DNA of 64,000 nucleotides. It comes from Escherichia coli. GTDB lineage: Bacteria; Pseudomonadota; Gammaproteobacteria; Enterobacterales; Enterobacteriaceae. A program made the translations under genes and the position numbers. A model generated the notes under the pieces. The model searched no databases and had not been told where the DNA came from. It saw nothing but the letters and a program-made list of their open reading frames with translations. This document shows, one piece after another, positions 1 to 64,000 of the stretch. Location: NCBI RefSeq assembly GCF_044324785.1, contig NZ_CP172129.1, one strand, 5' to 3'. Positions within the stretch are counted from its first letter, which is position 1. Every line of letters begins with the position of its first letter.

Positions 1-889
1 CGGCACTACGGCTGAGACGATTGCACTGTCCGGAGGCCGTTTTGCCACCCTTGCCGGAAAGGCCGATCCGCTAAACAAAATGCCGGAGATCAACGTTCGG
101 GGAAACGCAAAGGAATCAGTGCTGACACTTGATAAAGCTCCCGCCCTGTCGGAATGGAACGGCGGCTTCCACACCGGACAACTGCTTACCTCCATGCGCA
201 TTATCGCCGGGAAATCTCGCCAGGTTCGGCTCTATATTCCGGATGTTGATATTTCTCAGCCCCTCGGGCTGGTCGTGCTGCCCGATGGTGAAACCTGGTT
301 TGATCACCTTGGCGTATGCGCGGCAATTGACGCCGCCATAAATAATGGGCGCATCGTGCCCGTGGCTGTACTGGGCATTGACAACATTAATGAACATGAA
401 CGCACTGAGATACTCGGCGGGCGCAGCAAACTGATAAAGGATATCGCCGGACATCTGCTGCCGATGATTCGCGCTGAACAACCGCAGCGTCAGTGGGCAG
501 ACCGTTCGCGCACAGTGCTGGCCGGGCAGAGCCTCGGCGGGATCAGTGCGCTAATGGGGGCTCGTTACGCACCGGAAACGTTCGGTCTGGTGCTCAGCCA
601 CTCTCCTTCAATGTGGTGGACGCCAGAAAGAACCAGTCGACCAGGCTTGTTCAGCGAAACCGATACCTCATGGGTGAGTGAGCATCTGCTTTCTGCCCCA
701 CCGCAGGGCGTACGTATCAGCCTGTGCGTGGGATCGCTGGAAGGTTCGACAGTGCCTCACGTTCAGCAGCTTCACCAGCGGCTGATTACCGCTGGCGTCG
801 AAAGCCATTGCGCAATCTACACCGGTGGTCACGATTACGCATGGTGGCGCGGTGCACTGATTGACGGGATTGGTTTACTACAGGGTTGA
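1..889 (+). CDS. iroD: Salmochelin/enterobactin esterase IroD, C-terminal part (5' end cut by window edge; reading frame is open back to position 2)
   Basis: Translation has the esterase serine motif GQSLGG and a Fes/IroD-like C-terminus; sits directly upstream of iroE and iroN. Confidence 0.85.
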   Translation, partial: GTTAETIALSGGRFATLAGKADPLNKMPEINVRGNAKESVLTLDKAPALSEWNGGFHTGQLLTSMRIIAGKSRQVRLYIPDVDISQPLGLVVLPDGETWFDHLGVCAAIDAAINNGRIVPVAVLGIDNINEHERTEILGGRSKLIKDIAGHLLPMIRAEQPQRQWADRSRTVLAGQSLGGISALMGARYAPETFGLVLSHSPSMWWTPERTSRPGLFSETDTSWVSEHLLSAPPQGVRISLCVGSLEGSTVPHVQQLHQRLITAGVESHCAIYTGGHDYAWWRGALIDGIGLLQG

Positions 890-973
890 GTTGACCCACA
901 AACACTTTCAGGAAACGGTACAGACTTCCTGAATAAATCAAATAGTCACCTGCGGAAAAGGAATAATCATCAG

Positions 974-1930
974 ATGTATGCCCGCGAGTATCGCTCAACA
1001 CGCCCGCATAAAGCGATTTTCTTTCATCTTTCTTGCCTCACCCTTATCTGTAGTGCGCAAGTTTATGCGAAGCCGGATATGCGGCCACTGGGGCCGAATA
1101 TAGCCGATAAAGGCTCCGTGTTTTACCATTTCAGCGTCACCTCTTTCGACTCTGTCGATGGCACACGCCATTATCGGGTATGGACGGCCGTGCCGAATAC
1201 AACCGCACCGGCATCGGGTTACCCGATTTTATATATGCTTGACGGTAACGCAGTTATGGATCGCCTGGATGACGAACTGCTCAAACAATTGTCAGAAAAA
1301 ACACCGCCAGTGATCGTGGCTGTCGGGTATCAGACCAACCTCCCTTTCGATCTCAACAGCAGGGCTTACGACTATACGCCAGCAGCAGAAAGCAGAAAAA
1401 CAGATCTCCACTCAGGGCGTTTTAGCCGTAAGAGTGGTGGCAGCAACAACTTCCGCCAGTTACTGGAAACGCGTATTGCCCCAAAAGTGGAACAGGGACT
1501 GAATATCGATCGGCAACGCCGCGGCTTATGGGGGCACTCCTACGGCGGCCTCTTCGTGCTGGATTCCTGGCTGTCCTCCTCTTACTTCCGGTCGTACTAC
1601 AGCGCCAGCCCGTCGTTGGGCAGAGGTTATGATGCTTTGCTAAGCCGCGTTACGGCGGTTGAGCCTCTGCAATTCTGCGCCAAACACCTGGCGATAATGG
1701 AAGGCTCGGCGACACAGGGTGATAACCGGGAAACGCATGCTGTCGGGGTGCTGTCGAAAATTCATACCACCCTCACTATACTGAAAGATAAAGGCGTCAA
1801 TGCCGTATTTTGGGATTTCCCCAACCTAGGACACGGGCCGATGTTCAATGCCTCCTTTCGCCAGGCACTGTTAGATATCAGTGGTGAAAACGCAAATTAC
1901 ACAGCAGGTTGTCATGAGTTAAGCCACTAA
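974..1930 (+). CDS. iroE: Periplasmic salmochelin esterase IroE (318 aa)
   Basis: 318-aa product with N-terminal signal/anchor and hydrolase motif GHSYGG; position between iroD and iroN. Confidence 0.85.
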   Translation: MYAREYRSTRPHKAIFFHLSCLTLICSAQVYAKPDMRPLGPNIADKGSVFYHFSVTSFDSVDGTRHYRVWTAVPNTTAPASGYPILYMLDGNAVMDRLDDELLKQLSEKTPPVIVAVGYQTNLPFDLNSRAYDYTPAAESRKTDLHSGRFSRKSGGSNNFRQLLETRIAPKVEQGLNIDRQRRGLWGHSYGGLFVLDSWLSSSYFRSYYSASPSLGRGYDALLSRVTAVEPLQFCAKHLAIMEGSATQGDNRETHAVGVLSKIHTTLTILKDKGVNAVFWDFPNLGHGPMFNASFRQALLDISGENANYTAGCHELSH

Positions 1931-1933
1931 ACA

Positions 1934-1955
1934 CTGCCCGCTTTTACGCGGGCAG
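1934..1955. terminator. Hairpin between convergent iroE and iroN (ctgcccgc-ttttac-gcgggcag)
   Basis: 8-bp perfect stem with 6-nt loop read directly, lying between the two convergent stop codons. Confidence 0.5.
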
Positions 1956-1974
1956 TACGCCTGAAACACTACGA

Positions 1975-4152
1975 TCAGAATGATGCGGTAACTCCGGCAT
2001 AGTAAGCCCGGCCTGGCTCGTTATAGGTATTCGCCCCTTCAGAAGATCGGAAGATCTGTTTATTGAGGATATTACTGACGCCGACATTAAGACGCAGATT
2101 TTTATTAATATCGTAATTGAAGTTCGTCCCCACCAGTGAATAAGCGCCCAGCTCTTTACCTGACAGACCGCCAGTATCTTCACTGCGGGTTTCCGCATGA
2201 GTACGCGGTTTTTGTCTGCCATATAACGTCCAGTTGACGCTGGCAGAAAACGCCTGGGTGATGGTCCAGTTAAGCGAGTTATTGATAGTATATTTCGGGA
2301 TGACCGACAGAGGATTACCGGTGTCTTTTTGCTCCGAAGTGATCATCCATGTGGCATTGGTATTCCAGTTCAGACGATCTTTCACCAGTGGGAAAGACAT
2401 ACTGGCTTCGATACCGTCCACCAGAGCTTTCCCGCCATTCTGCCACTTGAGGATATATGCGCCTGAAGCGGTTTGCCCGATAACGTTATCCCCGGCCACG
2501 ATCTTATTCTGGTAATCATTGCGGAAGTAGGTCACACTTGCGTGGTAATCTTCCCAGGTGAACTCCAGCCCAATTTCTTTATTGACGCTGATTTCCGGAT
2601 CGAGATCTTTATTACCGATCAGGTAGCACCCGCCTGATGTAATATCTTTTGGACAGCCATTGCCTTTCGAGTAGAGCAGATAGCCTTCACTGGATTGATA
2701 CAGGTTTGGGGCTTTAAAGGTTCGGGCAACCCCTGCTTTGACTTTGAAATAATCGCCCAATTCCTGCGAAAGATTCAGACTGGGGCTGAAGTTCCCGCCG
2801 GAGTCGCTGAGATAATCAAAGCGCAGGCCGGGAATGATATTCGTGCCAGGAACCGGCTCAATGTTATCTTCAATATACAGCGCACTGATTTGAGAATGAT
2901 TTTTACTGCTGCGATCCGCAGCAGAGCCAGAAATACCGCTGATATCACTGTCATTCACCGTCAGGCTGGTAGAGGAAGGATCATCGAGCTTATCGCGGTT
3001 CCACTCTGCACCAACGGTCAGCGTTTGATCAACCATCACATTCAAAGGAATATTAAGCTCGCCGCTGGTTCGCCAGGAACTCAGGCGATTGGTCGTAAAC
3101 TTTTCACCCGCTAAAATACGCCCTTCACCACCGCCGGATAATCCTTCATTCATGCGGGTATTATTGGTTTTCTCGTAATAAACACCAAAGCGACTTTGTC
3201 CCCAGTCCCAGATACCATTATGCGTAATGCCATAATTCTGTCGGTACAGGCGGTTCGTCTCTTTGCCGGATTTTGCCAGGCTTTCGGTAACTGCACTGGA
3301 AGAACTGTTTTGCGTATCGCCCGCATAGATATTCCCCTGGCGGCTATATCCGGCTTCGAAATCGAGAATCTGCTGCGGATTTAATTTCCACGAGACAACG
3401 CCGTTAATATCTTTGTTACGTACCCCTTCATGCCCGGCTGCGTTTTTCGTACCGACCGGAGAATTAATATCCCAACTGTCAGCATCCGTTTTATTCAGGT
3501 TACCATACAAACGCGTGGTAAGAGCATTACCAGCCAGAGGCCCACTAAGGCTGAAATTGGCGCGACGCGTAGCGCCCTCATCGCTACTTTCCGGCTGATT
3601 GGTGTATAACGACAGCGAACCGTGCCAGTCGTTGGTGGGACGTTTGGTAATGATGTTCACCACCCCCCCGGCTGCCCCCGAACCGTAGCGCGCCGCCGCA
3701 GGGCCGCGGATCACTTCAATACGCTCAACCTGTTCCGGTGGCACCCAGTTGGTGTCACCGCGGGTATCACGCTCTCCACGCCAGCTATAACGCACGGAGT
3801 TACGTGACGTCACCGGTACACCATCAATTAAAATTAAGGTGTTTTCCGGCCCCATACCACGAATATCGATCTGGCGGTTGTTACCGCGTGTGCCCGAGGC
3901 GCTATTGCCGGTAAGATTGACGCCAGGCATTTTACGAATAATATCTGAAAGGTCGTTTACCGGAGGGGTCTTTTTAATATCCTCGCTGGTAATAACCGAC
4001 ACGCCCGGCTGCTGTTTTAATACCTGCTCAGCGGTGGCTTCCACCACCAGAGTCTCGTCATTATCATCGTCGGAGGATTTGGCTACTGATACCTGGCTAT
4101 TCAACCCAACCAGGAGCACAGTTAGCGACCAGAGGATTTTGTTAATTCTCAT
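1975..4152 (-). CDS. iroN: TonB-dependent outer-membrane salmochelin receptor IroN (725 aa)
   Basis: 725-aa product with signal peptide, TonB box-like ETLVVEA and C-terminal aromatic residue typical of TonB-dependent receptors. Confidence 0.9.
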   Translation of the reverse strand: MRINKILWSLTVLLVGLNSQVSVAKSSDDDNDETLVVEATAEQVLKQQPGVSVITSEDIKKTPPVNDLSDIIRKMPGVNLTGNSASGTRGNNRQIDIRGMGPENTLILIDGVPVTSRNSVRYSWRGERDTRGDTNWVPPEQVERIEVIRGPAAARYGSGAAGGVVNIITKRPTNDWHGSLSLYTNQPESSDEGATRRANFSLSGPLAGNALTTRLYGNLNKTDADSWDINSPVGTKNAAGHEGVRNKDINGVVSWKLNPQQILDFEAGYSRQGNIYAGDTQNSSSSAVTESLAKSGKETNRLYRQNYGITHNGIWDWGQSRFGVYYEKTNNTRMNEGLSGGGEGRILAGEKFTTNRLSSWRTSGELNIPLNVMVDQTLTVGAEWNRDKLDDPSSTSLTVNDSDISGISGSAADRSSKNHSQISALYIEDNIEPVPGTNIIPGLRFDYLSDSGGNFSPSLNLSQELGDYFKVKAGVARTFKAPNLYQSSEGYLLYSKGNGCPKDITSGGCYLIGNKDLDPEISVNKEIGLEFTWEDYHASVTYFRNDYQNKIVAGDNVIGQTASGAYILKWQNGGKALVDGIEASMSFPLVKDRLNWNTNATWMITSEQKDTGNPLSVIPKYTINNSLNWTITQAFSASVNWTLYGRQKPRTHAETRSEDTGGLSGKELGAYSLVGTNFNYDINKNLRLNVGVSNILNKQIFRSSEGANTYNEPGRAYYAGVTASF

Positions 4153-4248
4153 ACCTATTCCCTAATAAATGCCTAACTTAAAATGTTTGATCGTTAAGCT
4201 CACATCCTTGCCAGATATTTTTTACTGCCATTATTGTTTTTATATAAG

Positions 4249-4267
4249 AATGATAATTAATATCATT
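4249..4267. promoter_or_regulatory. Fur box-like sequence upstream of iroN (aatgataattaatatcatt)
   Basis: AT-rich near-palindrome resembling the Fur consensus GATAATGATAATCATTATC, about 100 bp upstream of the iroN start. Confidence 0.45.
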
Positions 4268-5006
4268 TAGCAAAAAAAAAAGCAATCCCTCACAAGATAA
4301 ATATATCGATTTTTCATAAATATCAAATTGATATATAACATATGTTTTTTATTTCATTGCACTTGTCGATCATCGGGAATTTTGTCACAATTTCTCACGG
4401 ATAGTGTTCACATTGTTTCTGACCTGCATTTCAGGCGCGGGCGCTGCTTATGTATATAAGGGCCTGTGGTCGACGAATCAGCATAATCAGATCTTCCTGC
4501 GAGCAATTTCTTTCAGCGTATCAGGCAGCACTATCGGATTATCTACGTGCGTTTTTGATTCACATTGTGTGTGAAACTTCATACATCATGATTCGCTTTC
4601 CCTACTCAGTTCTGATGATTGTTTTTTATTCTATTAACACGGAGTTAAGATTCTACCCTCGGTGTCCTCATTATTAATGAGGAATGCTACCTATCTAAAA
4701 ACTGACCGAAACTTTGGGGCATCCCTGGAGGTTTCCAAGGAGAAAAAGGTGACAGTGATAGTGCCACATTGTGAGGAAATTCCTGAGAAACTCCTGGTTC
4801 ACACACATAATTCAGGAGTTTGCCATAGATAGTAACCAATTGTTTTATATTTTAAGACCATTAAATACGCGGCTACGATAGCGCTTTATATAATCATAAA
4901 CTGTAGAGATAAAATATCTGCTTCTCTGATAACACTAATTGAGTGTCTTAAACTAAGTAATTTCATTTTTCCCCCTTTAAAAGCAATATATGTGCAATAG
5001 TTGAAG

Positions 5007-6041
5007 TTAAAGCTGTGCTGCCAGAGTTGATAATAATTGTTCTGTCTGTTGCCATGATATGCATTCATCAGTAACAGACTGACCATACTCTAGCGGAAAA
5101 CTATCGGATTGTTTTCCATCTTGTAAAAAGCTTTCCACCATAATGCCAGCTACATATCCTGGTATTTTTTTCCGATTATCTATAACTTGACGTGCAACGG
5201 AAATTTGCCGTTTAGCCACTTTACCGCTATTACCATGGCTACAATCAATTATCAGACGATGGTTAATACCCTCATCATGCATTAATTTCACTGCCTTAGT
5301 TATATCAGACAAACCATAGTTAGGTTCTCTACCTCCACGTAATATTAGATGTCCATGTGGATTGCCATCGGTTAATAGTGTAGATATACTATTTGTTAAA
5401 GATGTCATATATACAATATGTTGTTCACGGGCTGCAATAATAGCGTCAATAGCTAAGTTAATATTTCCATCAGTACTGTTTTTAAATCCAACTGGACAAT
5501 GTAAACCAGACGCAAGTTGACGATGCGTTTGTGATTCAGTGGTTCTGGCACCAATAGCACCCCAACATATTAAATCAGCAATATAGGGAGTAAGAAAAGG
5601 ATCGAGGAATTCTGTAGCGGTTGCGACACGCATCGTTGTGATTGAAGACAAACACTGGCGAGCATATCGTATCCCTTTCTCAACATCATAACTTCCATTT
5701 AGATCAGGATCGTGCATTATTCCCTTCCAGCCTTTACGGGTTCGAGGTTTCTCAAAATAAGTGCGCATTACAATGTACATTTTCGATAAGTACTTATTCT
5801 GTAATACGAACAATCGCTTCGCATAATCAACTGCGGCCTGAACGTCATGGATTGAGCATGGACCAACAATCACAAGTAAGCGAGGATCTTTTCCCAGCAA
5901 AATATTCGCTATAATATCTCGTTGCAGAGAGATCCATGTTACGGTTTCTTCCGATACTGCGATTTCTTTATGAATCTCGCCCACAGTGGGTAAACTGCCA
6001 AGCAACTTCCCGCGGTAGATTAATTTACTAGCTGACTGCAT
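5007..6041 (-). CDS. 3-deoxy-7-phosphoheptulonate (DAHP) synthase, AroF/G/H class (344 aa)
   Basis: Full-length similarity to class I DAHP synthases (KPRT, GARTTESQ, IMVESF-type motifs). Confidence 0.85.
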   Translation of the reverse strand: MQSASKLIYRGKLLGSLPTVGEIHKEIAVSEETVTWISLQRDIIANILLGKDPRLLVIVGPCSIHDVQAAVDYAKRLFVLQNKYLSKMYIVMRTYFEKPRTRKGWKGIMHDPDLNGSYDVEKGIRYARQCLSSITTMRVATATEFLDPFLTPYIADLICWGAIGARTTESQTHRQLASGLHCPVGFKNSTDGNINLAIDAIIAAREQHIVYMTSLTNSISTLLTDGNPHGHLILRGGREPNYGLSDITKAVKLMHDEGINHRLIIDCSHGNSGKVAKRQISVARQVIDNRKKIPGYVAGIMVESFLQDGKQSDSFPLEYGQSVTDECISWQQTEQLLSTLAAQL

Positions 6042-6252
6042 CTTGTCTCCTAAAAGCGCTATTTCAGACCATCAGTTGCACACAGTAGATGATAATGATA
6101 ATCATTTACTGTATAATTGGCAATATATGGGGATTCATAGTCATTTCTGAGATAATATACGTTAGGCCTTCTCTCCCGTACGGAAATCACTTGTTTTCCG
6201 TAAATTACCTGAATCTTAATCCCTGAGCTGCGGCTAGCTGTGGAACTCACAA

Positions 6253-6590
6253 AAGCTGACCGGGCCGTGGCACAGCCTCTCTGCTGGCAGAACAGCGTAC
6301 TGCAGAAGTCGTCGTACTGCCGCTGGTCCCGGCATCAGGTCTGCCCGCAGATGGCACTTCTGCCACTGATCTGCCGGTGGAGCTGAACGGCATGACATAT
6401 CAGGCCTGCCGTGGGGATTTTGTGGTGCGCCTCGACGGCAGCACCTGTCTGCAGTTATAGAATAAAGAAGGCGGGGAGGTACGCAGGGAGGGCGATCCGC
6501 TGGAAGTGGCGTAGTGGCTGTAGGCCTGTAATGATGCAGGAATAGAAGTTCGTGTACAGGTTAATGAAAGCATCACCCCGTAAAAACATG
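6253..6590 (+). pseudogene. Decayed copy of the 3' half of the ORF at 15720..16310, with in-frame stops and small deletions
   Basis: DNA near-identical to about 15950-16310 but interrupted by TAG codons (e.g. cagttatag, gtggcgtag). Confidence 0.6.
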
Positions 6591-6600
6591 CCGGCACGGT

Positions 6601-6909
6601 TTACACATCATTCCATGGTGGCAGCCGGTTAACTTTCCTGCGCCACCAGTGGAAAGAGGCCATGAGCAGTCCGAACAAAAAACCACTCGTGATACTTATA
6701 ATAATGGCCTCACCTGCTACCATTCCTGACGGCCCCCAGTACATAAACCACATTGCACATCCCCAGGAAATACCCCATAAGCCCCCCATCAGCAGCGTAA
6801 CCTGCCAGAACGGCATAAAGGGCAATGGCGGAAGCCGGATACCCAGCCGCCAGAGAATACGCAGCAGAGGAGGAGCATAATTACTCCGCCACATCTTTTT
6901 GCTGTCCAT
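6601..6909 (-). CDS. Small hydrophobic membrane protein (102 aa), paralogue of 16330..16587
   Basis: Hydrophobic segments; shares N- and C-terminal sequence with the 85-aa ORF at 16330..16587. Confidence 0.45.
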   Translation of the reverse strand: MDSKKMWRSNYAPPLLRILWRLGIRLPPLPFMPFWQVTLLMGGLWGISWGCAMWFMYWGPSGMVAGEAIIISITSGFLFGLLMASFHWWRRKVNRLPPWNDV

Positions 6910-7007
6910 CAGGGCAATTGCCCGGGCTTTTTTTGCTCAAAAGTCACAGGAGCACCTCCGTTCCATGATGTAAACGTGACACAACTTATTGTTATTGATT
7001 ATTATTA

Positions 7008-7190
7008 TCATACCGTGATTATGTTGTCATGCACCTGTACACTGATAAAAGAAAGGGAGAACAGGAGGCTGGCTGAACAACCAATCCGTTCGTCCAGTTC
7101 AATGGCGGCTATCAGGTTCTGCTCCGCAATGTACTCACGAATGCGCTTCCTGTCCTGGCTGGTCAGCATGGTCCAGAATATCTCCATCAT
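7008..7190 (-). pseudogene. Truncated ParE/RelE-family toxin gene (first ~40 codons match 20033..20314, then diverges)
   Basis: N-terminus MMEIFWTML...IELDERIG matches the intact copy; loses homology at a deletion junction near 7055-7068. Confidence 0.65.
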
Positions 7191-7450
7191 TTACCGGCGA
7201 CTTTCCTGCTCATTTCATCCCGCCATGCAGCAGCGGAAGATTCGACCATGTCATGGGGAAGCACATCGCCGCGCTCGAGTTGCTGACGTCCTGCCTCAAC
7301 CTGGTCACGGAACCAGGTATTATGCTGCCGTTCCACGGTCTGGCGCATAAAATCCCGGATTAACTGAGAGCCATTACGGTCCATGCTTTTTGCAGGGCCA
7401 TAAAAGCATCCTTCAGTTCAGCGTCAATTCTTAAACTCATATTAACCTGT
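7187..7450 (-). pseudogene. Frameshifted RHH (ParD/CopG-like) antitoxin gene, copy of 20311..20580
   Basis: C-terminal 65 codons identical to the intact copy; a 1-bp loss near 7395 (gcagggcc versus gcagcggcc) breaks the N-terminus. Confidence 0.6.
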
Positions 7451-7477
7451 GCCATTTATCACCCCGTCATTACCACG

Positions 7478-7494
7478 TATATACACAGTATATA
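7478..7494. promoter_or_regulatory. Inverted repeat tatatac-aca-gtatata upstream of the decayed antitoxin gene (copy of 20603..20619)
   Basis: Same operator-like palindrome as upstream of the intact antitoxin. Confidence 0.4.
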
Positions 7495-8065
7495 ACGATT
7501 CAGATATCGTCACTAGGATATGCCGCGCCAGCGGCATGGAAGGCGGCACTCCGCTGTTTCATATGATACCGCCGAAGCCCGATGTAAGCCGCTACAGTCG
7601 TCCGAAAGTCACCAGCCTCCTCCCCCCTGCCGTCATCCGTGCATCAGCTATGCACTGAGTATGCCTGCCCTTCCCTAGAGAATCCTGCTAGGCTTGCCAC
7701 ACTGATATATCTTGACTTTATGTAAACGATATGACACTTTAACATGATAATGATTACCATTCTCTTTTAATATACAGAGAAACTAGGAAATAGATGAATG
7801 AGTTATGTTACTTTAATATTCTCTGACAATAACCTAAATCAGTTAGATTATTGTCATTTAATAAATAATGACATTCTTTCATCATAAATAAAAAGACTAT
7901 TGTTTATAATATTGTTCTCAGCATTATATGATTATTTATCCTGATAACTCTCCTATGCTGTATGTTTATATGATTTTCCTTGAAACATATAATGCAAATT
8001 TTCGATTTATTTTCCATCATTAATCCAGATAAACAACAAACTAATAGTATGCAAGGAGACATTAT

Positions 8066-9340
8066 TTGTTTCGCCAGGATGCTTTAGAAAACAGAAAAAT
8101 GAAGTGGCAGGGACGGGCAATATTACTTCCCGGAATACCACTGTGGTTAATCATGCTGGGAAGCATTGTGTTTATTACGGCATTTCTGATGTTCATTATT
8201 GTTGGTACCTATAGCCGCCGTGTTAATGTCAGTGGTGAGGTCACAACCTGGCCAAGAGCTGTCAATATATATTCAGGTGTACAGGGATTTGTTGTCAGGC
8301 AGTTTGTTCATGAAGGGCAGTTGATAAAAAAAGGGGATCCTGTTTATCTGATTGACATCAGTAAAAGTACACGCAATGGTATTGTCACTGATAATCATCG
8401 CCGGGATATAGAAAACCAGCTGGTTCGTGTGGACAACATTATTTCCCGTCTGGAAGAAAGTAAAAAAATAACGCTAGATACCCTGGAAAAACAACGTCTG
8501 CAATACACAGATGCGTTCCGTCGCTCATCAGACATTATACAGCGTGCAGAGGAAGGGATAAAAATAATGAAAAATAATATGGAGAATTACAGATACTATC
8601 AGTCAAAAGGACTGATTAATAAAGATCAATTAACTAACCAAGTTGCATTATATTATCAACAACAAAACAACCTTCTCAGTCTGAGCGGACAAAATGAACA
8701 AAATGCCCTGCAGATAACCACTCTGGAGAGTCAGATTCAGACTCAGGCAGCAGATTTTGATAATCGTATCTATCAGATGGAACTGCAACGACTCGAATTG
8801 CAGAAAGAACTGGTTAACACTGATGTGGAAGGCGAAATCATTATCCGGGCGTTGTCTGACGGGAAAGTTGACTCCCTGAGTGTCACTGTAGGGCAAATGG
8901 TCAATACCGGAGACAGCCTTCTGCAGGTTATTCCTGAGAACATTGAAAACTATTATCTTATTCTCTGGGTCCCGAATGATGCTGTTCCTTATATTTCGGC
9001 TGGTGACAAAGTGAATATTCGTTATGAAGCCTTCCCCTCAGAAAAATTTGGGCAGTTCTCTGCTACGGTTAAAACTATATCCAGGACTCCTGCGTCAACA
9101 CAGGAAATGTTGACCTATAAGGGAGCACCTCAAAATACGCCGGGTGCCTCTGTTCCCTGGTATAAAGTCATTGCGACGCCTGAAAAGCAGATAATCAGGT
9201 ATGACGAAAAATACCTCCCTCTGGAAAATGGAATGAAAGCCGAAAGTACACTATTTCTGGAAAAAAGGCGTATTTACCAGTGGATGCTTTCTCCTTTCTA
9301 TGACATGAAACACAGTGCAACAGGACCGATCAATGACTAA
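8066..9340 (+). CDS. cvaA: Colicin V secretion protein CvaA (HlyD-type membrane fusion protein; alternative internal start at 8099)
   Basis: Translation matches CvaA over its full length as recalled; N-terminal TM segment and coiled-coil region. Confidence 0.9.
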
Positions 9341-10109
9341 CAGGAATTTCAGACAAATTATAAATCTGCTTGATTTGCGCTGGCAACGTCGTGTTCCGGT
9401 TATTCATCAGACGGAGACCGCTGAATGTGGACTGGCCTGCCTAGCAATGATATGCGGTCATTTTGGTAAGAATATTGACCTGATATATCTTCGCCGGAAG
9501 TTTAATCTCTCTGCCCGTGGAGCAACCCTTGCAGGAATCAATGGAATAGCGGAGCAACTGGGGATGGCCACCCGGGCTCTTTCACTGGAGTTGGATGAAC
9601 TTCGAGTCCTCAAAACGCCGTGTATTCTCCACTGGGATTTCAGTCACTTCGTCGTTCTGGTCAGCGTAAAGCGTAACCGTTATGTACTGCATGATCCGGC
9701 CAGGGGCATAAGATATATCAGCCGGGAGGAAATGAGCCGATATTTTACAGGCGTTGCACTTGAGGTCTGGCCCGGAAGTGAATTCCAGTCGGAAACCCTG
9801 CAGACCCGCATAAGTCTTCGTTCACTGATTAACAGTATTTACGGTATTAAAAGAACGCTGGCGAAAATTTTCTGTCTGTCAGTTGTAATTGAAGCAATCA
9901 ATCTGCTAATGCCGGTGGGGACACAGCTGGTTATGGATCATGCTATTCCTGCGGGGGACAGAGGGCTACTGACGCTAATTTCTGCTGCTCTTATGTTTTT
10001 TATATTACTCAAAGCTGCAACGAGTACGCTGCGCGCATGGTCTTCACTGGTTATGAGCACGCTCATCAATGTACAGTGGCAGTCGGGGCTGTTCGATCAT
10101 CTTCTCAGA
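9333..10109 (+). pseudogene. cvaB: cvaB 5' fragment (C39 peptidase domain of the colicin V ABC exporter), interrupted after codons LLR by an IS
   Basis: MTNRNFRQ... with catalytic Cys in ETAECGLACLAMI; frame runs into the IS inverted repeat and stops. Confidence 0.85.
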
Positions 10110-11166
10110 GGCTTTGTTGAATAAATCGAACTTTTGCTGAGTTGAAGGATCAGATCACGTATCTTCCCGACAACGCAGACCGTTCCGTGGCAAAGCAAAA
10201 GTTCAAAATCACCAACTGGCCCACCTACAATAAAGCCCTCATCAACCGTGGCTCCATAACTTTCTGGCTGGATGATGAAGCTATTCAGGCCTGGTATGAG
10301 TCAGCAACACCTTCTTCACGAGGCAGACCTCAGCGCTATTCTGACCTTGCCATCACTACTGTGCTGGTCATTAAACGCGTATTCAGGCTGACCCTGCGGG
10401 CTGCGCAGGGCTTTATTGATTCCATTTTTTCTCTGATGAACGTTCCGCTACGCTGCCCGGATTACAGCTGTGTCAGCAGGCGGGCAAAGTCGGTTAATGT
10501 CAGTTTCAAAACGCCCACCCGGGGTGAAATCGCACACCTGGTAATTGATTCCACCGGGCTGAAGGTCTTCGGTGAAGGCGAGTGGAAAGTCAAAAAGCAT
10601 GGCCAGGAACGCCGCCGTATCTGGCGTAAGCTGCATCTCGCCGTTGACAGTAAAACACATGAAATCATCTGCGCTGACCTGTCGCTGAACAACGTTACGG
10701 ACTCAGAGGCCTTCCCCGGGTTAATCCGGCAAACCCACCGGAAAATCAGGTCAGCCGCCGCCGATGGCGCTTACGATACCCGGCTATGTCACGATGAACT
10801 GCGGCGTAAGAAAATCAGCGCGCTTATCCCTCCCCGAAAAGGTGCGGGTTACTGGCCCGGTGAATATGCAGACCGTAACCGTGCAGTGGCTAATCAGCGA
10901 ATGACCGGGAGTAATGCGCGGTGGAAATGGACAACAGATTACAACCGTCGCTCGATAGCGGAAACGGCGATGTACCGGGTAAAACAGCTGTTCGGGGGTT
11001 CACTGACGCTGCGTGACTACGATGGTCAGGTTGCGGAGGCTATGGCCCTGGTACGAGCGCTGAACAAAATGACGAAAGCAGGTATGCCTGAAAGCGTGCG
11101 TATTGCCTGAAAACACAACCCGCTACGGGGGAGACTTACCCGAAATCTGATTTATTCAACAAAGCC
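10110..11166 (+). mobile_element. IS903-group (IS5 family) insertion sequence, 1057 bp, with terminal inverted repeats and 9-bp target-site duplication CTTCTCAGA
   Basis: Ends ggctttgttgaataaatcgaa / ccgaaatctgatttattcaacaaagcc; identical 9-mer at 10101-10109 and 11167-11175. Confidence 0.85.
10142..11110 (+). CDS. IS903-group DDE transposase (322 aa)
   Basis: Motifs IDSTGLKVFGEGEWK, DGAYDT, RRSIAETAMYRVK typical of IS903/IS102 transposases. Confidence 0.8.
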   Translation: MKDQITYLPDNADRSVAKQKFKITNWPTYNKALINRGSITFWLDDEAIQAWYESATPSSRGRPQRYSDLAITTVLVIKRVFRLTLRAAQGFIDSIFSLMNVPLRCPDYSCVSRRAKSVNVSFKTPTRGEIAHLVIDSTGLKVFGEGEWKVKKHGQERRRIWRKLHLAVDSKTHEIICADLSLNNVTDSEAFPGLIRQTHRKIRSAAADGAYDTRLCHDELRRKKISALIPPRKGAGYWPGEYADRNRAVANQRMTGSNARWKWTTDYNRRSIAETAMYRVKQLFGGSLTLRDYDGQVAEAMALVRALNKMTKAGMPESVRIA

Positions 11167-12495
11167 CTTCTCAGACTACCGCTGGCGTTTTTTGAACGCC
11201 GAAAATTAGGTGATATCCAGTCACGTTTTGACTCCCTTGACACATTGAGGGCCACATTTACCACCAGTGTGATCGGGTTCATAATGGACAGCATTATGGT
11301 TGTCGGTGTTTGTGTGATGATGCTGTTATACGGAGGATATCTCACCTGGATAGTTCTCTGCTTTACCACAATTTACATTTTTATTCGTCTGGTGACATAC
11401 GGCAATTACCGACAGATATCAGAAGAATGTCTTGTCAGGGAGGCCCGTGCCGCCTCCTATTTTATGGAAACATTATATGGTATTGCCACGGTAAAAATCC
11501 AGGGGATGGTCGGAATTCGGGGGGCACACTGGCTTAATATGAAAATAGATGCGATAAATTCGGGTATTAAGCTAACCAGGATGGATTTGCTCTTCGGAGG
11601 AATAAATACCTTTGTTACCGCCTGTGATCAGATTGTAATTTTATGGCTGGGAGCAGGCCTTGTGATCGATAATCAGATGACAATAGGAATGTTTGTAGCG
11701 TTTAGTTCTTTTCGTGGGCAGTTTTCGGAAAGAGTTGCCTCTCTGACCAGTTTTCTTCTTCAGCTAAGAATAATGAGTCTGCACAATGAGCGCATTGCAG
11801 ATATTGCATTACATGAAAAGGAGGAAAAGAAACCTGAAATTGAAATCGTTGCTGATATGGGGCCAATATCCCTGGAAACCAATGGTTTAAGCTATCGTTA
11901 TGACAGTCAGTCAGCACCGATATTCAGTGCTCTGAGTTTATCTGTAGCTCCGGGGGAAAGTGTGGCTATAACTGGTGCTTCCGGTGCGGGAAAAACCACA
12001 TTAATGAAAGTACTATGTGGACTATTTGAACCTGATAGCGGGAGGGTACTGATAAATGGTATAGATATACGCCAAATTGGAATAAATAATTATCACCGGA
12101 TGATAGCCTGTGTTATGCAGGATGACCGGCTATTTTCAGGCTCAATTCGTGAAAATATCTGTGGTTTTGCAGAGGAAATGGATGAAGAGTGGATGGTAGA
12201 ATGTGCCAGAGCAAGTCATATTCATGATGTTATAATGAATATGCCAATGGGATATGAAACATTAATAGGTGAACTTGGGGAAGGTCTTTCTGGCGGTCAA
12301 AAACAGCGTATATTTATTGCACGAGCCTTATACCGGAAACCAGGAATATTATTTATGGATGAGGCAACCAGTGCTCTTGATTCAGAGAGTGAACATTTCG
12401 TGAATGTTGCCATAAAAAACATGAATATCACCAGGGTAATTATTGCACACAGAGAAACAACGTTGAGAACTGTTGATAGAGTTATTTCTATTTAA
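11167..12495 (+). pseudogene. cvaB: cvaB 3' fragment (transmembrane and ABC ATPase domains)
   Basis: Resumes in frame at the duplicated LLR codons; Walker A GASGAGKTT, ABC signature LSGGQKQR, Walker B ILFMDEATSALD. Confidence 0.85.
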
Positions 12496-12664
12496 ACCAT
12501 AGAGGAATTACAAGCGTATGAGGAATATTTCTTCCTGTTATAATTCCTCGTTATGCTCAGATATCTGTTGGAGGTGGAATGGAAGATAGACAATCCACCA
12601 AGAAGAAATATCATTCTGTGTGGATTGTCCAATAACTGTTCTTTCTTATATTAAATAATACTAT

Positions 12665-12976
12665 TTATAAACAAACATCACTAAGATTATTTGGACTCCA
12701 ATTACACAATCTTCCCGCAGCATAGTTCCATGCTTCTGAAGGTATCCCTTCGGGTTTTTGCTTAATTGTTCCCCCTAAACCGGATGGAGACATTGCAGGA
12801 TTAGGTTTGTGAGTGGATGCATAGTCATATATTGCACCTCCAGCCACACCCCCAGCAGCTGCTCCAATTCCTCCTGCAACAAATTGCCCGGATAGTGTTC
12901 CTATAGCCATCGCAATATCACGCCCTGAAGCACCACCAGAAACAGAATCTAATTCATTTAGAGTCAGAGTTCTCAT
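12665..12976 (-). CDS. cvaC: Colicin V (microcin V) precursor, 103 aa with double-glycine leader
   Basis: Leader MRTLTLNELDSVSGG followed by Gly/Ala-rich mature peptide; matches CvaC as recalled. Confidence 0.95.
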   Translation of the reverse strand: MRTLTLNELDSVSGGASGRDIAMAIGTLSGQFVAGGIGAAAGGVAGGAIYDYASTHKPNPAMSPSGLGGTIKQKPEGIPSEAWNYAAGRLCNWSPNNLSDVCL

Positions 12977-13190
12977 ATGATCTCCTTTTTATCTTATCGG
13001 ATATTGAATAATAATTATCACCAACAAAGTAACATATTGCAGACATTAATGCAGAGAAGCAAAATGTATGCATGGATAAAAAGTCCTTTCCTCTAAAAAC
13101 ACAATCATATATAGCTAATGCAATATATATTGCGGTGGCATTTATTATAAATGCAAATAACAACTCTAATTTTGTTCTTTTTCTATCCAT
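12954..13190 (-). CDS. cvi: Colicin V immunity protein Cvi (78 aa)
   Basis: 78-aa hydrophobic protein immediately upstream of and overlapping cvaC. Confidence 0.9.
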   Translation of the reverse strand: MDRKRTKLELLFAFIINATAIYIALAIYDCVFRGKDFLSMHTFCFSALMSAICYFVGDNYYSISDKIKRRSYENSDSK

Positions 13191-13235
13191 TACTTTTTAT
13201 CCCATTACTTTCTATCCCATTACCACACAAACACT

Positions 13236-13254
13236 AACGATAATGATTATCGTT
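13236..13254. promoter_or_regulatory. Fur box upstream of cvi-cvaC (aacgataatgattatcgtt)
   Basis: 19-bp palindrome close to the Fur consensus, about 45 bp upstream of the cvi start. Confidence 0.6.
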
Positions 13255-13308
13255 AACATAGTCAAGAGTGAAGGGTAGGAGGCCCTCAACCCCCTATAAG
13301 GGGTCCGC

Positions 13309-14128
13309 TTGGAAAACGGATTTCCCCACGTCAAGAGAATTGATTTGAACGAGTGGCTTCGCTACAAACAGCTCCCGTTTGTGTGTGAAAAACCCCTCTC
13401 AACAGATCTCAACTCTGCACGATATCTACAGGAGATTGCTCCAAAAGGCAGTATCGTGTCTTTTAACTACCGATATAACCCCGTCATCGACATGATAATG
13501 CGTCTGAGAAATGAGAAGAAATTAGGTGAACTGCATTTCTTCTCAGCAGAATTTAATAAAAATTCTGCACTGACCCGCCATCACCTGACCTGGCGAGACT
13601 CCGCACAACAGAGCAAAAGCAGCGGTGCTCTGGGCGATCTATCCTGTCATCTGCTTGATTTATTTTGTTTTATAGGGGAAAGCCCGGTAGTGGTTCATGG
13701 GATCAAAACGGTAAAGGGGACACGTGGGTACAAAATCAGATGGTCAGGTTGAAGTGGATGATAACGGCTATGTAATGGGCAGTTCAGAAAAGGGAGCTTA
13801 TTTCAGAGTTCATGCCAGTAAATCGGAAACAGATCATAATTTGGGACTGCATATACAGCTTGTATTTGAAAATGGTGAAATCAGATATTCAACCCACCAT
13901 GAAAATCGCCTGCTCCTGATTCTATTTAATGATACGAATACGGAAACAATTGGCTTCGACGCTCTGAAACGCTTGCCTGATCCACCACGGGAGCTTCCAT
14001 TCTGGTCTGATTCGTTTATTCATCTTCATGACGACTGGTGTGCTCTTATTAAATATGGTCACTCGTCTCCTAAGCTGGCGGACCTGTCATCCGGCCTTCA
14101 TATACAGGAAATAATTGAGGCATTCTGA
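13309..14128 (+). pseudogene. Gfo/Idh/MocA-type oxidoreductase remnant (N-terminally truncated and split over two frames near 13724-13752)
   Basis: EKP motif (FVCEKPLS) near the start of the first ORF; C-terminal domain continues in a different frame. Confidence 0.5.
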
Positions 14129-14399
14129 TATGGATACCATTCTTTTAACCGGGCTGTTTGCTGCATTTTTCACAACGTTTGCGTTCGCTCCCCAGAGCAT
14201 AAAAACTATCAGGACACGCAATACCGAAGGTATCTCCGTTGTTATGTATATCATGTTCCTGACAGGTGTAATCTCATGGATAGCGTATGGCATTATGCGA
14301 TCTGATTTTGCCGTACTGATCGCCAATATTGTCACACTGTTTCTGGCTGCACCAGTGCTTGTAATAACACTTATCAACCGCAGGAAAAAACACGTATGA
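14115..14399 (+). CDS. SemiSWEET/PQ-loop small membrane transporter (start probably at 14130)
   Basis: About 90 aa with three hydrophobic helices and a PQ motif (FAFAPQSIKTIR). Confidence 0.55.
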   Translation: MRHSDMDTILLTGLFAAFFTTFAFAPQSIKTIRTRNTEGISVVMYIMFLTGVISWIAYGIMRSDFAVLIANIVTLFLAAPVLVITLINRRKKHV

Positions 14400-14662
14400 A
14401 TATTGCAATCATCGGCGCGGGTCCTGCCGGCATCATTTCTGCCCGTAATGCGATTAAAGCAGGTCACTCCGTGGTTCTGTTTGAGAAGAATACCCGAATT
14501 GGGGGGATCTGGAACCCCTGGAGTGGTGGCGCTTACCGTAATGCCTGTATGCAGAACTCTCGTTATACATTTCATTATACTGGCTTTCCCCCTGGCGATA
14601 TCGATGAACGAAGTTGGATGCAAATGTCAGATCGTGTGCGCCTGTTAGGGCGCGGCTGGTAA
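14396..14662 (+). pseudogene. N-terminal stub (88 aa) of a flavin-dependent monooxygenase
   Basis: Dinucleotide-binding motif IAIIGAGPAGI, then a premature stop; full-length homologues are several-fold longer. Confidence 0.5.
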
Positions 14663-14689
14663 GAGAGCCTTATAGGCGCATTTGAAAAA

Positions 14690-14708
14690 CCTCCGGCTAT
14701 GCCGGAGG
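14690..14708. terminator. Hairpin cctccggc-tat-gccggagg flanked by T/A runs, between convergent genes
   Basis: 8-bp stem read directly; followed by atatttattt. Confidence 0.5.
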
Positions 14709-14717
14709 ATATTTATT

Positions 14718-15200
14718 TCATAATATTCTGAGCAGTCTTGCCGGGTTTCCTGCATAAATGCCTTTGTTCTCAATCGGTTTTACCACAACTGAACCCGCAC
14801 CAATAACAGCTCCGCTGCATATATACGGAGACAGAATAATGGCTCCACTGCCAACAGTAACCGAATCCCCCAGGGTAATGCTGATCCAGTTATCCGGTGA
14901 CGGATCTGGTGCTCCTGAACGAAACAGATCGTTGGCGAACGTCACGTTATGACCAATGAAGCAGTTCTCCCCCAGTGTTACGTTCTCACAAATAAACGTG
15001 TGCGACTGTATCCGGCTTCCACTACCAATGACACAGCCTTTCTGTATCTCAACGAAGGGGCCGACAAACACGTTGTCCCTGAGTTCACATTCATAAATGT
15101 TGACCGGTTTGACAATACGGACATTGGTCCCATAAATCACATCCCGGACAGCACATTCCATAAATTTCATACTCACACGTCCTTTAAATACAGATGACAC
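14718..15200 (-). CDS. Hexapeptide-repeat (left-handed beta-helix) acyl/acetyltransferase (start possibly at 15170)
   Basis: Repeated [LIV]-G-x-x-x-x hexapeptide pattern (VIGSGSRI, IGHNVTF, VGSGAII, IGAGSVV). Confidence 0.7.
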   Translation of the reverse strand: MSSVFKGRVSMKFMECAVRDVIYGTNVRIVKPVNIYECELRDNVFVGPFVEIQKGCVIGSGSRIQSHTFICENVTLGENCFIGHNVTFANDLFRSGAPDPSPDNWISITLGDSVTVGSGAIILSPYICSGAVIGAGSVVVKPIENKGIYAGNPARLLRIL

Positions 15201-15462
15201 TTGCCGGAATTATACAGCCCAGATTCACTTGCTATGTTTCAGAATAGCTTATAAGCCGCACTTTTACCGATACTCAGCAACAAATCAGGTCTGGATCCAC
15301 TTCAGCCGGAAACCGGATCTGCGCGGCGGGGAACGGGCATACAATATGATAATTAAGCAACTTATATAAAACCATATCTGATATTATTAATAATAAATAA
15401 CACACAAATCATGCGGGATATGATTTTTATTTGTCAGAACATTATCAGATGGAGCGTGCAGG

Positions 15463-15723
15463 ATGGATGAAGAAAGGGTGTTTTCACTCAGCTATGAACA
15501 ACTGACCCGGTTTGCGGAAAAACGCATCCGGGAATGCAATCTGGACAGCCAGGGCGTAACTTATCTCTGCGAGTCAGCCAAAGCCGGAGCTGTGCTGATC
15601 TTCTGGCATGAACTGGCCATAAATGGCTATGCCTCAATGAATGCCATAAAGAGACAGGAGATCATTGACGCCGACCATCAGCGCCTCAGAAAGCTCATCT
15701 GGCCGGAGGATGACTGGAAATGA
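15463..15723 (+). CDS. Hypothetical protein (86 aa), first gene of a two-gene GC-rich operon
   Basis: ORF with overlapping stop/start (ATGA) with the next gene; no recognisable motif. Confidence 0.4.
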   Translation: MDEERVFSLSYEQLTRFAEKRIRECNLDSQGVTYLCESAKAGAVLIFWHELAINGYASMNAIKRQEIIDADHQRLRKLIWPEDDWK

Positions 15724-16310
15724 CTCAGAGCCGCCGACCGTCGCCACTGCAGCGAAGAATGCTGATTGTGCTGGCTGCCCTTGATGAAAAACGGCCAGGA
15801 CCCGTGCTGACGCGGGACATAGAACGGGTGCTGGAGCGAAGCGGGGAAGCCCCAGTCTACGGGCCAAACCTGCGCGCCTCCTGCCGTCGTCTGGAGGATG
15901 CCGGCTGGCTGCGTACCCTGCGCGCTCCGAACCTGCAGCTGGCAGTGGAGCTGACGGACGTCGGCCGGGCCGTGGCACAGCCTCTGCTGCTGGCAGAACA
16001 GGACCGCCTCCGGGCAGAACAGCGTGCGGCAGAAGTCGTCGTACTGCCGCTGGTCCCGGCAGCAGGTCTGCCCGCAGATGGCACTTCTGCCACTGATCTG
16101 GCGGTGCAGCTGAACGGCATAACGTATCAGGCCTGCCGTGGGGATTTTGTGGTGCATCTCGACGGCAGCACCTGTCTGCAGTTATGGAATAAAGAAGGCA
16201 GGGTGGTACGCCGGGAGGGCGATCCGCTGGAAGTGGCGCAGTGGCTGCAGGCCTGTCACGATGCAGGAATGGAGGTTCGCGTACAGATAAATGAAAGTGC
16301 CGCTCCGTAA
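15720..16310 (+). CDS. Hypothetical protein (196 aa), possible N-terminal winged-helix-like domain
   Basis: Translationally coupled to the upstream ORF; a partial decayed copy exists at 6253..6590. Confidence 0.45.
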   Translation: MTQSRRPSPLQRRMLIVLAALDEKRPGPVLTRDIERVLERSGEAPVYGPNLRASCRRLEDAGWLRTLRAPNLQLAVELTDVGRAVAQPLLLAEQDRLRAEQRAAEVVVLPLVPAAGLPADGTSATDLAVQLNGITYQACRGDFVVHLDGSTCLQLWNKEGRVVRREGDPLEVAQWLQACHDAGMEVRVQINESAAP

Positions 16311-16329
16311 GAACACGCCTGTGCACGGT

Positions 16330-16587
16330 TTACACATCATCCCATGGTGGCAGCCGGTTAACTTTCCTGCGCCCCCAGTAGATAAACCACATTGCACATC
16401 CCCAGGAAATGCCCCATAAGCCCCCCGTCAGCACCGTGACCTGCCAGAACGGCATAAAGGGTAATGGCGGAAGCCGGATACCCAGCCGCCAGAGAATACA
16501 CAGAAGAGGAGGGGCATAATTGCTCCGCCACATCTTTTTGCTGTCCATCAGGGCAATGGCCCGGGCTTTTTTCTGCTCAAAGGTCAC
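16330..16587 (-). CDS. Small hydrophobic membrane protein (85 aa), paralogue of 6601..6909 with an internal deletion
   Basis: Shares termini with the 102-aa copy; lacks about 100 bp present in that copy. Confidence 0.4.
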   Translation of the reverse strand: MTFEQKKARAIALMDSKKMWRSNYAPPLLCILWRLGIRLPPLPFMPFWQVTVLTGGLWGISWGCAMWFIYWGRRKVNRLPPWDDV

Positions 16588-16715
16588 AGGAGCACCTCCG
16601 TTCCATGATGTAAACGTGACACAGCTTATTGTTATTGATTATTATTATCATGCTGTGGTTATGTTGTCATGCATCAGTACACTGACAAAAGTGCAAAAGA
16701 AAGGAAAACAGGCAG

Positions 16716-17051
16716 ATGAACAGAAAATATTATTTTAATAATATGTGGTGGGGATGGGTGACGGGGGGATATATGCTGTATATGTCATGGGATTATGATT
16801 TTAAATACAGATTACTGTTCTGGTGTATTTCTCTCTGCGGAATGGTTTTGTATCCGGTTGCAAAATGGTATATTGAAGATACAGCTCTGAAATTTACCCG
16901 GCCTGATTTCTGGAACAGCGGTTTTTTTGCTGATACACCTGGAAAAATGGGATTGCTTGCTGTTTATACGGGTACTGTTTTCATATTATCTCTTCCGTTA
17001 AGTCTGATATATATTCTTTCTGTTATTATAAAAAGGCTGTCTGTAAGATAG
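16716..17051 (+). CDS. iia: Colicin Ia immunity protein (111 aa)
   Basis: 111-aa membrane protein MNRKYYFNNMWWGW..., convergent with and adjacent to the colicin Ia gene. Confidence 0.9.
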   Translation: MNRKYYFNNMWWGWVTGGYMLYMSWDYDFKYRLLFWCISLCGMVLYPVAKWYIEDTALKFTRPDFWNSGFFADTPGKMGLLAVYTGTVFILSLPLSLIYILSVIIKRLSVR

Positions 17052-17058
17052 ACAGCCT
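17034..17058. terminator. Hairpin ggctgtc-tgtaagata-gacagcc followed by a T-rich run, between convergent imm and cia
   Basis: 7-bp stem and 9-nt loop read directly. Confidence 0.45.
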
Positions 17059-17072
17059 GTCTTATATTTTAT

Positions 17073-18953
17073 TTAAATACCCCAGAACTTATTCGCTTTT
17101 TCCACAAGCGATTCATCAATCAGCGCACCGGTGACAGCCATCAGTAAACCATACCCGATAATGCCTAAAGCGCTTCCGGTAAGAATACTGAAGACCAGTG
17201 CAACAAGAGCCGTTGCGGCATTGCCTGCTATAATGGCTTCTGTTTTAACAAAAAGAGGACGCCAGTTCTCTGTCCGGACACCCTTACCAAACTCAGTGAT
17301 CCAGTCAGCAAGACTTGTAAATTTTCCTGCATATCCCAGTCCCCGACTGAATCTGTTCAGATTAGACGATATATCAGACAGCTTCACTGACTCAAGGGCT
17401 GCGGCAATCGCTGCACGATCTTTTGCATTAATTTTTTTGTTAATGTCAGCCCGGTACTTTTCATACGTTTTTAATGCCTCTTCAACATTACGTATTTTCT
17501 TCCCTTTAGCCTGCCCGGCCATCTCTCTGGCTAACTGCTCAGCTTTTGCACCATATTTTTCTGAAACTGATTTCAGGAACTCTGTTGTGAAATTAATTGC
17601 GTCTTTCGTTGCCTTCAGTTCATCCTGTTTTCTTTTCTCTTCCGCTATCTTCTGATTGATGCCGGCAAGCTGGTTACGGATATTCTCTTTTTCCTTCAAC
17701 AGGGCATTAAGAGCGTCATTTGCATGCTTTTGCTCATTTGTTCTGGCACTGAGGTTATTTCTCGCAGAATTTACCGCAGATTCAGCAGAGGTGATTTTAT
17801 TTCTGGCATCAAGCAATCTTTGCCGTAACTTATCCCATTCAGCAACTTCAGCATTATAAATTTTCTTGTCACCTTCCACATCCTCTGTCACCACCGGATT
17901 CCGGTCATTCAGAATATTGCGTTTATAGTCCAGACCGGAATGGGTCAGAAGATAATTCAGGTTTGCACGGTTATCGATGACTGCGCTGGTTGTGATTTTT
18001 ATCGTACCGGCAAATCTCGGATCACCGCTCACAACAATAGAATGATTTGTTGATGAACGCCCCGGGAATTTTTCAGGGGAAACTATCGTTTTGCCGTCAA
18101 GCGTGTTTTTCTGTTGCGTCAGCTGTTGCTCAGCTCTGGTTAATGCATTACGGGCCGTGTTAAGCGATTCCGTCACTGAACTGAGTTTATTCCGGGCCTC
18201 TGAAATGGCCCTGTCATTCCGTGTCTGCTGCCCGAGCAGACGGGCCTGTTGTGCATCAAGAACGGCAAGGGCTGCCCCGCCATTTTTTTCCAGCTCTGAC
18301 AACCGCGTGTCCAGAATACCTTTTCTGCGCTCGTATTCAGCAAGCATATCAGCGGCCTTCTTGTCTGCGTTCTGCGCATCCTTCTGCCGTTTTTCAGCCT
18401 GTTCGATTAACGACCTGGCCTCCCGGGGAGATATACGAAGAGAATCAGCATCAGCAAAGAGCATCCGGCTCTCTGTATGCAGCCGGAGGGCATCATATCC
18501 GGCGATTTCAGTACGGAATCCGTATTCTCTCAGCTCTGCCTGCAGGAGTCTGAACTCCTGTCGTGTAATATCAGCGGCATCTGCGTTTCCGGCACGGAGT
18601 GTTTTCAGTGTGTTTTCATCTTTTTCCCTTGCAGCAATCGCCGCAGAGAGGCGTTTTGCGGCTTCAGTACGCTTATTCTCATTCTCTTTCTGCTGCGCGC
18701 TGAGCGTCATTTTGTACGCTGTGATTTCCTTGTCCCTTTTTTCGATATCACTTCGGGTTGGGGAATCATCGACCCACTCGTTTCCGCCCCAGATGGTTTT
18801 GTTCCCGAAGGAACTCCATGCAGGCGGGGTACCATGAAAGACATCGACACGTGGAGGGTTTACATAAATATCAACGGCCATAATTTCATGGCCATCTGAA
18901 TCATACCCCAGCGATTCTGCACCGGGATTTGTAATACGTACAGGGTCAGACAT
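17073..18953 (-). CDS. cia: Colicin Ia (626 aa, pore-forming)
   Basis: 626-aa product MSDPVRITNPGAESLGYDSDGHEIMAVDIY... with C-terminal hydrophobic channel-forming hairpin. Confidence 0.95.
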   Translation of the reverse strand: MSDPVRITNPGAESLGYDSDGHEIMAVDIYVNPPRVDVFHGTPPAWSSFGNKTIWGGNEWVDDSPTRSDIEKRDKEITAYKMTLSAQQKENENKRTEAAKRLSAAIAAREKDENTLKTLRAGNADAADITRQEFRLLQAELREYGFRTEIAGYDALRLHTESRMLFADADSLRISPREARSLIEQAEKRQKDAQNADKKAADMLAEYERRKGILDTRLSELEKNGGAALAVLDAQQARLLGQQTRNDRAISEARNKLSSVTESLNTARNALTRAEQQLTQQKNTLDGKTIVSPEKFPGRSSTNHSIVVSGDPRFAGTIKITTSAVIDNRANLNYLLTHSGLDYKRNILNDRNPVVTEDVEGDKKIYNAEVAEWDKLRQRLLDARNKITSAESAVNSARNNLSARTNEQKHANDALNALLKEKENIRNQLAGINQKIAEEKRKQDELKATKDAINFTTEFLKSVSEKYGAKAEQLAREMAGQAKGKKIRNVEEALKTYEKYRADINKKINAKDRAAIAAALESVKLSDISSNLNRFSRGLGYAGKFTSLADWITEFGKGVRTENWRPLFVKTEAIIAGNAATALVALVFSILTGSALGIIGYGLLMAVTGALIDESLVEKANKFWGI

Positions 18954-18995
18954 TCGGTATCTCCTTCATCCGCTGAGGAAAACAAATGAATTAAC

Positions 18996-19024
18996 TGCTT
19001 ACGTATGTGGATACATATACAGTA
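18996..19024. promoter_or_regulatory. LexA (SOS) box-like sequence upstream of cia (minus strand TACTGTATATGTATCCACATACGTAAGCAG)
   Basis: CTGTATAT half-site and AT-rich core 43-70 bp upstream of the cia start codon; colicin genes are classically SOS-regulated. Confidence 0.5.
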
Positions 19025-19138
19025 TTAATTTATTAAGGAGAAAATGGCATGTCAAGATTTAATGATAGTGATTATCATTAACATGAAGTGATTTTACGTC
19101 TGGATAACGTAAATGATTGCGGTATACAGGCCAGGCGG

Positions 19139-19987
19139 TCAGATTTTCAGCCGTGCCTGTTCCTGCAGCAGTTCCAGATGATATGCAGCAATAGCGTTTA
19201 CCACCCCTGCCGTCATCCGTGCGTCGGCGATCGCTGAGTGTGCCTGCCCTTCCCAGGTCAGTCCGGCCTGGCTGGCAGCACAGGCCAGTGAAATCGTGCC
19301 ATAGCGGTTGGTGGCCCCATAATATCCTGCAGCCAGCTCCATCGCACAATATACCGTCAGTTCTTCCAGCCAGTCAGCCGGATCGCTATGTGCGGCAGCA
19401 GTCTGTTTCAGAATGCGGATGTCGAACCGGGCATTAAAGATAATTACTGGTCGGTCCCCGATTGCATGACGCAGTTGCCGCGCCACATCTGTCCATGATG
19501 GTGCGCCGCAGAGAGCCTGCTCGCTGATACCATGCACAGCGGCGGCCTGCGCCCCGATGGCGACCGTGGGCTTCAGCCTGGTTTCAAATACCACCTGACC
19601 GGACGCATCGGTCAGGCCGATTTCCAGAGCTTCCGCGGTATTGTCCAGTCCTGTCGTTTCAGTATCCAGAAAGAGCGGTGCCAGACTCAGCCAGTCATAT
19701 GCCTGCCGTGCCATCCGGCCACTGGTGCTGTTAAGTCTGGATAAAACGGAAAGTCGCTGGCCAGCCAGAAGTTGTTTACTCGTCAGTGGGCGTTTCTCAC
19801 GCATCGGAACACAGTCTGCAATTCGGTATACAGCGAACCTGCCACCATAAGTGTTTTTATACCACTTAACCGGCTCAGCACCGGGGGCTGGCTTCATTCT
19901 GAATTCATCGCGCAGCCGTTCTTTCGAGAAACACCTGTCTTCGGCAATCGCCTGCGCACGTCTGGTGGCCAGCTCATCATTATTCAT
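19139..19987 (-). CDS. DnaQ-like DEDDh 3'-5' exonuclease domain protein (282 aa)
   Basis: Exo I motif LFLDTETTGLD, then an HxAxxD-type motif (HSAIADA) near the C-terminus. Confidence 0.7.
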   Translation of the reverse strand: MNNDELATRRAQAIAEDRCFSKERLRDEFRMKPAPGAEPVKWYKNTYGGRFAVYRIADCVPMREKRPLTSKQLLAGQRLSVLSRLNSTSGRMARQAYDWLSLAPLFLDTETTGLDNTAEALEIGLTDASGQVVFETRLKPTVAIGAQAAAVHGISEQALCGAPSWTDVARQLRHAIGDRPVIIFNARFDIRILKQTAAAHSDPADWLEELTVYCAMELAAGYYGATNRYGTISLACAASQAGLTWEGQAHSAIADARMTAGVVNAIAAYHLELLQEQARLKI

Positions 19988-20032
19988 GGTTCTTGCATCT
20001 CCGTCAGACCTTTTTATATCCGGACAGCCCCT

Positions 20033-20314
20033 CTATGGCCACTTCTGTGCAGTATGCAATACACGCAGGATATACACTTTTCCCCACTGGCTGTCGACCT
20101 CATAAACCAGAACAAAATGCGGGTGAATAACCAGTTCCCGGGTACCTTCCACACGACCGTTGCGGCCTTTATACGGCTGCCCGGCCAGGCTGCTGGCTGA
20201 ATAACCAATCCGTTCGTCCAGTTCAATGGCGGCCATCAGGTTCTGCTCCGCAATGTACTCACGAATGCGCTTCCTGTCCTGGCTGGCCAGCATGGTCCAG
20301 AATATCTCCATCAT
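20033..20314 (-). CDS. ParE/RelE-family type II toxin (93 aa)
   Basis: Small basic protein overlapping the stop of the upstream RHH antitoxin gene; typical toxin-antitoxin layout. Confidence 0.75.
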   Translation of the reverse strand: MMEIFWTMLASQDRKRIREYIAEQNLMAAIELDERIGYSASSLAGQPYKGRNGRVEGTRELVIHPHFVLVYEVDSQWGKVYILRVLHTAQKWP

Positions 20315-20580
20315 TTACCGGCGACTTTCCTGCTCATTTCATCCCGCCATGCAGCAGCGGAAGATTCGACCATGTCATGGGGAAGCACATCGCCGCGCTC
20401 GAGTTGCTGACGTCCTGCCTCAACCTGGTCACGGAACCAGGTATTATGCTGCCGTTCCACGGTCTGGCGCATAAAATCCCGGATTAACTGAGAGCCATTA
20501 CGGTCCATGCTTTTTGCAGCGGCCATAAAAGCATCCTTCAGTTCAGCGTCAATTCTTAAACTCATATTAACCTGTGCCAT
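20311..20580 (-). CDS. Ribbon-helix-helix (ParD/CopG-like) antitoxin (89 aa)
   Basis: N-terminal RHH-like segment SLRIDAELKDAF; 4-bp overlap with the toxin gene. Confidence 0.75.
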   Translation of the reverse strand: MAQVNMSLRIDAELKDAFMAAAKSMDRNGSQLIRDFMRQTVERQHNTWFRDQVEAGRQQLERGDVLPHDMVESSAAAWRDEMSRKVAGK

Positions 20581-20602
20581 TTATCACCTCGTCATTACTA
20601 CG

Positions 20603-20619
20603 TATATACACAGTATATA
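20603..20619. promoter_or_regulatory. Inverted repeat tatatac-aca-gtatata upstream of the antitoxin gene (likely autoregulatory operator)
   Basis: Palindrome about 23 bp upstream of the antitoxin start. Confidence 0.45.
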
Positions 20620-21190
20620 ACGATTCAGATATCGTCACCAGAATATGCCGCGTCAGCGGCATGGAAGGCGGCACTCTGTTGTTGCATATGACACAGGAGT
20701 AAAACCGCCGAAGCCCGGCGTAAGCCGGTACGGACTGATAGATTTCACCTTACCCATCCCCAGCCCTGCTAGGCCATATCCGCTTTCAGCCATGATAAAG
20801 CTTCTGTGCGCGGTCGGAGTGGTCCCGACGAGGGTTTACCCGAAGTCGGGGCGTATCTCCGCGTTAGCGGGCCGTCAGGGCCGCTTACGAGCGTGTACTC
20901 AATACTTTCAGCGAGAAGACTGACAGCCATGATGGAGTATAGTTACAACATTCATAATTAAAAGCGACTCTGTTCCGGCCCGAAGGGCCGGGGCGGGGCC
21001 GCTTTTCAGTTATGAGGGAGGGGCTTTGTGGTTTCAGTTCTGCGCTGGTTCGGGGTTTTTCTGGAGGTTGGTTTTGTGTGTTGTAACTAAAGTGGCTCCG
21101 GTTGGGGCCCGCCGTTTACGGTGGGAGGTGCATATCTGTCTGTCCACAGGACAGGCAGTGAATAGGTTTTCTTTTTAAATGAATGTAATT

Positions 21191-21228
21191 GGGGAGCCCG
21201 CAGAATTCGGAAAAAATCGTACGCTAAG
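21191..21228. repeat. 38-bp terminal inverted repeat of a Tn21-subgroup (Tn3-family) transposon (tnpA end)
   Basis: ggggagcccgcagaattcggaaaaaatcgtacgctaag immediately downstream of the tnpA stop. Confidence 0.75.
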
Positions 21229-24190
21229 GTTTTCCGGGCATCCGTAAGGGCCGAAACTTCCCGTCTTCCAGTCTGCGGCTCTGCCGCCAGACGTAATCGC
21301 CGGTTAGGTTGATGTGCTCCCAGCCCAGCGGCGACAGGAATTGCAGCAGCTCGCCGTCCACCGGCTTGCCGGCCTCGACCAACCCCTGGGTGGCGCGTTC
21401 CAGGTACACCGTGTTCCACAGCACGATAGCCGCCGTCACCAGGTTGAGGCCGCTGGCCCGGTAGCGCTGCTGCTCGAAGCTCCGATCCCTGATTTCCCCA
21501 AGGCGGTTGAAGAACACCGCCCTGGCCAGCGAGTTGCGCGCCTCACCTTTGTTCAGGCCGGCATGCACGCGGCGGCGCAGTTCAACACTTTGCAGCCAGT
21601 CCAGGATGAACAGCGTGCGCTCGATCCGGCCCAGCTCGCGCAGGGCCACGGCCAGTCCGTTCTGGCGCGGGTAGCTGCCGAGCTTGCGCAGCATCAGCGA
21701 GGCGGTGACGGTGCCCTGCTTGATCGAGCTGGCCAGGCGCAGGATGTCGTCCCAGTGGGCACGCACGTGCTTGATGTTCAGGGTGCCGCCGATCAGCGGG
21801 CGCAACGTCGGGTAGGCTTGCACGCCCTGCGGCACGTACAGCTTGGTTTCGCCGAGGTCGCGGATGCGCGGCGCGAAGCGGAAGCCTAGCAGGTGCATCA
21901 GGGCAAAGACGTGATCGGTGAAGCCGGCCGTGTCGGTGTAGTGCTCCTCGATCCGCAGGTCGGACTCGTGGTACAGCAGGCCGTCGAGCACATAGGTGGA
22001 ATCGCGGACGCCGACATTCACCACGCGGGTGCTGAACGGCGCGTACTGGTCGGAGATATGGGTATAGAACAGCCGTCCCGGCTCGCTACCGTACTTCGGG
22101 TTGACGTGCCCGGTGCTCTCGCCCCGGCCACCCGCGCGGAAGCGCTGGCCATCGGAGGATGAGGTCGTGCCGTCGCCCCAGTGGGCGGCAAAGGCGTGGC
22201 GATACTGGTGGTTGACCAGCTCGGCCAAGGCCGCCGAATAGGTTTCGTCGCGGATGTGCCAGGCTTGCAGCCAGGACAGCTTGGCGTAGGTCAGGCCGGG
22301 GCTCGACTCGGCCATCTTGGTCAGCCCGAGGTTGATCGCATCACCGAGGATTGCGGACAGCAGCAACGTCCTGTCTTTGGCCTCGGCCCCGTCCTTCAAG
22401 TGGGTGAAGTGGCGGCTGAAGCCCGTCCAGTCGTCCACGTCCATCAGCAGTTCGGTGATCTTGATGCGCGGCAGTAACTGGCTGGTTTGGTCGATCAGCG
22501 CCTGCGCCCGATCCGGCACCGCCGCATCCAGCGGGGTGATTTTCAGCCCTGACTCGGTGAGGATGGCATCGGGCAGCTCGTTGTCCTTGGCCAGGCGGGT
22601 GACGGTGGCCAACTGCTCGTCCAGCAGCTGCAAACGCTCTTCCAGGTACTGGTCGCTGTTCGGGTTGATCGCCAGGGGCAGGGCCTGCTCGCGCTTGAGT
22701 GCGGCGAACTTCTCGGCCGGCAGCAGGTAGTCGTCGAAGTCGCGGAACTGCCGCGAGCCCTTGACCCAGATGTCGCCGGAGCGCAGGGCGTTCTTCAGCT
22801 CGGACAGGGCGCAGATTTCGTAGAATTTCCGGTCGAGGCCTTCCGGGGTGATCACCAGCGGCTTCCAGCGCGGCTTGATGAAGGCCGTGGGTGCATCGGC
22901 CGGCACCTTGCGCAGGTTGTCGGCGTTCATCTCACGCAGGGTCTGCACGGCTGCCAGCACGCCTTGCGCGGCCGGCGCGGCGCGCAGTTCCAGCACCTCC
23001 AGCAAGGCCGGCGTGTAACGGCGCAGGGTGGCGAAGTTCTCGCCGACCAGGTGCAGGTGGTCGAAGCCTTCCGGCCGGGCCAGCAGCTCGGCCTCGCTGA
23101 CGCTCTCGGTGAACTCGTCCCAGGGAATCACCGCCTCGATGGCGGCATAGGGGTCGCTGCCGCTTTCCTTCGCTTCCAGCAGCGCCTGGCCGATCCTGGA
23201 GTACAGGCGCACCTTGTCGTTGATCGCCTTGCCCTGCTTCTGGAACTGCTGCTGATGCTTGTGCTTCGCGCCGCTGAACAGCTTGACCAGGATGCGGTCA
23301 TGCAGATCGACCAGCTCATCGATCACGGTCGCGGTGCTCTCCAGCACCACGGCGGCCAGGGTCGCGTAGCGGCGCTGCGGCTCGAACTTACCGAGGTCTT
23401 TGGGCGTCATCTGCCCACCCTCGCGGGCCAGCTTGAGCAGGCGGTTCTGGTGGATGTGCCGGCCCAGGCCTTCGGGCAAGTCCACCAACTGAAATGTCTT
23501 CAGCCGCTCGATGTGTTCCAGCATGTGCCGAGAGTTGGGTTTCAGCGGTGCCTGGCGCAGCCAGGTCAACCAGGTGATGCTGCTGCCGGCCTTGAGCTTC
23601 AACAGCTCGTCCAGCTTGGCCCGATGCGAGTCCGTGAGTGGTTCGACCAGGGCGCGGTAGACCCGCCGATTGGCTCGCGCAATGGCTTCCGAGCAGGCCC
23701 GGTCAATCACGCTCAGCGCCGGCAGGATGCGTCGTTTCTGCCGTAGGCTCTCCAGGGCCTGACCGGCCAGCAGCAAGCCTTTGTCGGTCTGCTGGGCCAG
23801 CTCGGTTAGCTCGCGCACCAGGGCGCGGAAGTCGGACAGGCCGAACGGGGCCAGTTGCAGGTAGGTGCGCAGTTCCTGGGCATGCTCGCGACGGGTCACG
23901 TCGCGCTCGCCGTACTTTGCCCAGCTCGCCGGCTCGGCCTGGACTTGCTTCGCCACCCACAGGATGACCGGCTCGGGCAGCTCGCTGTCGGTTCCCAGCG
24001 CGTAACCGGGGTAGCGCAGCAGGCAGAGCTGCACGGCGAAGCCGAGGCGGTTGGCGTCGCCGCGTCGCTGGCGGATCAGCGACAGGTCGGAGTCGTTGAA
24101 GGTGTAGTAGCGGATCAGGTCATCCTGGCTTTCCGGCAGCGCAAGCAGGGTGTCCCGCTCCGTGGCCGAGAGGATCAAGCGACGCGGCAT
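21224..24190 (-). CDS. tnpA: Tn3-family transposase TnpA (988 aa), Tn21/Tn1721 subgroup
   Basis: 988-aa product with a conserved DDE C-terminal region; followed by a serine-recombinase resolvase gene. Confidence 0.9.
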
Positions 24191-24193
24191 GTG

Positions 24194-24754
24194 TCAGTCG
24201 TCCGTGCGGAGGTACTGGTAGAGGGTTTCCCGGCTGATGTTGAACTCGCGGGCAAGCTGCGCCTTGGGCTCGCCGGCCGTCGCTCGCTGCCGCAGGGTAG
24301 CAGCCTGCTCATCGGACAGGGCTTTCTTGCGGCCCCGGTACGCGCCACGCTGCTTGGCCAAGGCGATGCCCTCACGCTGCCGCTCGCGGATCAGGGCGCG
24401 CTCGAACTCAGCGAAGGCCCCCATCACCGACAGCATCAGGTTGGCCATCGGCGAGTCCTCGCCAGTGAACACCAGGCCCTCCTTCAGGAACTCGATGCGC
24501 ACGCCGCGCTGAGTCAGCTTCTGTACCAAGCGACGCAGGTCATCGAGGTTGCGGGCCAGCCGATCCATGCTGTGCACCACCACTGTATCGCCTTCGCGGA
24601 CGAAGCTCAGCAGCGCTTCGAGCTGGGGGCGCTGGGTGTCCTTGCCCGATGCCTTGTCGGTGAACACCTTGCTCACCTGGGTTTGTTCCAGCTGGCGTTC
24701 CGGGTTCTGGTCAAAGCTGCTGACCCGGACGTAGCCGATGCGGTGCCCCTGCAC
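24194..24754 (-). CDS. tnpR: Serine-recombinase resolvase TnpR (186 aa)
   Basis: Catalytic serine motif GYVRVSSFDQN and C-terminal helix-turn-helix. Confidence 0.9.
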   Translation of the reverse strand: MQGHRIGYVRVSSFDQNPERQLEQTQVSKVFTDKASGKDTQRPQLEALLSFVREGDTVVVHSMDRLARNLDDLRRLVQKLTQRGVRIEFLKEGLVFTGEDSPMANLMLSVMGAFAEFERALIRERQREGIALAKQRGAYRGRKKALSDEQAATLRQRATAGEPKAQLAREFNISRETLYQYLRTDD

Positions 24755-24900
24755 GATGTCTCCTTGGTTGAAGGCGGCTTAAGTGCACTTTCTGTTCCGT
24801 TGTGCCTCAAAGCCCATTTCTGTCAGGCTGAAATCTATAACCTTCGCGGGCATGTGTCAAAAAATGGGAAAGCAGACTCTATTCTGACGAAGCGGCGCGG
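24755..24900. promoter_or_regulatory. Probable res site / tnpR promoter region
   Basis: Inferred from its position upstream of tnpR in a Tn21-like layout; subsites not mapped. Confidence 0.4.
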
Positions 24901-24929
24901 CCCTGCCTGACATCAAGTTAGGGTATGCC

Positions 24930-25280
24930 TCAACCTGACGGCGGCGAATCACAAGCGTCCGGTTTGACGCTGGTTTCGGTCGCAGTGCTGGCCCGCGCCT
25001 GGAAGCGCTGATAGCACTCCAGCCCGCAGAAATGCTCCACGTACTCGGCCCCTTCCGGCGTGAAGGCGGCATCGAGCGGGATTTCCTTGCAGCACACGCA
25101 GCAACTGGTGCTCGGTTCATTGGCGTTCATGGTGGTGTTCCTCCATTGGTTGACGAAGCCGACGAAGGCCGCCGCCGGCATCGGCCTGGCGAACAGGAAA
25201 CCCTGCACCGTGTCGCAACCCGCCTGCCGCAACCACGCAAGGCAGTCGGGTGTTTCCACACCCTCGGCTACCACCTCCAT
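24930..25280 (-). pseudogene. urf2/tnpM-like remnant (3' part of an EAL-domain gene cut by integron insertion)
   Basis: Translation ...[27 protein letters not shown]... is an EAL-domain C-terminus; abuts the integron IRi. Confidence 0.6.
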
Positions 25281-25305
25281 TGTCGTTTTCAGAAGACGGC
25301 TGCAC
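25281..25305. repeat. Class 1 integron inverted repeat IRi (tgtcgttttcagaagacggctgcac)
   Basis: Canonical 25-bp IRi sequence read directly. Confidence 0.8.
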
Positions 25306-25482
25306 TGAACGTCAGAAGCCGACTGCACTATAGCAGCGGAGGGGTTGGATCCATCAGGCAACGACGGGCTGCTGCCGGCCATCAGCGGACGCAGGGAGGA
25401 CTTTCCGCAACCGGCCGTTCGATGCGGCACCGATGGCCTTCGCGCAGGGGTAGTGAATCCGCCAGGATTGACTTGCGCTGCC

Positions 25483-26496
25483 CTACCTCTCACTAGTGAG
25501 GGGCGGCAGCGCATCAAGCGGTGAGCGCACTCCGGCACCGCCAACTTTCAGCACATGCGTGTAAATCATCGTCGTAGAGACGTCGGAATGGCCGAGCAGA
25601 TCCTGCACGGTTCGAATGTCGTAACCGCTGCGGAGCAAGGCCGTCGCGAACGAGTGGCGGAGGGTGTGCGGTGTGGCGGGCTTCGTGATGCCTGCTTGTT
25701 CTACGGCACGTTTGAAGGCGCGCTGAAAGGTCTGGTCATACATGTGATGGCGACGCACGACACCGCTCCGTGGATCGGTCGAATGCGTGTGCTGCGCAAA
25801 AACCCAGAACCACGGCCAGGAATGCCCGGCGCGCGGATACTTCCGCTCAAGGGCGTCGGGAAGCGCAACGCCGCTGCGGCCCTCGGCCTGGTCCTTCAGC
25901 CACCATGCCCGTGCACGCGACAGCTGCTCGCGCAGGCTGGGTGCCAAGCTCTCGGGTAACATCAAGGCCCGATCCTTGGAGCCCTTGCCCTCCCGCACGA
26001 TGATCGTGCCGTGATCGAAATCCAGATCCTTGACCCGCAGTTGCAAACCCTCACTGATCCGCATGCCCGTTCCATACAGAAGCTGGGCGAACAAACGATG
26101 CTCGCCTTCCAGAAAACCGAGGATGCGAACCACTTCATCCGGGGTCAGCACCACCGGCAAGCGCCGCGACGGCCGAGGTCTTCCGATCTCCTGAAGCCAG
26201 GGCAGATCCGTGCACAGCACCTTGCCGTAGAAGAACAGCAAGGCCGCCAATGCCTGACGATGCGTGGAGACCGAAACCTTGCGCTCGTTCGCCAGCCAGG
26301 ACAGAAATGCCTCGACTTCGCTGCTGCCCAAGGTTGCCGGGTGACGCACACCGTGGAAACGGATGAAGGCACGAACCCAGTGGACATAAGCCTGTTCGGT
26401 TCGTAAGCTGTAATGCAAGTAGCGTATGCGCTCACGCAACTGGTCCAGAACCTTGACCGAACGCAGCGGTGGTAACGGCGCAGTGGCGGTTTTCAT
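25483..26496 (-). CDS. intI1: Class 1 integron integrase IntI1 (337 aa)
   Basis: Tyrosine recombinase; full-length match to IntI1 as recalled (ends ...[24 protein letters not shown]). Confidence 0.95.
26381..26409 (+). promoter_or_regulatory. Integron cassette promoter Pc, weak variant (-35 TGGACA, 17-bp spacer, -10 TAAGCT)
   Basis: Hexamers read directly inside the 5' end of intI1 on the opposite strand. Confidence 0.7.
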
Positions 26497-26572
26497 GGCT
26501 TGTTATGACTGTTTTTTTGTACAGTCTATGCCTCGGGCATCCAAGCAGCAAGCGCGTTACGCCGTGGGTCGA

Positions 26573-26637
26573 TGTTTGATGTTATGGAGCAGCAACGATG
26601 TTACGCAGCAGGGCAGTCGCCCTAAAACAAAGTTAAC
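26573..26637. other. attI1 recombination site (approximate)
   Basis: ...cctaaaacaaag|ttaacc junction immediately before the first cassette. Confidence 0.55.
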
Positions 26638-26651
26638 CCGGAACCAAAATT

Positions 26652-27125
26652 GTGAAAGTATCATTAATGGCTGCAAAAGCGAAAAACGGAGTGATTGGTT
26701 GCGGTCCACACATACCCTGGTCCGCGAAAGGAGAGCAGCTACTCTTTAAAGCCTTGACGTACAACCAGTGGCTTTTGGTGGGCCGCAAGACGTTCGAATC
26801 TATGGGAGCACTCCCTAATAGGAAATACGCGGTCGTTACTCGCTCAGCCTGGACGGCCGATAATGACAACGTAATAGTATTCCCGTCGATCGAAGAGGCC
26901 ATGTACGGGCTGGCTGAACTCACCGATCACGTTATAGTGTCTGGTGGCGGGGAGATTTACAGAGAAACATTGCCCATGGCCTCTACGCTCCATATATCGA
27001 CGATTGATATTGAGCCGGAAGGAGATGTTTTCTTTCCGAATATTCCCAATACCTTCGAAGTTGTTTTTGAGCAACACTTTAGCTCAAACATTAACTATTG
27101 CTATCAAATTTGGCAAAAGGGTTAA
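26652..27125 (+). CDS. dfrA: Trimethoprim-resistant dihydrofolate reductase, dfrA5/dfrA14-group cassette (157 aa)
   Basis: [52 protein letters not shown]...; cannot tell dfrA5 from dfrA14 from memory. Confidence 0.85.
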
Positions 27126-27206
27126 CAAAGCTATGCAATTGACGGTAAAAAGCTTCGTTCGCTTCGCTTGCTACGCTTCTTACCGCAATTGATAACGGCG
27201 TTAGAT
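27126..27206. other. attC (59-be) of the dfrA cassette, ending in core GTTAGAT
   Basis: Imperfect inverted repeats and terminal gttagat read directly. Confidence 0.55.
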
Positions 27207-27224
27207 GCACTAAGCACATAATTG

Positions 27225-28383
<1,159 letters not shown>

Positions 28384-28495
28384 TACGCCTATTTTTATAG
28401 GTTAATGTCATGATAATAATGGTTTCTTAGACGTCAGGTGGCACTTTTCGGGGAAATGTGCGCGGAACCCCTATTTGTTTATTTTTCTAAATACA

Positions 28496-28524
28496 TTCAA
28501 ATATGTATCCGCTCATGAGACAAT
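28496..28524 (+). promoter_or_regulatory. blaTEM P3-type promoter (-35 TTCAAA, 17-bp spacer, -10 GACAAT)
   Basis: Hexamers read directly about 40 bp upstream of the blaTEM start. Confidence 0.65.
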
Positions 28525-28553
28525 AACCCTGGTAAATGCTTCAATAATATTGA

Positions 28554-29426
<873 letters not shown>

Positions 29427-29535
29427 CTGTCAGACCAAGTTTACTCATATATACTTTAGATTGATTTAAAACTTCATTTTTAATTTAAAAGGATCTAGGT
29501 GAAGATCCTTTTTGATAATCTCATGACCAAAATCC

Positions 29536-29573
29536 CTTAACGTGAGTTTTCGTTCCACTGAGCGTCAGACCCC
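29536..29573. repeat. Tn2/Tn3 38-bp terminal inverted repeat (bla-proximal end)
   Basis: cttaacgtgagttttcgttccactgagcgtcagacccc. Confidence 0.9.
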
Positions 29574-29575
29574 TT

Positions 29576-29960
29576 ATGGCAGAGCAGGGAAAGGAATTGC
29601 CGGGCTATGTGCAACGGGAATTTGAAGAATTTCTCCAATGCGGGCGGCTGGAGCATGGCTTTCTACGGGTTCGCTGCGAGTCTTGCCACGCCGAGCACCT
29701 GGTCGCTTTCAGCTGTAAGCGTCGCGGTTTCTGCCCGAGCTGTGGGGCGCGGCGGATGGCCGAAAGTGCCGCCTTGCTGGTTGATGAAGTACTGCCTGAA
29801 CAACCCATGCGTCAGTGGGTGTTGAGCTTCCCGTTTCAGCTGCGTTTCCTGTTTGGGGTCGTTTGCGGGAAGGGGCGGAATCCTACGCTAAGGCTTTGGC
29901 CAGCGATATTCTCCGGTGAGATTGATGTGTTCCCAGGGGATAGGAGAAGTCGCTTGATAT
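29576..29960 (+). pseudogene. N-terminal fragment of an IS91-family (rolling-circle) transposase, cut by IS26
   Basis: Zinc-binding CxxC...CxxC segment (RCESCHAEH...FCPSCGARR); the frame runs into IS26. Confidence 0.5.
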
Positions 29961-30780
29961 GGCACTGTTGCAAATAGTCGGTGGTGATAAACTTATCATC
30001 CCCTTTTGCTGATGGAGCTGCACATGAACCCATTCAAAGGCCGGCATTTTCAGCGTGACATCATTCTGTGGGCCGTACGCTGGTACTGCAAATACGGCAT
30101 CAGTTACCGTGAGCTGCAGGAGATGCTGGCTGAACGCGGAGTGAATGTCGATCACTCCACGATTTACCGCTGGGTTCAGCGTTATGCGCCTGAAATGGAA
30201 AAACGGCTGCGCTGGTACTGGCGTAACCCTTCCGATCTTTGCCCGTGGCACATGGATGAAACCTACGTGAAGGTCAATGGCCGCTGGGCGTATCTGTACC
30301 GGGCCGTCGACAGCCGGGGCCGCACTGTCGATTTTTATCTCTCCTCCCGTCGTAACAGCAAAGCTGCATACCGGTTTCTGGGTAAAATCCTCAACAACGT
30401 GAAGAAGTGGCAGATCCCGCGATTCATCAACACGGATAAAGCGCCCGCCTATGGTCGCGCGCTTGCTCTGCTCAAACGCGAAGGCCGGTGCCCGTCTGAC
30501 GTTGAACACCGACAGATTAAGTACCGGAACAACGTGATTGAATGCGATCATGGCAAACTGAAACGGATAATCGGCGCCACGCTGGGATTTAAATCCATGA
30601 AGACGGCTTACGCCACCATCAAAGGTATTGAGGTGATGCGTGCACTACGCAAAGGCCAGGCCTCAGCATTTTATTATGGTGATCCCCTGGGCGAAATGCG
30701 CCTGGTAAGCAGAGTTTTTGAAATGTAAGGCCTTTGAATAAGACAAAAGGCTGCCTCATCGCTAACTTTGCAACAGTGCC
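29961..30780 (+). mobile_element. IS26 copy 2 (820 bp), no target-site duplication
   Basis: Same terminal repeats; flanks cttgatat and ctcttgtc differ. Confidence 0.95.
30024..30728 (+). CDS. tnpA: IS26 transposase Tnp26
   Basis: Identical protein to the other two copies. Confidence 0.95.
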   Translation: MNPFKGRHFQRDIILWAVRWYCKYGISYRELQEMLAERGVNVDHSTIYRWVQRYAPEMEKRLRWYWRNPSDLCPWHMDETYVKVNGRWAYLYRAVDSRGRTVDFYLSSRRNSKAAYRFLGKILNNVKKWQIPRFINTDKAPAYGRALALLKREGRCPSDVEHRQIKYRNNVIECDHGKLKRIIGATLGFKSMKTAYATIKGIEVMRALRKGQASAFYYGDPLGEMRLVSRVFEM

Positions 30781-31238
30781 CTCTTGTCCTCGTCCGGTAA
30801 GAAGTCGGGATTGACGGCATTGCGGGACACCACATCAACGGCGCGTCCGAACATTCGCGACAGCCTGCGCTCAAACGGACATTGATCAACCGATAGGCTG
30901 TGAACAGCGCCAAGTTGCTGCCCCATTGACGGCCACGCTTTGAGCAAATCCGCTCCAGACAGATCAGCCGCCGGTACTCCCGGAATTGCCGTTATCACCA
31001 AGCATGCACCCTCCTGTTCCTCCTGCCAGTTGATGACCTCGGGGCAAGCCACACCTCGACCTTTGAGCCAAATGAGGCGGTCACGCTCTCCAGCGAGCTC
31101 ACCGCGGCGGGAAGCAGGTGCGATTTTCGCGAAGGCATGCCCGTCACCACGTCGAAAAACAAAATCACCAGATTCTCCGCCTCTGACAGGCAACCAGTCA
31201 GAATGCGATTCACCAAAAAAAATATTAGTTCGATTCAA
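30781..31238 (-). pseudogene. strA: strA (aph(3'')-Ib) 5' fragment, about 152 codons, 3' end removed by IS26
   Basis: MNRTNIFFGESHSDWLPVRGGESGDFVFRRGDGHAFAKIA...; the frame continues into IS26. Confidence 0.9.
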
Positions 31239-31298
31239 TGGAGGTTCCTTCAGTTTTCTGATGAAGCGCGAATATAGAGAAATATCCCGAATGTGCAG

Positions 31299-32114
31299 TT
31301 AACGAATTCTTGCGGTTTCTTTTAGCGCCGCCAATACCGCCAGCCCGTCGCGCAAGGGGCGCGGCTCGTGTGTGCGGATGAAGTCAGCTCCACCTGCGGC
31401 GGCGGCAAGCTCTGCAGCGAGTGTCGCGGCCCCGACATCCCCCGGACCACGGCCTGTGAGCGCGCGCAGAAAGGATTTGCGCGAAACAGACAGAAGCACC
31501 GGCAAATCGAAGCGCAGCCGCAATTCATCGAACCGCGCCAGCACCGAGAGCGAGGTTTCGGGAGCAGCCCCCAGAAAAAACCCCATGCCGGGATCAAGGA
31601 CAAGGCGGTTGCGTTTGATACCGGCACCCGTCAGCGCCGCGATGCGCGCGTCAAAGAACGCCGCAATGTGATCCATGATGTCGCCAGCGGGTGCCTCGCG
31701 CCGATCTGCCTGCCCGTCTTGCACCGAATGCATAACGACGAGTTTGGCAGATGATTTCGCCAATTGCGGATAGAACGCAGCGTCTGGAAAACCGCGAATA
31801 TCATTGAGATAGGCCACACCACGCGACAAGGCATAGGCTTGCGTCGCGGGTTGATAACTGTCGAGCGAGACGGGAATGCCATCTGCCTTGAGCGCGTCCA
31901 GCACCGGCGCGATACGCTCGATTTCTGTGTCGGACGAAACAGGCGCGGCGTCGGGGTTGCTGGATGCCGGACCGAGGTCGATCACATCTGCCCCCTCGGC
32001 CATCAGCTTACGCGCCTGCGCAATGGCTGCGTCTGGCGCCAGATACCGGCCTCCATCGGAGAAACTGTCCGAGGTTATGTTGACGATGCCGAAAATGATG
32101 AGCGATTTATTCAT
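31299..32114 (-). CDS. sul2: Sulfonamide-resistant dihydropteroate synthase Sul2 (271 aa)
   Basis: MNKSLIIFGIVNITSDSFSDGGRYL... full length. Confidence 0.95.
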   Translation of the reverse strand: MNKSLIIFGIVNITSDSFSDGGRYLAPDAAIAQARKLMAEGADVIDLGPASSNPDAAPVSSDTEIERIAPVLDALKADGIPVSLDSYQPATQAYALSRGVAYLNDIRGFPDAAFYPQLAKSSAKLVVMHSVQDGQADRREAPAGDIMDHIAAFFDARIAALTGAGIKRNRLVLDPGMGFFLGAAPETSLSVLARFDELRLRFDLPVLLSVSRKSFLRALTGRGPGDVGAATLAAELAAAAGGADFIRTHEPRPLRDGLAVLAALKETARIR

Positions 32115-32421
32115 GGGGGCTTCTATAATAATAATAATCGAGCATGAGTCTCATACGGATGCTCGGGTCGAAAGGGAATCCCCAGGCGAGTAACCTGTTT
32201 GCGGTGATCCATTAGCTGCAGGAGCAGAATAGCATACATCTGGAAGCAAAGCCAGGAAAGCGGCCTATGGAGCTGTGCGGCAGCGCTCAGTAGGCAATTT
32301 TTCAAAATATTGTTAAGCCTTTTCTGAGCATGGTATTTTTCATGGTATTACCAATTAGCAGGAAAATAAGTCATTGAATATAAAAGATAAAAATGTCTTG
32401 TTTACAATAGAGTGGGGGGGG

Positions 32422-33273
32422 TCAGCCTGCCGCCTTGGGCCGGGTGATGTCGTACTTGCCCGCCGCGAACTCGGTTACCGTCCAGCCCAGCGCGACCAGC
32501 TCCGGCAACGCCTCGCGCACCCGCTGGCGGCGCTTGCGCATGGTCGAACCACTGGCCTCTGACGGCCAGACATAGCCGCACAAGGTATCTATGGAAGCCT
32601 TGCCGGTTTTGCCGGGGTCGATCCAGCCACACAGCCGCTGGTGCAGCAGGCGGGCGGTTTCGCTGTCCAGCGCCCGCACCTCGTCCATGCTGATGCGCAC
32701 ATGCTGGCCGCCACCCATGACGGCCTGCGCGATCAAGGGGTTCAGGGCCACGTACAGGCGCCCGTCCGCCTCGTCGCTGGCGTACTCCGACAGCAGCCGA
32801 AACCCCTGCCGCTTGCGGCCATTCTGGGCGATGATGGATACCTTCCAAAGGCGCTCGATGCAGTCCTGTATGTGCTTGAGCGCCCCACCACTATCGACCT
32901 CTGCCCCGATTTCCTTTGCCAGCGCCCGATAGCTACCTTTGACCACCATGGCATCAGCGGTGACGGCCTCCCACTTGGGTTCCAGGAACAGCCGGAGCTG
33001 CCGTCCGCCTTCGGTCTTGGGTTCCGGGCCAAGCACTAGGCCATTAGGCCCAGCCATGGCCACCAGCCCTTGCAGGATGCGCAGATCATCAGCGCCCAGC
33101 GGCTCCGGGCCGCTGAACTCGATCCGCTTGCCGTCGCCGTAGTCATACGTCACGTCCAGCTTGCTGCGCTTGCGCTCGCCCCGCTTGAGGGCACGGAACA
33201 GGCCGGGGGCCAGACAGTGCGCCGGGTCGTGCCGGACGTGGCTGAGGCTGTGCTTGTTCTTAGGCTTCACCAC
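32422..33273 (-). CDS. repC: RSF1010-type (IncQ) replication initiator RepC (probable GTG start)
   Basis: VVKPKNKHSLSHVRHDPAHCLAPGLFRAL... matches RepC as recalled; the ORF track extends further upstream artificially. Confidence 0.8.
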   Translation of the reverse strand: MVKPKNKHSLSHVRHDPAHCLAPGLFRALKRGERKRSKLDVTYDYGDGKRIEFSGPEPLGADDLRILQGLVAMAGPNGLVLGPEPKTEGGRQLRLFLEPKWEAVTADAMVVKGSYRALAKEIGAEVDSGGALKHIQDCIERLWKVSIIAQNGRKRQGFRLLSEYASDEADGRLYVALNPLIAQAVMGGGQHVRISMDEVRALDSETARLLHQRLCGWIDPGKTGKASIDTLCGYVWPSEASGSTMRKRRQRVREALPELVALGWTVTEFAAGKYDITRPKAAG

Positions 33274-33976
33274 GGGGCACCCCCTTGCTCTTGCGCTGCC
33301 TCTCCAGCACGGCGGGCTTGAGCACCCCGCCGTCATGCCGCCTGAACCACCGATCAGCGAACGGTGCGCCATAGTTGGCCTTGCTCACACCGAAGCGGAC
33401 GAAGAACCGGCGCTGGTCGTCGTCCACACCCCATTCCTCGGCCTCGGCGCTGGTCATGCTCGACAGGTAGGACTGCCAGCGGATGTTATCGACCAGTACC
33501 GAGCTGCCCCGGCTGGCCTGCTGCTGGTCGCCTGCGCCCATCATGGCCGCGCCCTTGCTGGCATGGTGCAGGAACACGATAGAGCACCCGGTATCGGCGG
33601 CGATGGCCTCCATGCGACCGATGACCTGGGCCATGGGGCCGCTGGCGTTTTCTTCCTCGATGTGGAACCGGCGCAGCGTGTCCAGCACCATCAGGCGGCG
33701 GCCCTCGGCGGCGCGCTTGAGGCCGTCGAACCACTCCGGGGCCATGATGTTGGGCAGGCTGCCGATCAGCGGCTGGATCAGCAGGCCGTCAGCCACGGCT
33801 TGCCGTTCCTCGGCGCTGAGGTGCGCCCCAAGGGCGTGCAGGCGGTGATGAATGGCGGTGGGCGGGTCTTCGGCGGGCAGGTAGATCACCGGGCCGGTGG
33901 GCAGTTCGCCCACCTCCAGCAGATCCGGCCCGCCTGCAATCTGTGCGGCCAGTTGCAGGGCCAGCATGGATTTACC
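33260..33976 (-). pseudogene. repA: RSF1010-type helicase gene repA, 3' part (5' end removed by IS26)
   Basis: Begins mid-protein at ...MLALQLAAQIAGGPDLL...; Walker-type motifs present. Confidence 0.8.
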
Positions 33977-34796
33977 GGCACTGTTGCAAAGTTAGCGATG
34001 AGGCAGCCTTTTGTCTTATTCAAAGGCCTTACATTTCAAAAACTCTGCTTACCAGGCGCATTTCGCCCAGGGGATCACCATAATAAAATGCTGAGGCCTG
34101 GCCTTTGCGTAGTGCACGCATCACCTCAATACCTTTGATGGTGGCGTAAGCCGTCTTCATGGATTTAAATCCCAGCGTGGCGCCGATTATCCGTTTCAGT
34201 TTGCCATGATCGCATTCAATCACGTTGTTCCGGTACTTAATCTGTCGGTGTTCAACGTCAGACGGGCACCGGCCTTCGCGTTTGAGCAGAGCAAGCGCGC
34301 GACCATAGGCGGGCGCTTTATCCGTGTTGATGAATCGCGGGATCTGCCACTTCTTCACGTTGTTGAGGATTTTACCCAGAAACCGGTATGCAGCTTTGCT
34401 GTTACGACGGGAGGAGAGATAAAAATCGACAGTGCGGCCCCGGCTGTCGACGGCCCGGTACAGATACGCCCAGCGGCCATTGACCTTCACGTAGGTTTCA
34501 TCCATGTGCCACGGGCAAAGATCGGAAGGGTTACGCCAGTACCAGCGCAGCCGTTTTTCCATTTCAGGCGCATAACGCTGAACCCAGCGGTAAATCGTGG
34601 AGTGATCGACATTCACTCCGCGTTCAGCCAGCATCTCCTGCAGCTCACGGTAACTGATGCCGTATTTGCAGTACCAGCGTACGGCCCACAGAATGATGTC
34701 ACGCTGAAAATGCCGGCCTTTGAATGGGTTCATGTGCAGCTCCATCAGCAAAAGGGGATGATAAGTTTATCACCACCGACTATTTGCAACAGTGCC
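33977..34796 (-). mobile_element. IS26 copy 3 (820 bp), no target-site duplication
   Basis: Same terminal repeats; flanks gatttacc and gttttcga differ. Confidence 0.95.
34029..34733 (-). CDS. tnpA: IS26 transposase Tnp26
   Basis: Identical protein to the other two copies. Confidence 0.95.
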   Translation of the reverse strand: MNPFKGRHFQRDIILWAVRWYCKYGISYRELQEMLAERGVNVDHSTIYRWVQRYAPEMEKRLRWYWRNPSDLCPWHMDETYVKVNGRWAYLYRAVDSRGRTVDFYLSSRRNSKAAYRFLGKILNNVKKWQIPRFINTDKAPAYGRALALLKREGRCPSDVEHRQIKYRNNVIECDHGKLKRIIGATLGFKSMKTAYATIKGIEVMRALRKGQASAFYYGDPLGEMRLVSRVFEM

Positions 34797-35893
34797 GTTT
34801 TCGACGCCAGTGGCACCAACAATGCGCACAGCCCATAGCCAAGTGTGTGACTGGCCGCAAGCCAGCCCGCGCCTGCGCCGTCGGCCAGCTTATCATTCAG
34901 TAAAAGTTGATAAGCGGGTGTTGCCAGAGCGGCCCCAAATGACAGCACTGCACAGCCCAGGTAAAACAACCATAGCTGTTCAGTGAGCATGATAGCCAGA
35001 CCACTACTCATCAACACCCCGGCACTCAGGAGCAGAGCCACTGGAGTCAGGCGCTGTGGACGGAGTACCACGAACTGCGCGATAAGCGCAGCTATTGCGG
35101 ACAGCCCCAACAACCACGCCACCTGTTGGCTAATAGTGGTGGTATCAGTATCGAACTGGCGAGTAAGGGCTGGCGAAAGTCCAAGCTGCATCATGCTCAT
35201 TGCCGCAGCCAGTAACATTGCGCAAAGCAGATAAGGCAGGCAATCCCGCTTCAGGCTGACGCTCTTGCGCTCCGGTGTGGGCTGTGGTGGTGTGCCGGGC
35301 AACCGCAGAAGCATCACCACAGCCCACACCGGAGCTGCCATCAGCATCCACACTGGCGCCAGAGGGTGAATGACCAACATTGCCGCCGCGCACAGCGGCC
35401 CGAATAGCCTGCCGCAGCTCAGGCCGGAGCTGATGGTTGCCAGAGCGGCCATGCGATTCCCTTCTCCCGCTCTCTGCAATGCCCAGACCTGACAGGCTGG
35501 CACCATTGCTGACACGGTCAGACCGTAGACGATCCGGGCGATGATTAATATTCCCAACCCCACCGCTGTTGTTACGGCACCGGTAGCCATCAGCACGCTT
35601 CCCAGCCCAAGCAGGGTAAAGCTTACGCCATATCCTCCCAGAGCCCACAGCACCACAGTCTTACTGCCAGTAAGGGAAATTTGCTTTCCCCACCATGGGG
35701 AAGATGGCAGAAACAGCATTGAGCCCAGCATCAGCAGGGCAGCCCATACAGACAGACTCAGATTTGTCTGTATGACCAGAACAGGGAGTACAACCAGCAG
35801 ACCGTTCTGTCCGATACCGAGAAGACCGGCACTGAACGCCAGTGGCCAGCAGGACAGGGTTTTTTGGGGCGTATCTTCGATCTTAGATGACAT
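34797..35893 (-). CDS. MFS transporter (ShiF-like, upstream of aerobactin operon); 3' end abuts or is cut by IS26
   Basis: Multiple hydrophobic helices; the ORF's last codons are IS26 sequence. Confidence 0.6.
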
Positions 35894-35967
35894 TGTAATG
35901 TTTCAACACCATGTATTAATTGTGTTTATTTGTAAAATTAATTTTTCTGACAATAACATTTCTCATT

Positions 35968-35986
35968 GATAATGAGAATCATTATT
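35968..35986. promoter_or_regulatory. Fur box in the iucA promoter (gataatgagaatcattatt)
   Basis: Near-consensus Fur box about 45 bp upstream of the iucA start. Confidence 0.75.
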
Positions 35987-36028
35987 GACATAATTGTTAT
36001 TATTTTACTGTGTAGGAGCTGTTTGATT

Positions 36029-37753
36029 ATGATCCTGCCCTCTGAAAAATCCGCCACAGATGTGGCTGCGCAGTGCTTCCTGAATGCCTTGATTCGTGAA
36101 ACCAAAGACTGGCAACTGGCGGAATACCCGCCAGACGAATTGATTATCCCGCTGGACGAACAGAAGTCGCTCCATTTCAGAGTGGCTTATTTCTCCCCAA
36201 CCCAGCATCACCGCTTTGCATTTCCTGCTCATCTGGTCACGGCATCAGGCAGTTATCCTGTCGACTTTACCACTCTCTCCCGGCTTATTATTGATAAGCT
36301 CCGGCATCAACTTTTTCTGCCAGTTCCCCTCTGCGAAACTTTCCACCAACGCGTGCTGGAAAGCTACGCCCATACGCAACAGACAATTGATGCCCGCCAT
36401 GACTGGGCCATCCTGCGTGAAAAAGCGTTGAATTTTGGCGAGGCTGAGCAGGCACTGCTGACAGGACACGCTTTCCACCCTGCACCTAAGTCTCATGAAC
36501 CGTTTAACCGCCAGGAAGCTGAACGATACCTGCCTGACATGGCACCTCACTTCCCGCTGCGGTGGTTTTCGGTGGATAAAACGCAAATCGCTGGTGAAAG
36601 TCTGCATCTTAACCTTCAACAGCGGTTGACGCGATTTGCCGCAGAAAATGCGCCCCAGTTACTCAACGAATTAAGTGACAATCAATGGCTGTTCCCGCTG
36701 CACCCGTGGCAGGGAGAATATCTTTTGCAGCAAGTGTGGTGCCAGGCACTTTTTGCTAAAGGACTTATCAGAGACTTAGGCGAGGCCGGCACGTCGTGGC
36801 TGCCGACCACCTCTTCCCGCTCCCTCTACTGTGCTACCAGCCGCGATATGATCAAGTTCTCCCTGAGCGTTCGGCTGACCAACTCCGTCCGTACTCTGTC
36901 TGTGAAAGAGGTGGAGCGAGGAATGCGCCTGGCACGTCTGGCGCAAACCGACGGCTGGCAGATGCTACAGGCCCGCTTCCCTACTTTCCGGGTAATGCAG
37001 GAGGACGGCTGGGCCGGGCTGCGCGATCTTAACGGCAACATCATGCAGGAAAGTTTGTTTTCCCTGCGTGAAAACCTGCTGCTGGAGCAGCCGCAAAGCC
37101 AGACCAACGTTCTGGTTTCCCTGACTCAGGCCGCACCGGATGGCGGTGATTCGCTGCTGGTTTCGGCGGTAAAACGCCTGAGCGATCGCCTCGGTATCAC
37201 TGTGCAACAGGCCGCCCACGCATGGGTCGATGCTTACTGTCAGCAGGTGCTGAAGCCTCTGTTTACGGCTGAAGCGGATTACGGCCTGGTGCTGCTGGCG
37301 CATCAGCAAAATATTCTTGTGCAGATGCTTGGGGATCTGCCGGTCGGATTTATTTACCGTGACTGCCAGGGCAGCGCGTTTATGCCTCACGCGACAGAGT
37401 GGCTCGATACCATTGACGAGGCGCAGGCGGAAAATATTTTCACCCGTGAGCAGTTGCTGCGCTATTTCCCTTATTACCTGCTGGTTAACTCCACTTTTGC
37501 CGTAACTGCTGCGCTGGGTGCTGCCGGGCTGGACAGCGAAGCGAATCTGATGGCTCGTGTACGAACATTGCTGGCTGAAGTGCGTGACCAGGTGACTCAT
37601 AAAACCTGTCTCAACTATGTTCTGGAAAGTCCGTACTGGAACGTAAAAGGTAACTTTTTCTGTTATCTGAACGATCATAACGAGAACACCATCGTTGACC
37701 CTTCGGTGATCTATTTTGATTTCGCTAACCCGCTGCAGGCTCAGGAGGTCTGA
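36029..37753 (+). CDS. iucA: Aerobactin synthetase IucA (start at MILPSEK; ORF track begins earlier at 35966)
   Basis: IucA/IucC-family siderophore synthetase, first gene of the operon. Confidence 0.9.
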   Translation: MILPSEKSATDVAAQCFLNALIRETKDWQLAEYPPDELIIPLDEQKSLHFRVAYFSPTQHHRFAFPAHLVTASGSYPVDFTTLSRLIIDKLRHQLFLPVPLCETFHQRVLESYAHTQQTIDARHDWAILREKALNFGEAEQALLTGHAFHPAPKSHEPFNRQEAERYLPDMAPHFPLRWFSVDKTQIAGESLHLNLQQRLTRFAAENAPQLLNELSDNQWLFPLHPWQGEYLLQQVWCQALFAKGLIRDLGEAGTSWLPTTSSRSLYCATSRDMIKFSLSVRLTNSVRTLSVKEVERGMRLARLAQTDGWQMLQARFPTFRVMQEDGWAGLRDLNGNIMQESLFSLRENLLLEQPQSQTNVLVSLTQAAPDGGDSLLVSAVKRLSDRLGITVQQAAHAWVDAYCQQVLKPLFTAEADYGLVLLAHQQNILVQMLGDLPVGFIYRDCQGSAFMPHATEWLDTIDEAQAENIFTREQLLRYFPYYLLVNSTFAVTAALGAAGLDSEANLMARVRTLLAEVRDQVTHKTCLNYVLESPYWNVKGNFFCYLNDHNENTIVDPSVIYFDFANPLQAQEV

Positions 37754-38701
37754 ATGTCTGGGGCAAACATTGTTCACAGCGGATATGGACTGCGCTGTGA
37801 AAAACTCGACAAGCCTCTGAATCTTGGCTGGGGGCTGGACAATAGCGCGGTGTTGCACTGGCCCGGGGAGCTGCCAACAGGGTGGCTGTGCGACGCGCTG
37901 GATCAGATATTTATCGCCGCACCACAACTTTCAGCAGTGGTTCTTCCCTGGTCCGAATGGTGTGAGGAGCCACAGGCGCTGACGCTTTTCGGACAGGTAC
38001 AAAGCGACATTATCCATCGTTCCGCTTTCTGGCAGTTACCGTTATGGCTGAGTTCTCCGGCAAACCGGGCCTCCGGTGAAATGGTTTTTGATGCAGAGCG
38101 TGAGATTTATTTCCCGCAGCGCCCCCCCCGTCCGCAGGGTGAAGTTTATCGTCGTTACGATCCACGCATTCGCAGGATGCTGAGTTTCCGCATTGCCGAT
38201 CCCGTTTCTGATGCAGAACGTTTCACTCGCTGGATGAACGATCCGCGCGTTGAGTATTTCTGGGAGCAAAGTGGCTCACTGGAGGTACAGATCGCCTATC
38301 TGGAACGCCAGCTCACCAGTAAACATGCATTCCCGCTGATTGGTTGTTTCGACGATCGGCCGTTCAGTTATTTCGAAATCTACTGGGCGGCGGAAGACCG
38401 CATTGGTCGCCACTATTCGTGGCAGCCCTTTGACCGTGGCCTGCATCTGCTGGTTGGTGAACAGCAATGGCGCGGAGCCCACTATGTGCAAAGCTGGCTG
38501 CGCGGGGTGACACATTACCTGCTGCTGAATGAGCCACGTACGCAGCGCACAGTACTGGAGCCACGCATCGATAACCAGCGCCTGTTCCGCCATCTTGAGC
38601 CTGCGGGATACCGGACAATTAAAGAGTTCGACTTCCCACATAAACGCTCGCGCATGGTGATGGCGGATCGTCATCACTTCTTCACGGAGGTCGGTCTGTA
38701 A
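37754..38701 (+). CDS. iucB: N6-hydroxylysine acetyltransferase IucB (315 aa)
   Basis: Size and position; acyltransferase. Confidence 0.9.
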   Translation: MSGANIVHSGYGLRCEKLDKPLNLGWGLDNSAVLHWPGELPTGWLCDALDQIFIAAPQLSAVVLPWSEWCEEPQALTLFGQVQSDIIHRSAFWQLPLWLSSPANRASGEMVFDAEREIYFPQRPPRPQGEVYRRYDPRIRRMLSFRIADPVSDAERFTRWMNDPRVEYFWEQSGSLEVQIAYLERQLTSKHAFPLIGCFDDRPFSYFEIYWAAEDRIGRHYSWQPFDRGLHLLVGEQQWRGAHYVQSWLRGVTHYLLLNEPRTQRTVLEPRIDNQRLFRHLEPAGYRTIKEFDFPHKRSRMVMADRHHFFTEVGL

Positions 38702-40443
38702 TGAATCACAAAGACTGGGATTTGGTCAACCGCCGCCTGGTGGCAAAAATGTTGTCTGAGCTGGAGTATGAGCAGGTTTTCCACGCGGAATCTCAGGGCG
38801 ATGACCGCTACTGCATTAACCTGCCGGGAGCACAATGGCGCTTCATCGCTGAACGTGGTATCTGGGGCTGGCTCTGGATTGATGCTCAAACTCTGCGCTG
38901 CGCGGACGAGCCAGTACTGGCTCAGACGCTGCTGATGCAGCTAAAGCAGGTACTGTCAATGAGCGATGCAACCGTTGCTGAGCATATGCAGGATTTGTAT
39001 GCCACGCTGCTGGGCGACCTGCAACTACTGAAAGCCCGTCGCGGGCTGAGCGCCAGTGACCTGATTAATCTTAATGCCGACCGCCTGCAATGCCTGCTGA
39101 GCGGTCATCCTAAATTCGTTTTTAATAAAGGTCGCCGTGGCTGGGGTAAAGAGGCGCTGGAACGATATGCGCCAGAGTATGCCAACACCTTCAGACTGCA
39201 CTGGCTGGCGGTAAAACGTGAACATATGATCTGGCGCTGTGATAACGAGATGGATATTCATCAGTTGTTGACGGCCGCAATGGATCCGCAGGAGTTTGCC
39301 CGCTTCAGTCAGGTCTGGCAGGAAAACGGACTGGATCATAACTGGCTGCCGCTGCCGGTACATCCGTGGCAGTGGCAGCAAAAAATCGCTACCGACTTCA
39401 TCGCTGATTTTGCCGAAGGCAGGATGGTGTCTCTCGGCGAGTTTGGCGACCAGTGGCTCGCCCAGCAGTCGCTGCGTACCCTGACCAACGCCAGTCGCCG
39501 GGGCGGGCTGGATATCAAGCTGCCGCTGACCATCTACAACACCTCATGCTACCGGGGGATCCCTGGCAGATACATCGCTGCCGGACCACTGGCTTCACGC
39601 TGGCTACAACAGGTTTTTGCGACCGACGCCACCCTAGTGCAAAGCGGCGCAGTGATACTTGGTGAACCGGCTGCAGGCTATGTCTCCCATGAAGGCTATG
39701 CCGCGCTTGCCTGGGCTCCCTATCGCTACCAGGAAATGCTTGGTGTTATCTGGCGGGAGAATCCGTGCCGCTGGCTGAAACCGGATGAAAGTCCGGTTCT
39801 GATGGCAACACTGATGGAGTGCGACGAAAACAATCAGCCGCTGGCAGGCGCATATATAGACCGCTCCGGGCTGGACGCTGAAACCTGGCTTACGCAACTG
39901 TTCCGGGTGGTCGTGGTTCCTCTGTATCACCTGCTTTGCCGCTACGGTGTCGCGCTTATTGCACATGGACAAAATATAACTCTCGCCATGAAAGAGGGGG
40001 TTCCACAGCGTGTTCTGCTGAAAGACTTCCAGGGCGATATGCGACTGGTGAAAGAAGAGTTCCCCGAAATGGACTCTTTGCCTCAGGAGGTTCGTGATGT
40101 TACATCCCGCCTGAGTGCGGACTACTTAATCCATGATTTGCAGACGGGTCACTTCGTGACAGTACTGCGTTTTATTTCGCCACTGATGGTTCGTCTTGGC
40201 GTACCTGAAAGGCGATTTTATCAACTGCTGGCAGCAGTGTTGAGTGATTACATGAAAAAACATCCACAAATGTCAGAGCGTTTTGCGCTTTTCTCACTTT
40301 TCAGGCCACAAATCATTCGCGTGGTGCTGAACCCGGTAAAACTGACCTGGCCTGATCTGGATGGCGGCAGCCGCATGCTGCCGAATTACCTTGAGGATCT
40401 GCAAAATCCGCTGTGGCTGGTAACTCAGGAATATGAATCATGA
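38701..40443 (+). CDS. iucC: Aerobactin synthetase IucC (580 aa)
   Basis: IucA/IucC family; overlapping start/stop with neighbours. Confidence 0.9.
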   Translation: MNHKDWDLVNRRLVAKMLSELEYEQVFHAESQGDDRYCINLPGAQWRFIAERGIWGWLWIDAQTLRCADEPVLAQTLLMQLKQVLSMSDATVAEHMQDLYATLLGDLQLLKARRGLSASDLINLNADRLQCLLSGHPKFVFNKGRRGWGKEALERYAPEYANTFRLHWLAVKREHMIWRCDNEMDIHQLLTAAMDPQEFARFSQVWQENGLDHNWLPLPVHPWQWQQKIATDFIADFAEGRMVSLGEFGDQWLAQQSLRTLTNASRRGGLDIKLPLTIYNTSCYRGIPGRYIAAGPLASRWLQQVFATDATLVQSGAVILGEPAAGYVSHEGYAALAWAPYRYQEMLGVIWRENPCRWLKPDESPVLMATLMECDENNQPLAGAYIDRSGLDAETWLTQLFRVVVVPLYHLLCRYGVALIAHGQNITLAMKEGVPQRVLLKDFQGDMRLVKEEFPEMDSLPQEVRDVTSRLSADYLIHDLQTGHFVTVLRFISPLMVRLGVPERRFYQLLAAVLSDYMKKHPQMSERFALFSLFRPQIIRVVLNPVKLTWPDLDGGSRMLPNYLEDLQNPLWLVTQEYES

Positions 40444-41717
40444 AAAAAAGTGTCGATTTTATTGGTGTAGGGACAGGGCCATTTAATCTCAGCATTGCTG
40501 CGTTGTCACATCAGATCGAAGAACTGGACTGTCTCTTCTTTGATGAACATCCTCATTTTTCCTGGCATCCGGGTATGCTGGTACCGGATTGTCATATGCA
40601 GACCGTCTTTCTGAAAGATCTGGTCAGTGCTGTTGCACCTACAAATCCCTACAGTTTTGTTAACTATCTGGTGAAGCACAAAAAGTTCTATCGCTTCCTT
40701 ACAAGCAGACTACGTACAGTATCCCGTGAAGAGTTTTCTGACTACCTCCGCTGGGCTGCTGAAGATATGAATAACCTGTATTTCAGTCATACCGTTGAAA
40801 ACATTGATTTCGATAAAAAACGTCGATTGTTTCTGGTGCAAACCAGCCAGGGAGAATATTTTGCCCGCAATATCTGCCTTGGTACAGGAAAACAACCTTA
40901 TTTACCACCCTGTGTGAAGCATATGACACAATCCTGTTTCCATGCCAGTGAAATGAATCTTCGTCGGCCGGACCTTAGTGGAAAACGGATAACCGTGGTT
41001 GGTGGAGGACAGAGTGGTGCAGACCTGTTCCTTAATGCATTACGCGGGGAATGGGGAGAAGCGGCGGAAATAAACTGGGTCTCCCGGCGTAATAATTTTA
41101 ACGCACTGGATGAGGCTGCTTTTGCTGATGAGTATTTTACACCTGAATATATTTCAGGCTTCTCCGGACTGGAGGAAGATATTCGCCATCAGTTACTGGA
41201 TGAGCAGAAAATGACATCGGATGGCATCACTGCCGATTCTTTACTGACCATTTATCGTGAGTTGTACCACCGTTTTGAAGTTCTGAGAAAACCAAGAAAT
41301 ATCCGTCTGCTACCCAGCCGCTCGGTAACAACTCTGGAAAGTAGTGGTCCTGGCTGGAAGTTGCTGATGGAGCATCATCTGGATCAGGGCAGGGAGAGCC
41401 TGGAAAGTGATGTGGTGATTTTCGCCACAGGTTACCGTTCTGCGTTGCCACAAATACTTCCCTCACTGATGCCCCTGATCACCATGCACGATAAGAACAC
41501 CTTTAAAGTGCGTGATGACTTCACTCTGGAATGGAGTGGCCCGAAAGAGAACAACATCTTCGTGGTCAACGCCAGTATGCAAACCCATGGCATCGCCGAA
41601 CCCCAGCTCAGCCTGATGGCATGGAGATCTGCACGTATTCTTAATCGCGTAATGGGACGTGATTTATTCGATCTCAGTATGCCGCCCGCCCTGATTCAGT
41701 GGCGCAGCGGCACCTAG
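40440..41717 (+). CDS. iucD: L-lysine N6-monooxygenase IucD (425 aa)
   Basis: FAD-binding N-terminus IGVGTGPFNLSIAA; operon position. Confidence 0.9.
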   Translation: MKKSVDFIGVGTGPFNLSIAALSHQIEELDCLFFDEHPHFSWHPGMLVPDCHMQTVFLKDLVSAVAPTNPYSFVNYLVKHKKFYRFLTSRLRTVSREEFSDYLRWAAEDMNNLYFSHTVENIDFDKKRRLFLVQTSQGEYFARNICLGTGKQPYLPPCVKHMTQSCFHASEMNLRRPDLSGKRITVVGGGQSGADLFLNALRGEWGEAAEINWVSRRNNFNALDEAAFADEYFTPEYISGFSGLEEDIRHQLLDEQKMTSDGITADSLLTIYRELYHRFEVLRKPRNIRLLPSRSVTTLESSGPGWKLLMEHHLDQGRESLESDVVIFATGYRSALPQILPSLMPLITMHDKNTFKVRDDFTLEWSGPKENNIFVVNASMQTHGIAEPQLSLMAWRSARILNRVMGRDLFDLSMPPALIQWRSGT

Positions 41718-41798
41718 GGAAAACGCAGCCGGAGGCTGCTTCTTTAACTCGCTACACAGCATCTTTGGGCTGATTTTTTCCGCCCGTATGGAGGAATA

Positions 41799-44000
41799 AT
41801 GATGATAAGCAAAAAGTATACGCTTTGGGCTCTCAACCCACTGCTTCTTACCATGATGGCGCCAGCAGTCGCTCAACAAACCGATGATGAAACGTTCGTG
41901 GTGTCTGCCAACCGCAGCAATCGCACCGTAGCGGAGATGGCGCAAACCACCTGGGTTATCGAAAACGCCGAACTGGAACAGCAGATTCAGGGCGGCAAAG
42001 AGCTTAAAGACGCACTGGCTCAGCTGATCCCTGGCCTTGACGTCAGCAGCCGGAGCCGCACCAACTACGGTATGAATGTGCGTGGCCGCCCGCTGGTCGT
42101 GCTGGTTGACGGCGTGCGTCTCAACTCTTCACGTACCGACAGCCGACAACTGGACTCTATAGATCCTTTTAATATCGACCATATTGAAGTGATCTCCGGT
42201 GCGACGTCCCTGTACGGCGGCGGCAGTACCGGTGGCCTGATCAACATCGTGACCAAAAAAGGCCAGCCGGAAACCATGATGGAGTTTGAGGCTGGCACCA
42301 AAAGTGGCTTTAGCAGCAGTAAAGATCACGATGAACGCATTGCCGGAGCTGTCTCCGGCGGAAATGAGCATATCTCCGGACGTCTTTCCGTGGCATATCA
42401 GAAATTTGGCGGCTGGTTTGACGGTAACGGCGATGCCACCTTGCTTGATAACACCCAGACCGGCCTGCAGTACTCCGATCGGCTGGACATCATGGGAACT
42501 GGTACGCTGAACATCGATGAATCCCGGCAGCTTCAGTTGATCACACAGTACTATAAAAGCCAGGGCGACGACGATTACGGGCTTAATCTCGGGAAAGGCT
42601 TCTCTGCCATCAGAGGGACCAGCACGCCATTCGTCAGTAACGGGCTGAATTCCGACCGTATTCCCGGCACTGAGCGGCATTTGATCAGCCTGCAGTACTC
42701 TGACAGCGCTTTTCTGGGACAGGAGCTGGTCGGTCAGGTTTACTACCGCGATGAGTCGTTGCGATTCTACCCGTTCCCGACGGTAAATGCGAACAAACAG
42801 GTGACGGCTTTCTCTTCGTCACAGCAGGACACCGACCAGTACGGCATGAAACTGACTCTGAACAGCAAACCGATGGACGGCTGGCAAATCACCTGGGGGC
42901 TGGATGCTGATCATGAGCGCTTTACCTCCAACCAGATGTTCTTCGACCTGGCTCAGGCAAGCGCTTCCGGAGGGCTGAACAACAAGAAGATTTACACCAC
43001 CGGGCGCTATCCGTCGTATGACATCACCAACCTGGCGGCCTTCCTGCAATCAGGCTATGACATCAATAATCTCTTTACCCTCAACGGTGGCGTACGCTAT
43101 CAGTACACTGAAAACAAGATTGATGATTTCATCGGCTACGCGCAGCAACGGCAGATTGCCGCCGGGAAGGCTACATCCGCCGACGCCATTCCTGGCGGCT
43201 CAGTCGATTACGACAACTTCCTGTTCAACGCCGGTCTGCTGATGCACATCACCGAACGCCAGCAGGCATGGCTCAACTTCTCCCAGGGCGTGGAGCTGCC
43301 GGACCCGGGTAAATACTATGGTCGCGGCATCTATGGTGCTGCAGTGAACGGCCATCTTCCTCTAACAAAGAGTGTGAACGTCAGCGACAGCAAGCTGGAA
43401 GGCGTGAAAGTCGATTCTTATGAGCTGGGCTGGCGCTTTACTGGCAATAATCTGCGTACCCAAATCGCGGCCTACTATTCGATTTCTGATAAGAGCGTGG
43501 TGGCGAATAAAGATCTGACCATCAGCGTGGTGGACGACAAACGCCGTATTTACGGCGTGGAAGGTGCGGTGGACTACCTGATTCCTGATACTGACTGGAG
43601 TACCGGAGTGAACTTCAACGTGCTGAAAACTGAGTCGAAAGTGAACGGTACCTGGCAGAAATACGATGTGAAGACAGCAAGCCCATCAAAAGCGACAGCC
43701 TACATTGGCTGGGCACCGGACCCGTGGAGTCTGCGCGTGCAGAGCACCACCTCCTTTGACGTGAGCGACGCGCAGGGCTACAAGGTCGATGGCTATACCA
43801 CCGCGGATCTGCTCGGCAGTTATCAGCTTCCGGTGGGTACACTCAGCTTCAGCATTGAAAACCTCTTCGACCGTGACTACACCACTGTCTGGGGGCAGCG
43901 TGCACCACTGTACTACAGCCCGGGTTACGGCCCAGCGTCACTGTACGACTACAAAGGCAGGGGCCGAACCTTTGGTCTGAACTACTCTGTGCTGTTCTGA
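41799..44000 (+). CDS. iutA: TonB-dependent ferric aerobactin receptor IutA (733 aa)
   Basis: Signal peptide, TonB box-like ETFVVSA, C-terminal F. Confidence 0.9.
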   Translation: MMISKKYTLWALNPLLLTMMAPAVAQQTDDETFVVSANRSNRTVAEMAQTTWVIENAELEQQIQGGKELKDALAQLIPGLDVSSRSRTNYGMNVRGRPLVVLVDGVRLNSSRTDSRQLDSIDPFNIDHIEVISGATSLYGGGSTGGLINIVTKKGQPETMMEFEAGTKSGFSSSKDHDERIAGAVSGGNEHISGRLSVAYQKFGGWFDGNGDATLLDNTQTGLQYSDRLDIMGTGTLNIDESRQLQLITQYYKSQGDDDYGLNLGKGFSAIRGTSTPFVSNGLNSDRIPGTERHLISLQYSDSAFLGQELVGQVYYRDESLRFYPFPTVNANKQVTAFSSSQQDTDQYGMKLTLNSKPMDGWQITWGLDADHERFTSNQMFFDLAQASASGGLNNKKIYTTGRYPSYDITNLAAFLQSGYDINNLFTLNGGVRYQYTENKIDDFIGYAQQRQIAAGKATSADAIPGGSVDYDNFLFNAGLLMHITERQQAWLNFSQGVELPDPGKYYGRGIYGAAVNGHLPLTKSVNVSDSKLEGVKVDSYELGWRFTGNNLRTQIAAYYSISDKSVVANKDLTISVVDDKRRIYGVEGAVDYLIPDTDWSTGVNFNVLKTESKVNGTWQKYDVKTASPSKATAYIGWAPDPWSLRVQSTTSFDVSDAQGYKVDGYTTADLLGSYQLPVGTLSFSIENLFDRDYTTVWGQRAPLYYSPGYGPASLYDYKGRGRTFGLNYSVLF

Positions 44001-44072
44001 CCGGTATTCCTTTACAACAAAGGTACGCTGATATCAACATGGCCGCTGACAGCCAAGTTGATATCATATAAT

Positions 44073-44133
44073 ACACGACATAATCTGTAGTCAGGGAGGA
44101 TAGACTCTTTACTGACTACAGATTATGTCGTGT
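44073..44133. repeat. Perfect 22-bp inverted repeat with 17-nt spacer downstream of iutA
   Basis: acacgacataatctgtagtcag ... ctgactacagattatgtcgtgt. Confidence 0.8.
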
Positions 44134-44524
44134 TCCGTGCTCATTTCCTCAAAAAATACAAGAAAAGAATTAGTATTCTAACAAAAAGTGAAATAAATTG
44201 TATCAAACTCCCTCTTTTAATCCTGTTGAGTAAATCAGCTTTTGCAATAGGATTGAAAGAGTGTAAGTGGAATCTCTTCCGGATACTCGTTACCACCGTG
44301 GCTAGAATATCTACGGCTGCGGGCCAGTAATAGATTAAGTGATAACAGCTGTCTGGAAATGTAGGGGCGTATCCACTAATCATAATCATTGTGAGATAAA
44401 TATTACGGGGCATTTTATAATGAATAAAATATACTCTCTAAAATATTGTCATATTACCAATACCATGAAGGTGATGCTGCCAACTTACTGATTTAGTGTA
44501 TGATGGTGTTTTTGAGGTGCTCCA

Positions 44525-44800
44525 GTGGCTTCTGTTTCTATCAGCTGTCCCTCCTGTTCAGCTACTGACGGGGTGGTGCGTAACGGCAAAAGCACCGCCG
44601 GACATCAGCGCTATCTCTGCTCTCACTGCCGTAAAACATGGCAACTGCAGTTCACTTACACCGCTTCTCAACCCGGTACGCACCAGAAAATCATTGATAT
44701 GGCCATGAATGGCGTTGGATGCCGGGCAACTGCCCGCATTATGGGCGTTGGCCTCAACACGATTTTACGTCACTTAAAAAACTCAGGCCGCAGTCGGTAA
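44525..44800 (+). CDS. insA: IS1 InsA
   Basis: [43 protein letters not shown]... Confidence 0.9.
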
Positions 44801-45222
44801 CCTCGCGCATACAGCCGGGCAGTGACGTCATCGTCTGCGCGGAAATGGACGAACAGTGGGGCTATGTCGGGGCTAAATCGCGCCAGCGCTGGCTGTTTTA
44901 CGCGTATGACAGTCTCCGGAAGACGGTTGTTGCGCACGTATTCGGTGAACGCACTATGGCGACGCTGGGGCGTCTTATGAGCCTGCTGTCACCCTTTGAC
45001 GTGGTGATATGGATGACGGATGGCTGGCCGCTGTATGAATCCCGCCTGAAGGGAAAGCTGCACGTAATCAGCAAGCGATATACGCAGCGAATTGAGCGGC
45101 ATAACCTGAATCTGAGGCAGCACCTGGCACGGCTGGGACGGAAGTCGCTGTCGTTTTCAAAATCGGTGGAGCTGCATGACAAAGTCATCGGGCATTATCT
45201 GAACATAAAACACTATCAATAA
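44719..45222 (+). CDS. insB: IS1 InsB (expressed as InsAB' by frameshift)
   Basis: Overlapping -1 frame ORF typical of IS1. Confidence 0.85.
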
Positions 45223-45521
45223 GTTGGAGTCATTACCGCCTTGACCATCAGATAGTTATTTTGGTGCTAGGGATACTGAGTGTGAACAGTTAGCGCGCGT
45301 CCTCGCCAGTTAGCTCGCTACGCTCGGTTACACGACGGCTACGAGTACTAGTGATAATTATTGACTGAGGTATGTGCTCTTCCTGTTTCCTTTTTTGATG
45401 TGTTGCTCTCATTTTAAACAACTTTGCGGTTTTTTGACTACTTTGCAATTTTGTTGTTGCTTTGCAATAAAATGCAAGATTAAATGAAAATATGCAAAGC
45501 AATGATTAAAGGATGTTCAGA

Positions 45522-46688
45522 ATGAGACTCATGGAAACACTTAACCAGTGCATAAACGCTGGTCATGAAATGACGAAGGCTATCGCCATTGCACAGTTTA
45601 ATGATGACAGCCCGGAAGCGAGGAAAATCACCCGACGCTGGAGAATAGGTGAAGCAGCGGATTTAGTTGGAGTATCTTCTCAGGCTATCAGGGATGCCGA
45701 GAAAGCAGGCCGGCTACCGCACCCGGATATGGAAATACGAGGACGGGTTGAGCAACGTGTTGGTTATACAATTGAACAAATTAATCATATGCGTGACGTG
45801 TTTGGTACGAGACTACGACGTGCTGAAGACGTATTTCCGCCGGTGATTGGAGTTGCTGCTCATAAAGGGGGCGTTTACAAAACCTCTGTTTCTGTTCATC
45901 TTGCTCAGGATCTGGCTCTGAAGGGATTACGTGTTCTGCTCGTGGAAGGTAACGACCCCCAGGGAACAGCATCGATGTATCACGGCTGGGTGCCAGATCT
46001 TCATATTCATGCAGAGGATACTCTCCTTCCCTTCTATCTTGGGGAAAAGGACGATGTCACTTATGCAATAAAGCCTACTTGCTGGCCTGGGCTTGACATT
46101 ATTCCTTCCTGTTTGGCTCTGCACCGCATTGAAACTGAGCTAATGGGCAAATTTGATGAAGGTAAATTGCCCACCGATCCACACCTGATGCTCCGACTGG
46201 CCATTGAAACCGTCGCTCATGACTATGATGTCATTGTCATTGACAGCGCGCCTAACCTAGGTATCGGCACGATTAATGTTGTATGTGCTGCTGATGTGTT
46301 GATTGTCCCCACGCCTGCTGAGTTGTTCGACTACACTTCCGCTCTGCAGTTTTTCGATATGCTTCGTGATCTGCTCAAAAACGTAGATCTTAAAGGATTC
46401 GAGCCTGATGTACGTATTTTGCTTACCAAATACAGTAATAGTAATGGTTCTCAGTCCCCGTGGATGGAGGAGCAAATTCGGGACGCCTGGGGAAGCATGG
46501 TCCTAAAAAATGTTGTGCGTGAAACGGATGAAGTTGGTAAAGGTCAGATCCGGATGAGAACTGTTTTTGAACAGGCTATTGATCAACGCTCTTCAACAGG
46601 TGCCTGGAGAAATGCCCTTTCTATTTGGGAACCTGTCTGCAATGAAATTTTCGATCGTTTGATTAAACCACGCTGGGAGATTAGATAA
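45522..46688 (+). CDS. sopA: Partition ATPase SopA (ParA family)
   Basis: Matches F SopA as recalled; deviant Walker [17 protein letters not shown] repeats in the promoter. Confidence 0.9.
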
Positions 46689-47659
46689 TGAAGCGTGCGC
46701 CTGTCATTCCAAAACATACGATTAAGACTCAACCGCTTGAAGATACTCCGTCATCGGCACCAGCTGCACCGATGGTGGATTCGTTAATTGCGCGCGTAGG
46801 AGCTATGGCTCGTGGCAATGCTATTACTTTGCCTGTATGTGGTAGGGACGTGAAATTTACCCTTGAGGTGCTCCGGGGAGATAGTGTTGAGAAGACCTCT
46901 CGGGTATGGTCAGGTAATGAACGTGACCAGGAACTGCTTACCGAAGACGCCCTGGATGATCTTATCCCTTCTTTTCTACTGACAGGTCAGCAGACACCAG
47001 CATTCGGTCGAAGAGTGTCTGGGGTCATAGAAATTGCCGATGGGAGCCGCCGTCGTAAAGCTGCTGCACTTACAGAAAGTGATTATCGAGTTCTGGTTGG
47101 TGAGCTGGATGATGAGCAGATGGCTGCATTGTCCAGATTGGGTAACGATTATAGGCCAACAAGTGCTTATGAACGTGGTCAGCGTTATGCAAGCCGATTG
47201 CAGAATGAATTTGCTGGAAATATTTCTGCGCTGGCTGATGCAGAAAATATTTCACGTAAGATTATTACCCGCTGTATCAACACAGCTAAACTGCCTAAAT
47301 CAGTTGTTGCTCTTTTTTCTCATCCCGGTGAACTATCTGCCCGGTCAGGTGATGCACTTCAAAGAGCTTTTACAGATAAAGAAGAATTACTTAAGCAGCA
47401 GGCATCTAACCTTCACGAGCAGAAAAAAGCAGGAGTGATATTTGAAGCTGAAGAAGTCATCACTCTTTTAACGTCTGTGCTTAAAACGTCATCTGCCTCA
47501 AGAACTAGCTTAAGCTCACGACATCAGTTTGCTCCTGGAGCGACAGTGTTGTACAAGGGCGATAAAATGGTGTTAAACCTAGATAGATCTCGTATTCCAA
47601 CTGAGTGTATAGAGAGAATTGAAGCCATTCTTAAGGAACTTGAAAAAGCGGCACTTTGA
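46688..47659 (+). CDS. sopB: Centromere-binding protein SopB (ParB family, 323 aa)
   Basis: Matches F SopB as recalled; immediately downstream of sopA. Confidence 0.9.
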
Positions 47660-47749
47660 TGCGGCACGTTTTAGTCTACATTTATCTGTCTTTACTTAAT
47701 TTCCTTTAGCACAGGCTAGAAAACATAACTAACTGGCCTGAATATTATA

Positions 47750-48093
47750 TCTGGGACCACGGTCCCAGTTGTATTGTCGGTCTGATAATCAGTCTGGGAC
47801 CACGGTCCCACTCATATTGTCGGTCTGATAATCAGTCTGGGACCACGGTCCCACTCATATTGTTGGTCTGCTAATCAGTCTGGGACCACGGTCCCACTCA
47901 TATTGTCGGTCTGCTAATCAGTCTGGGACCACGGTCCCACTCATATTGTTGGTCTGATTATCGGTCTGGGACCACGGTCCCACTCATATTGTTAGTCTGA
48001 TAATCAGTCTGGGACCGCGGTCCCACTCGTATTGTTGGTCTGCTAATCAGTCTGGGACCACGGTCTCACTTGTATTGTCGATCTGATTATCAG
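47750..48093. repeat. sopC: sopC centromere: 8 tandem 43-bp repeats, each with the inverted repeat tgggaccacggtccca
   Basis: Counted directly; repeats abut with no spacers (not CRISPR). Confidence 0.9.
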
Positions 48094-48699
48094 CGTGAGA
48101 CTACGATTCCATTAATGCCTGCCAGTGAGTGTGTGGAACATATCTTGGCCAGTGGCTTGGTCTGTGATGTGCTGCGTATACCGGGTGAACCGCCCCGCCG
48201 CTTGTTTGACCGCTATATTCTGCGGGAGTTTTCTTGGAGGCACGGGATGAAATCCGCAGCATGGCGGATGCCCTGGCAAAAATCCGGAAATGATGACGAT
48301 GGCGGGGAAAATCCCCGCCTTTTTCCTGCCGGTCCCCGGACAGAGCACAAAGGAAGTCGCCGCCGGCTCCGCTTTACCCGGCCATGCGGAGCATGGCCTT
48401 GTGGGGGTTCAGTTATGTGGACGTCGAGTCGTGTGCGGGCTGTGCCGTGCCTCCATCTTAGCCGGGCTGGCGTTGATGCAAGCAACTGTCTTAATGGGAG
48501 GCGGTTATCTGAAAAAAGTACGGGATAATATTATGGAATCGCCCATCTCAAGCAAAAAACTGACTCGCTTCGATACTACGCTGACAGGCTGTTTTGAGCG
48601 AGATATCTCTCGTGTCGGGCATCGACATTTTAAATGATTCTAAATAATATGAGCAGGGTCAGTCTTATTAAAGATTAAAACACCGGATAACAAGTTTTA

Positions 48700-49281
48700 T
48701 TGATTATGGATGAAGAGAAAACTCGTGCTGAAGTGGCACACATAGAATTTATTTCATATGGTACGTCTCGAATTTTTGATAGGCGTATGAGATCCTTAGA
48801 CTGGAAGCGTAAGGTTGTCACCTTCCTTGGGGTCTTTGTTCCACTGATGATAGGTTGTGCAGTTTTATCATTCGGACTTGAAGCTCCATTTCTGCCGCTT
48901 TGCATCACAATTGCCGGTGTGGCAAGTATCATGCAATTGGGGTTCTCGCTGTGGTCTTTGGTTTCCGGATGGGATCGCTCATATAGTGATTGCATGGCTT
49001 CCGTTAAGGAAAATACAGCCATTTATAACCTAGCTGGTAGTGTTCGCAAGAAAATAGGTAAGCTTGACGAAGCCAAATTGGAAATTTTGATAGACGATTT
49101 GACGGAAAAATTTGAGCGAAGGGAGCAGGAAGACTTAACTTTGTGTGTGAGTGATAAAGAACTTCGTTATGCAAACCGTATGTCCTGTTTCTACTTCAAA
49201 AAAAAATGCCATATTTGTAATGTCGTTCCCCTAACTTTGAAACCGGGAAAATGTGTTTGTGATGGTTGTGGGAAATTTTAA
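48700..49281 (+). CDS. Hypothetical protein (193 aa) with two central hydrophobic helices and a C-terminal Cys cluster (CHIC...CVCDGC)
   Basis: Hydrophobic stretches VVTFLGVFVPLMIGCAVLSF and LPLCITIAGVASIMQLGFSLWSLV; region is AT-richer than its flanks. Confidence 0.5.
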   Translation: MIMDEEKTRAEVAHIEFISYGTSRIFDRRMRSLDWKRKVVTFLGVFVPLMIGCAVLSFGLEAPFLPLCITIAGVASIMQLGFSLWSLVSGWDRSYSDCMASVKENTAIYNLAGSVRKKIGKLDEAKLEILIDDLTEKFERREQEDLTLCVSDKELRYANRMSCFYFKKKCHICNVVPLTLKPGKCVCDGCGKF

Positions 49282-49293
49282 CAAGGAGAACAT

Positions 49294-49506
49294 ATGAGTA
49301 GTGCAAAAATTCTTAACGCTTACTTCGAGGCTTCTGAAGAAGATCGAAAGGAGTTCCTACGGGTTCTTAGTCATTTTTATAAGGATAACCGAAGAGTACC
49401 TCTGCAAGAGGGCATGGAGAGCTTTGCCGTCAATGAAAGCATCCGTAAATCGCAGTCAATTAACTTTGCCCCTATGCAAGGTGGGTGTCCACTCTGCGGC
49501 AAGTAA
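49294..49506 (+). CDS. Hypothetical small protein (70 aa) ending in CPLCGK
   Basis: 13 bp downstream of the previous ORF, same strand, with a ribosome-binding site (aaggag); likely co-transcribed. Confidence 0.4.
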   Translation: MSSAKILNAYFEASEEDRKEFLRVLSHFYKDNRRVPLQEGMESFAVNESIRKSQSINFAPMQGGCPLCGK

Positions 49507-49766
49507 CGACCAAAGCCGCTTGACTAGCGGCTTGATAGATTTCTTTATATTGTAACTAGCATCTTTACATCCTGTTAAAAAAGTGGCTATTGCCCGCTAT
49601 CTTGCAATTCTCCGTATTTGGTACAAAAACAGCCGAAAGCTGCACTATCAGCAGCTATGAGCAGCGGCCCCACTGACATCGCGGATGCTTTGTCCGTGGG
49701 AGGGCGGATCACAACAGGCCTGCGGGATAAGTTGTTCTTTCTGTCATTATGTAAAATGACCGGCAG

Positions 49767-50768
<1,002 letters not shown>

Positions 50769-51139
50769 TCAATCAACTGTACGGATTTGTGATGAGTGAC
50801 TCAGCTCATGCGCGGGACGCTTGCATGCGGGCTTAATACCCTCGGGTTCGCACGTGCTGCATGAGCTTTGCCAGACCTACAGATTCAGTTTATGCCATCT
50901 TCAAGATATAAGGATACGCTTCGCCGCTGCGGTCACCCGGTCCCTCCTTCCCGTCTGCCGTGATTTTCCGGTCGTTTACCCGCTCAGATTTCGCGGTCTC
51001 ACCCTCCAACTCCCGCCAGCCGTGTGTGTCAGGCTGCGGCTTCCCTTGCGCCCTTTGCATCCCCGCCTTATCGCCCGGCTTTTATGGAGGCACGGCACAG
51101 CCCGGTGTCGCGGAATATGTGAACAACGGAGGAAATCCC

Positions 51140-51565
51140 ATGCAGTATGCGAAACCTGTCACTCTGAATGTTGAAGAGTGCGACCGTCTGTCTTTTCTGC
51201 CTTACCTGTTTGGCAACGATTTTCTGTATGCCGAAGCATATGTGTACGCGCTGGCGCAAAAAATGATGCCGGAATATCAGGGAGGCTTCTGGCACTTCAT
51301 CCGCCTGCCGGACGGTGGCGGTTACATGATGCCGGATGGCGACCGTTTTCATCTGGTTAACGGTGAAAACTGGTTTGACCGCACGGTCAGTGCCGATGCC
51401 GCAGGCATCATTCTGACTTCCCTTGTGATTAACCGCCAGTTGTGGCTGTACCACGACAGCGGTAACGCAGGGCTGACACACCTGTACCGGATGCGTGATG
51501 CGCAGTTGTGGAGCCACATCGAATTTCACCCCGAATGTAACGCGATTTACGCGGCGCTGGACTGA
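51140..51565 (+). CDS. klcA: ArdB/KlcA-family antirestriction protein (141 aa)
   Basis: [16 protein letters not shown] region resembles the KlcA/ArdB core; leading-region position. Confidence 0.65.
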
Positions 51566-51654
51566 TTAACGGACGGGGCGGCAATGCCGCCCCTGTAAAG
51601 GAGACGAGAACATGTACTGTTAAAGAAATTATCCGCGATGTACTGGATACAGAC

Positions 51655-52026
51655 GTGCCGGACAGTGAATGCGTTTTTGCCGTGGTGCTGACCCGTGGGA
51701 ATGTGCGCCATATGGCTCAGGACTGGAACCTGTCAGACGATGAGCTGGAAACCGTCATGCAGCGGCTGGACGATGCTTTTGTATATGGCGCATGTGACAG
51801 AGTTGTTTCCGATATTGTCAATGAACTGATGGAGGAAAAGCGCGTAAACCGCCTTGTAACAGTCCCTGCGGTGCTGCTGGAAAAAGTGATGGTGATGGCT
51901 GGTAGTGAAATTTATCGCCTCCATGCTGTCGGGAGCGAGAACGGGGGCGACGGTGACGCATTTGTCAGGGAAGAACGTGAGATTATGCGGGTGATGCGTC
52001 AGGCGCTGGACGGGGAGAACGGGTAA
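51655..52026 (+). CDS. Hypothetical leading-region protein (123 aa)
   Basis: ORF with a stop/start overlap (TAATG) with the next ORF. Confidence 0.4.
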   Translation: MPDSECVFAVVLTRGNVRHMAQDWNLSDDELETVMQRLDDAFVYGACDRVVSDIVNELMEEKRVNRLVTVPAVLLEKVMVMAGSEIYRLHAVGSENGGDGDAFVREEREIMRVMRQALDGENG

Positions 52027-52208
52027 TGAATATCAGCACGGAAACCCGCGAAATTCTGCGTAATTACAAAACCGTGATTAATGCGCGGCGTCGTGAGATG
52101 GGGCAGAAACCGCTCACCACCGCGCAGATTGTTGATGAAATCTGCGATTTTGTGACGAATCAGCAGGCGGTTTTCCTCGGTGGTCACTATATCCTTCAGG
52201 GCAGCTGA
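52026..52208 (+). CDS. Hypothetical leading-region protein (60 aa)
   Basis: Translationally coupled small ORF. Confidence 0.3.
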   Translation: MNISTETREILRNYKTVINARRREMGQKPLTTAQIVDEICDFVTNQQAVFLGGHYILQGS

Positions 52209-52442
52209 AACAGGTGATACAGGGCAGGCGGTGGAGGCCGCCTGTCAGCCCGCGCGAACCCCCCTGGCAGGCTGACGCCTGCCGGAAGGGAAGCGGGCCA
52301 CGCTGACGCGTCGCCCGTTACCCTTCCCGTTAGTGATGTGTCCGGAATGTTTTTTCTGATGTTATTTTTCTGTGGTTACCGTGTTTGTTATTGTTCTTCT
52401 TCTTTTTCCTCTTCCTCTTCTTTCCGTTCCTCTCCTGTTTAT

Positions 52443-52972
52443 GGCTTTTCCGGGCGTCCCCCTGGCGGGGCGGGCTGTCGTGAACGGAGCCAGCGGAGCT
52501 GTCTCCGCCCTGGCGGGCTTCCATCCCTGACGCGAAACCATGGCTTGCAGCGACCGTTCCGGTCGCGCCGCCTCTGTCGCGCCGTGGCCTGCGCTCCCGG
52601 CATCCCGGCAAAAGGCGCCGGAATGTAAGGAGCAACGCCGTTTCGCAAACCGCGCTTCACGTCGTTGCGGCGGGTCCCTGCTCATTGCCTGCCAAGTGCC
52701 ACACACCCGTATGAGTCCCTGTCGCCGGGGGCTGAGACAGCCACAACCTGCCGCACTGACTGTCCAGGGTAAATGAACAGCCCACAAAATTTTTTACCCA
52801 GAACCCGGTAAAAAATTTTGCGTTCTGCCCAGGACAGGTGCGTCAGGCCGTGGCAGTGATGCCCCTTGCGGCGAAGGTTCTCAAACGGGTGAAGTTCATA
52901 CCACAGGGAATACAGCAGCAGGTTCCCGCGAAACGTCAAAACCGCGGCTCCCGAAACTCAACGGGTGATGTT
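52443..52972 (+). repeat. Structured ~530-bp repeat, copy A (Frpo/ssi-like single-strand promoter element)
   Basis: Near-identical to 55701-56228 and 61091-61618; internal palindromes such as caaaattttttaccc...gggtaaaaaattttg. Confidence 0.6.
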
Positions 52973-53201
52973 CTTTAAAAATCAGGATTTATTTCAGGCT
53001 CCGGCAATACGCATTTATTTGTTCTGTCAGTCATCCGGCTGGCAGGTAATGAGAACGCAGGAACAGAAGGAGGAAAACACCGGAAAGCGTCAGATGCAGA
53101 TATGAAAAAAGCAGGTCAGGGACCTGCTTAATCCACGCCGTAGAAATCGCCGCAATCGATTTTCACGGCTTCACTAACCTGTGTCATAAGGAGTTTCATT
53201 T

Positions 53202-53432
53202 ATGACAGTAAGTATTGTTTCACCTTCCGCAGCGGCTGTAAAGCCCCGCCGTCATCCCCGTTTCAGACGCGAAGACATCCCCGCGCCGGAAATTGACCCC
53301 GTGCTGAAAGCATTCGGGCGACACATAGCCCGGAGTTTTCACCGGGGACGTGGTGTACACATCCCCGCCATGAAAAACACGGCTTTCGGGCAGGTGCTCC
53401 GCACACTTGAACTGAAACGCGCTTTTAACTGA
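53202..53432 (+). CDS. Hypothetical small basic protein (76 aa)
   Basis: ORF downstream of repeat copy A with an upstream ribosome-binding site (aaggag). Confidence 0.35.
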   Translation: MTVSIVSPSAAAVKPRRHPRFRREDIPAPEIDPVLKAFGRHIARSFHRGRGVHIPAMKNTAFGQVLRTLELKRAFN

Positions 53433-53483
53433 TGAGGTGAGCCGCCCCGCGAGGGGCGGCAACAGACGGAAGGAGAACATTTT

Positions 53484-54845
53484 ATGACATTAGCAGCAAT
53501 CACCATGACCGCCCCAGAAGCCGCCAGCCCTGTGCAGATGTACCGCGCGACCTACTCACCGGATGACAACAAACTGCGCCTGTATGCTGCGTCACGTCTT
53601 GACCCGGAGACGTATAAAAAAGTGCATGATGCCGGTTTTCGCTGGGCACCAAAACAGGCGCTGTTTGTGGCTCCAGCCTGGACACCGGGCCGGGAAGACG
53701 TGCTCCTCTCACTTGCCGGAGAGATTGAGGATGAAGACAGCACGCTCGCTGAACGTCAGGAAGCACGGGCGGAGCGGTTTACCGGATACAGCGGAAAGCG
53801 GGCCAGTGAATCCGCACAGGCACTTGATGAAGTGGAAAGACTGGCCGCGATGATCCCGCCCGGTCAGCCCATTCTTGTGGGGCATCACAGCGAACGCCGC
53901 GCCCGTCGTGATGCGCAGCGTATTGAAAACGGCATGAAACGTGCCGTGATGCTCGTTGAACGTGCGGAATACTGGGAAGAGCGGGCGCGGTCGGCACTGC
54001 TTCACGCGAAGTATAAAGAACGTCCGGACGTTCGCTGGCGTCGTATCAAAAAAATCGAAGCTGATTTGCGCAAGGCTGAAAAGACCATCGCGCAGTCGCA
54101 GAAATATCTGACGATATGGCGGGCTGAATCGCTGGATCTGAATATGGCAAAACTCATCAGTAGTCATGACCGTATCAGTGCCTGTTTCCCGCTGGATACG
54201 TATCCGCGCCCGGCAGAAAAAAGCCAGTATGAAGGAAGTCGATCGTTATGGTCGGCCCTGGATGATGACATCATCACCACGGAGCAGGCCCGCGAAATTG
54301 CGATCCGCTGTCATAAACGGCAGATTCAGCATCAGCAACGCTGGGTTAACCACTATCAGAACCGCCTGATCTATGAGCGTGCCATGCTGGACGAAAGCGG
54401 CGGCGTGGTTACCCGGACACAGGATTTTGAGCCGGGCGGACAGGTTTTCAGCCGGGGCGAGTGGCTGACCATCATCCGCGTGAACAAAAGCAACGGGACG
54501 GTGAGTTCAGTCACAACGCCGAATTACAGTTTTCTCGGGTACAGTGGCACGATGAAAGTGACGCCCGATCGCATTACGGACTACAAAGCACCATCGGCAG
54601 AAGAGGCTGCCGTCGCCAGTCAGGCCGCTAAGCGTCCGCCTGTTGTCAACTATCCGGGAGAAGGTTTCCGGGAAATGACAAAGGCACAGTGGGCTGCCCT
54701 GCCCCGGGACTGTAAGGCCGTGCGCAGTGTGGCAGAGGCAGAAGACCACGGGGCATATCGTTACCGCCGCACAATGGACAATAATTTCCGCCTGGTGAAT
54801 GTGTATATCACCGACATGAAGATTACGGAAATCCCACAGAAATAA
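53484..54845 (+). CDS. Conserved leading-region protein of unknown function (453 aa)
   Basis: Long ORF with ribosome-binding site ggagaa; no catalytic motif recognised. Confidence 0.55.
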   Translation: MTLAAITMTAPEAASPVQMYRATYSPDDNKLRLYAASRLDPETYKKVHDAGFRWAPKQALFVAPAWTPGREDVLLSLAGEIEDEDSTLAERQEARAERFTGYSGKRASESAQALDEVERLAAMIPPGQPILVGHHSERRARRDAQRIENGMKRAVMLVERAEYWEERARSALLHAKYKERPDVRWRRIKKIEADLRKAEKTIAQSQKYLTIWRAESLDLNMAKLISSHDRISACFPLDTYPRPAEKSQYEGSRSLWSALDDDIITTEQAREIAIRCHKRQIQHQQRWVNHYQNRLIYERAMLDESGGVVTRTQDFEPGGQVFSRGEWLTIIRVNKSNGTVSSVTTPNYSFLGYSGTMKVTPDRITDYKAPSAEEAAVASQAAKRPPVVNYPGEGFREMTKAQWAALPRDCKAVRSVAEAEDHGAYRYRRTMDNNFRLVNVYITDMKITEIPQK

Positions 54846-54892
54846 GGTATATCCTCCCGGGAAAATCCCCGGGGGATGACGGAGATAATGAC

Positions 54893-55456
54893 ATGTACAG
54901 TCAGTTAAGAGAACGTATCCGGCTGATGCGCGCAAGGCTGGATAACGCCGCGCCGGTTGCTGAAATCCGGGCTGAATCTCAGCTTTTTGTGACTCCTGCC
55001 CCGGTCTGTGATCGCCTGGTGACGCTGGCGGGGATCAGCAACCGTGATCACATTCTGGAACCCTCTGCCGGCACCGGGGCCATACTGCGGGCGATTAGGG
55101 ATACCGCGCCGGTAGCCATGTGTGATGCGGTGGAAATCAACAGCGGGCTGGTCCGGTATCTGCGGGAAAATTTTAACGGTGTCAGGGTTCAGTGTGGCGA
55201 CTTCATGGAATGGCAGCCGGTGCAGTATTACAGCCGGGTTATCATGAATCCGCCGTTCAGCCACGGGCAGGATATCCGGCATATCCTGCGGGCCTTTTCC
55301 CTGTTGCGTCCGGGTGGCGTGCTGGTCGCCGTCTGTCTCAACGGGCCACGCCAGCAGGAGAAGCTGTTACCGTTTTCTGACGTCCGCGAGGAGCTGCCGC
55401 GCGGCACATTTGCTTATACCGATGTCCCGACGATGATTATTCGTCTGCGTGCCTGA
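54893..55456 (+). CDS. Orphan DNA N6-adenine methyltransferase (187 aa)
   Basis: SAM-binding EPSAGTGAI and catalytic NPPF motifs. Confidence 0.75.
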   Translation: MYSQLRERIRLMRARLDNAAPVAEIRAESQLFVTPAPVCDRLVTLAGISNRDHILEPSAGTGAILRAIRDTAPVAMCDAVEINSGLVRYLRENFNGVRVQCGDFMEWQPVQYYSRVIMNPPFSHGQDIRHILRAFSLLRPGGVLVAVCLNGPRQQEKLLPFSDVREELPRGTFAYTDVPTMIIRLRA

Positions 55457-55700
55457 AGACTCCGGGCAGGCGGGAGGATAAATGCTCGTCTGCCCGCGCC
55501 GGGAAAAGACCGCGCGCCGGTGGCGCTGAAAGGGGCCGCGCTCACGCGCCGCCCCTTTCATTACGCGGAAATTCTGCTGTGGGCTTCTGTCTTTTCAGAT
55601 CTGTCATTTGTCTGTTACTGATGATGTTCCTGCTACTGCTACTGTTTTTCTTTTTTCTGCTGCTCTGATTACTGTCTGTCTTGTTCTTCTTCTGCCTGTG

Positions 55701-56228
55701 CCTTTTCCGGGCGTCCCCCTGGCGGGGCGGGCTGTCGTGAACGGAGCCAGCGGAGCTGTCTCCGCCCTGGCGGGCTTCCATCCCTGACGCAAAACCCCTG
55801 GCTTGCAGCGACTGTTCCGGTCGCGCGCCTCTGTCGCGCCGTGGCCTGCGCTCCTGGCATCCCGGCAAAAGGCCGCCGGGATGTAAGGCGCAACGCCGTT
55901 TCGCAAACCGCGCTTCACGTCGTTGCGGCGGGTCCCTGCCCGTTGTTATGTCCGGTGCCATTCACCTGTTTAAGCCCCTGTCGCCGGGGGCAAAGACAGC
56001 CACAACCGTCTCCGCCAGTCCAGGGGTGAAATGCACATCCCGCAAAACTTTTTGCCCAAAAGCAGGCAAAAACTTTTGCGGTCTGCCCCCGGACAGTCGT
56101 TTCCTGCCGTGGCAGTGATGCCCCTTGCGGCGAAGGTTTTCAAAAAGGTGATGGTGAATACCGGAGGGAACAAAAGGCAGGTCCCCGCAAAACGTCAAAA
56201 CCGCGGCTCCCGAAACTCAAAAGATGAT
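55701..56228 (+). repeat. Structured ~530-bp repeat, copy B (Frpo/ssi-like), upstream of ssb
   Basis: See copy A. Confidence 0.6.
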
Positions 56229-56261
56229 GGGGCTGAAAACATCAACAGAAGGAGACACATC

Positions 56262-57090
<829 letters not shown>

Positions 57091-57153
57091 GAGAGGTGCC
57101 GGACGGGAATGCGTCCGGCAGACATACAACCATCCCGGTCAAAGGAGAAATAT

Positions 57154-59112
57154 ATGTCGGTTACAGAGTCTAAGACAAAAACGGAGCGTAAATCCAGCCG
57201 TAAACCGTCAAAAGAGCAGGAGACTGCCCTGTCTGCCCTGCTGGCGCAGACGGCGGAAGTGAGCGTGCCGCTGGCCTCACTGATTAAATCACCACTGAAT
57301 GTGCGCACGGTGCCGTATTCTGCGGAGTCTGTCAGCGAACTGGCGGAGTCCATTAAGGGCGTTGGCCTGTTGCAGAATCTGGTCGTGCATACCCTGCCTG
57401 GTGACCGTTACGGTGTCGCCGCAGGTGGTCGCCGACTGGCTGCACTCAACATGCTGGCAGAGCGTGGCATCATTCCGGCTGACTGGCCTGTCCGTGTGAA
57501 GGTCATTCCGCAGGAGCTGGCGACGGCGGCATCAATGACTGAAAACGGTCATCGTCGGGATATGCACCCTGCTGAACAGATTGCCGGATTCCGCGCAATG
57601 GCGCAGGAAGGCAAAACACCTGCACAAATCGGTGATTTGCTGGGCTATTCACCCCGCTATGTCCAGCGAATGCTGAAACTGGCTGACCTTGCGCCTGTCA
57701 TCCTCGATGCGCTGGCAGAAGACCGCATCACTACCGAACACTGTCAGGCGCTGGCGCTGGAGAACGACACCGCGCGTCAGGTACAGGTGTTTGAAGCCGC
57801 CTGTCAGTCGGGATGGGGCGGAAAACCGGATGTGCGGGTTATCCGCAATCTGATTACGGAAAGTGAAGTGGCGGTGGCGGGGAACAGTAAATTCCGCTTC
57901 GTGGGGGCTGATGCTTTCTCACCTGACGAACTGCGTACTGATTTGTTCAGCGATGACGGGGACGGTTATGTCGACCGCGTGGCGCTCGATGCTGCCCTGC
58001 TGGAAAAACTCCAGGCTGTCGCTGAACACCTTCGGGAAGCCGAAGGCTGGGAATGGTGCGCCGGACGCATGGAGCCTGTCGGTGAGTGCCGTGAGGATGC
58101 CGGAACATACCGCTGTTTGCCGGAGCCGGACGCGGTGCTGACGGAGGCGGAAGAAGAACGCCTGAACGAACTGATGACGCGTTACGACGCGCTGGAAAAC
58201 CAGTGTGAGGAATCCGACCTGCTGGAAGCAGAAATGAAGCTGATGCGCTGCATGGCGAAGGTCAGAGCGTGGACGCCGGAGATGCGTACCGGAAGCGGTG
58301 TGGTGGTGTCCTGGCGTTACGGTAATGTGTGTGTCCAGCGTGGTGTGCAGTTGCGCAGCGAGGATGACGCGGCTGACGACGCTGACCGCACGGAACAGGT
58401 GCAGGAGAAAGCATCAGTGGAGGAAATCAGTCTGCCACTGCTGACGAAAATGTCTTCCGAACGCACGCTGGCAGTCCAGGCGGCACTCATGCAGCAACCG
58501 GACAAATCCCTGGCACTGCTGGCATGGACGCTCTGCCTGAATGTGTTTGGCAGCGGAGCGTACAGTAAACCAGCACAAATCAGCCTGGAATGTAAACATT
58601 ATTCGCTGACCAGCGATGCGCCGTCAGGGAAGGAAGGTGCCGCGTTCATGGCGATGATGGCAGAAAAAGCCCGTCTTGCGGCCCTGTTACCGGAGGGATG
58701 GTCACGGGACATGACGACGTTCCTGTCACTCAGTCAGGAGGTGCTGTTATCCCTGCTCAGTTTCTGCACCGCGTGCAGCATCCACGGCGTTCAGACCCGC
58801 GAGTGTGGTCACACGTCACGCAGCCCGCTGGACACGCTGGAGAGCGCCATCGGTTTTCACATGCGTGACTGGTGGCAGCCGACAAAAGCAAACTTCTTCG
58901 GACACCTGAAAAAGCCGCAGATTATCGCAGCTCTGAATGATGCCGGACTGTCCGGTGCCGCACGGGATGCAGAGAAGATGAAGAAAGGTGATGCGGCTGA
59001 ACATGCAGAGCACCATATGAAAGACAACCGCTGGGTGCCTGGCTGGATGTGTGCACCACATCCACAGACGGATACCACTGAACGCACCGATAACCTGGCT
59101 GATGCCGCCTGA
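57154..59112 (+). CDS. ParB-like nuclease domain protein of the leading region (652 aa)
   Basis: N-terminal ParB/Srx-like segment (NLVVHTLPGDRYGVAAGGRRLAAL); long acidic C-terminal region. Confidence 0.7.
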   Translation: MSVTESKTKTERKSSRKPSKEQETALSALLAQTAEVSVPLASLIKSPLNVRTVPYSAESVSELAESIKGVGLLQNLVVHTLPGDRYGVAAGGRRLAALNMLAERGIIPADWPVRVKVIPQELATAASMTENGHRRDMHPAEQIAGFRAMAQEGKTPAQIGDLLGYSPRYVQRMLKLADLAPVILDALAEDRITTEHCQALALENDTARQVQVFEAACQSGWGGKPDVRVIRNLITESEVAVAGNSKFRFVGADAFSPDELRTDLFSDDGDGYVDRVALDAALLEKLQAVAEHLREAEGWEWCAGRMEPVGECREDAGTYRCLPEPDAVLTEAEEERLNELMTRYDALENQCEESDLLEAEMKLMRCMAKVRAWTPEMRTGSGVVVSWRYGNVCVQRGVQLRSEDDAADDADRTEQVQEKASVEEISLPLLTKMSSERTLAVQAALMQQPDKSLALLAWTLCLNVFGSGAYSKPAQISLECKHYSLTSDAPSGKEGAAFMAMMAEKARLAALLPEGWSRDMTTFLSLSQEVLLSLLSFCTACSIHGVQTRECGHTSRSPLDTLESAIGFHMRDWWQPTKANFFGHLKKPQIIAALNDAGLSGAARDAEKMKKGDAAEHAEHHMKDNRWVPGWMCAPHPQTDTTERTDNLADAA

Positions 59113-59166
59113 TGAACAACCACACCGCCCCGCCGGAGACGGGGCAGCAGCAAGGGAGATACCGTG

Positions 59167-59601
59167 ATGAAAACTGAACTGACCCTGAATGTATTACAGA
59201 CCATGAACGCACAGGAATATGAAGATATCAGGGCTGCCGGAAGTGATGAACGCCGTGAGCTGACACACGCCGTGATGCGGGAACTGGATGCGCCGGACAA
59301 CTGGACGATGAATGGCGAGTACGGCAGCGAGTTCGGCGGCTTTTTCCCCGTCCAGGTCCGTTTCACGCCTGCCCACGAACGTTTTCACCTGGCGTTATGT
59401 TCACCGGGTGATGTCTCCCAGGTCTGGGTGCTGGTTCTGGTGAATGCCGGTGGTGAGCCGTTTGCGGTGGTTCAGGTACAGCGGCGGTTTGCACCGGAAG
59501 CAGTCAGCCATTCACTGGCACTGGCGGCGTCACTGGATGCGCAGGGGTACAGCGTTAACGACATCATCCATATCCTGATGGCGGAAGGAGGTCAGGTATG
59601 A
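59167..59601 (+). CDS. psiB: Plasmid SOS inhibition protein PsiB (144 aa)
   Basis: [32 protein letters not shown]... matches PsiB as recalled. Confidence 0.9.
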
Positions 59602-60317
59602 ACGCACGTTCACGGGCACTGGTTCCCCTCAGCACAGAGCAACAGGCCGCATGGCGGGCGGTGGCGGAGACGGAAAAACGCCGCCATCAGGGAAACACGC
59701 TGGCGGAATATCCGTATGCGGGAGCATTTTTCCGCTGTCTGAACGGAAGCCGCCGGATTTCGCTGTCTGACCTGCGATTTTTCATGCCGTCCCTGACCGC
59801 AGAAGAACTGCACGGCAACCGTCTTCAGTGGCTGTGTGCCATCGATGTGCTGATTGAAACACAGGGCGAGGTCTGCCTCCTTCCCCTTCCCGGCGATGCA
59901 GCAGAACGCTTGTTCCCGTCGGTGCGGTTTCGTGTCAGGGAACGCAGTCGCCATAAATCCGCGCTGGTCATGCAGAAGTACAGCCGCCAGCAAGCGAGGG
60001 AGGCAGAGCAGAAAGCCCGTGCGTACCAGGTGCTGGTTGCTCAGGCTGAAATCGAACTGGCATTTCATTCACCGGAAACAGTCGGAAGCTGGCATGCACG
60101 CTGGAGTGACCGGGTGGCAGAGCATGACCTGGAACCCCTGTTCTGGCAGTGGGGCGAGCGTTTTCCGTCACTGGCCGGAATGGAACGCTGGCAGTGGCAG
60201 GATATGCCATTCTGGCAGGTTATCGCGGAAGCCAGTCTGGCAGCCAGAGAGGCCGGTCATGCTGTCCGTGAGATGGAGCGGTGGATGGTGCCGAACAAAC
60301 TCCGGGAGGCAGCGTGA
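59598..60317 (+). CDS. psiA: PsiA (239 aa)
   Basis: Overlaps the psiB stop; matches PsiA as recalled. Confidence 0.85.
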
Positions 60318-60450
60318 TGCGGCAATAATCACACGGATTACCCGTGAACTGGTTGAACGACCAGATTATTTTCAGGGAAAGTGAGTGTGGTCAGCGTGCA
60401 GGGATATGAGCTATGATGTGCCCGGCGCTTGAGGCTTTCTGCCTCATGAC

Positions 60451-60750
60451 GTGAAGGTGGTTTGTTACCGTGTTGTGTGGCAGAAGGCAGAAAGCCCCGT
60501 AGTTAATTTTTCATTAACCCACGAGGCCCCCTGTATGTCTGATCAACAACAGTATGGCCTCTTACCGTGCTTAATGCAAGGAGGAGTAAACCATGAAACT
60601 ACCGGGAAACGCCCTTATCTGGTGCGTATTAATCGTGTGCTGCACGTTGTTAATATTCACACTCCTGACCCGGAATCGTCTGTGCGAAGTCCGGCTGAAG
60701 GACGGATACAGGGAGGTTACGGCAAGTTTGGCTTACGAATCCAGCGGTAA
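60451..60750 (+). CDS. mok-like overlapping reading frame of the hok-type locus
   Basis: ORF in a different frame overlapping the toxin gene and ending 4 bp before its stop. Confidence 0.4.
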
Positions 60751-60754
60751 GTAG
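60593..60754 (+). CDS. hok: Hok/Gef-family membrane toxin (53 aa)
   Basis: Self-translated: [53 protein letters not shown]; below the ORF-track size cutoff. Confidence 0.85.
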
Positions 60755-60763
60755 CAACCTGGA

Positions 60764-60785
60764 GGCGGGCGCAGGCCCGCCTTTT
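60764..60785 (+). terminator. Rho-independent terminator after hok (ggcgggc-gcag-gcccgcc-tttt)
   Basis: GC-rich 7-bp stem followed by a T run. Confidence 0.55.
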
Positions 60786-61090
60786 CAGGGCTGATGCTGG
60801 TCTGACTGCACTGAAGCGCCTTTATAAAGGGGCTGCTGGTTCGCCGGTGGCCCCTTTCTCCTTGCTGGCATTGTGCGGGCATGAACAACCAGACTGCCAG
60901 GAAGGCCGTTTCCCTCCGGGAACGGGGATGAACGTGCGCCTGCGGCGCCCGTTCTTTTCCCCCGCCTTCTCTGTTTATGACCTGTCAGAAATCACATCAC
61001 CTTCCCTTTGATTATTCTCTTTTTCCTCCTGTTCTGACTCTGATTACTGCTGCCCTGATTATTGTCTGTTTTGTTGTTCTCCTGCTTATG

Positions 61091-61618
61091 CCTTTTCCGG
61101 GCGTCCCCCTGGCGGGGCGGGCTGTCGTGAACGGAGCCAGCGGAGCTGTCTCCGCCCTGGCGGGCTTCCATCCCTGACGCGAAACCCCGGGCTTGCAGCG
61201 ACCGTTCCGGTCGCGCCGCCTCTGTCGCGCCGTGGCCTGCGCTCCCGGCATCCCGGCAAAAGGCCGCCGGGATGTAAGGGGCAACGCCGTTTCGCAAACC
61301 GCGCTTCACGTCGTTGCGGCGGGTTCCTGCCCGTTGTTGTGTCCGGTGCCATTCACCTGTTTAAGCCCCTGTCGCCGGGAGCTGATACAGCCACAACCTG
61401 CCGCACTGACTGTCCAGGGTAAATGAACAGCCCACAAAATTTTTTACCCAAAACCCGGTAAAAAATTTTGCGTTCTGCCCAGGACAGGTGCGTCAGGCCG
61501 TGGCAGTGATGCCCCTTGCGGCGAAGGTTCTCAAACAGGTGATGGTGAATACCGGAGGGAACAAACGGCAGGTCCCCGCAAAACGTCAAAACCGCGGCTC
61601 CCGAAACTCAACAGATGA
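61091..61618 (+). repeat. Structured ~530-bp repeat, copy C (Frpo/ssi-like)
   Basis: See copy A. Confidence 0.6.
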
Positions 61619-61652
61619 TGGGGGCTGAAAACCAGAGAGAGGAGAAAGCAGG

Positions 61653-61940
61653 ATGAGTACCCGAAATATCCACGTTAACATCGCGTCGTACACGCTTCTT
61701 GTTGCCGGGAAGAAAAAATACACCGGGGAAGAGTGGGACGTCCTGGAATTCAGCAGCCTGACTGAGCTGAAAAAATATCGCAAAAGCCACCCGGAAAAGA
61801 TGGCCTTCAGCTATAGCTATGCGCTCAGCCGGGGTGTGGATACGCAGTTCCGCCATATCAACATTGCGGAAGCCGATCACTTCAAACAGTTCCTGCGTCA
61901 GATTAAGCGTACCGGCCTCGATATCCGGGCTATCTGCTGA
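61653..61940 (+). CDS. Hypothetical leading-region protein (95 aa)
   Basis: ORF directly downstream of repeat copy C. Confidence 0.45.
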   Translation: MSTRNIHVNIASYTLLVAGKKKYTGEEWDVLEFSSLTELKKYRKSHPEKMAFSYSYALSRGVDTQFRHINIAEADHFKQFLRQIKRTGLDIRAIC

Positions 61941-62058
61941 CCGGATGTGATGAATATCCCTCCTGATTGTTGCAATCTTGTTAATGGAGATCGGGAGGGA
62001 TGATATTAAGCGGAAAAATTTTTTATTAAATTTATTCTTTCATAAAGGAGTAGCTGTT

Positions 62059-62880
62059 ATGCGATTAGCTTCCCGTTTTGGTCGGTATAATTCCATCCGC
62101 CGTGAACGTCCTTTAACGGATGATGAATTAATGCAGTTTGTGCCTTCGGTGTTTTCCGGTGATAAACATGAGTCCCGGAGTGAACGTTATACGTATATTC
62201 CAACAATCAATATCATCAATAAGTTACGTGATGAAGGTTTCCAGCCATTCTTTGCCTGTCAGAGTCGGGTTCGTGATTTGGGACGTCGCGAATACAGTAA
62301 ACATATGTTACGTCTTCGCAGGGAAGGGCATATTAACGGGCAGGAAGTTCCTGAAATTATCCTGCTTAATTCACATGATGGTTCATCCAGTTATCAGATG
62401 ATCCCCGGAATTTTTCGTTTTGTCTGCACAAATGGCCTGGTGTGCGGAAATAATTTTGGCGAAATCCGCGTTCCACATAAAGGTGATATTGTCGGGCAGG
62501 TTATCGAGGGAGCGTATGAAGTGCTCGGTGTCTTTGATAAGGTCACTGATAATATGGAGGCGATGAAAGAAATTCATCTTAACAGTGACGAGCAACATTT
62601 ATTTGGCAGAGCTGCACTGATGGTCAGGTATGAAGATGAAAATAAAACGCCGGTGACGCCTGAACAGATAATTACTCCCCGTCGTCGGGAGGATAAACAG
62701 AACGATCTCTGGACAACCTGGCAGCGGGTTCAGGAGAATATGATAAAAGGTGGATTATCGGGGCGAAGTGCCTCCGGGAAAAATACCAGGACAAGAGCCA
62801 TTACAGGTATTGATGGTGATATAAGAATCAACAAAGCATTATGGATGATTGCCGAACAGTTCAGGGAGTGGAAGTCGTGA
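62059..62880 (+). CDS. Leading-region protein, F orf273-like (273 aa from MRLASRF)
   Basis: Length and position next to the lytic transglycosylase gene and oriT; function unknown. Confidence 0.5.
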   Translation: MRLASRFGRYNSIRRERPLTDDELMQFVPSVFSGDKHESRSERYTYIPTINIINKLRDEGFQPFFACQSRVRDLGRREYSKHMLRLRREGHINGQEVPEIILLNSHDGSSSYQMIPGIFRFVCTNGLVCGNNFGEIRVPHKGDIVGQVIEGAYEVLGVFDKVTDNMEAMKEIHLNSDEQHLFGRAALMVRYEDENKTPVTPEQIITPRRREDKQNDLWTTWQRVQENMIKGGLSGRSASGKNTRTRAITGIDGDIRINKALWMIAEQFREWKS

Positions 62881-63175
62881 TAATATAGGTAAAGCCCCGA
62901 AAAATTTTCGGGGCTTTACTTATATTGTCATCCTTCGGCATTGCTATGTCGTCTGATATGCCTCAATTTCATCAACTGGCTTTTCGGTAGTCTGTAAATA
63001 TTGTGCCCGCGAAAAATGGTCTGGCAGGAGGCTACGCAGTTACCGGATATATATAATATGGGTTCCCGCTTTGCGGGGCTTCGGCCAGTCAGCATTATCA
63101 CTCATATGATATTTTTGTGTGTGGCCTTCCATGCCGCTGTCGCGGCATAACCGGTATTTGACAATGTATACAATA

Positions 63176-63685
63176 TTAATTGTTCTGCACACTGTTCATT
63201 TGGGAAAGTGATTTCTTCGTGGTCGGAACCCGGATACCTTTACTGCTTTTTATCCCGGTATAAATCCGGTAAACATCTGATGCGTAGGCAAGACGCCTCT
63301 GGTTCTGGCGTTCGGTTTTCCTGAATCCGGCATTGTATGCACCAACGGCCTCCCAGGTGACGCCCCATTTTTTAAATGCTATTGCCAGATAATAAGCACC
63401 GGTATAAATGTTCATGCAGGGATCTGTTGTCATATGTTCCGGCTTAATTCCGTAGCGGGCCAGTTCGTTAAAATGCTGGGAATCTACCTGCATCAGTCCG
63501 CTGCCATATCCCGTTACCGGATTAATACCGATGGCATTAACCCGGTAACGGGATTCTTGCCATGATATTGCTCTCAGTAAATCAGGATCTATTTTGTAAT
63601 CCCTGCCTGCAAGATCAAAGCAATCAGTGGCCAGACAGATCTCATTTATAAACATCAGGCAGATGGCTAACATCCATTTTTTCAT
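63176..63685 (-). CDS. Lytic transglycosylase (SLT domain), F orf169/gene X-like (169 aa)
   Basis: Signal peptide plus SLT motifs [19 protein letters not shown]. Confidence 0.85.
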
Positions 63686-63719
63686 TTTTCCACCTCTGGT
63701 GACTTTATCCGTAAATAAT

Positions 63720-64000
63720 TTAACTCACTCCACAAAAAGGCTCAACAGGTTGGTGGTTCTCACCACCAAAAGCACCACACCCCACGCAAAAACAAGTTTT
63801 TGCTGATTTTTCTTTATAAATAGAGTGTTATGAAAAATTAGTTTCTCTTACTCTCTTTATGATATTTAAAAAAGCGGTGTCGGCGCGGCTACAACAACGC
63901 GCCGACACCGTTTTGTAGGGGTGGTACTGACTATTTTTATAAAAAACATTATTTTATATTAGGGGGGGCTGCTAGCGGCGCGGTGTGTTTTTTTATAGGA
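63720..64000. other. oriT: F-type origin of transfer (oriT) with nic region
   Basis: Reverse complement of 63750-63790 reads ttgcgtggggtgtggtgcttttggtggtgagaacc (F nic region); inverted repeat gcggtgtcggcgcg...cgcgccgacaccg at 63884-63915. Confidence 0.8.

Follow-up and report, generated by a model that had tools for sequence, protein, structure and literature searches.

Three repeats in the leading region of an Escherichia coli IncF plasmid very probably carry Frpo/ssi-type single-stranded DNA promoters

In class-1 single-stranded DNA (ssDNA) promoters, the -35 and -10 boxes are rebuilt within a stem, with mismatches around -10. The closest described examples are Frpo1 (also called ssiD or ssp1a) and Frpo2 (ssp1b) of the F plasmid, and ssi1-ssi3 of ColIb-P9 (IncI1), which are three dispersed copies, each before a leading-region operon. 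Like the two F elements, ssi1-ssi3 are transcribed from the ssDNA form and give transient (zygotic) induction in transconjugants (PMC9849209; PMC11541004; PMC12672017). When Frpo1 or Frpo2 is deleted, transconjugants lose the early expression of ygeA, ssb and yfjA (PMC9849209), and protective anti-CRISPR expression from an Frpo2 cassette is best on the leading transferred strand (PMC11541004). Class-1 promoters have also been confirmed by RNA-seq and 5' RACE (PMC12672017), and homologues of Frpo are on record for thousands of plasmids. The class 2 (ssp2 or 'Frpo3') and class 3 (ssp3) ssDNA promoters of F and pESBL follow the same logic, with a hairpin of the transferred strand upstream of leading-region anti-defence operons, but they have no sequence similarity to the three repeats described here.

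The window analyzed, a stretch of 64,000 nucleotides (contig NZ_CP172129.1), is the leading region of an IncF plasmid. Repeat search, MAFFT and blastn alike found three direct copies (A, B and C) of a repeat with a core of about 545 bp (Table 1), and no fourth copy was found by blastn in the 64-kb window. An earlier note on this DNA had described three near-identical repeats of about 530 bp. The three repeats were recovered, but near-identity holds only over some 90 nt (52447-52540 in copy A), where the copies are 100% identical in the MAFFT alignment; over the whole repeat, pairwise identity is 92.5% for A-C, 90.7% for B-C and 85.3% for A-B (544-592 bp; E-values 1e-174 to 0). Each copy stands ahead of a block of plus-strand genes that are typical of leading regions; the neighbors include ssb, psiB, psiA, hok/sok and SLT genes. 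The same note had placed a pyrimidine-rich tract before each repeat and a gene within 40-250 bp after it. Tracts of about 105 nt are indeed present, and the distances are about right: the ssb ATG (56262) and the start of the 95-aa ORF (61653) lie 18-33 nt past the end of homology and 45 nt past the hairpin base, and the 76-aa ORF starts 217-232 nt past copy A, with an antisense-RNA gene between. The three repeats are already known biology, whose mechanism was previously tested in F and IncI plasmids.

Table 1. Coordinates of the repeats, their parts and the neighboring features in the window
Feature	Position	Strand	Remarks
Repeat core, copy A	52426-52970		Weaker similarity out to 52362-52985
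Repeat core, copy B	55683-56229		Weaker similarity out to 55619-56244
Repeat core, copy C	61078-61620		Weaker similarity out to 61009-61635
Pyrimidine-rich tract before A	52340-52444	plus	77% pyrimidine, 16% G; purine-rich on the transferred strand
Pyrimidine-rich tract before B	55597-55701	plus	73% pyrimidine
Pyrimidine-rich tract before C	60990-61091	plus	75% pyrimidine, 12% G
Left conserved module, copy A	52445-52639	minus	Common to the three window copies and both F copies
Left conserved module, copy B	55702-55897	minus
Left conserved module, copy C	61092-61288	minus
Frpo-type hairpin, copy A	52640-52957	minus	dG -97.6 kcal/mol, z -10.0, 12.9 kcal/mol below complement
Parts of the copy A hairpin			Loop ~52799-52806; A/T palindrome 52783-52822; conserved unpaired TTCATTTA 52770-52777
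Frpo-type hairpin, copy B	55898-56216	minus	dG -92.1 kcal/mol, z -8.9
Frpo-type hairpin, copy C	61289-61607	minus	dG -99.6 kcal/mol, z -11.4
Gene block after copy A	53202-55456	plus	76-aa ORF 53202-53432; DUF3560 protein 53484-54845; class I SAM methyltransferase 54893-55456
Gene block after copy B	56262-60317	plus	ssb 56262-56894; DUF905/yfjA-like ORF 56830-57090; ParB-like yfjB 57109-59112; psiB 59164-59601; psiA 59598-60317
Gene block after copy C	61653-62880	plus	95-aa ORF (ygeA position); DUF932 protein (ygeB position); pECOS88 and F annotation
15-mer of the F oriT nic region	63769-63783	minus	Exact match

The position and orientation of the repeats agree with those in F. The 15-mer near the end of the window, which in F lies between the SLT gene and traM, is taken here to be the F nic site. 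Its location on the minus strand marks this as the strand that is transferred, which is also the template for all downstream genes. Copies C, B and A are located about 2.2 kb, 7.6 kb and 10.8 kb from nic, respectively. Copy C occupies the position of Frpo1, between hok/sok and the ygeA/ygeB homologues, and copy B that of Frpo2, before the same downstream operon, ssb-yfjA-yfjB-psiB-psiA. In the operon behind copy B, NCBIfam matches were obtained for SSB, ParB, PsiB and PsiA, and ssb is frameshifted at its last codons. The gene block behind copy A is absent from F; its annotation comes from an identical region of pECOS88, and the methyltransferase matches family profiles. A homologue of ssp2 is also present in the window, interrupted by a 2.43-kb insertion.

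Homology to the F element was found in all three copies on the minus strand. With F ssiD/Frpo as query (D90178.1, the sequence in supplementary file 4 of Samuel et al.), blastn gave 96.6% identity over 351 nt to copy B (55884-56232), 87.6% to copy C (61275-61624) and 79.7% to copy A (52626-52959), in matches that span 335-351 nt (E-values 6e-78 to 9e-165). The F Frpo2 cassette that Samuel et al. used matches copy C at 98% identity. The hairpin itself corresponds only to the right-hand ~318 nt of each 530-545-bp repeat. On the transferred strand, 318-319 nt of each copy fold into a hairpin well below shuffled sequences (z from -8.9 to -11.4) and more stable by 11-13 kcal/mol than that of the complement. 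The transferred strand has 8-9 G-T pairs, against 2-5 in the complement; copies B and C share the ~318-nt hairpin with Frpo1. The long internal palindromes claimed earlier are present at the apex, but they are imperfect (CAAAATTTTTTACC / GGTAAAAAATTTTG in copy A, with the variant CAAAAGTTTTTGCC / GGCAAAAAGTTTTG in copy B). The fold is also conserved among eight homologues, namely the three window copies, the two F copies, one sequence from Serratia and two from insect metagenomes. Paired cells make up 94.4% in this set and 38-49% with slid partners; 12 pairs are altered on both sides, against 2-5 in controls; and the covariation score is 0.169, against 0.03-0.06 in controls, a value reached by none of 500 shuffles. 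Thus, the Frpo/ssi-type reading of the earlier note, and the folding and F comparison that it had proposed as checks, hold up well. From homology, strand, location, fold and covariation, it is very likely that each repeat carries a class-1 ssDNA promoter of the Frpo/ssi type.

Alternatively, the repeats could encode proteins or belong to coding mRNAs, and their internal ORFs could be real genes. Several ORFs of 78-141 aa do overlap each copy, and a hypothetical protein is annotated at this place in at least one record. However, seven single-base indels between the copies shift the frames, a frame open in one copy has stop codons in the others, none of ten ORFs inside the repeats matches an NCBIfam family, and most annotated records have no feature under the repeat. 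It is extremely improbable that these ORFs are genes, and they were rightly suspected to be artefacts. RNA families give no other assignment: in Rfam (E <= 1, positions 48000-64000), no family covers the repeats, and the search gave nothing but AS-pc01, sok and three chance hits below threshold.

The copies are mosaics. Their apex is of two types, distributed differently in the window and in F: the ssiD-type apex sits here in the ssb-proximal copy B, not in the ygeA-proximal copy, so that the apex cassettes are swapped relative to F. F Frpo2 is itself a hybrid, whose left flank, 3' arm and apex resemble copy A and whose lower 5' arm and right flank resemble copy B. By sequence comparison, this is what would be left by a crossover between A and B that deleted the 3.26-kb block kept in this window, and a similar hybrid repeat was found in an IncI plasmid after a loss of 9.7 kb (PMC3817090). 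Such mosaicism would be expected if the repeats served mainly as substrates for recombination, or were functionless remnants of cassette exchange. This explanation is very unlikely, since compensatory substitutions maintain the pairing of the hairpin, the fold of the transferred strand is favored over that of its complement, and the F copies are experimentally functional. Taken together, these three points make recombination look like a side effect of repetition. Like the window copies, ssi1-ssi3 of ColIb-P9 have a palindromic, A/T-rich apex, a CCCTGGAC / GTCCGGGG stem and, in the 3' arm, a bulge of 8-10 unpaired nt. Alignment, at 76-93%, is limited to about 80-120 nt surrounding the apex and to 29 nt within the left module, and the lower stems are unrelated in sequence.

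Candidate promoter boxes in the repeats are faint. No convincing -35/-10 hexamers were found within the repeats in a strict scan, and a weight-matrix scan gave only weak candidates (at most 7.2 bits) at three positionally conserved sites: TTGACG-N17-19 at the base, TTGAGA-N17-CATCAC at a conserved bubble, and TTGTGG-N17-GACAGT beside the A/T apex. In a pattern-level scan of the plus strand, neither the repeats nor the sequences that follow them showed a sigma-70 consensus facing the genes. The literature on F and ColIb-P9 is the source for promoter activity, transient expression and priming, which would operate here by analogy; for copy A, the copy most diverged from the characterized element, it is homology by itself that suggests promoter activity.

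On the model from F, the minus strand would enter the recipient with its 5' end first from nic (~63.78 kb), so the copies would arrive in the order C, B, A. While the complementary strand is still lacking, the ~318 nt of each copy would fold on itself into a long imperfect hairpin, offering a duplex promoter to the host sigma-70 RNA polymerase, with the template arm continuing into the downstream genes. The ygeA/ygeB homologues would be read off the incoming strand from copy C; ssb, yfjA, yfjB, psiB and psiA from copy B; and the genes for the 76-aa ORF, the DUF3560 protein and the methyltransferase from copy A. The same transcripts could prime synthesis of the complementary strand. Once the DNA had become double-stranded, the hairpin would be gone and expression would stop.

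Priming might instead be the main role of the repeats, as ssi sites for complementary-strand synthesis, with gene expression being secondary. Indeed, ssiD was originally isolated as a priming signal, and a homologue of ssiE, the second priming signal of F, was found by blastn at 62993-63181. Priming by the transcript in vitro is attributed to Masai and Arai (1997) in a paper that cites them (PMC9849209), and early strand conversion downstream of ssp1a and ssp1b is sensitive to rifampicin, which supports priming in vivo (bioRxiv 10.64898/2026.01.09.698686). This possibility carries real weight, though we hold it to be less than an even chance. It is compatible with the promoter model, since the transcript made by RNA polymerase itself serves as primer; each copy lies directly upstream of an operon, in the sole orientation that allows its expression; and early protein production is abolished by the Frpo deletions (PMC9849209).

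The promoter model leaves about 195 bp of each repeat, together with the pyrimidine tract, unaccounted for. These ~195 bp form a left module that lies outside the minimal 328-nt Frpo/ssiD element, and it was found in more than 5000 plasmid records, as were the sequences of the repeats. A 25-nt motif of the module was also found in species-representative genomes, on four short contigs, most of which are probably mis-binned enterobacterial plasmid DNA. It is conceivable that the module and the tract are a separate element, acting either as a terminator or insulator at the end of the upstream operon or as a barrier that slows the approach of complementary-strand synthesis to the promoter hairpin. 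The module is kept in all window and F copies in spite of its place outside the minimal element, and parts of it flank the diverged hairpins of Salmonella and ColIb-P9. The tract is C/T-rich and G-poor, which we consider similar to a Rho-loading site, and a level of 78% pyrimidine over 100 nt is reached in the window only by the tracts before A and C. In addition, ssp2, a different ssDNA promoter of F, is a replication roadblock (bioRxiv 10.64898/2026.01.09.698686). However, the module folds weakly (z -2.0 as transferred-strand DNA and -0.3 as plus-strand RNA), no intrinsic terminator was found by motif scan, and gene conversion alone could account for the identity among the copies. The ideas that the module is unusually structured or serves as a terminator were accordingly dropped, and so was the idea that it is more conserved than the hairpin, the identity distributions of the two across plasmids being similar. 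A separate element is therefore a tentative possibility, somewhat unlikely. It is a little more doubtful still that the functional unit is about 650 bp, larger than the 328-nt Frpo, with the module and the tract as working parts. If it were, the unit might insulate successive ssDNA-driven operons, or slow complementary-strand synthesis and thereby prolong the single-stranded state of the promoter.

As to the Frpo/ssi-type promoters themselves, correct recognition of these elements removes spurious ORF calls, sets the starts of leading-region operons and flags genes that are likely to act early in establishment. In this plasmid, such likely genes include the uncharacterized block behind copy A, which encodes the 76-aa ORF, the DUF3560 protein and the methyltransferase. 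More broadly, Frpo-type hairpins explain how SOS inhibitors, SSB and anti-defence proteins are expressed from resistance and virulence plasmids within minutes of entry, before the second strand is made.

The three direct repeats described in the earlier note, each standing ahead of a plus-strand gene block, were recovered by repeat detection, MAFFT and blastn (copies A, B and C in the table). Their pairwise identity is 92.5% for A-C, 90.7% for B-C and 85.3% for A-B (E-values 1e-174 to 0), and a block of ~90 nt (52447-52540 in A) is invariant across all of them; no fourth copy was found within the 64-kb window. The A/T palindrome quoted in that note lies at 52783-52822 and is imperfect. About 105 nt ahead of each copy are 73-77% pyrimidine, and in the 64 kb a level of 78% over 100 nt is reached only by the tracts before A and C. 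The first downstream genes start at 53202, 56262 and 61653 after A, B and C, respectively.

The note had assigned these repeats to the Frpo/ssi class of single-stranded-DNA promoters, proposing comparison with F Frpo and folding of the transferred strand as checks, and both checks support the assignment. With D90178.1 (supplementary file 4 of Samuel et al., 2024) as the reference for F ssiD/Frpo, ssiD matches all copies on the minus strand at 79.7-96.6%, and the transferred strand folds into a long stable hairpin in all three. The segment 61367-61632 of copy C is also 98% identical to the functional Frpo2-acrIIA4 cassette (Samuel et al., 2024). In place and sequence, copies B and C correspond to F Frpo2 and Frpo1, respectively, and copy A adds a third class-1 copy, of a type found in thousands of plasmids; from its homology and structure, it would be predicted to be active. 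The repeats are a known element correctly recognised, not a new one. Frpo was reported as an ssDNA promoter and source of primers in 1997, and three ssi homologues in ColIb-P9 were reported in 1999. A later catalogue holds 13,089 Frpo homologues across 6,006 conjugative elements, and anti-CRISPR protection from an Frpo cassette depends on position and strand (PMC11541004). Classes 1, 2 and 3 of ssDNA promoters have been defined by RNA-seq and 5' RACE (PMC12672017), and priming in vivo has support in F (bioRxiv 10.64898/2026.01.09.698686).

Features of the repeats, their candidate promoter elements and the insertion in ssp2
Feature	Position	Strand	Details
Repeat core A	52426-52970		repeat detection, MAFFT, blastn
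Repeat core B	55683-56229		repeat detection, MAFFT, blastn
Repeat core C	61078-61620		repeat detection, MAFFT, blastn
Left module A	52445-52639		~195 bp
Left module B	55702-55897		~195 bp
Left module C	61092-61288		~195 bp
F ssiD/Frpo match, copy A	52626-52959	minus	79.7%
F ssiD/Frpo match, copy B	55884-56232	minus	96.6% over 351 nt
F ssiD/Frpo match, copy C	61275-61624	minus	87.6%
Hairpin A	52640-52957	minus	DNA fold; -97.6 kcal/mol, z -10.0
Hairpin B	55898-56216	minus	DNA fold; -92.1 kcal/mol, z -8.9
Hairpin C	61289-61607	minus	DNA fold; -99.6 kcal/mol, z -11.4
Unpaired TTCATTTA, copy A	52770-52777
Candidate 1, 5' arm near stem base			TTGACG-N17-19-T-rich; weak, weight matrix
Candidate 2, 5' arm, -10 at conserved bubble			TTGAGA-N17/18-CATCAC (TAAACC in some homologues); weak, weight matrix
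Candidate 3, 3' arm just below A/T tract			TTGTGG/TTGCGG-N17-GACAGT/TGGACT; weak, weight matrix
F Frpo2 region compared with A and B	F plasmid 14030-14630
ssp2 insertion: CxxCx11CxxC 'mobilome' ORF	48700-49281
ssp2 insertion: 70-aa ORF
ssp2 insertion: IS110-family (ISEc32-like) transposase gene	49767-50738	minus

The repeat region is 100% identical to that of many IncF (MOBF/MPF_F) plasmids, such as pECOS88 and p1658/97. Genes of leading-region type (ssb, a ParB-like gene, psiB, psiA, hok/sok, DUF905 and DUF932 genes) lie on the plus strand, and an SLT transglycosylase gene lies on the minus strand. The 15-mer GGGGTGTGGTGCTTT, which we take to be the F nic sequence, consistent with its position in F between the SLT gene and traM, matches the window exactly in one place, 63769-63783, on the minus strand. 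This makes the minus strand the one that is transferred, starting from a 5' end near 63.78 kb, and this strand serves as template for the plus-strand leading-region genes. Copy C enters first (~2.2 kb from nic), B next (~7.6 kb) and A last (~10.8 kb). The minus strand also carries, at 62993-63181, a homologue 91% identical to F ssiE, which is another single-strand initiation signal; the DUF932 and SLT genes lie on either side of it.

Folded as DNA, each minus-strand copy forms one long imperfect hairpin, with z-scores computed against dinucleotide shuffles. These hairpins are 11-13 kcal/mol more stable than their own complements because on the plus strand C-A mismatches replace 8-9 G-T pairs. 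An alignment of eight homologues, made up of A, B and C, the two copies of F, a Serratia sequence and two insect-metagenome sequences, gives a consensus hairpin of 87 pairs. In this hairpin 94.4% of cells are paired, a share that falls to 38-49% with partners slid by 1-3 columns. Twelve pairs are changed on both sides (2-5 in the slid versions), and the covariation score of 0.169 (0.03-0.06 slid) was reached by none of 500 shuffles. Coming from only eight related sequences, this covariation is supportive rather than definitive of a conserved hairpin, and it is in line with the energy asymmetry. Alignment of the repeats with the ColIb-P9 ssi sequences is confined to the apex region (76-80% over 81-118 nt) and to 29 nt of the left module, the repeat part outside the hairpin. 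The window and ColIb-P9 hairpins share an A/T-rich palindromic apex, a 3'-arm bulge of 8-10 unpaired nt (TTCATTTA, TGCATTTCA, GTATATCTT or similar), a CCCTGGAC/GTCCGGGG helix and, lower in the stem, a small bubble.

A strict consensus scan found no sigma-70 promoter on either strand within the repeats, nor on the plus strand from the repeats to their genes, which fits an element that is silent as dsDNA. A weight-matrix scan of the transferred strand gave three weak candidates at conserved positions, from which plus-sense RNA would be made only when the strand is folded. Candidate 3, whose spacer includes the conserved bulge, falls in the part that is conserved from F to ColIb-P9 and is kept in the functional Samuel et al. 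cassette; in our reading of that cassette, candidates 1 and 2 would lose their pairing partners.

The hairpin covers only ~318 nt of each repeat. The left module matches it in conservation, both in the window and in F, and in PLSDB the two are about equally widespread and about equally conserved. The module has small hairpins, and its fold is unexceptional (z -2.0 as transferred-strand DNA, -0.3 as plus-strand RNA). Sub-blocks of the module are also found after diverged hairpins of Salmonella, an insect metagenome and ColIb-P9. The ORFs predicted inside the repeats had been considered artefacts, and this view holds: seven single-base indels separate the copies within the core, frames open in copy A meet stop codons or a frame shift in B and C, and none of 10 such ORFs compared with NCBIfam has a match. 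Most annotated records show no feature under the repeat. The 287-aa ORF at 56031-56894 is ssb with an upstream extension into copy B; its true start codon, preceded by GGAG, is the ATG at 56262.

Several neighbouring loci were also noted. The plasmid ssb (56262-56894) carries a one-base deletion after ~56790, nine bases ahead of the F stop codon, which changes GATATCCCG to GATA-CCCG and gives the product a 32-aa extension in place of the C-terminal ...DDIPF tip. The deletion may truly inactivate the gene, or it may be a sequencing error. Plasmid pECOS88 shares the region, and its gene table, which leaves out pseudogenes, has no ssb CDS. The F class-2 hairpin (ssp2/'Frpo3'), which lies upstream of an ArdB/KlcA-type antirestriction gene (51140-51565), is interrupted in the window at 48441-50915: collinearity with F ends at ~48482 and restarts at ~50910, with a 2.43-kb insertion between. 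Just ahead of the antirestriction gene, the transferred strand has lost its fold (z +2.3), and the promoter and replication roadblock reported for F ssp2 are probably lost. An Rfam AS-pc01 antisense RNA (53106-53207, minus strand; 105 bits against a family threshold of 79) overlaps the start of the 76-aa ORF; it has sigma-70-like promoters of its own, and an intrinsic terminator at 53129-53109. Because it is read from the complementary strand, it could be produced only after conversion to dsDNA, and therefore, we speculate, it might help to switch off the copy-A operon. The plus strand of the B-C interval holds an Rfam sok/hok-type toxin-antitoxin RNA (60423-60595). Couturier et al. proposed that the hok/sok locus guards the B-C interval against loss by inter-repeat recombination; the A-B interval, the one absent from F, has no such locus.

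The copies are mosaic. Of two apex sequence types, A, C and F Frpo2 have type I, and B and F Frpo1/ssiD have type II. By segment-wise identity, F Frpo2 resembles A along the left flank, 3' arm and apex (37-40 of 40 positions) and B along the lower 5' arm and right flank (39-40 of 40). The lower stem arms of this hybrid therefore differ in parental type, and their pairing is poorer. Only two copies are present in F, which is without the block of the 76-aa ORF, DUF3560 and methyltransferase genes; an A-by-B crossover deleting this 3.26-kb block would yield the F Frpo2 pattern exactly. In an IncI plasmid, a loss of 9.7 kb is marked by a similar hybrid repeat (PMC3817090). The best-matching 5000 plasmid records hold 13,914 matches, ~2.8 each, so that among them three copies per plasmid look like the usual state. 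The hybrid suggests that F is a deletion derivative, which lost the block by recombination between two repeats.

Follow-up and report, generated by a model that had tools for sequence, protein, structure and literature searches.

A hok/mok/sok-type toxin-antitoxin cassette at the F flm position in the leading region of a ColV-type IncF plasmid

Positions 60388-60866 of the window, the 64,000-nt stretch of Escherichia coli DNA analysed here, very probably constitute a complete hok/mok/sok type I toxin-antitoxin cassette with an R1-like mechanism, the positional equivalent of F flm on a ColV-type IncF plasmid. The locus shows the sequence elements with their homology and conservation, and its predicted folds fit both RNA states. 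The first-pass annotation had read it as a hok/mok-type post-segregational killing locus; the features it described are all present in the sequence, far beyond what chance would give, and the reading was upheld by matches to the Hok and Mok profiles and to the Rfam model of the leader, each above its curated threshold. The cassette is real but ordinary, and since it is present and partly annotated in public plasmid records, it is already known. Its features are as follows.

60388-60417, plus strand: predicted hok promoter, TGGTCA (60388-60393), 18 nt, TATGAT (60412-60417)
60424-60430, plus strand: tac element GGCGCUU and predicted 5' end of the hok mRNA (+1 = 60424), placed by the start of homology and by R1 numbering
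60425-60452, plus strand: 5' hairpin of the nascent transcript, a metastable structure of tac and the sequence just downstream
60481-60544, minus strand: predicted Sok-like antisense RNA of about 64 nt, starting about 7 nt past the -10 hexamer, with both ends estimated to within about 5 nt
60494-60500, plus strand: ucb, or anti-Shine-Dalgarno box, GCCCCGU, holding the equivalents of R1 G71, C72 and C74
60523-60526, plus strand: mok Shine-Dalgarno sequence GAGG, 8 nt upstream of the ATG at 60535
60523-60562, plus strand: antisense-target hairpin of the open mRNA, with the mok Shine-Dalgarno GAGGCC, dcb GGCCUC (60557-60562) and loop CUGAUCA (60539-60545)
60535-60750, plus strand: mok, ATG start, 71 aa and a TAA stop, in the -1 frame relative to hok
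60551-60579, minus strand: predicted Sok-type antisense promoter, -35 TTGCAT (60579-60574), 17-nt spacer, -10 CATACT (60556-60551)
60580-60584, plus strand: hok Shine-Dalgarno sequence GGAGG, read from the sequence, overlapping the -35 region of the antisense promoter
60593-60754, plus strand: hok, the Hok/Gef toxin open reading frame (ORF), 53 aa and a TAG stop
60761-60784, plus strand: GC-rich 3' stem-loop GGAGGCGGGC-GCAG-GCCCGCCUUU after the hok stop, with 10 pairs in the fold
60814-60820, plus strand: fold-back inhibition (fbi) element AAGCGCC, followed by UUU, pairing with tac in the 398-nt fold
60826-60866, plus strand: predicted intrinsic terminator at the cassette end, a GC-rich hairpin (60826-60857) followed by CUCCUU

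The limits of the cassette were taken from a 12-sequence alignment of F-type, R1-type, Klebsiella, Enterobacter and IncI2 variants, in which R1-type loci from other plasmids stood in for plasmid R1 itself; their numbering fits all base positions given in PMC9841398. Among otherwise unrelated plasmids, homology starts exactly at 60424 (GGCGCTTGAGG) and ends just past the hairpin at 60826-60857, and the cassette was therefore set at about 60388-60866. The extent of 60451-60785 first assigned to the locus was thus too small, since homology with other plasmids runs from 60424 to about 60866. The full-length structure is shared by these sequences: 87.5% of cells were paired across the 12 homologues, compared with 35-46% when the partners were slid. 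All 157 positions of Rfam RF01794, named 'sok', matched 60423-60595 on the plus strand, with 92.7 bits (gathering score 59) and E 1.6e-19. Since this is the sense strand and the match stops at the hok ATG, what the model picks out is the leader of the hok mRNA; it does not show on which strand the antisense gene lies.

The locus is widespread. A 571-bp segment around it showed 100% identity with pECOS88 (pS88, NC_011747; E. coli S88) and with many conjugative IncF plasmids, ColV/ColIa types among them, from both E. coli and Salmonella, where it lies in the same gene context. Two plasmid searches returned 181 and 325 records at least 99% identical to the locus among the best 5000 matches, and more than 5000 plasmid records carried a homologue, mostly at 80-90% identity. 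No second hok, srnB or pnd copy and no repeat of the cassette was found within the window, and a literature search combining pS88 with hok returned nothing useful.

The toxin gene was identified by two profiles. The 53-aa ORF matched Pfam HOK_GEF PF01848 (E 1.1e-15, 57 bits, cut-off 22) and the Hok-subfamily model NCBIfam NF007279 (98 bits, cut-off 73, profile positions 1-51 of 52), which bears out its earlier assignment to the Hok/Gef family, and it was the only Hok-family match in the window. Searches by tblastn with SrnB and PndA queries found the hok ORF as their sole match in the window (E 8e-7 and 6e-8). The sequence GCAAGGAG at the hok Shine-Dalgarno site showed no variation in the 12-sequence alignment. 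When the 52 aligned codons were sorted by position, 20 columns varied at the first, 12 at the second and 39 at the third; the concentration of variation at third positions of the hok frame indicates purifying selection on the Hok frame and not on Mok. The only Hok that RefSeq lists at this locus is 40 aa long, truncated at the N terminus and begun at an ATC codon, and the records of identical plasmids likewise give this 40-aa Hok CDS alone, with neither mok nor an antisense RNA in the gene table (the PLSDB table being incomplete). The short RefSeq CDS seems to reflect a choice made in annotation and not a mutation.

The upstream frame was recognised as mok with equal clarity. Its product matched NCBIfam NF010277, the equivalog model 'modulator of post-segregation killing', from end to end (153.5 bits, cut-off 110, positions 1-71 of 71), and Pfam DUF5431 over positions 1-70 of 70 (E 4e-41). 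The first-pass annotation had begun this frame at the GTG at 60451, and the frame is indeed open from there, so that a 99-aa ORF could in principle take the place of the 71-aa mok. We consider this reading hardly credible and rejected the 99-aa ORF as mok on Mok profile coverage: homology to Mok begins at the ATG at 60535, from which the profiles span the 71-aa product end to end, and the GAGG 8 nt before that ATG aligns with the R1 mok Shine-Dalgarno sequence (G105 and A106). In addition, 60451-60534 is leader conserved as RNA structure, and the GTG within it is merely the first GTG after the upstream stop, the start of a mechanical ORF call (60451-60750). The mok-like frame had also been described as overlapping hok fully; the overlap is confirmed but is not complete, as the mok frame closes at 60750 and falls 4 nt short of the hok stop. 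This frame overlap is what is visible at the locus, and by analogy translation of hok would depend on translation of mok.

The predicted hok promoter agrees with the consensus at 9 of 12 positions in a consensus scan, and plasmids with unrelated upstream DNA carry TATAAT in the alignment columns of the TATGAT of the window. Downstream of it, the leader has the parts of an R1-type RNA switch. The R1 bases G4, C5 and T6 of tac, which have been defined by mutation (PMC9841398), align with identical bases at 60427-60429; A70, G71, C72 and C74 of the anti-Shine-Dalgarno box, or ucb, align with identical bases at 60493-60497; and G105 and A106 of the mok Shine-Dalgarno, where substitutions abolish toxicity (PMC9841398), align with identical bases at 60523-60524. 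[quoted passage not shown] Nucleotides 1-32 folded into the 5' hairpin (-13.7 kcal/mol, z -3.3), in agreement with the metastable structure of R1 as described in PMC9841398.

In the closed form, the minimum-energy structure of the 398-nt RNA (60424-60821; -163 kcal/mol, z -5.0) paired the 5' GGCGCUU with the 3' AAGCGCC and the mok Shine-Dalgarno with ucb, and the tac-fbi pairing was present in the centroid as well. Across the 12 sequences, 98% of cells in the tac-fbi helix were paired, with 7 of its 9 pairs invariant, and all 6 pairs of the ucb-Shine-Dalgarno helix were invariant; since these pairs hardly vary, they offer no covariation evidence. The partner of ucb changed with the length of the RNA, from the mok Shine-Dalgarno region in the full-length fold to tac in the truncated and leader-only folds. 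The open form, with tac-ucb pairing and the hairpin of the mok Shine-Dalgarno and dcb, was the centroid of the RNA shortened to 60786, whereas the minimum-energy structure of this truncated RNA kept the 5' hairpin and the hidden mok Shine-Dalgarno; given this difference, thermodynamic prediction alone leaves the open state undecided. For the isolated 142-nt leader, minimum-energy structure and centroid alike showed the open form. The antisense-target hairpin was stable when folded in isolation (-15.3 kcal/mol, z -3.0), and its loop contains a YUNR motif, CUGA, a motif whose role is known from R1. The RNA structure prediction suggested as a check in the first-pass annotation thus reproduced the closed/open switch of R1.

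The hairpin after hok had earlier been taken for a terminator. The hairpin itself is well supported: across the 12 homologues, 97% of cells over 13 pairs were paired, and 5 of the 13 pairs had changed on both sides. Its role as a transcription terminator was rejected, because the hairpin is followed by the conserved fbi element and another conserved hairpin, and because the R1 equivalents of its stem define the truncated mRNA; in R1, mutation of G345 or C358 causes the truncated mRNA to disappear (PMC9841398). By alignment with R1, the stem-loop at 60761-60784 corresponds to the terminal stem of a processed, translatable hok mRNA, the processing being predicted. The downstream hairpin at 60826-60857 folded at -24 kcal/mol, kept 13 of 13 pairs in all sequences and showed changes on both sides in 3 of them. 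Two full-length isoforms have been described for R1 (PMC9841398), and in the window the predicted primary 3' end lies either just past fbi (at about 60821) or at the hairpin at 60826-60857.

An antisense gene had been expected on the opposite strand, and a predicted promoter with a complementary RNA was placed there on the minus strand, at the position where R1 and F carry theirs. The promoter is a weak match to the consensus (7 of 12 positions), and for this reason a generic promoter scan did not report it; this promoter and terminator scan did not report the terminal hairpins either, and these elements were consequently placed by homology and folding and are marked here as predicted. At the aligned columns the R1 and F types read TTGCGC-17-TATCCT, hexamers just as modest as those of the window. 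The layout TTGCnn-17-[C/T]AT[A/C]CT is common to all 12 homologues, R1 and F types among them, each of which keeps TTGC in the -35 element, A, T, C and T in the -10 element and the 17-nt spacing. The predicted promoter draws its support from positional homology with R1 and F, and a candidate antisense promoter and a candidate complementary RNA, whose absence would have spoken against a killing locus, could both be placed. When 60546-60478 was folded, the predicted antisense RNA gave a long stem-loop preceded by an unpaired 5' tail (-28.9 kcal/mol, z -4.85). This stem-loop was kept in 9 distinct homologues, mostly by invariant pairs (both sides changed in 1 of 21 pairs), so that a covariation test is uninformative here. 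By construction complementary, the predicted RNA covers the mok Shine-Dalgarno sequence and the mok start codon. The antisense target in R1 has been given as nt 65-131 (PMC3562002); these coordinates were not used for fixing the RNA ends, as in window numbering the antisense start would directly adjoin the -10 hexamer.

Taken in order, the elements suggest the following course of events, in which the transcript ends, the processing, the RNA half-lives, the mok-hok coupling and the killing are those to be expected by analogy. A sigma-70-type promoter would drive a stable hok mRNA of about 400-440 nt starting at 60424, whose 5' end would fold on itself during synthesis. In the complete mRNA, tac would pair with the 3' fbi element and the upstream box would hide the mok ribosome-binding site, and this closed mRNA would be neither translated nor bound by the antisense RNA. 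Slow exonucleolytic trimming from the 3' end would remove fbi and halt at the stem-loop at 60761-60784, after which tac would pair with the upstream box, freeing the mok ribosome site and allowing the antisense-target hairpin to form. As long as the plasmid is kept, the unstable antisense RNA of about 64 nt (minus strand, from about 60544 to 60481) would bind the open mRNA, blocking mok translation and leading to RNase III cleavage. Once the plasmid is lost, the antisense RNA would decay, mok would be translated and hok would be translated by coupling, and the 53-aa Hok membrane peptide would bring about the death of the plasmid-free cell.

Alignment with F flm and hok/sok, also proposed in the first-pass annotation, revealed shared elements, a shared slot and a shared antisense promoter layout. 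F flm (flmA/flmB/flmC) occupies the same slot in the same orientation as the hok gene of the window, between psiA and the orf95-DUF932-SLT-oriT block. The two loci are nearly identical at their flanks (promoter region 60380-60423, 43 of 44 positions; leader, 95 of 99; 3' stem-loop, fbi segment and terminator, 100%), whereas identity falls to 72.9% from the mok Shine-Dalgarno to the hok ATG and to 72.2% in the hok CDS. At the protein level, the 52-aa Hok of F and the 53-aa Hok of the window share 38 of 53 aligned positions, and the Mok proteins, less well conserved, share 33 of 71. The antisense promoter of flm has -10 TATCCT and -35 TTGCGC, compared with CATACT and TTGCAT in the window, and the antisense 5' tail of the F type differs from that of the window at 7 of 20 positions. 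The window therefore does not carry the same toxin and antisense-target allele as F flm; it holds a different allele in the same slot.

Comparison with R1 hok/sok (parB) gave the same contrast, with conserved flanks and a centre 72-73% identical. The window has tac, the metastable 5' hairpin, ucb, the mok Shine-Dalgarno, dcb, the target hairpin, the hok Shine-Dalgarno, the 3' stem-loop and fbi of R1, and the folds predicted here for the closed and open states agree with the published R1 model. The leader of the R1 type is longer by 5 nt. Of 64 aligned positions in the antisense target, 17 differ between the R1 type and the window, including 7 of the first 20. The antisense tail of the window was predicted to form a duplex of -43 kcal/mol with its own target, against -17 to -20 kcal/mol with the F and R1 targets (-20 for the R1 type). 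The central segment was closest, at 85-96% identity, to alleles of other IncF, IncI2 and Klebsiella plasmids. Judged from the alignments and predicted duplexes, this pattern suggests a separate specificity allele between shared flanks, and with a centre only 72-73% identical to F and R1, quantitative behaviour could differ. srnB of F and pnd of R483/R16 belong to the same toxin family at a far greater distance (36-46% identity in the matched stretch), and the window locus is a member of the hok/flm subgroup, apart from srnB/pnd.

The surroundings of the cassette and the second toxin-antitoxin pair in the window comprise the following features.

59164-59601: psiB, immediately upstream of the hok locus, strong Pfam match
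59598-60317: psiA, immediately upstream of the hok locus, strong Pfam match
63769-63787, minus strand: F-type nic sequence, exact match
20033-20580, minus strand: second toxin-antitoxin pair, two ORFs overlapping by 4 nt

The window is a segment of a ColV/ColIa-type plasmid with iro, cva, colicin Ia, a class 1 integron, sit, iuc/iutA, sopAB and the leading region. With psiB and psiA upstream, the nic site about 3 kb downstream and the gene order of F (psiB, psiA, hok, the 95-aa orf95, DUF932, SLT transglycosylase, oriT, traM), the placement of hok in the leading region was corroborated. The nic query was the known nic sequence of F oriT; as the match lies on the minus strand, the minus strand is the transferred strand. 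The hok mRNA is consequently templated by the transferred strand, and the antisense RNA needs the complementary strand. To our knowledge, the hok locus of R1 has not been described as a leading-region gene.

The pair at 20033-20580 had been called ParE/ParD and counted, together with hok, as giving the plasmid at least two addiction modules. That count is fair, since the pair is a real toxin-antitoxin pair. Its toxin has the ParE fold (PF05016 ParE_toxin, E 4.1e-17) and also passes the RelE/StbE model TIGR02385, and a small antitoxin gene lies adjacent upstream. In the profile search this antitoxin reached no ParD or RelB threshold, with sub-threshold matches to RHH_1 (E 0.0098) and RelB/DinJ (22.5 bits, cut-off 45.65), so the ParD-type label did not hold and 'ParE/ParD' is right at the superfamily level only. 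RefSeq names the pair YacB/YacA.

The position of hok raises the question of whether its main selected role is post-segregational killing at all. An intact locus might instead be selected because it acts soon after the plasmid enters by conjugation, or because it counters phages and rival elements, for instance by killing recipients that destroy the incoming plasmid or by phage exclusion. The location 3 kb from nic, with the transferred strand as template of the hok mRNA and the antisense RNA dependent on the complement, speaks for such a role; toxin-antitoxin genes are enriched in leading regions in T-strand orientation (PMC11541004), an enrichment noted for hok/Sok in particular in bioRxiv 10.1101/2025.08.07.668861, where a possible part of hok/Sok in early establishment is also raised. 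Nevertheless, the hok promoter is of the ordinary double-strand sigma-70 type, no single-strand promoter feeding hok was identified upstream of the gene, terminator-like hairpins after psiA (60332-60364) limit read-through, and for the homologues in R1 and F, plasmid stabilisation is documented. We therefore regard an early-entry or anti-element function as the main role as improbable, while noting that it and post-segregational killing are compatible and not exclusive.

Chromosomal relatives raise a further alternative, namely that the locus is a decayed or silenced copy that is passively carried and no longer kills. Chromosomal hokA, hokB and hokC are unable to mediate post-segregational killing (bioRxiv 10.1101/2025.08.07.668861), and the shortened RefSeq Hok from the ATC codon could be taken as a trace of such decay. 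We judge this very unlikely, given the full 53-aa ORF with ATG and GGAGG, which matches the Hok profile from position 1, the intact state of all regulatory elements and of the bases critical in R1 mutants, the freedom from insertion sequences and frameshifts, and the identical sequence in many independent plasmids. A complete cassette of the classical type remains our preferred reading. As an extension of it, we propose tentatively, and at well below even confidence, that the central segment from the mok start to the hok stop has been swapped between shared flanks, which would yield a distinct antisense-specificity allele whose killing is not neutralised by the antisense RNA of a co-resident F- or R1-type plasmid, and that the site 3 kb from nic and the T-strand-templated orientation might also make the cassette an early 'commitment' device in new recipients.

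Beyond correct annotation, the locus is of little importance. Identical-plasmid records, with their 40-aa Hok from ATC and no mok or antisense RNA, would be put right by the features given here, and the Rfam 'sok' match on the sense strand could mislead automated annotation. For the biology of the plasmid, a virulence and resistance plasmid of the ColV type, the cassette would account, alongside the YacAB pair and the sopAB partition genes, for part of its stable inheritance. The combination of conserved flanks, a diverged centre and a diverged antisense tail gives a small, testable lead on the way in which killer systems of plasmids that share a cell escape neutralisation by one another.

To compare the cassette with that of the F plasmid, we aligned window 60523-60754 with F (flm locus, L002) 3900-4135. 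The results revealed a mosaic identity profile, with a centre 72-73% identical and flanks 96-100% identical. This profile suggests that a segment comprising the toxin and the antisense target was exchanged between conserved untranslated flanks.

Two related loci carried variants of the overlapping hok and mok frames. In plasmid pMTY9812_NA1 (L012; AP026505.1, about 200-440), the upstream ATG is displaced by 2 nt and lies in frame with hok, resulting in a 71-aa reading that joins a leader to Hok, in place of a distinct mok frame. An 8-nt insertion is also present in the terminator hairpin of this homologue. In the Klebsiella-type homologue (L010; NZ_MZ475699.1, 211-363), the mok frame, annotated as a DUF5431 protein, is shortened to 50 aa, so that most of hok is no longer spanned by mok.

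The RefSeq Hok of the identical plasmids (pECOS88 and other ColV/ColIa IncF plasmids) is a 40-aa protein with an ATC start codon, corresponding to window 60632-60754 (4303-4425 in locus L001). This annotation bypasses the ATG at 60593, which is accompanied by a GGAGG Shine-Dalgarno sequence. The Hok CDS of the F plasmid is likewise annotated short (41 aa), and mok is absent from the gene tables of plasmids with the shortened Hok CDS.

Downstream of the cassette, the approximately 770 bp leading to a 95-aa ORF (window 60880-61650) yielded no gene call that was convincing; the hydrophobic ORF of 66 aa at 60977-61177 showed only a sub-threshold Pfam match. The 95-aa ORF itself (61653-61940) matched no family in Pfam or NCBIfam. 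The nic-site sequence of F-type oriT, GCGTGGGGTGTGGTGCTTT, matched exactly at 63769-63787 (-), and the window ends inside oriT, just short of traM.

Three further features were detected in the window:
53106-53207, minus strand, AS-pc01 (RF02875, 'Antisense to pHK01_035'), a strong Rfam match (105 bits vs a gathering score of 79)
26586-26658, plus strand, AAC_AAD_leader / attI site (Rfam, 66.9 bits)
19139-20580, minus strand, YacB/YacA toxin-antitoxin pair (ParE/RelE superfamily) and a 3'-5' exonuclease gene

The AS-pc01 match lies in the leading region and adjoins a small hypothetical gene, which is located upstream of the gene encoding the DUF3560 protein. The attI match marks a class 1 integron; at the corresponding place, the related plasmid L014 carries intI1, dfrA5 and IS26. 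The 282-aa exonuclease gene (RNase_T domain, E 3e-15) directly adjoins the YacB/YacA pair, and this stretch lies downstream of colicin Ia, beside a Tn3-family transposon.

Finally, the Rfam model named 'sok antitoxin' (RF01794) matched the sense strand at 60423-60595 (+), the match ending at the ATG of hok. What RF01794 describes is the hok mRNA leader, and automated annotation using this match would assign 'sok' to the incorrect strand.
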